Part shown: in pieces, positions 1-64,000 of the stretch
Numbering within the stretch: the stretch's first letter is position 1
Layout: each line of letters begins with the position of its first letter
Assembly (NCBI GenBank): GCA_037447605.1
Contig: CM074811.1
Span: 1,736,001 to 1,800,000 of the forward strand
DNA from: Zygnema circumcarinatum SAG 698-1b
Lineage: Eukaryota > Plantae > Zygnematophyceae
Direction of reading: 5' to 3'
Length of the DNA: 64,000 bases
The notes under the pieces: generated by a model
Databases searched by the model: none
Told to the model about the DNA's origin: nothing
The model's input: only the letters and a program-made list of their open reading frames with translations
Translations under genes and position numbers: made by a program

Positions 1-51
1 TTCCCTACGTTGATATGGTGCCCCGTCCTGCATGAGTGCATGTAAGTGCAG

Positions 52-3000
52 GAGAGTGCTATCCCTTCCCCCCATCATCAACGGCGCTCATTCAGCCATC
101 ACTCTGCAGACTCGCAATGTGCTCATCGAATGCACAGCCGTGGACCTCACAAAGGCGCACACTGTGCTCAACACCATGGTGAGCATGCCATGTTATCATC
201 TGAGCATCGACGAGGATAGTACTGGGCGATTACTGCTCTCGTCTGTTACCTTATCACGTATTTGGTGAACTTGAACAAAGCCTGCCATTCTCGAACTTCA
301 AAAGCTCTTCTTATTGAGATTGTTCTGATAAAGAACAACTTCTGAACTACTTAATGGTCATTAACGCCTACTCGTCCTCCATCCTTTCCACGCTTCACCC
401 ATGGAGCTTTTTGTGTCAACCTGGTTCAGCTTGTGGCAGTTCCGCCGGCGTAACCTTCCTTTCACTTTTGTGATCTTCGTCAGTGTGCATTCAGCTCTGA
501 GTTTATTCTTCGGACGGTTGTGCAGGTGACAATGTTCTCTGAATATTGCACTCAAAAGTTTGAGGTGGAGCCAGTCTTGGTCACGAATGCAGACCAATCA
601 ACGATGCTGACTCCGCAGCTCGCCCTGCGGCCGGTGGAAACCGATGCTGCATACATCAACTCGCGCGTTGGAATTTCACTGTCCGCCACAGAGGTGAGAT
701 GCGCCTGCTTGGAAGGTTCAATGCTAGACTCTCCTGCTATGAAGGAACATCCGAAAGGGATCATGACTAGGAGAAAGAGGCATCTTGACACACTGATGTG
801 GGGCCTGGAGTCTATTTTATGGTGCAAAGGTCATCCGAGTAGTGTTACATGGTTACACAGTAGCCTTCTCTGCATATGGGCTGACAGAGCGGAATCATAA
901 AGCCTCTAAATCTTCCAGACATAGTACAAGCCTCTGCACCGTCGCGTCTAATGAACTTCTCTACATTATTGTATCTTATCTCTGTATCCTTTGCATTTTA
1001 GTCATTTAATGCCCAACACCGCTGTTGAGTGGTGACCCCTCAATAGATGCACAAATAAGTTCTTTGAGGTAGGCACTCCCTTTATTTCTGCTTACACCAC
1101 TTCCTTCTCCCCATCTCCACCACCTCCACCACCTCCACCTTTTAGCGCCAGTTGGGCCCCACCAATCCTCCCTATTGGCGAGGCATATGCGTGCTGTAAC
1201 TGCACATTAGCGCAGCCACTCTCAGCCACACAGTGACTCTGCTGCCGCTGTAAGGTTCTCTGCAGATCGTGTCCCTCATCAACAGAATGCAGCTTCCTGC
1301 GGAGCTGGTCGGCCCTGAGGAAGGCGGCTGCATACGAGTGCTCGTGCCGCCCACTCGCAGCGACATTCTCCACCCCTGCGATATCATGGAGGTATGTGGA
1401 GGACCTCCTCCTGTAGATGTGTTCCCAGCATGGGAAGGCAGCTGGAAGGCCAGAGATGAGAAAGGTTCAAGAACGCAAAGTTGGAATAGGAAGAAAAACG
1501 TGATTTGGGATAATAAAGCTTAATAAGCAGGTTGATCTCTTATCTGGTAGAGAAGATAGGAGATATGTCCATTGGCGCCCATCTGCAGGATTGAGGTTGA
1601 AGAATGAAAAGCAACAACAGCTTGGGCGAAAGCATTGAGTGAAAGCCTTGACCTTTGCCTAAAGGAATGCATTCGAGGCGCATGTTTTAGCCCTTGTCAT
1701 GTTTCTCATGATCGTGGGCTCTTAGTCATACTTTGTTGAGGCGGAGGGAAATGGATGCAGGACGTAGCTATTGCTTACGGGTATAATAACATTAAGAAGA
1801 CGAGGCCGAAAGCATCCACGCAGGGTCGACAACAACCGCTCAACCACTTTTCTGACCTTCTGCGTGCAGAGGTGAGCTTAAGGCCCAACGGCATTCAAAA
1901 TATTATGTCTCTTGACTTCCTTTTGTGCATCCTTCGACTCCAGGTGAAGCCCAACAGGGCTCACCTCTGTATGGCAACATGGAACAAGTGACTTGTTGAC
2001 GTCAGTTTATGAAGTTTGCGCTTTCTGTTGATGCTGCCAGGTGGCGCAAGCAGGCTTCACCGAGGTTCTGACTTGGGTCCTCATCTCTTATGCGGAAAAC
2101 TTTGAGATGGTGAACCGCAAGGACGAGAAGAAGACTGCAGTGGTGATTGGGAATCCGAGATCTGCTGACTTTGAGGTGAGGCTTGCAGGCAGGCAGCGCT
2201 TATAAAATTGTGGCCGCACGTGCGATTGATACCTGACCTTTCATGAACATGGATGCCGGCAGTAGTGTGCTACTCTGTCGTAGGGACTCGAGCAGGAAAT
2301 GGGGAAATGGGGTAACATTCTTTGCTGGATCAAGCCACTCTAGTCGGCCAGTTTTGCAAAAGGGAGTATTTCCTAATCTGCCTACGCCAATATGAGGCAG
2401 GATGATTTTTTAGTAGAAAATTATTGACAAAGGCGAAGCCATGTCCCGCTAAATGAAGCTGGCGATGCTGACTGCAGGTGGCTCGGACCAGTCTTCTACC
2501 AGGAATGCTAAAGACAATGGGATATAATAAGAAGGTGCAGCGCCCGGTTAAGGTAATGAAGCAAATAGCACGAACTTGTTTGAGGTTGAATAAGTTGCAA
2601 GGAAGCTGGAAAATCTGCTGTGTCTATTGGAGTTACACGATTAGACCAGCTGCTTCTTTCACAACTAGGTAACAGATTTGCCGAGTCTGGTGGTCTGCTC
2701 TTGAGAGACCGCTTGAATGATTTTCTATATCTGTTCTTGCTCTGAGTGCGCATTGCCCCGTGATTGGCTGCAGCTGTTCGAGCTGTCCGATGTGGTCGTA
2801 TTGGACCCCTCAAGTGAAGTTGGAGCTACCAATCGTCGTCATCTCATGGCTCTCTACTGTGATGATCACTCAGGCTTTGAGGTGAGCTCGCTAACCTCCT
2901 CCTCCTGTTAGCGTGCGTTGACTGACATGCGAGGGAACTGAAAGTGGACAGAATTGAACGAAAGGACCTTTCTCTTCTCTGTAGCAATGGTAGCTATCTC

Positions 3001-3970
3001 TCTGAATCTCCAGAGTTCAGTCCCTTTCTGCCTTTGAACCTAATCTCTTTTTGTTCAGGCTGCAAAACATGCAGGCTGAAATTGTGAAGTTTGCCTAAGG
3101 GATTGCACCTCATCCCCTGAACCCATTTGTAAAAATTCGCAATGTAGCTGTGGAGTTAGGGACTAGAGTTGCCCTTGAATGACCGTCGGACATTCTTGCT
3201 GTAAGAAAGGGAAAGGAGTGTTTATGTATGGAGCTGGACTGCCAAATGCAGGTAATTCATGGATTGGTGGACCGCATCATGGAGGTAAATGGGCAACAGT
3301 TTGTGAAGGAGGGGGAGACGGATGGATACTACATCATCCCATCGGAGGTCCGTGCATCAATCAATTTCCACAGTTTAGAGTTTTAGAGTTTGATTCCTCT
3401 GTTTCTAGGTCTCCAAGCGCAGTTATTCATCATCCTTCTTTTAGTGCGTAGGATCAGCCCTGCACAACAAAATTGAGCAGAGTTCACACAAGGTAGACTC
3501 GTTCGTTGGAATGGGTAATAGAGAAGTGTGACTGTCCCCCCTCCCTCCCCCTGCAGTTTTCCTGCCCTTCGTGTGTATGTCATTGCGGCCGGTTCGTACA
3601 CAGCAACCACGGGCTCCTTTTTCAATGTTCCTTGCAGGCGCCTGAATTCTTCCGTGGGCGGCGAGCTGATGTCATCCTGAGGGGGAAATGCATTGGCACG
3701 TTCGGAGTCGTGGACCCGGAGGTATGGCCTCCCTCTGCTTGCTGCAAGGAGCCACTGAAGGGGCCATGCTCCCAAAGTGCTGTTCTTATCTTATCGCTCA
3801 CATCTGGCTATAAAGCCCGATGGCCTTCACGTCTGTGACTGTGTTTGAAGGGCCAACGGCTGTACGGGTGATCTATGCAGGTGCTGGCGCGGTTCGATAT
3901 TCCAGACCCTTGCAGTGCCATGGAGCTGAACATAGAACCGCTGTTACACTTGACTCCAGTCTCCCATTAA
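52..3970 (+). CDS. FARSB: Phenylalanine-tRNA ligase beta subunit (cytosolic), 5'-partial, 10 exons in window
   Basis: Spliced exons 52-178, 526-693, 1266-1391, 1761-1871, 2041-2175, 2478-2552, 2774-2881, 3252-3347, 3638-3721, 3881-3970, all GT-AG and frame-consistent. Peptides [77 protein letters not shown] are typical of eukaryotic PheRS-beta. TAA at 3968-3970. Confidence 0.96.
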
Positions 3971-5106
3971 ACCATGAAGTGGGCGTCTCGCCTTCATTGA
4001 TGGGCATTTCTCGTTGCTCGAGCCAAAAGTTTCTCAGGGGTCACAGCATGACGCCATACACGCCTCATGCCTTTTTTGCCATGCTCGCCATATAAAATCT
4101 TAAAGAGTTCTTCTGAGCCGACAGTGTTCGCCAATTTGCCTAATGTTGTGAGTCTTGAGCCTACTGGCGTCCACTCTTGCCGCTCTGCAAATCTTATTCA
4201 AATCTTACCAACATGGGAGGCTTCCCTCCGTCAAACTGATGTTTCAAGCTCGTTACTCGCTGTGCAAGCAGGCAATGCTCCGCCGGTCTCCACGTGCCAT
4301 TTGATGAATCTCTCACTGGAGCGCCATGCCAGTAGAACATGAAAAATAAGTTTGGATGGGCAAGAACTTCGCCATGGTTCATTAACTCAAAGCCTCATGA
4401 AGCAAATTCGTAGGCCTATTTGTTCCATGTCAAATATGATGGAACGTAGCAATCCCCGAGAGGGTCCGCTTAACACGGCAACGGCCATCGAGTCACCTGC
4501 CTCGAGTCATTGCCACCCCTACAGTCTCCATTTGATTTTTGGAAAACGAGAGGATTATTGATGTTGTAGAGCCACCCATTGGGTCTGCCCACCGATTGTA
4601 GCGTGCATTCAAGGTTGGAATCTTGATCCTTTAGAACCGTAAGACCTGACACCTCACCTTCAATTATGAGTTTGTGACGAATATGCTTATACTCGCAGTG
4701 CCGTGAACTCAAACAGATGAGCCTTCTTACAAGATGGAAAACATCCAATTGATTCAGTGAACGGTGAACACTGAGCTACAAAACCGGAAAGACCTTATCT
4801 GCACGAGTGAGGCACAATACCCACCAATCGACACTATCAAGCGGTCAACCCATCGGTCAACTCGTCCTTCGAGAAACGTTTGCAGTGCAATCGACTGCAA
4901 CCATCATTGCCGCATTTCTTTTTTTTTTCTCTCAAGAGTCCTTCGACAGCCATGATTCTAAAAATATCTGTTAGGTCAAAACAGGGAAGGCGAAAGAAGG
5001 GAAAAGCACTTCTGCTATTTCAAAAGAATCAAAAAATTTCGCACCCAAACATTCGCCAGAACCTTCTCAAAAGTGGCTCCTTCCTGAGGACGGAGTTGCC
5101 CTGAAA

Positions 5107-34260
<29,154 letters not shown>

Positions 34261-34296
34261 GGCGGCAAGCTGCTTTACGGAGCGCAGCAGCGCCTA

Positions 34297-34672
<376 letters not shown>

Positions 34673-35182
34673 TAAGGCCCTTCCTCGTCCTCTGTTGAGA
34701 AGCAAATTGAAGTTGAAGCATTTGTATGGGACTTGGGTGAAAAATTGTTCATAGAATTCTTCAACGCAGTCATGTGGAAGTGTAAATTCAACTCAATAGC
34801 AAGAAAAAGGCAGGTTCTAGGCAGGCATTCTCTTTATTTTTCTTTAGAATTAAGTGTGCTTGTAGGGTGTGGAAGACATAAACAAGTTCAGAATGGGAAA
34901 ATGATGTGGCATTGATCTCACGATAGCGACGCCATCAAATGTACACGGACAAAATCGACATGGGGAACCACGAGGAACTGGTCGCGAAGGACCTAAGAAC
35001 AATAGGAAAAAGCTATGAGTGGAAATCTACTTCTATTTCAGAATCAGTTCACAATCGCCTTTGAGTACAGTTCGCAATGAACATGATCAAAATTACAGGG
35101 ACTGCAAAGTAACGAGAAAGGATTACGCAGAAAACAGTCGTTATGAGAATGAACTAAGTGTTCTCACTACTACTGAAGGAGT

Positions 35183-36503
35183 TCACGCCAATACCGTGCT
35201 TATTCCTTTGGGCATTTTCCCCAGCATCATCTGCTTCACAGGACATTTGTCTGCAACACCGAACTAGAAAAAGACACGTGAGCGAGTACACAATAGGCCT
35301 GAGTAAAAGGACCAAAAACAAATTTACAGTTGAGACTTGATAGCAAACAATCGCCACAACTAAATTCGAACTAATGAACGACAATAGCAACAAGTTAAGC
35401 AATCTCAAGACAGTTCACAATATCTGAACTAGAAAAGGCAATATGATGCGAACCAGCAATCTGAAGGAGGCGAGATTTCTGCTCCTCGCTGAGTTGACCC
35501 TCCAGGTGGAGTTCAAGAACTAGACCTTCCGAAATGTGGCCGGCTGCTTCCCCCTTTCCAATCACAGTCAGCATCAGTCTGAAAATGGAAACTTGAGCAA
35601 TGACAAGGGTGTCGATCTCTACAGGCAGCAAAGCGAAGGCAAAAGGCTATCAGCTAAGCTATAAAGATAAATGGAAACAGGAAGCTCCTAAATGAAACAG
35701 AGATGATGTTTATAACATTAAAGACAAAAAAACGAAAAGCATGGGAGCATGTCATGCAAGTTAATGAAGGGGATAAAACTTAGGACCTTGCACGCTGGAA
35801 AGAGAGACTGCAAAGAGAGACATTGAGATAGAGAGGGAGAGAGTGGGGAAACGTCCTGATGAATTTGTTTAGAAGGGTGGATAGGGGGGGGGAAGAGGAA
35901 AAAGTGACAACTAGGAAACGTAAAAGTGATGGCAGACCCTACAAGACATACGGAAAGGAGATCGGACAGAAGAGACGAGTTCAGGTCAGGTCAAACCACC
36001 TAACAATGATAGAAGAATTGGGAGTGCACTCACGGGTTCTATGGCTGCACTCCTTCACTTCCACTCGCACATGCGTGAGAGGCCATTCCTTCCGATCTGC
36101 ATACTGTTTATCCCTTCGGACCTTTTAAGGGCCCAATCTGAAGTCTGCTGGGGTCATTAACTGTTCAATCATCATGCTCCTTCCTTCTGAAAGATTCAAA
36201 ACCATAACCATAGGTCCATTTAGTTCGACAAGGTATAAGGGCAATGCAGCACAGTTAAGTAGTACCGCCTTTTTAACAGTAACTTGCGAATAGGAGTATG
36301 CTATACAAAATGCTTGAATGGACTACGAAAGAATTATTTTTAACTATTAGCATCTTTCTAAATCCACAGAGCACTAAGCAGACTTTTGTTCTTCAAGGAC
36401 TTAGCAGCTGAATATAGTTCAAAAAGGGGCAGAAAGGCGACCCACCAATCGAAGAGTCATCGAAGTACAGAGACCGACTGCCGCAAGAGCGAGTTCTTTG
36501 GGC
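35183..36503 (-). CDS. OsmC/Ohr-family (YhfA-like) dithiol peroxidase-like protein, 5'-partial, 4 exons visible
   Basis: Exons 36446-36503, 36034-36103, 35454-35543, 35183-35250 (GT-AG, phases match) translate to PKELALAAVGLCTSMTLRL-YADRKEWPLTHVRVEVKECSHRT-PGHISEGLVLELHLEGQLSEEQKSRLLQIA-DKCPVKQMMLGKMPKGISTVLA*. This matches the OsmC-like pattern P.ELL.AALG.CT.MTL.MYA.RK.WPL ... LEG.L.EEQ..RLL.IADKCPV with both conserved Cys. The acceptor at 35543 is the best of several candidates. Confidence 0.85.
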
Positions 36504-36760
36504 CTGCAAGCGCACCCAATAATACCAAACACAGCTAGGATGACAGACAAAGCAACGAGAGGTTTCAGAAAATGCTAAAAAAACATCAAAAGTTCCAAAC
36601 GATGAAGGCTCGACCAGGAATCGATAACAAACTCTTCCAAACACTTCAGGTCAATGAAACAGCTCAAAAGAAAACCTTGAATGAGTAACCTTTTCATCAC
36701 AAGACCTGACCACTGATACCCAAATAAAACATACAAGAGCATGAGAAATTAGAGGCTTTT

Positions 36761-36860
36761 NNNNNNNNNNNNNNNNNNNNNNNNNNNNNNNNNNNNNNNN
36801 NNNNNNNNNNNNNNNNNNNNNNNNNNNNNNNNNNNNNNNNNNNNNNNNNNNNNNNNNNNN
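36761..36860. other. Assembly gap (100 N, size probably unknown)
   Basis: Run of exactly 100 N, flanked by a (TCCA)n repeat at 36861-36885. Confidence 0.99.
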
Positions 36861-37374
36861 GCATCCATCCATCCATCCATCCCTCCGTCGCACATGGAAA
36901 GCCATATCTTCAAAAATCCAAAGCTCGAACTAATGACGGAACTGCGCCTTTCAAGGGGGCATGCACAAGGGGAACGGAATGCCATAAAGACGATACTCGC
37001 CGTTGGATCGAAGAACGCATCCAACGGTCCTGATTTGAAGCAGGTCCGCCGCCGCCTCCCGCCGGAAAGCTCGGACTGACGCCTTCCAACGGGCAGCGAC
37101 TCGTGGTTCGTGATGACGTCATGTATTTGTCACTGAAAGCCGTGTACTTGTCCGTATGTGGAGTACAATTGTACTTCCAACCGTACATACCATGCCCATG
37201 CCCATGCCCATGCCATCGCATGCCATGCCATTGCCATGCCCGTTCTCTCACTCCGGCAGTGGTAGTGCTCTTTCGCGCTACGACTAGAGGCGGGGTTTGG
37301 AGCTTCACGTTGCAAGAGCTGTCAAAGGCTGGTTGAGGGAGAAGCAGGCGTGGGAGCGAGGAGAAGGAGGAGGG
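36861..37374. promoter_or_regulatory. Putative bidirectional promoter between the OsmC-like gene (-) and ABCF4 (+)
   Basis: Divergent genes. Contains three TCCAACGG (MSA-like) cores at 37000-37095, four GTAC cores at ~37145-37186 and a (CCATGC)n run at ~37190-37240. Confidence 0.55.
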
Positions 37375-40300
37375 ATGGTGAGGCCTAAGGAGAAGGCAAG
37401 TGCGGCGACGGGAGGGAAGAAGGAGTCCAAAAAAGTGACATCTGTCAGTCAGATATCACTGGAGGAGCCGAAGGCGAAAGCCCCCCCAAGGCAAGTAAAA
37501 GGTAAAGGCAAGACGCCGGCGAATGATTATTTGGCAGGGGTAGACTTGCCGCCCTCGGATGATGAAGAACCGGAGGTGCTGAACTTCAGAAGTGATGAGG
37601 AGAGCGATGATGACGATGATGAGGATGAGAGAAGGGGAGGCAGAGGGAGGGGGAGCGGAGTGGTGCATGCGGTGAGTTTCCAGGTTACGGACCGGGAGCT
37701 GAGGAAAAGGGAGAAGAAGGAGCAGTTACTTGCTCAAGTTCAGGAGCAGGCGAAACAGGAAGCCTTGAAGGAGGATGATGATTCTGCTTTTTCAGTTACT
37801 CTGGGGGCGAAGTCGGCTGTTCTGGACGGAGAGGAGGGCGTGGATGATAAAGCGAAGGACGTTAAGGTAGAAATTTTTTCGGTTTCTGCACGCGGTAAGG
37901 AACTGTTCAGGAACGCTTCTATAACTATTGTGCATGGCAGGCGCTATGGCTTGGTAGGTCCTAACGGGAAGGGCAAATCGACACTGTTAAAGCTTATGGC
38001 TAAGCGGCAGTTACCAGTTCCGAAAAACATCGACGTACTACTTGTGGAGCAAGAGGTGGTAGGAGACAGTAGATCGGCTCTCGAGGCAGTCGTCTCAGCT
38101 GACAAAGAGCTGATGGAGCTCAGAGCTGAAGAAGCGAGGCTTAGGGCTATAGCTGAGCAAGAGGGAGAGGAAGAAGTGAGTACGGTAGAGTCAACCAAGG
38201 CGGGGGCAGAGGCTGGAATAGAGGAGGACAAGGACGCGAATGAGAATGAAGACGAATTGGAGGATATGGAACATGATGATGATGACGATGTGGATGAGCG
38301 ACCTGTTTCCAGAAAAGGAGCTGCAAAAAAGTTACACGGAAAAGACAAGCAGCATGTTAAGGGAAAGGGGAAGGGAATGAAGCCAAAGCATAAAGGTGGT
38401 GCTAAGGACGAAGTTGTTGAGTCTGCTCGAGGTGAGGAGGATTCCTTAACAGCTGGCGAGCAGCTTGCAGAGGTTTATGAACGTATGCGGATTATCGGTG
38501 CTGAAGCTGCGGAAGCACGAGCATCGAAGATTCTGGCGGGGTTAGGTTTCACAAAGGACATGCAGGTACTGGGGTATCCAGGATCTCAAAATTTCTTTCC
38601 ACTTGCGAAAGGAACGCCAAATCTTGACCTTTTATTGTACTAGACTCCAACAGTTTTTGAACGGCTTGCGTGTTTTTATAATGCACAGTGGAGTATGCTA
38701 TATGGCATCTGCTCGAGAGCTCTCCTTTTGTAATCAGCACTTACAATTAGACTTGTTTTGACAGGCGATTTCACAGTCTCATGAAGCCAGTTTCATACCC
38801 TGAGAAACCCTCTTCGTGTGCAGGGCCGGGCAACAAAGTCGTTTAGCGGAGGCTGGAGAATGCGAATTTCACTTGCTCGAGCTCTTTACGTGCAACCGAC
38901 GCTCCTGTTGCTTGACGAACCCACAAACCATTTAGACCTCCGTGCAGTCATTTGGTTGGAAGAGTATCTGATGCGGTGGAAGAAGACTCTGATTGTCGTG
39001 TCGCATGATCGTGATTTTTTGAACTCTGTTTCCACGGACATCATACATCTACATGATGAAAAGCTCTTGTTCTACAAGGTCAGTTCTTCTTGTCTTTGCC
39101 CGTACAGCCCCTTATGATCATTTTGGAAAAAAATAATAAGCAGGCGCTGCGCCTTGCAACCTCAGCAGGGCTTTGACCGACAGAAGGGAATAGACAACGT
39201 TGGTCAATGAAAGATTTAGAGATGGGCGAAAGAGAACGGAACACCTCTCCGTTATGAAGAATTCCAAGTGTGATATTTTAGAAACTTAACGTAGTGCTGA
39301 AGGAAACCCTACTTTTTTTCCGCTCCCGCCCTCCCTTTTCTGCCTCTCTCTGTCTTTTCCTCCTTGCAATCTATTTACCCCTTAAAAAAGCATGTGGCAA
39401 CTCAGTTCATGGAACACCTGAATTTTATAAAATGAACTCAACAATAATGCATGTTCACTTCCACTGTCCTGATTTAGATCTCAAGGTAGTCACTTTTTTT
39501 TTCATATGTTTATGTGACTAATGGCAAGTAACTTTGTTTGTTTTAACTTTGTTTTTGGTTCTCATCTTCTTTAGCAATTCGCATTTGCCCAGTGATCCTA
39601 TCCATTCCGATTGACCATTTACAGTATGTCTCATAGCTTCAGCACCGGGCAATTCCTGAAAAGCAAGTTGTTGTGGTGTAGGCTCTGTGAGAACCTCTTA
39701 CTTCCTGAGCAGGATTCAGACATTTTTAAAACATTGGTACGTTTATTTGGATCTGCAGGGCAATTTTGAGGCCTTTGAATCAATGTATGAACAGAAGCGG
39801 CGCGAGAACAATAAGAAATTCGAAACATTTGAGAAGCAGCTCAGGTTAGCCAAGCGGACTGGGAACAAAGCCACGCAGGACAAGGTAAAATTTCCTTGTT
39901 GGATCAGACCAATTTTTCTGAACTATGTCGGAGCTTGTGTTTTCAGCTCAGGCATTATCATTTGGAGTGGATGCGGATGTGCGAATTGGTGAAGTTTGCT
40001 AAGTTCGCCTGGTATGTGAGCAGGTGAAAGACAAAGCAAAAATGGCTTCTCAGAAGGAGGCGAAGAAAGGCAGGAAAGGGGGGCAGGCAGCACAAGAAGA
40101 CGAGGATGCGCCGGCTGAAGCGCCCCGGAGGTGGCGGGACTACTCTGTCGAATTCCACTTCCCGGAGCCGACAGAACTTACACCTCCCCTTCTGCAGCTC
40201 AAGGATGTAGAATTCGGATATCCAGGAAGGGAGGATTTTTCTTTGAAAAGAATCGATGTCGGTGTGGACATGGGGACGAGGGTGGCCATAGTTGGACCCA

Positions 40301-41033
40301 ATGGGGCAGGGAAGTCAACTCTGCTAAATCTTTTAGCCGGAGATTTACAGCCCACCAAGGGGGAGTCTCGGCAAAGTCAGAAACTCCGAATTGGAAGATA
40401 TTCGCAGCACTTTGTGGATCTTCTGCAGTTTGACGAAACGCCTGTGCAGTACCTGCTGCGGCTCTACCCTGACCAGGAGGGTCCCAGCAAGCAGGAGGCG
40501 GTGAGGGCCAAACTGGGGAAGTTTGGGCTGCCCAGCCACAACCATCTTACCCCCATTGTAAAACTCTCAGGAGGACAGAAATCTCGGGTGGTGTTCACAT
40601 CCATTTCAATGAAGAGGCCACACATTCTGCTACTGGACGAGCCAACAAATCACCTTGACATGCAGGTAATGTCGCCGTAGTTTGCGGGACGTGCCTCTCG
40701 AGCAGGCATGTGCTGAATTTGTCTTAAGTTGTTGTCAATCTGAAGGATGCGGCTTGCCCTTCTGAACATGTCAAGGAGTTAGAGCTCACACTTTTTTTTT
40801 ATGACTTTTTGCTGCAGAGTATTGATGCGCTAGCAGATGCCCTTGACGAGTTTACCGGCGGAGTGGTGCTGGTGAGCCATGATTCACGCCTTATCTCCCG
40901 AGTTTGTGAAGACGAGGAACGTAGTGAAATTTGGGTGGTGGAGGATGGGACTTGCAAAAAGTATCCAGGCAGTTTTGAGGAATACAAAGAGGAGCTCATA
41001 AAGGAGATTGTTGCGGAAGTGGAGGAAGATTAG
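37375..41033 (+). CDS. ABCF4: ABC transporter F family member 4-like (ABCF1-type soluble translation ATPase), 5 exons, ~809 aa
   Basis: Exons 37375-38565, 38824-39078, 39759-39884, 40024-40665, 40818-41033. Two NBDs with Walker [10 protein letters not shown] and GPNGAGKST, signatures FSGGW and LSGGQ, Walker [13 protein letters not shown]. No TM domains. The N-terminal DLPPSDDE and linker [23 protein letters not shown] match plant ABCF4. Confidence 0.95.
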
Positions 41034-42421
41034 CTGTGTAGGTAGAGTGTAGTTTCTAAAGCGGAGGAGTCGAGGCTCGTTTTGTTCATTGTAACACAGA
41101 GTCATATTTTATAGGCTCCTCTCGGGCACTGCAGCGTCCATCCATGTATTTGTGTTCCCGGTAACGGCGTAGCATGGCCCATTTGTTACTTCATTGTTGA
41201 AATTAAGCAGTGCAAGTAATGTAGGGAAGTCACAAAAACGTTACTTATTAACGGTAGGCTCGTGCAAGTTCCTCGATCAATAGAAAAGAGAATGGGAACA
41301 GGAATGGCGTGCCGTTGCTGCGTGCGCGTAGAGCTACCGTAGTTCGTAGGCGAAATTCCGATGTGGTTCACGCCTTCAGATGTCCTTCCATGTTGACATG
41401 GGCTCATAGCGGCATGGCCATCCCTTGCGCATCCATTCGCTCAACAGTCGAAAAGCTGCAGATTGTGGCGCGAACACATGTAGATAGTACGTTGCACGCT
41501 GCAGTGCATGTACTCATGGATTGGCCGGAGAGCAGCATCGGTACCACAACGGGGAACGGTGGCGTGGATCTCACAATGGCCACGCTTCATATGTACATAT
41601 GAGAGACCCCCATGAAGAACCAACATGAAAAGTTAACAAATGACCTTAAGGTCAAAAAGAATCTTTGAGCAGGCTGCTTCTACTAAGCTTGACAGGGCGA
41701 CTCTATTAGCAGCCAATGTTGTTGGGAAATCGCCAGTGTTGGGCACATCGAGCCGAGGGTGGAAGCCCACCATTCAAATTCAGCATTCACATTAGTAACA
41801 GGATACCTCCTTCAAACGAGCACACGAGTAATGCATAAAATGCCTGTCTGTGGTCAACTGGTGAATCAGTTTGAATCTATGGATTGAGCGGCGTACAGTA
41901 GAGCTGTCTTGGTGCATTGTGAGAACTACAACCTGCTGAGCCAAGGTACAATATTTTGGGTCTGCTGCCCCGGCGTGGCTTTGAAGAGAGGGGACGGAGA
42001 CCAATGGTTGGACCCTTTATTCACCGCAATAGCGATGCGAATCACATCTCGGCTGCCATTCTCTTCACAACCCTTCCAAGAGTAGGAGAGCCCTATACTC
42101 GGACAGAGCAGTCCTAACCTTAACTATATCAAGAAGGAGATACTTTAAATGACCTCCGCTAATATCAAACATACAGCCGCACAGAAAAGCAGCTGTTTAT
42201 GAACTCAACTCTCAAACAAGAAATCTCGTCATATAACAAATATACAAATGAACCCGCCTTCCACTTGCTTGAAAGTGGCCTGGTAGGAAAAAACCTAACT
42301 CTCTGAAAACTTACCCATACCTACAAGACAATGGATGAAGAGCTTGAAGCCCCTGTACAAGAGGAAACTCTCCCGAGCTTCCAATGATTGAAAGGAACTG
42401 CATGGGAGTCTGAAAATATGT

Positions 42422-43921
42422 TCAGGATGATGGCCCCTCAGTGGATGCATGATGCGCCCTTGCTTGCGCCATTTGGGCAGCCCAAGACCCCGCCTTCGGA
42501 GCTCTTCTGGCTTTGAGACCCCCCATCTGAGACTCCACCTGGGCTTGCCAGCTCTTCATAGCCTCCGTCTGAAACCAAACCGCATTTCATCTAGCCGTGA
42601 AAACAAGGCTTAAGAGTAAAGAATAGACGCTACAGATTGGTACTAGTTATGTCGGGACTGATTGGATAGAGATCAGTGTAGATTGGAAGATGACTGAAAG
42701 TGGGAACTACAGCCAACCGTATAAAATTGCACAGGTAACTGAAGAACGTAAAGCACATCGACTATAGCAAATCTGTGAAACTCTCCTAAAAAACCCAAAA
42801 AAATCCTGAGCTTGACTTCTACACTCTTAACGTTCAGCAAAGTGGTATCCAAAACACACGGGCAAGAAATACACCCTTTATCCGACGAAAATTCAGAGAT
42901 ATTCGTGAGTTATGTCAAACCTACGCTTCCTGCCTTGTACTTACAAATGCAAGAAACCTCGAAAACTGCCAAGCATTGAATAAGTTGTTTCTGCAGTGGT
43001 TCTTTTTAGAAGAAAGGAAAGAAAGCCCATAGCTTTCAACCCTAATGCGAAAAATGCTTTGCCTTTGTGCTTGAGCTGTGGTTAAGAGTGCCACATGCAG
43101 GAAGCCTACCGGAGACAGATGAACGACCTAGATTTAAAGGCAAAGGTGAAAGGGGCATTAGACCTTGAAAATGAGCAAGAATATCAATATGAGATTAAAA
43201 TGGAGGACATTTTAATCTCATAAAAATCAAATTATACGAAAAATTGGCAGGTCGAGGGATGGTTACCGTCGTGTTATTTTGCAACCGTAGTAGCCATAAA
43301 TCGGTGATAAAATGCTGAAGCTAAGATATTTCTCAGCTTCACATACGGGGCAGGACCAGGAAAACCAGTCCAAGAAACCTGAACTTGTTTTCATCCCCTC
43401 CATGAAGTTTATGTTTTCAGAAAATTCCAGCATACCTGCTCTTCTGGAGAGGACCACCGTGCCTGAGTTTCCCATGGCCGCCTCCTTTGCTGCCATGGCC
43501 GCCGCCTCCCAAGGCCCTCCCCTCTCCTTACCCTCCCGGGATTCATCATCTCGTAGTCATACAGGGCTCGCTGAGCAGGGTCTGACAACGTTTCGTAGGC
43601 CTGCTGGACCTCTATGAACCGGCGCGTGCACTCTTCCGGAGTTAGACCGTCGCCCCTACACACATCAGGATGGTATCTGCGTGCAAGCTGCCTGTATGCC
43701 ACCTTTATCTCCGACGTCTTCACAGTCCGAGAGAGACCAAGGAGAGAATAAAAGCAGCTTCCAGACACAGCTTCTTCATCCGACGACCGAGGCGCACTCT
43801 CTGTCTCCACAAATGCCGCTTTTGTGCGAATGCCGCACCGCTGCGCAGAACCGGCCCGGGGCCTTGCAGACGTTACAGCAACAGTGCAGAAGCAGAACTG
43901 CGACGCCGACGCTGCCAACAT
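42422..43921 (-). CDS. J20: Small chloroplast DnaJ protein, J20-like, 2 exons, ~210 aa
   Basis: Exons 43436-43921 and 42422-42568. Ser/Ala/Arg-rich transit-like N-terminus; J domain FYSLLGL..EIKVAYRQLARRYHPDVC..FIEVQQAYETLSDP.QRALYD with HPD; C-terminal WQAQVESQMGGLKARR..SWAAQM resembles the J20 tail. Confidence 0.85.
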
Positions 43922-44302
43922 TGCTTGCTATCCCAGGGACCTCCAAAGCTGCAAGCTCTGTGGCTCCTTCCTCTCCCCCCACACCCCAAAGCCGCCCCAC
44001 AACCCTTCCCGGCCTCCAAGCTGCGCCCCTCTCCCAACCTTTCCTGCAAGCAAGCAGAAAAATTTCCCCTTGATTCTTTACCCTTTTTTCTGCAGGCAGA
44101 CAACCAACCTCTGAGACTCCCTCCCCTAAACAGCAAGGGGAGGTCTTGGCACGGACGATGTGATCGACGGTACAAAATTCCCGCGCTCTCTGCGCCGTCC
44201 GATCCTTTTCAAAAGATCGCGCAGGGCCGTCCAGAGCCGCAGGGGCCCCTCGGAAAGATCTCGCCAGCTCAGCATCCGCCGGGATTTCCGAGCGCCGTCG
44301 GC

Positions 44303-44793
44303 GCGCCACGTGGCGCCACGCATGCATGCCAGATAAATCAGCGCGGCGGCCCAGTGGGCCACGTCATCACTGCAACGACAGGTCCATAGAACGGGTCACC
44401 GTGTTCTGTTCCATAAATACGTTCACATGCGCTGCAAGCATGTGTGCCACGTGGCACGATGAGAAGGACGCTGACGTGGCAAATCCGTTGCAGTGCTGGC
44501 GTGGCGCGGGTGAGGCGACGCCGCATCGGGCCAAAGCGGATTCGGACATTTTTCCGTACGGATTATACGGCGACTACATCGCAATGCATCTTGTTATCGT
44601 ATCGTAATTTGTCGTACTGTATCGGGATAAAAATACTGGGTGCGTCGGCCGATACCATATTTCAGTCGACGGGAAGTCGACCACGTTGTACTGCTATAAT
44701 ATCGGCAGTCAACTGAACTATATGATGTATCATATCGTATCGTATGGACGCGGTGTACGAAGTAATAATTCGAATTCCTTGACAGCCACGTGG
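44303..44793. promoter_or_regulatory. G-box/ABRE cluster plus RY element upstream of the J20-like gene
   Basis: GCCACGTGGC at 44305 and 44446 (both inside 14-bp palindromes), GCCACGTC at 44358, GACGTGGC at 44473, GCCACGTGG at 44785; GCATGCATGC at 44320. Confidence 0.6.
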
Positions 44794-44944
44794 TGGCGCG
44801 CGATTAGAAATGGGTCGTCCGTTAGTCAACCCCGCCCTGCAAAAATTGACTAGTCATCGGTTTTTCGTTGACCTTGGGCCATTGACTTCACACTGTTGAT
44901 AGTGGACTTCACATCCCGTTGACCGTTGACTGATTTCGTTGACC
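44707..44944. promoter_or_regulatory. W-box (TTGACY) cluster
   Basis: TTGACY on either strand at 44707, 44824, 44846, 44868, 44882, 44919, 44926, 44939; four are in the extended CGTTGACY context. Confidence 0.65.
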
Positions 44945-45227
44945 CCGCCCCACCCGTCTCCGGAATTCCTCCCAAGTCCAAACTCCATCGTGGATTCATG
45001 GCCCCGTAGCCGCCCGCCCGATCGTACGGTCACGCGGTTCCGCGAAAGCGCAAGACCACGGCGGCAACGCGCCCTTGTCCGTACGAATGTGTACGGCTGG
45101 TGCGAACCAGGATCCGTACAGCGCGTGGTTTCCAGGGGAGGGGGCGCCGGCTGAAAGGGACAGAGGGGACGGCGGGCAGAAAGTAAGCGGCCAGGGGAGG
45201 GCAGAAGAGGGGAGCGGAGGGGGCGTC

Positions 45228-45809
45228 ATGAGGACGAGGCCGGAGGGGGTGGAGTACTTGTTGGCGCGGAGGATGCAAGCCTCGGGGGGGAGGAGGAGGA
45301 GGGAGCCTCTGCCGGCCTGCGCGGGCTACTTCAGGGCGCAGGTAGGGAAGGAGGGGATGGCTGCGGCGGAGAGGGCAGGGAGTGCGGGGTTGAAGGAGCA
45401 AGGAGGAGATGCAGAAGTTGAAGCGTGTGGATTTTTGGCGTTGGAGGAGGATATCTGTAGAGATTGGAGTTGCAGCGTGGGTGAGATAGGCAATGGCGCT
45501 GCATGTGGCGAGCCAGCTGTTTCATCCTGTGAGAGCAAGGCACCTGCGATCGAAGCTGCGTCAAGGGAGCATGGAGGAGCTTCAAATATTGCAGCAGGGC
45601 AGTGCTGGATGAACCGGGGGGAATACGCGGTTTCAGAATCACGAGTGGAAGTTGTAACTATTTCCTGCGATGATGATGCGTGCCAGTGCCTCGACTGCCA
45701 GCCTTGCTCGAGCGCCTGCTGCCAAGGCAGTCCTGCAAACATCCGCTACAACTTCATCCGCCTTTTTCCAGCTGCAAGCCCGTCACGTGGCCACAACCTG
45801 GACAGATGA
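45228..45809 (+). CDS. Hypothetical 193-aa protein with Cys-rich C-terminal segment (orphan candidate)
   Basis: Single open frame from ATG 45228 to TGA 45807-45809, GC-rich 5' end downstream of a promoter-like region, containing CDDDACQCLDCQPCSSACC. No family recognised. Confidence 0.4.
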   Translation: MRTRPEGVEYLLARRMQASGGRRRREPLPACAGYFRAQVGKEGMAAAERAGSAGLKEQGGDAEVEACGFLALEEDICRDWSCSVGEIGNGAACGEPAVSSCESKAPAIEAASREHGGASNIAAGQCWMNRGEYAVSESRVEVVTISCDDDACQCLDCQPCSSACCQGSPANIRYNFIRLFPAASPSRGHNLDR

Positions 45810-46871
45810 GCCAATCGAGCATCACTTCGCTGATGAGAATCAGTAGAGTCGATGATTCATGTGAATATGTCATTGGATGTGATTGTGCTGTGACTCCCCG
45901 CCTATTATTTATAGGAAGACAAGTAGAGTAGTTTTCTGAAGAGAGGGAATGCGTTCACTGGAAGAGAGGTTAGGCAGGCTCGCCCTTCACAGGTCAGTCA
46001 GTGTTCAATCATATTCACTGTTTCTCCTCTACTTTTTCATGTACATTAATCGGCCTATTTCAGATAGGCTTGTCTTCGGACTACATCTGTGTCCCTTGGC
46101 GCTAAAGGCGCATAGAAGCACTCGCTTTCGCGTTGCCTTGAACCTCGTGGCTCTACTCCTAATGAAGGGCGACTTGTGAATGCGGAATTAAAAATTCCTG
46201 TACATTATGTGGCTAATCTTTCTGCTTCTTGTTGATACTTTTATGTCTCACATTCAATCCAACCAACTCGGACACATCCTCCTCTCCTTTAATACAAAAG
46301 CGCTGATCTAGATAAATTGTAGGTATGCTGCAAGAGGGACAGCTTGACACCTGGTCATAATCTCATGTTTCTCGCCTTTGATCCTCCTGAAAACATTTTT
46401 CCCGTTTTTCTTCGACAATCTTTCAGGACAAATTTGAGAAGGCTATTCAACTCCCGTGAAAATCTTGTTGAACGGCCAACAAATCTTAGACCATGTCGTG
46501 CATCAAGTGGAATGTGAAGTCTGAGGAGTGTAATAACCAAGGAGGCGAGCAAGCCATTGATACTGCAGATCAACTCAAGCTGCGTCATGCCCAATCCGTG
46601 GAATCAGTGCAGGATAGGTTGGACCTCTCCTGACATGCACCATGCAATGCCATGCCATGTCATGGTTTGCCTTCTCACAGCCTGAGGAGTCGCAAGCCAA
46701 AACCGTCTGCGGCACCGGCGAGGACGCATCCTTTGGTAACAATCACATTCATCTGACTAAGCAATTGACAAGACGCATAATACCATTAGAGAAGAGAAGT
46801 CCAGATGAAGCTGGAAAGTATGGCTAGTGTGAACAGGAGAGGAGTTGCCACCCGCCAACACTTCTCCGCGG

Positions 46872-49800
46872 TTACAAAAACTCCTTTTGGATGACGTCTC
46901 GCAAGATTTCCAACTTCACAATGATGTTTGGATTCATCATCTTCTGCGCCTCCTTGATGAGAGAGCCCTCTCGGTTGGTGTAGTACGCATCGAGCACATG
47001 CTTGATCCATTTGTGAAGTACTTCTGGAGTTCTGCTCCCCCTCGCACCAGAAAAGCAGGAACAATTAATCATTCGAGAGAAGCACTCAAAGCAAACCGCC
47101 TGCCCCTTTCACATGAACGCCAGCAATTTTCCCTTCTTTAAGCAATCCCAACAAGGGCACGTGCAGGCTGAGCAGCCCCTCAACCGGCAGCAGATGAAGG
47201 GCAATGCAAGCGGAATCCTATCCTATCCTTCAAGGCACCTTCCCCTCCAGTCAAAAGACACATAGCTGGCTCAATCAACCTCTTCTTTCCAAACAGAAAA
47301 ACAAACCAGCTGTTCCTTACGTGTAAAGGTAGTCGATGTCTTTGCCCTCCATCTCATCTCCAGGGGAGAAGGCCGCAGTGAGCGCAGCAAACTGCTGCCG
47401 CGGATCCTCCATAGTGATGAGATGGCGCATGATTCGAACCTCCACGGGAATGAGGCGCTGAAGATTGCCTCTTGCTTGCATGTACAGATGATACATCACG
47501 TCTTTCACCTGCACACGTCATCAGAATAGATGCAGCCAAGTTCAGACACATGCCAGTCCAGCAGAGGACATTGCAGTCTAGTTGAACCAAGACACTAAAC
47601 GCGAACTGCGAGAAACATTGGAAGTAAACGGAGAAATAACGTGGCGGGAAACAGGCGCAAAGCACAATCTCTGTTAACAAATGAGCTGCACACGGACTCT
47701 TTGATTTTCTTCACTACGCCGCCGACTAAAAGGATACGAAACTGGGTCGAGTATGAAACTTTTGTTTTCCTTCCATAATAAGCATGGACATGAGATAAGC
47801 GATGTGCATTCGCCAGCCCAAGATAGGATGCATATCAAGATGCGAAGCATAAGTAAAGGTCCGCAGGGCTCCTCTTCTTCCAGCGACAACTCTTCGGCTG
47901 CTGAACTCTCACATACAAGCCTGAGCCTCCCAAATATACACTGACCTCATCCTTCATCATAGTGGACTCTTTGGCTGCAGCCCACGCCTTGGTGATGAGC
48001 AGCATGAGGGTAGAATCAAGCTGGTTCTTCTCAGCGAGCTCGTCTATTTTCCTGCAAGCGTCGTCTAAGGAGGGAGACTGCAGAATCTCAGAAAATCTTT
48101 CCTCTGCAGTTATTACGGACAACTCGTCCTCCATCGCTTTGTCGTACGTGTTGATCGCTGTCACACAGCGAGCCGCAAGAGCAGCAAGTTCTGCGTCCAG
48201 AGTCGAAACTTCCACACTCAGTGCCTTATCAATTCTTGCCAAAACAAATGCATATTATTTAAAGAACATTCCAAGAACATGCAGAGAACCAGAAACAGCA
48301 CGACAAACAGGACCATCCCATGTCGTCTTCAAATCACACAACCACTCGAGCTATTACAGTAGGCACAGAGTAACTCGCAAGACGTATTAATGGCGCGCAT
48401 CAACAGCTACTGCCCGCTCCTCTACCATGGTTGCTATCCACTTCAAGATAGAAGCAAGGAGTAAGCAAGGAAGAACATCCAGTATGCGTCAAGTATCTCG
48501 TCTCAACAACACCCTCAAAACACAAGTTCCAAGTGAAGTGGGTGAAGACAGAGCACAGATCGACAAGGCAGAAGAGCTCACCATCTCGCCTCTCAGGGTT
48601 TTTCTGACTTGCGTTACACAGAAGTTGCAGGTGCTCGAAAAAATCGCCCGTGAAGTCTTTCCGCCGCCTGCTAATAACTGCATCAATGTCCTCCTGATTC
48701 TCTTCAATGTAACGGAGCAGGTTATTGTGTCGCTCCATGTCGTCATCAACCTGCAGAGAGCAGGGGCACAAAAAGGCTTTCAGAATGGTACGTATGATGA
48801 GAAGGGAATGGAGAAAACTTAAGAAAAAAACAATGAAAGTAAAAGGCTTGCACAATTCATGAATGAAGTGGGGCTTGAAACCAAATTCCGAGCACAAGAC
48901 CTTTGTCCAAACAAAATGAATGCATTAATGTCCTTCATGCGCTTAATGAGTGTTTGAGGGGAGTACGGAATTATGCATACCTTGCACTCAAATAACCTTG
49001 ACAAAATCAACCTCAGTAGATAAAAATCTGCTCAGACGACTCCGACTCGCAAGGGAAGGGCTGAACATTACTAGACGAATGATCACGTTGAAACAAACTG
49101 CTCAGAAGAGAATCGCATAAAGAGGAAAGAGCAAACTCCTCCACACAACGTACCTCCTTCAACCTTCTTGCAAGTCTGAATAAGGTCTCCTTCTTCTTCG
49201 GATCCTCCATTGCTGCCGCCCTTTCCTTACACCGCTTGAAGAAGTGCGGCCTTATGCGAACCCATTCTTCACTATACGCCAATAGCTTTCTCCACTCCTC
49301 AGGATCAGGCCGGTCGATCCAGAACACCTCTACCAACTTGTCGCATACTCGAACCATCTTATAGCCCTTCTCAAACTCCAACTCTTCATCAACCTCAGCC
49401 GCAATTGTGTCTCCCTCTTCATCACTTCCTCTCCCTTCATCGGCATCGCTACGCACTACCTCCTCCCTTTTGTCATCGTCAGCAGCGATCCCCCCCTCTT
49501 GTTGCTCTCTCTCTGCATCAACGCTCGATCTGAAAACCTCACTTTTGTCCACTGATGATATCCCTGCACCTGAAGCCGATTCATCCCGTCCTGTTTGTGG
49601 AGACTCAAGCGGTACTGCCGCATCTGTAGCGGGCCATGGGCGGGCCCTCTGATCAGCAGAGGAAACGGAGAGCTCCTTGGCAGTGGCCATAGGAGTGATG
49701 TCTCTTCTTCCTGCGGCAGCCACATCACACTAATCAGTCAAATACATATAGAGAGTACGAAGTCACGAGCACGTGACTAAGTATGCTAGGTTTAAATGCA

Positions 49801-50505
49801 TCAAGCATTCCCGTTAAGGAGAACCAAATGGCCAGCTGACTGACGATCATCGGCAAAATTGGGACCACCAGGCCACCTATCGGCACCAATCGACCCTCAA
49901 AAGCAGCAGATACTAAATTATTCATTTCCAATAAAAAGGAAACATAGTAAAGTGAAGTGTTTAAAAAAAATAAAGAGGCAGCCCTCTCATCAAATGAAAG
50001 AATGTAAGCCAAAACCTCAGACAGAGAAGCCCACAAAATTCCACAAAGAGGCAATTTGGAATGATTTTTTCAATCCTTGATTTAATTTCATAGTCCTTCA
50101 CGCAACCTCTTTCCGTCATAAGCCCAGCACCTGGAAGCAAATAACTCTACACACTTACCTACTAGCCGCTAATTTATGACTTCCAATTACCAAATCCTTG
50201 AGCCAAAGAGAGAAAATAGGACAATTCGTCATTCTTCACGATAGCGAGGAAAGCAAACATCTTCATGACAGGCTGCAAGCAGGCATAACGAAAGAGTTCT
50301 CACCCCGAATCCGCGCATGTCTCCCTGCAGTCGGAGCCGATATAAAGCTATGCCCACCAGAGCTCCTCATTCCTTCCCTTAATGCCCTTCTCTCAGGCAA
50401 AGCCACTCGCTCCCCTGCATCCGCCTGCACGGGGTGTGGGCTTGCCACAGAGGTCACCCCGCGGGAGAGCACGAGCATATTCCCGAACTGACGCAGGGCC
50501 GCCAT
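46872..50505 (-). CDS. CDB1L: Plastid/organelle protein of the At1g36320/At4g37920 (CDB1L/CDB1) family
   Basis: Confident exons 49154-49729, 48582-48750, 47946-48190, 47321-47508, 46872-47031. First exon from ATG 50505; its donor and any extra transit-peptide exon are uncertain. Peptides GYKMVRVCDKLVEVF, RRKDFTGDFFEHL, SPSLDDACRKIDELAEKNQLDS, YHLYMQARGNLQRL, REGSLIKEA match the At1g36320-type branch. Confidence 0.85.
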
Positions 50506-50998
50506 GGCGGAAACCCTCCTGGTTTCCTCCCGGACCTATCCCTTTCAAGCTTGAGGGAGAGAAGAGGGAGAGGGAGGAGGCCGAGAGAGAGAGAGAGAGG
50601 GGGCAAGAGGAAGGGGAGAGGCCTTCCAGAGAGCGCTGAGGGCGGGCCCATAGTGAAGCTCCTATACGAGTAACCCGAGAGCCAATCACGGATTACCACG
50701 TCGTCAAAAATGACCACGTGGCATGTTGTGATTTGTACCTCTAGAAAAGTACCCTCCAAGGAGTCCAACGGTTCCACCGAATTAGGGCTTACGTGGCGCG
50801 CCATGAGCGGTCGAATTCAAGTAAGAACTACAAGCTATAAGCGAAGTGGACGCTGGACTCGGGAGGTCGTTGAAGGCGGAGAGGGAGAGTGAGAGGCGGC
50901 GAAAGTGGGAGGGAGGCGCTGCTGCTGCAGCTGGAGAGGTCGCTGCTGCAGCTGGAGAGGTCGCTGCTGCAGCTGGAGAGGTCGCTGCTGCAGGCGCC
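50506..50998. promoter_or_regulatory. Compact bidirectional promoter CDB1L(-)/ESS2(+)
   Basis: 493 bp between ATGs. Site II GGGCCCA at 50644, CCAAT at ~50682, G-box CCACGTGG at 50714, MSA-like TCCAACGGTT at 50764, ABRE ACGTGGC at 50791. Confidence 0.6.
50921..50993 (+). repeat. 21-bp tandem repeat x3.5 (GCTGCTGCAGCTGGAGAGGTC) just upstream of the ESS2 ATG
   Basis: Units start at 50921, 50942, 50963, with a partial unit at 50984. Confidence 0.93.
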
Positions 50999-52567
50999 AT
51001 GTTGGCCTCTCCGGGGCACTCGCCGCGCCACGTGGCGCCGCTTTCTTCTCCCGCAGGCCGCGATGGCAGCAAGGCGCTCCGCTCAAGCACAGGCGCGGCT
51101 CTCATGGGACCGCCTCCCCCGAAGCGGGCGCGCAGGTCCGTAGTTCTTGACGAGGATGTATATGTCGCCGCCATAGAAAAAATCGTGGTGCGCGACTTCT
51201 TCCCTGATATCCCTAAATTGCAGAACCGCCTGGAGTGGCTAGAGGCTGTTAGGTCAGGAGACCCTGCGGTTATAAGGGAAGCGCAGCTGCGTATTATTAA
51301 AAGGAAGGCGGAGAGGGCGAGAGATGCGACGCCGTCTGTCGCTGGAACGCCTGGAAGCGTGATACAGACGCCCGGCAGTTTAGCAGTGGGAGCCAGTCCC
51401 GCAGTCAGCTTAAGGGCGCAAGATTTAGGGTTAGGGTCTGGAGGAATGGAGGGCGATTCGATCTTGCCGGACACTGCGCTTTGTTTGGACGATTTTCTGA
51501 GGAAGTACACCAGTGAAGATAATGCGTCGTTTGCAGAGATTAAGGAACGCGATGACCACAAACGACTTGTAAAAGTAGAGAGGCAGTTGGCACCGGCGCA
51601 GGTAGCGGAGGAGCTGAAGTTGTTGTCTGGGAAAGATGGTGACGGTGAGAGGGGTACAGATGGCTATGGAACGTCAGGCCAGACATGCGGAAGCCTTATC
51701 TCTTGGGATTACAGAGGCCGGAGCTTGCTGATGTATGATTCTTCTAACAGACCTGATGCTCCTCTCACACAGCAAGAGCTGGATGACCGCACAAAGGGCC
51801 CTCCGAAGGAAGTTGTGAAGCGCAATACCAGGTTCCATGGAAAGGTCTTCGAGGGGCGTCCTATGGAAGAAGAGACGGTAGCCATATTGTACACTCCTGT
51901 AGCGGGAGCGACGCCTGTTGCTTTTGCAGAGCGAGATGCAGCCAGGGCGCGGCAGCACTATGATTTGGAAGATCTTCGCCGAACACCACGAGGAGGGGAG
52001 GGGAGCGGTTCCGGTTACAGCCTTGTGCACACGCCCTCTCCGGCCGTAGGAGTGGATGAGTCACCGTTCATGACTTGGGGAGAAATCGAGGGAACTCCCA
52101 TTAGGTTGGAATCTGAGGATACGCCGATTGGCATTGGTGGAAGCGCTGACGGACCGCACTTCAAGATTCCAGCTCAGCCTGCAAGAGATGAAGCGGCTCA
52201 CACAATGTCAAGATCAGCTGCTCGGAGTTTGAGGGAGCGTAATAAGTTGCAACCTGGAGTGTTAGCATCCTCTCCTGCTAGAACCTCAGGGACACCTACT
52301 CGGAGGGCCGCAGCTGTTACTCCGACAGTAGGAGGGCTTTCGGCTGCAGCTCAGAAGCTTGTTAGCAAGGCTCTCAAGAGGAGTACCGCATCTATGGATC
52401 CTAATCTTCGGGCAAGCTATGGAGGCCTGACACCTGGCAGATCCCCGTCAACTAACCGTCATAGAGATAGCTCTCTGCCGCTAAGGTCACCTTCAGCATC
52501 TCCGAGTCTGCAGACTGCAATTGGGGTGGGAAGGGGACCCACTCCGTCACCAGTTGTAGGCAAATGA
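50999..52567 (+). CDS. ESS2: Splicing factor ESS-2/DGCR14 homolog, intronless, ~522 aa
   Basis: MLASPGHSPR start as in the plant protein; VLDEDVYVAAIEKIVVRDFFPDIPKL, LDDFLRKYTSEDNASF, NTRFHGK, SPFMTWGEIEGTPIRL, FKIPAQPARD, LRASY motifs. Confidence 0.93.
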   Translation: MLASPGHSPRHVAPLSSPAGRDGSKALRSSTGAALMGPPPPKRARRSVVLDEDVYVAAIEKIVVRDFFPDIPKLQNRLEWLEAVRSGDPAVIREAQLRIIKRKAERARDATPSVAGTPGSVIQTPGSLAVGASPAVSLRAQDLGLGSGGMEGDSILPDTALCLDDFLRKYTSEDNASFAEIKERDDHKRLVKVERQLAPAQVAEELKLLSGKDGDGERGTDGYGTSGQTCGSLISWDYRGRSLLMYDSSNRPDAPLTQQELDDRTKGPPKEVVKRNTRFHGKVFEGRPMEEETVAILYTPVAGATPVAFAERDAARARQHYDLEDLRRTPRGGEGSGSGYSLVHTPSPAVGVDESPFMTWGEIEGTPIRLESEDTPIGIGGSADGPHFKIPAQPARDEAAHTMSRSAARSLRERNKLQPGVLASSPARTSGTPTRRAAAVTPTVGGLSAAAQKLVSKALKRSTASMDPNLRASYGGLTPGRSPSTNRHRDSSLPLRSPSASPSLQTAIGVGRGPTPSPVVGK

Positions 52568-53989
52568 TGAGATTATTTGTACTAATTTGTACAGCATACC
52601 TGCAGCACAAGCAAGGCGCTAAATGCCAAAAAGTGACAAGAGACCTGTCCATTGACAAACAACCATTGGAGCTGCAAGCGTCCTCTGTGATGGCTGTGAA
52701 AGGACATTTTGGTGACTGAATCTAGTCTTTTCGCGCATTCTGAAGTAGGTGAATGGGAAGATTTGAGGTCTCAACATCTTCCCCTTTTTGAACCGTAAGG
52801 TCGTCGTTGCTTGATGCGGCAGCGAATGTAGATGTATGGCTCCCTTTGTCGCGCTCTTAGAACCTTTGTACAACCCAAGAACGAGTTTGAGGATTTACAG
52901 CATGGCCGTGCCGTTTACTGTGGTTTATCCAGTTCGATTTAGTGGATGCGCAAATACTGCTCCATGTTCCGAGATCTTCACTTTTGGTGTCCATTCTCTG
53001 TGCATTATTAGTAACTCTATCTGGATCACCCAAGACTATTTTTTCAGATTATACCTGTCGTTGTTTTCGCAGGTGATTGCAGGCATGCTTGAAATGCTGT
53101 CATGCTTAAAACTGTTGTGCTTAAAGCTGAACACTTACTTTAACTTAAGGAATGCGTAGCCAACTGATCTATTGGCCCCGCATTGGTTTTTGCTCTAATG
53201 TAAATGTTCTTTCGACTGCGGCTCTTGGAGCGCTTTCTTGGTTTTGCCATCCTGACACTTCATCGATTGTCCCTCGCTCTAGGAGCATGTACCTGCAGTT
53301 GACCCATCCAAAGGAGGGCTAAGGTCTCCTCCCGTCTGCAAACCACACCCTAAACAGCGATGGGCTGCTTAGTGAACATGAAGGCAGGCTGCAGAGTAAG
53401 CTGCTGCATGGCAGTAATGTATTGGCAGCAGGCAACGCAGGGCGTGTCATAGTACTTGATCTTCTTTTGCTTCTTTTTCTTCTTTTACACGTACACTGGG
53501 ATCTGTTGGACGAGTGGGCATTCCTCAAACATGGCTTAGAACTGAGGGCGTGACATGGGTGACAGGATGTGCAGGTGAGGTCCCCTGCCGCAGCAGCGAA
53601 TGGACTGTCGTTTTTGTGCCCACCTTCCTGTTGCTGTACTGGTCAGAGCACATGCGGGTCATGGAGGGTATTTAGGGTTTTTAGGGTTGGTCCCTCTATT
53701 ACTGAAGCAACAAGCACACAGTTTATGTTTTTTTAGGACATTTCCTTATTTTCCTTTTGTCAAACATAAAGAAAGTTCATTTGCGACCTGCTCTGCTCGC
53801 AGCTTCTTGAAATGAATAGGAATGAATAGCTCTCGCCAACTTGTGCTGTGAAGTAGAATGCTGTCCTACAGCTAGAACAAAAGAACATTCAGAAGCTATG
53901 AATTTTTCATGGCTAGAGCATGCATGCACTCCCAACGTCATGCCACCGCAACAACAACAACAACAAAAGTCCGTCCTAGCTACAGTATA

Positions 53990-54109
53990 GTACTGTACTG
54001 TACAGTACCGTTGCCGTACATCGTCACGCCACATCACGTCACGTCACGATTCCAGACCTGCGATTGGCCGCTGGATTCCGTACGGTACGGTTGCACTTTC
54101 ACACGTGGC
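53990..54109. promoter_or_regulatory. GTAC-core (SBP/CuRE-like) cluster and G-box upstream of the methyltransferase
   Basis: Seven GTAC at 53990, 53995, 54000, 54005, 54016, 54080, 54085; CACGTGGC at 54102. Confidence 0.4.
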
Positions 54110-54266
54110 GCCTGCGGACTGGTCGTCCAAAATATCACGGCCAATCGCGCCACGGCGCGGAGCGAGGGAGGGAGGAGAGCGCCCGCCCTCCCTCCCTCCC
54201 GCCTTAGCCAGGTTGGAGCCATGGCTGCCTTCCCGCCCGTCGGGCTGAGAGCATGAAGGCCGTCTG

Positions 54267-55461
54267 ATGGAAATGACGGAGGTCATGCGAAGCACGTGGC
54301 TGCGGGCTGTATATTACCTCGGTTGTTTCGCAGCTACGGCCTTTGTTGCTTACACAGTAGGGCTGAACTCCAGCCGGAATGGGGGGGATCAGACTCGGAG
54401 TGGTTTGCCTGGAGGGGATTCGGAGAGCCTCAGTGAGAAGTACAGACAGGAGCTGTCGATGTTTACAGAAATGAATGTTAGTTGTGCGGATCAGGTGCCG
54501 TTGGAGGACGTGAAGGACCTGATTGTGAACAATGTATTTGAAGGTGTTTGGCCATATTCCAACTTTCCTCGTGATGGTGAGTCTGAAAATTCTGATCAGG
54601 TCGTCCTTATTAGTATTTTTTTGGATTTATGAGGCTCTCGGGTGCTGTTGTTTCGTGGCCCCCACCCCTTTCTCCCCTCCAGACCCCCCTATCCCTTTCT
54701 TGTTTCTCAATAATCCTAGATTTGTATTTTTTGAAAATATTCTACAGCAATCTTTACAACCTGTGTGAATAGACTTGAATGGTTGTTAGGAGTAATCTAT
54801 TAGCTTGCCTTTCCTTCCAAGTATGCTGTCCGTAGTGGCCCAATGAAATTGATGGGATGCCAATACTGGAGAGGCAGATTTGCAAGGTGTGCTGAAGGCG
54901 TCGTTTCTTCACGGCTGGGACTCCCAAGGCACCGTCTTTCGGAGACTAATAATGGAAACGAAGCCACAAGTGATCTTGGAACTGGGCACATTCTTAGGAG
55001 CGTCAACCATCCACATGGCAACTGTGTCACGGGAGCTGGGCCTGAAGCCCCTTATTCTATGTGCAGACGACTTTCGAGGATGGATTTCCCAAGAAAAGAG
55101 AGTTAGGAAAATTCCGCGACTCGGCGGATTTTCTCTTTTGCTTGATCAGTTTATGCAAAATGTTGTAGCGTCCGGTTTTAATGACACGATTCTGCCTCTG
55201 GCCTTCAGCACCCTTCACAGCATCCCGAGCTTATGCAGCTTCGGCGTCAGTGCAGACTTGATAGAGGTGGATGCGGGGCATACTTTCCTTGGCGCGTGGA
55301 TAGACATCAACAATGCGTATGCCCTGCTGAGTCCCAAGGGGGTCATGTTTGGGCATGACATCAACAAGTGGGGTGTCTCGCATGCGGTCAAGCTCTTTGC
55401 AGAACGAAAGGGACTCGAGGTCGAAAAGGACGGCAAGCATTGGATACTTCGAAAGACATAA
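54267..55461 (+). CDS. Class I SAM-dependent methyltransferase (Methyltransf_24-like) with N-terminal membrane anchor, 2 exons, ~297 aa
   Basis: Exons 54267-54576 and 54878-55461. Hydrophobic YYLGCFAATAFVAYTVGL near the N-terminus; motif I ILELGTFLGASTIHM, LCADDFRGW, DQFMQNV, DLIEVDAGH, GVMFGHD. Confidence 0.88.
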
Positions 55462-56190
55462 TGGTTAAAAAAAATAGCAAGATAGGCCGAGTGATCTACG
55501 GCCGATTGCCTTATTATTTTTTGTGATGGTTTGGGCGGTTTAAGGGAGGCCTACAGTGGACACGGAGGTGGACATGGAGATGTTCGTCGAGTCCTGAGTT
55601 CAGCTGTGGACGAGTCTGCTTTATGTGATTGGTGTTGCTGGTGTCAATGCATGAATGGCACAATTGAGGCCCTAGAAACTGGGAACGGAGAATCATGAAA
55701 AAGGAACAAGAAACAAGAGGTCACACCAGAGCCTATAAGAAACCACCTTTGATTCTCCAATTCTTCCTCAGTACAAGCTTAAATGCGTACGAGTCAGGTA
55801 TCATGGCTTCAGACTAATGAATGCTACTAAACGAAGGGGCTCTTGGCCCGTCCATGCAATAGGACATGAGGCGGGTCTATCGCAATCCTAGAAGCGTGGA
55901 GATTGTAGGCGGAACCATAGCCGAACTTCCAGGCGGCATCTGCTCTGAAAGTGATGTGGAGGACGTGCTTGGCCACTCCACTTCCTGGATTCGAACGACC
56001 TCTGACTGCTTATCTATTAGCTGTCCGCTTCTGTACAGTAAATGTGCTGACCGCGTGACGCCCTCCCCATGCTCCTTTCGACCACAAAGATATCAAGCTT
56101 GTGAGCTACTCCTCACTACTTCCATCCCTTTGTTGAAGAAGGGCAATTCCAAAACACTCTCCCAACACAGTCACTTGCAATAACTCATAA

Positions 56191-59100
56191 TCAGAGGTGT
56201 GAGCCGGGCTCTCTTTGGAGCGAGGACATTCCCCCTCTCCCAATGAAGCCAATTCGGGCAGTGCCACCACGGGAGAGAGAAGAGGGACCTGGTAAACCTG
56301 CAAGTTGAGGGGAAGGTTGGAGAGTCTGACTGCTTGCACCGCCTGTAGGAGCTGGCGGGGGGGGCGGATGTTCTGTGCGGTTCATCTCCGCCGCATATAA
56401 AGTAGCTGGAAGAAGGGCCATGCACAAAACCAATGACCCGGGTCAGCTGAGCCACTCTGATGTACTCCAGGCTGCAGGAGATGAGTTCAGCCAGAAGAAT
56501 CCCAATAAAAATGCTCAACTATGAAAAGAATGATTGGCCCGCAATCATTGGCAAGGGGCTCCCACTGCGCAGCTCTTGGGGATTGCAATTGAAAGACTAA
56601 TGCATAAAGTAACGTCACTATGCGTACGCTACAAGTTGCAAAACAGATTGACATAAAGGGAATGCTGGGAAGTTTTTCAAATCGTGGAAGGCCAATGCAA
56701 AATATCTGGCCTAAGTCGAGTGGAGGCATTAGACTACACTACAGTCATCACACGCTAATAAATGAAATTCTAAGGAATAATTCTATTCTATGAATGATTG
56801 ATGAGATATGCCTCATTGAGAATGCCTTTAGACGATGCTTGTCCACTGTAAAACAAAGCATAAACATGCTATCGTAGGCATCATTCAAACGATCAGCACG
56901 TTAAAGCCATGTTGCAAAAACAAGACTATGCATGAAAACTATAGAACTATAAAATGAAGCATAACCCTTCAACACCTTCCATCAGCCTCCAAATTCCCGC
57001 ATATACATGCACTTTTTTCAATAGAAGAAACTCACCTCGCTTCTTGCCAAGAGAGGCGATATTCCTTAAGCAGATGCTGAACTCCTCCAGCACCGCCCTC
57101 TCCTGCTTAGCGTACAGCTCTGCACCATAATCCCTGTCTACTCTAAACCTTCCGTCTAACGGAACAGGAGGAGACGATGTCATAAACAAACTATCTTGCT
57201 CATCGCACATGAGGGCCAGTGTCCCTGGTGACACCGCCCTCCTTAGCCCCTCTCCTTCAGGTTCCTCTTCCTCTTGTGACCCATCATCTGCATTGCTTTC
57301 TTTCAACAGAACTCCAGCCTGTTTCTCCTTACACTCTCCCTCTGAATGCACTTCTCCAACATCCTTCTGTCCTAAATCCACATCTCCTACTTGCTCTACT
57401 CCTAAATCCGACGCAGCTTGGATGCTGCTCTTTTTTCCGTTTGCTATATCCAAGGCATTTCCAGCAGCCGTCGGGCCCATAGGCTGTGTCTTTGACAGCC
57501 GATCTAGGGCTGTCCTCCGACCCCTTGGCGGAGGAGTGGCTGCATATGATGACTCTCCAGGTACCTCCATTCTATTAGGAATTGCAGGCGTAGAAAGCCT
57601 TCGATCTGCCAGTTTGTAAGAACACAAATTCTGGTCAGAAACCAAAACCATTGCATGATTCTTTAATATGTAAACGTAGAAGACAGATATCCATATCATG
57701 CGGCCGTCAAATCGCTCAGTAGTCCTCAGAAGTGATGTTGCCTAACAGCAGCAAAAGGCCATCGTCAACTCATAGTCGTCTGAAATACTTGAGTCGCAAT
57801 CAGCCCAAGTGCGGGACCTGCTTGACGTGGTCCTAATGCCTAGAAACCTACCCTTGACTCTGGACACCATCATTCCAAAAATTTGACTGAAGTTGCACTC
57901 CGAAGTTAGAGACCTTACAATTCTTACTCTGGAGCCCGAGGGTAACCTAGACAAACACATAGCTCACGACTGGCGCCCTTCGAATTGCAGAGCAATCTGA
58001 AACACATTGAGCTCACACTTACATATAAAGGCTTAATCTGCCTTTTACACAGGTTAACTGGCGTCACTCACCCACAAACTTTCTTGCTAATTCTGCCGTT
58101 ACAATAGCCAGCAGTTTGCAGAGATTTTGTACGGCCTCGGGCTTCACCACTCCCAGCAAAAGGGATCTGCAGCACGCAGCAGTAAATGCCCATGATGAAA
58201 TTAAGCCAATAAACTTAACGCTTTCGTAGTAACGTTGGATAAGCTTAAGACTGCAGTCTAATTTTCTCAATAGACAGCATAAGTATCAGCCACATGGCAC
58301 GAGGTAAAGAAATCCATTTTCAAACGAAGGACGAGAATGATGTGTCAAACATACAAAGTAACATTTATTATCTTTGAGAACCCTCAACCCCTATCGAAGC
58401 CAAAAAATCACATAGCAGATTGGGCAGTTACACTTGGTAACTCTCGCTCCTGTGAAGGAAAGCGCGTTTGAGTGACGGATTTTTTAACTTTTTTCTTCAA
58501 TTGTTTTACAATGGACTTCTTTTTCAAAGAAAATCACCAAAAGCTAATAATAGAAATAACATCGCTCTGAAGGTCGAATGGCCAAACACTTCCGCAGCAA
58601 TAGCTGTTAAAACATTTACTTTCCTAAGTGACATCTGCCATCCACCATAATCCCTCCCATCACTGTTTGTAACTTGTCTACTCCAGCAGGGCCCCAAACA
58701 CTGAAGGGACCCAAGATTATATAGTATTCGATAATGACCACAAATAATGTGCAGCGCTTACCTTATTCAACTGAATGCAATCTTTGCGTGCCATGCAGTT
58801 TGGTAAGATCCGAACCCAAGCAAATGCCAACAAAATTATAGCTGCTAAGCAGGCTACAGTGAGTTTGTAAGGCTTACTTGGTACTTTGCGGACATGGCCC
58901 AGGAACGTTGGACGATTCTGGAAAAGGAGGCAGCGACATCTGCTTCATCGGGGCATCGTTTGGAGGTAAATTTCGTTGGATATCCACAGGCTACATTGAG
59001 GAAGAGTTTGTCAGGATATGCAAACGAATCTTTGCACCTACCATCAAAATGCTTTGCAATCAGAACGAGCAGCACTGGACACAAACGGTAGATCAGGAAC

Positions 59101-61296
59101 AGCCACTTGTCATAACGAGGACGTAATGATCTTTGAAAATTGATAAAGCTGGCAAGTCAACAAGACATGAAAACAAAAGCTTTGACAACAGCTGTTTCGT
59201 GCTCTCATTTTGGACCAGCACTACAAGCTACAAACAACTAGACCATCAAAGTCGATTCTCACCATTGAATCGACTCCAATCGCATTTCCATTCAACTGCG
59301 GTTTTGCTGCAGACCCCACAGTTCTGTCCGCAACCCGTGGCTTCTTGGAGGGCGGCGGTGATGGTGAAGAGTATGGAACGAGAGGAGGACTAGTAGGCTT
59401 AGGGGCAACAGTGGTTGAAGGCAAGTCAGTGTACAGGGGAGGTCGATCGGCACCGGTAGTATCATGATTCTTGCAATCAATGCACTTGCAGTTCTCGGAG
59501 CACAAAATGTTTGCTTGGAAGCATTCACAGTACTTCTTCAAACACCCAGACTTCTTGCAGTAACACCCTTTGTTGTGCTTTCCAAAGTGGTTTTCAGAGA
59601 CCTCCTGCGTACCAAAAGCAAGTCATAAACCGTTACGGCTTGTTAATCGACAGTTAATGAGTCATCCATCAACTCCAGACAGCTTGCAGAGCTTATAGAG
59701 CTTTAGTAATAAAAGAACCCTTATAAAGGAGGCTGGCACGGCAACAGAAGCAACATCCTGAACATCACTGTCATGCAGTTTACAAGGGTCAGCACCAAAG
59801 TTTCCAAAAAATAATCAAGAACCCTGCTGAATGGTGAATTGCTGAACCAATTGAGATCTGATCAGAAACGCCTCACTTGAAGGAATGAGAAGGGTTAGGT
59901 TCATAACACATGTAGTATACTTGCACTAATCCTAGATCGAACGCCCATTCTACTTGTGATTATGCTATACTTGTGTGCTAGGCACACATAGCTACTGCTA
60001 GTAGCACATTAGTATGTGCTACTGACATATTGTCGCATACCTAACAATTTGGCAAATACATCCCAAGCTCGTCAGCAAATGCCTCTGACAACATAACACT
60101 GCACTTATCGATATGCTGAGCATGAGTTGCCGACTGCAGAACAAGAGGGTATCGCGACTCCAAAATCCTTCCAAAAACAAGCGGGAGCAGCATCGCCTAT
60201 CTGGTGCAGCTGCATACATACCGGTCTCTGATCGCGTACAACATTGTTGGCAGAGCTATTTGCAATCTTTGGGCGAAAAGCATTGGGATTGCGTTCCAAA
60301 GTTGCCTCTACTGCCTCCTGGCGCACGTTCTCAAACTCAGAATTGTTATGGCAGTTCACGCAATTACAGCCGTCACAGTAAGTCCCAGAAGCAAAGCATT
60401 CGCAGTATCTGCGAAAGAGATCGCCAACAAGTCAATCAACAAAGCGTAAGTCACAGACTACGCTAAAACTTGACACGTTGTGACCAAGCAACAAATCTAT
60501 CATGTTTCGTGCAGAAATTAGAAATCTCGTTAGCAAGAAGAAACTATATATGAATCTGGCCAAGAAAAGGCATGCGAGAGCATGTGCAAGAAAGTAACTC
60601 TAATGAAAGGTTCAATGATTTCCACCCATTGGAACCTACAGCTTAAGGCAACGCGAATTCTTGCAGTTGCACTGCTTGGGCTTCTTAGGAGTTTGATGCT
60701 CCATGGCACGGGAGCCAGTCAAAACCTTCCTGCGTACACGTAAGAACGTTTCTCCATGTGAAAAAGGTGAAAAGGAGATAAAATTAGCTATATGCTACAA
60801 ACCAACGGCAAATACGAGACTACACAAAAGGAGGCCCTGGCCCCTACAAAGTCTTCACCATTCAAACCTTGAAGCCCATCAGCAAAAACCGAAAACCAAC
60901 TAGCTGCAAGTCAGCGTGCAATAATTTGCATGGGCGAAGATACCGCCTCAAGCTGAAGGACGGAAACGTACAGCGGGGCTGACCTTAAATAGACAAGAAA
61001 ACTAAGTTCCAAGAACCATTCGTTTTCCACTTGCAGATTGCGTAAAGGCATGTCCTGGAAAGAAATACGGACCCTGTGGCTGAGTCGAAGGGGAGTGCGT
61101 AATAAGAGTGCTGAGGATTACTTCGAAAAGAAACGTCAGGGGCTGGTTGTGGATACGCTGCCATTGACGCAAAATCCAATTGCCTTGATGGCTTCCTAAT
61201 TGGTCCATTCACGTTCATCGGCGAAGTCGAAAAGAATCCATGCGAAGCAGCTTGAGCCTGCTGTGGGACCATCTGTCCAACAATAAGCCTGTCCAT
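56191..61296 (-). CDS. Tesmin/TSO1-like CXC (CRC/CPP, LIN54-like) transcription factor, 8 coding exons, ~594 aa
   Basis: Exons 61073-61296, 60640-60729, 60222-60408, 59263-59604, 58878-58939, 58072-58166, 57036-57605, 56191-56405. CXC1 [21 protein letters not shown], hinge [13 protein letters not shown]2 [32 protein letters not shown], plant C-terminal [13 protein letters not shown] and [12 protein letters not shown]. Start codon and last exon are less certain. Confidence 0.9.
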
Positions 61297-61859
61297 AACC
61301 CGGTGGTGGAAAGCTAACTGGCATCGTTCTTCCAACAAAACTAAAACAGACGACCACTCATTCGTTCCCAAAATCCAGAACATGACTCCGAACGACCAAA
61401 CACAAACCCGTCATCAACGCAGACGCCCATGCCGCATCAAGAAGTGAACAGCAGCAGTATGTCGACGACGAAACCTCACCGTGGCGACGGACCTTGCATG
61501 CAGGACTGCCTTCCTTGGGTACCATTCTGACCAGGTTCTGCTGCTGTCTCCCCTGCCGCGCGCGGGCCCGCCCTCCCCCTGGGCACGGGCGCCATGGCCT
61601 GCCTCCCTCCCTCCCTGCCTGCCTCTGCCTGCCTGCCAGCCAGCCCTAACCAGGAGGGTGGCTACTCGGGTCTTGGGTCGTTCGTAGGCGCCTTCCCGCC
61701 CCGCTTTGAACGAACCCAGGTTCAAACTTTCAGCCGGCGCCTCCGCACGTGTGTGGGAGCGTCCTCCGCCGTCCGATCGCCGCGATGCGCCCCGCGACCG
61801 CGATAAGGTGAGGGGATCCGTTGGGGGTCGCAGTGGTGGGCGTGGGGACGACCATGGTT

Positions 61860-61970
61860 CATGTGCTCGTGTGGAGGAACAATGTTGTACATGACTGTGG
61901 GGAGCCGTGCACCATGCGCTCGTGTGGAGGAACAATGGTGTACATTACTGGGGAGCCATGCACCATGTGC
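61860..61970. repeat. Imperfect ~52-bp direct tandem duplication
   Basis: catgtgctcgtgtggaggaacaatgttgtacatgactgtggggagccgtgcac followed by catgcgctcgtgtggaggaacaatggtgtacattactggggagccatgcac. Confidence 0.88.
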
Positions 61971-62170
61971 AGAAGAAGGAGATGGGCCGACTGCTGACGG
62001 TAGAAAGGCAGAAGGTGTGGAAGACCCAAGAAACCACGTGGAAACGAAGCGAGAAAGAGGACGCAATCCTACTTCTTTATCGGTTGTGTCTTCCAGATTT
62101 CCATTTGAAGTTGCATGATGGTGCAGGATGGCCGTGGGAGTGCACAACATGGCGCAATGAGGCCAAAGCG

Positions 62171-62374
62171 AACCAAGCCAAGCCAAGCCAAGCCAAGCCA
62201 AGCCAAACCAAGCCAAACCAAGCGAAGCCAAGTCAAGTCAAGTCAATCCAAGCCAGGTCAAGTCAAGTCAAGCCAAGCTAAGTGAAGCCAAAGCAAGCTC
62301 TAGACTAGCTCTTGACTAGCCTAGCCTAGCTTAGGATAGCTTAGCTTAGCCTAGCCTAGCCTAGCCTAGCCTTA
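62171..62374. repeat. Compound pentamer array (CCAAG > TCAAG > CTAAG > CTAGC), ~40 units
   Basis: Directly visible 5-bp periodicity with progressive change of unit. Confidence 0.92.
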
Positions 62375-62557
62375 GGGCGGACATGCGCCGCGGCGGGCGC
62401 CTCTTTTTGACAGCGCTTGCTCCTGGTGGACTGGGCGGGGCTGGGCTGCAGTAAGGGCAGGCGAGGGCAGGGCAAGGGAGAGGCGCGGATTGACTGACTG
62501 CAGGCAGGCAGGCAGGCGGGGAGGGAGGGAGCTTGGGACTACCGCGCAGCCGCCGCC

Positions 62558-63798
62558 ATGGCGCTCCGCGTGGTCAATCCCAATGCAGAGTCCATTGGAA
62601 AGTCAGCAGCGCTTTTCATGAACATCAACGCCGCCAAAGGGCTGCAGGATGTTCTCAGGTCGAACTTGGGTCCCCGGGGGACCATTAAGATGTAAGAGTC
62701 CATTCTTTTCCACCTTCAGTAGTGCTGGTGCTCCGTCGTCCTGGCGCAATACTGCATCTGGTTACTGTAGATCAAGGCCAGTCCTGCAATCTCTTCCTTC
62801 AAAAGTGTGTCGACGGGCCGCGGCTGAAACCGCAATTGCTTTCACTTGAGGTGGATAATTAGGTTTAGCGGGGCACAAGAAATCCGGTTGGCAATTCTGT
62901 TGATTTTGCCGCGTTTGCAGGCTTGTTGGAGGCTCAGGGGATATAAAGCTAACGAAAGACGGAAACACCCTCCTTCGAGAAATGGTAGACGAAATCTCTC
63001 TACAATTTCTTATTTGTACCTTTTCCGCATGATTCTGGTTTTGCAGTTTTGATCCTGACCGTTTAAAGTTTCAAAGGGTTTTGGAATTTGTGAATTCAGT
63101 TCAGGAAAGTTACACTTAATGAACAGTTTTGGTTGTGCTGGAAATCCCCAACTTTTATGTGCCATAGCTGATGCACATCTTCTTTATGTTCTAGCGTTTT
63201 TAAAGAAGAACGTAAGCATTCTACAGGATCAGACAGGTTCGTAAGGGTTCTCAGTATCTTCTTTTTATTTTCTCTGAACCTCCCTCCCTCCCCCCCTCCC
63301 TCCCTGCAGCAAATACAAAACCCCACAGCAATCATGATTGCTCGGACTGCCACAGCCCAAGACGACATAGCAGGAGATGGAACAACTTCAACGGTGCTTT
63401 TGATCGGGGAGATTATGAAGCAATCGGACAGGTTTATCAGTGAAGGTACGAGAACAACTTAACTGCAGGTGATTGCCCTCTTCTGTCGAAGAGTTATGCG
63501 TCTTTTTAAGTTGACCAAGTTTCTTTGCTCGTAGTTGCGTAGAGACGACTACTTCTACTACTACTAGTTGGATTAGAGTAACTGTTGGCCCAACCTCAAA
63601 ATATGTGAAGCTATAACTGACTTGCTGCACTTTGTATTGGCTCCAGGAATGCATCCTCGGCTACTTTGTGATGGGTTCGAGGTAGCGAAGAAGGCAACGT
63701 TGCAATTTTTGGAAACCTTCAAAACCCCGGTGGTGATTGCTGACAGCCCAGACAAAGAGATGCTGAGGATGGTGGCAAGAACAACTTTGCGGACTAAG
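62558..63798 (+). CDS. CCT6: T-complex protein 1 subunit zeta (CCT6), 3'-partial
   Basis: ATG in GCCGCCATGG. Exons 62558-62691, 62921-62984, 63310-63445, 63647-63798; continues beyond the window. [79 protein letters not shown]. Confidence 0.96.
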
Positions 63799-64000
63799 GT
63801 CAGAACCTGGCTCAAAAGGAATGATTTGCGTCCTTAACGCCAAGAGATTGCTTGAACATGTGCCTTATTTTTAATGACCCTCGTTGACAGGAACATGTCA
63901 TACTGTGTGATGAACGTCGCTTGCAGTACGGAACCATACAAACCTAACGTAGACCGGACAACAATCCATTCTTTAGGGGGTACATACCTATGCGACAAAG

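Follow-up and report, generated by a model that had tools for sequence, protein, structure and literature searches.

The window, the whole stretch of 64,000 nucleotides of Zygnema circumcarinatum that was analysed, very probably holds the last four exons of a nuclear gene that is expressed and encodes a small OsmC/Ohr-superfamily protein with two cysteines, of the class termed YhfA or 'Ohr-like', the first part of the gene being placed in an assembly gap. With it, an alga that stands close to land plants provides one more verified and expressed member of the third OsmC class, which is uncharacterised.

Gene structure and transcript evidence

In a six-frame translation of 35100-36760, the motifs of the family (GLCTSMT, RKEWPL, LEGQLSEEQKSRLLQIA and DKCPV) are found on the minus strand, spread over short open stretches, and all of them fall within exons that are backed by RNA contigs. 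The four exons (Table 1) keep an open frame throughout and provide 95 codons, representing the C-terminal part of the protein. They are separated by introns of 342, 490 and 203 nt, all three with GT..AG ends. The first conserved cysteine lies in exon A, which shows the acceptor cag/G and the donor TTG/gtgggt, and the second in exon D. An earlier note on this DNA had proposed a gene of four short exons between 35183 and 36503; these limits are exact, as 35183 is the final base of the TGA stop codon and 36503 the first base behind an AG acceptor, and the splicing is borne out by GT..AG joints in contigs of the runs X1 and X2.

Table 1. Positions of the exons and of the other features around the OsmC-like gene (window coordinates; the slash in a joint separates the two exon bases that are brought together).
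Feature	Position	Strand	Description
3' untranslated region	34968..35182	-	minimum extent; one 373-nt contig per run (X1, X2)
Exon D, coding part	35183..35250	-	2 bases + KCPVKQMMLGKMPKGISTVLA + TGA at 35185-35183; joint 35250/35454
Exon C	35454..35543	-	90 nt: 2 bases + GHISEGLVLELHLEGQLSEEQKSRLLQIA + 1 base; joints 35543/36034, 35250/35454
Exon B	36034..36103	-	70 nt: YADRKEWPLTHVRVEVKECSHRT + 1 base; joints 36103/36446 (X2), 35543/36034 (X1, X2)
Exon B extension via alternative acceptor 36186	36104..36186	-	joint 36186/36446, X1 and X2
Exon A	36446..36503	-	58 nt: 1 base closing a split codon + 19 codons, PKELALAAVGLCTSMTLRL
3' part of intron upstream of exon A	36504..36748	-	retained in low-depth contigs
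Assembly gap, 100 N	36761..36860	.	sole N run in the window

Seven public runs of the same organism contain the stretch, and the contigs of four of them (X1, X2, X8 and X9) were compared over 34900-37400, a region for which X8 and X9 gave no contigs. The joint 35250/35454, with sides of 90 nt, and the joint 35543/36034 are present in contigs of both X1 and X2, while the productive joint 36103/36446 is found in one X2 contig only, with a side of 29 nt. Every joint reads CT..AC on the plus strand and hence GT..AG in the direction of the gene. In both runs, the 373-nt contigs span 34968-35250 together with exon C, and contig depth in the exon bins is several-fold above that in the intron bins. 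Because of these joints and of the exon/intron depth pattern, X1 and X2, which are not on record as RNA, are inferred to contain spliced transcripts; the transcript check proposed earlier thus finds the exons joined in RNA contigs. A middle intron with its donor after 36000 and its acceptor before 35578 would also be in frame, but it was rejected, the RNA contigs using 36034 and 35543.

Membership of the OsmC/Ohr superfamily

Family searches were made exon by exon. In Pfam, exon A matched OsmC with an E value of 0.018; its 15.9 bits fall short of the gathering score (27.5), and no match was reported for exons B, C and D taken singly. A scan of bacterial genomes for a back-translated WPL...ADKCPV pattern returned at least 117 genes, a biased set; among the matches listed, most are fusions of about 400 amino acids of an alpha/beta-hydrolase with an OsmC domain from Rhodobacterales, and some are stand-alone genes (Bacteroidota, Acetobacteraceae and others). 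PF02566 was found in all six bacterial relatives tested (61-73 bits), and tblastn of bacterial relatives against 34900-37400, a search space of 2.5 kb, recovered the four exons in order as linked HSPs with E values down to 1.7e-9.

Since the pattern set had been picked by two of the window's own motifs, an HMM was built from 180 stand-alone bacterial OsmC-family proteins, obtained from profile searches and exclusively bacterial, and was run against the 2843 stop-free six-frame segments of the window. Only four matches had an E value below 1, and these are exons A to D, the next match being at 3.4. The four are collinear (23.0 + 18.9 + 18.1 + 12.1 bits): exon A covers HMM positions 46-65 (E 2.8e-4), exon B positions 65-100 (E 8.6e-6, the best match in the window), exon C positions 98-121 (E 1.5e-4) and exon D positions 119-132 (E 0.019). 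Chance open reading frames are rejected. The window gene has two conserved cysteines about 60 residues apart, that of GLCTS at HMM column 58 and that of DKCPV at column 123, and both columns hold Cys in 180/180 bacterial relatives. The Pro ahead of the exon A helix, invariant in the relatives, is also kept, and profile-to-PDB alignments place the two Cys of the window on those of solved Ohr and OsmC chains. Assignment to the OsmC family with cysteines at both catalytic positions, as first suggested, is therefore supported by the exon matches and by the invariant Cys columns, the exons being matched one by one by an OsmC profile, a PF02566-type HMM. As for the OsmC-like fold read from the four exons, the family match stands, but the exons make up only about two thirds of the domain.

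The window gene has the same domain as bacterial stand-alone proteins annotated as 'putative redox protein' and described as COG1765/YhfA-like (among them the relatives P0225, P0204 and P0203 (Polyangium sp.)), with which it shares the invariant Pro, both Cys and the motifs CTSMT, RK.WPL and LEG.L..EQ..LL.IADKCPV. The bacterial genes are intron-less, encode 126-129 amino acids and have Tyr after the Pro, whereas the window gene has introns and a Lys.

Subfamily and catalytic residues

The NCBIfam models for Ohr (TIGR03561) and OsmC (TIGR03562) have cut-offs of 88.85 and 85.8 bits, respectively. The nearest bacterial relatives reach 13-34 bits on them, and the single exons of the window gave no match to either model. 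The catalytic residues point in the same direction. Indeed, the window reads P-K-E, with Lys where Ohr (NPEQLF..AC) and OsmC (NPEELI..GC) have the catalytic Glu after the conserved Pro, so that the Glu directly after Pro, ten residues before the peroxidatic Cys, by which the Ohr subfamily is recognised, is absent; the same position is Tyr in 155/180 relatives. The catalytic Arg of the first beta-hairpin loop maps to the N-terminal part, outside the window.

A third class of the superfamily, the YhfA class of Shin et al., has both Cys without the catalytic Arg and Glu, as summarised in PMC8945050, and the 'Ohr-like' class of PMC5384416 likewise keeps both Cys while catalytic Arg and Glu are absent; both names denote a class defined by exclusion (PMC5384416, PMC8945050). 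It is reasonable to place the window gene, whose Arg position lies outside the window, as a putative member of this third class, neither Ohr nor OsmC proper, because the Cys pair is kept, the Glu is replaced and the relatives fail the Ohr and OsmC models. The earlier guess of a YhfA-like subgroup is thus a reasonable one.

Comparison with known proteins places the gene further. E. coli YhfA and the 'Ohr-like' proteins (Micromonas, Trichomonas TvOsmC; PDB 3cje and 2pn2) have two Cys and no Ohr/OsmC Glu, as in the window; the class occurs in eukaryotes including a green alga (PMC5384416, PMC8945050), and the likeness to the window lies in class features, 3cje and 2pn2 matching the window profile weakly (E 1.6e-5 to 3e-3). 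The Ohr genes of Physcomitrella patens and Klebsormidium flaccidum (PMC5384416) are, as the window gene, superfamily genes of non-vascular streptophytes, but they have the catalytic Arg and Glu, whereas the Glu is missing from the window gene, whose relatives score below the cut-off of the Ohr model.

Searches of solved structures were made with two profiles, A3 and A4, in which most or part of the rows were bacterial and each of the four exons had a row of its own. Both rank 9wo1 first (E 8e-45 and 9e-37, respectively), a fusion-type protein of 400 residues named 'osmotically inducible protein C', ahead of Ohr, OsmC, 3cje and 2pn2 chains at E values of 1e-5 to 1e-2. The OsmC domain of esterases with a C-terminal domain of this kind (EstO/EstRM, PMC5113044; PDB 9wo1) is thus of the same subtype as that of the window, 9wo1 being matched by A3 and A4 far better than any Ohr or OsmC chain.

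Proposed function

As for other OsmC-fold proteins, the product would act as a homodimer. The helix-borne Cys of GLCTS would attack an oxidant or electrophile, the oxidised first Cys would then form a disulfide with the second Cys, in DKCPV, and the disulfide would be reduced by a dithiol partner. The protein would come close to an even chance of having some other thiol-disulfide, redox or detoxification role, a real hydroperoxide-reductase activity would be possible although on the doubtful side, and the remaining probability falls to other roles.

The reading of the earlier note, a true Cys-based organic hydroperoxide reductase of the Ohr/OsmC kind recycled by lipoylated proteins, is rather unlikely. 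In its favour, both Cys align with those that are peroxidatic and resolving in solved Ohr and OsmC, a Glu lies one residue past the canonical Glu position (PKE), and TvOsmC, an Ohr-like protein, had peroxidase activity in one study as cited in PMC5384416. However, Lys occupies the canonical Glu position, Tyr being found there in most relatives, and these relatives fail both the Ohr and the OsmC subfamily models. Moreover, the OsmC domain of the esterase-OsmC family showed no peroxidase activity with either H2O2 or cumene hydroperoxide (PMC5113044), Meireles et al. found TvOsmC to be inactive (PMC5384416), and the YhfA class is described as biochemically uncharacterised, its function one that 'remains to be investigated' (PMC8945050). 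The words 'peroxidase' and 'lipoyl-dependent antioxidant route' are not supported, Lys being found at the position of the catalytic Glu and the related esterase-linked domains having shown no peroxidase activity (PMC5113044). This calls for caution against naming such genes 'peroxidases' on two cysteines alone.

In one metagenomic bacterial contig (L122, 3001-4718), there is an overlap between the relative P0204 and the end of a gene for an NMT1-type binding protein, and genes for an FMN reductase and a glutathione S-transferase lie downstream; this neighbourhood fits a redox or detoxification setting.

The 5' end and the assembly gap

In contigs of X1 and X2, 29 nt are spliced onto exon A at 36503. 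They are non-contiguous with it in the genome and have no match within the window at up to 3 mismatches. In the mRNA sense they are in frame with exon A and free of stops, reading PDGSPAEAP followed by an E that is completed by base 36503. Upstream of exon A, the retained part of the intron has no open frame into exon A, with a frame-0 stop near 36577. A low-depth contig of 344 nt spans 36474-36748 and then continues for 69 nt that are unlike the window sequence. No contig covers 36832-37251, and nothing in the 64-kb window matches positions 1-45 of the bacterial HMM, nor is there a start codon for the gene. Because of the unmatched 29 nt, the diverging 69-nt contig end, the missing depth over 36832-37251, the single N run and the unmatched HMM positions 1-45, the scaffold gap at 36761-36860 most probably hides the start codon, at least one 5' exon and the N-terminal third of the domain. 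Therefore, the adjacency of the OsmC-like gene and the ABCF gene represents a scaffold join. With its start in an assembly gap, the gene may be overlooked or shortened by automatic annotation.

The last 12 bases before the gap (36749-36760) do not agree with the sequence by which the transcript contig continues past 36748, and a (CATC)n microsatellite is found just past the gap, with a second simple repeat further on (36861-36894 and 37184-37240). The contig ends at the scaffold join by 36761-36860 look unreliable.

It is improbable that the four exons encode the C-terminal domain of a larger fusion protein, for example of an alpha/beta-hydrolase (esterase) with OsmC, whose N-terminal exons lie in the gap. 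Fusions of about 400 amino acids make up most of the bacterial pattern matches, the best solved match is a fusion of 400 residues, and the 100 N of the gap need not reflect its true size. On the other hand, the pattern set is biased, the most similar proteins among the matches listed are stand-alone, with 126-129 amino acids, and the interval from the gap to the ABCF gene shows neither a hydrolase-like exon nor any contig depth. EstO/EstRM-type proteins carry their alpha/beta-hydrolase domain at the N-terminus, the part of the window gene that most probably lies in the gap, and they differ from the window gene by a longer loop between the equivalents of exon B and exon C.

Alternative splicing

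Besides the joint that leads to the small two-cysteine protein, contigs of X1 and X2 contain the joint 36186/36446, at a depth of 67.9 in X1 and 62.3 in X2. The use of acceptor 36186 makes exon B longer by 83 nt and turns the frame to K-E-G-A-stop, and this isoform is therefore unproductive. It is the sole form assembled in X1 and makes up roughly half the X2 depth, contig depth being a poor measure; in X2, the premature-stop acceptor is thus about as abundant as the productive form. Intron-retaining contigs are also present among the assembled contigs. Acceptor 36186 may serve regulated unproductive splicing.

These same forms would fit a decaying or non-functional gene that is transcribed and mostly spliced unproductively, with a 5' end that is perhaps not intact, a reading to which the predominance of the premature-stop form in X1 and the intron-retaining contigs lend some weight. 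It is nonetheless highly improbable, as all four exons are open, the invariant family residues that were checked (the Pro and both Cys) are kept, the 29 nt spliced upstream are in frame, and the productive joint occurs in X2.

Origin and distribution

The exons have a GC content of 0.52 and a GC3 of 0.53, to be compared with a GC3 of 0.51-0.58 in the ABCF exons, and the introns have 38-44% GC. The host-like composition and the three introns therefore indicate an old resident and not a contaminant. In line with the earlier view of a resident nuclear gene, the introns are spliceosomal and the sequence runs on without N into GCN1. Bacterial contamination or mis-assembly, to which the bacterial nature of the closest relatives among the matches listed might point, is effectively refuted by three spliceosomal introns with RNA-backed GT..AG joints, and also by exons contiguous with those of GCN1, host-like composition and at most 61% identity to the bacterial proteins listed.

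An origin from bacteria is plausible to probable, and would be an old one because the composition is fully host-like. The closest relatives among the matches listed are bacterial stand-alone genes in bacterial gene contexts. Over 69 core columns, the window protein is at most 61% identical to the bacterial relatives listed, with a median of 49% (50-72% per exon), as compared with a median of 64% for the bacterial relatives among themselves. The window protein is thus farther from the bacteria than they are from each other, and nothing suggests a recent transfer.

No eukaryotic orthologue is found among the best 120 matches of each of the profile searches with A3 and A4, all of which look bacterial, although one could rank lower. 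The 30 amino acids of exon C gave 0 matches at E<=0.001 against a large set of representatives, a query too short to be meaningful, and the 83-aa stop-free stretch around exon C (region 25-64) gave no candidate with three common words, a search that says only that the collection holds no near-identical protein of 46-145 amino acids over exon C. In the ESM Atlas, a search started from the best bacterial relative yielded no clusters other than bacterial ones. The read-through of exon C against the PDB matched FKBP5 only, which was dismissed as chance.

As to the distribution of the superfamily, 392 eukaryotic Ohr/OsmC proteins, many of them intron-bearing, were described by Meireles et al. in 2017 (PMC5384416). 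The holders include Chlorella, Micromonas (Ohr-like), Klebsormidium and Physcomitrella (Ohr subfamily) and Marchantia (PMC5384416), and the same work found homologues in green algae, mosses and liverworts and none in vascular plants (2017, PMC5384416). The picture of a patchy distribution with absence from flowering plants is therefore right but had already been published (PMC5384416). As intron-containing Ohr/OsmC homologues have been known from eukaryotes, including algae, since 2017, the gene brings no biology of a new kind. A further proposal, unlikely as it stands, is that a streptophyte alga, possibly a zygnematophyte, acquired a YhfA-type OsmC from bacteria separately, distinct from the Ohr gene of Klebsormidium and mosses, and that its output is tuned by the unproductive acceptor. 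Were such a separate acquisition true, it would offer a tractable eukaryotic model for a third OsmC class that is without an assigned function.

Genomic neighbourhood

The two neighbours named in the earlier note are confirmed. GCN1 is identified on the minus strand by a GNC1_N domain at 30753-31049, the sequence between the OsmC-like gene and the GCN1 exons being continuous, with no N; an ABCF-type gene is identified on the plus strand by ABC_tran matches from about 37375. Of the translation-stress genes, GCN1 is thus adjacent in continuous sequence and ABCF lies across the scaffold gap; a functional link to either is unsupported. The ABCF gene (37276-40680, plus strand) is head-to-head with the OsmC-like gene across the gap, with a transcript start near 37276, and its first long exon (422 aa) has a Lys/Glu/Asp-rich N-terminal extension ahead of the first ABC domain.

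At the other end of the OsmC-like gene, the summed contig depth at 34900-34999 reaches 934 in X1 and 4572 in X2, which is very high, and numerous distinct loose ends occur at 34959-34999. It seems that many further transcripts or loci contain a copy of a short stretch from the gene's 3' end; no second copy of 34900-34999 was seen within the window, and Rfam found nothing over 34300-37400. Further along, at 43409-43921 on the minus strand, an intron-less open reading frame of 170 amino acids, for which the collection lists no gene with an identical product, carries a DnaJ domain (E 8e-20); its N-terminus, rich in Ser, Ala and Arg, resembles an organelle-targeting peptide.
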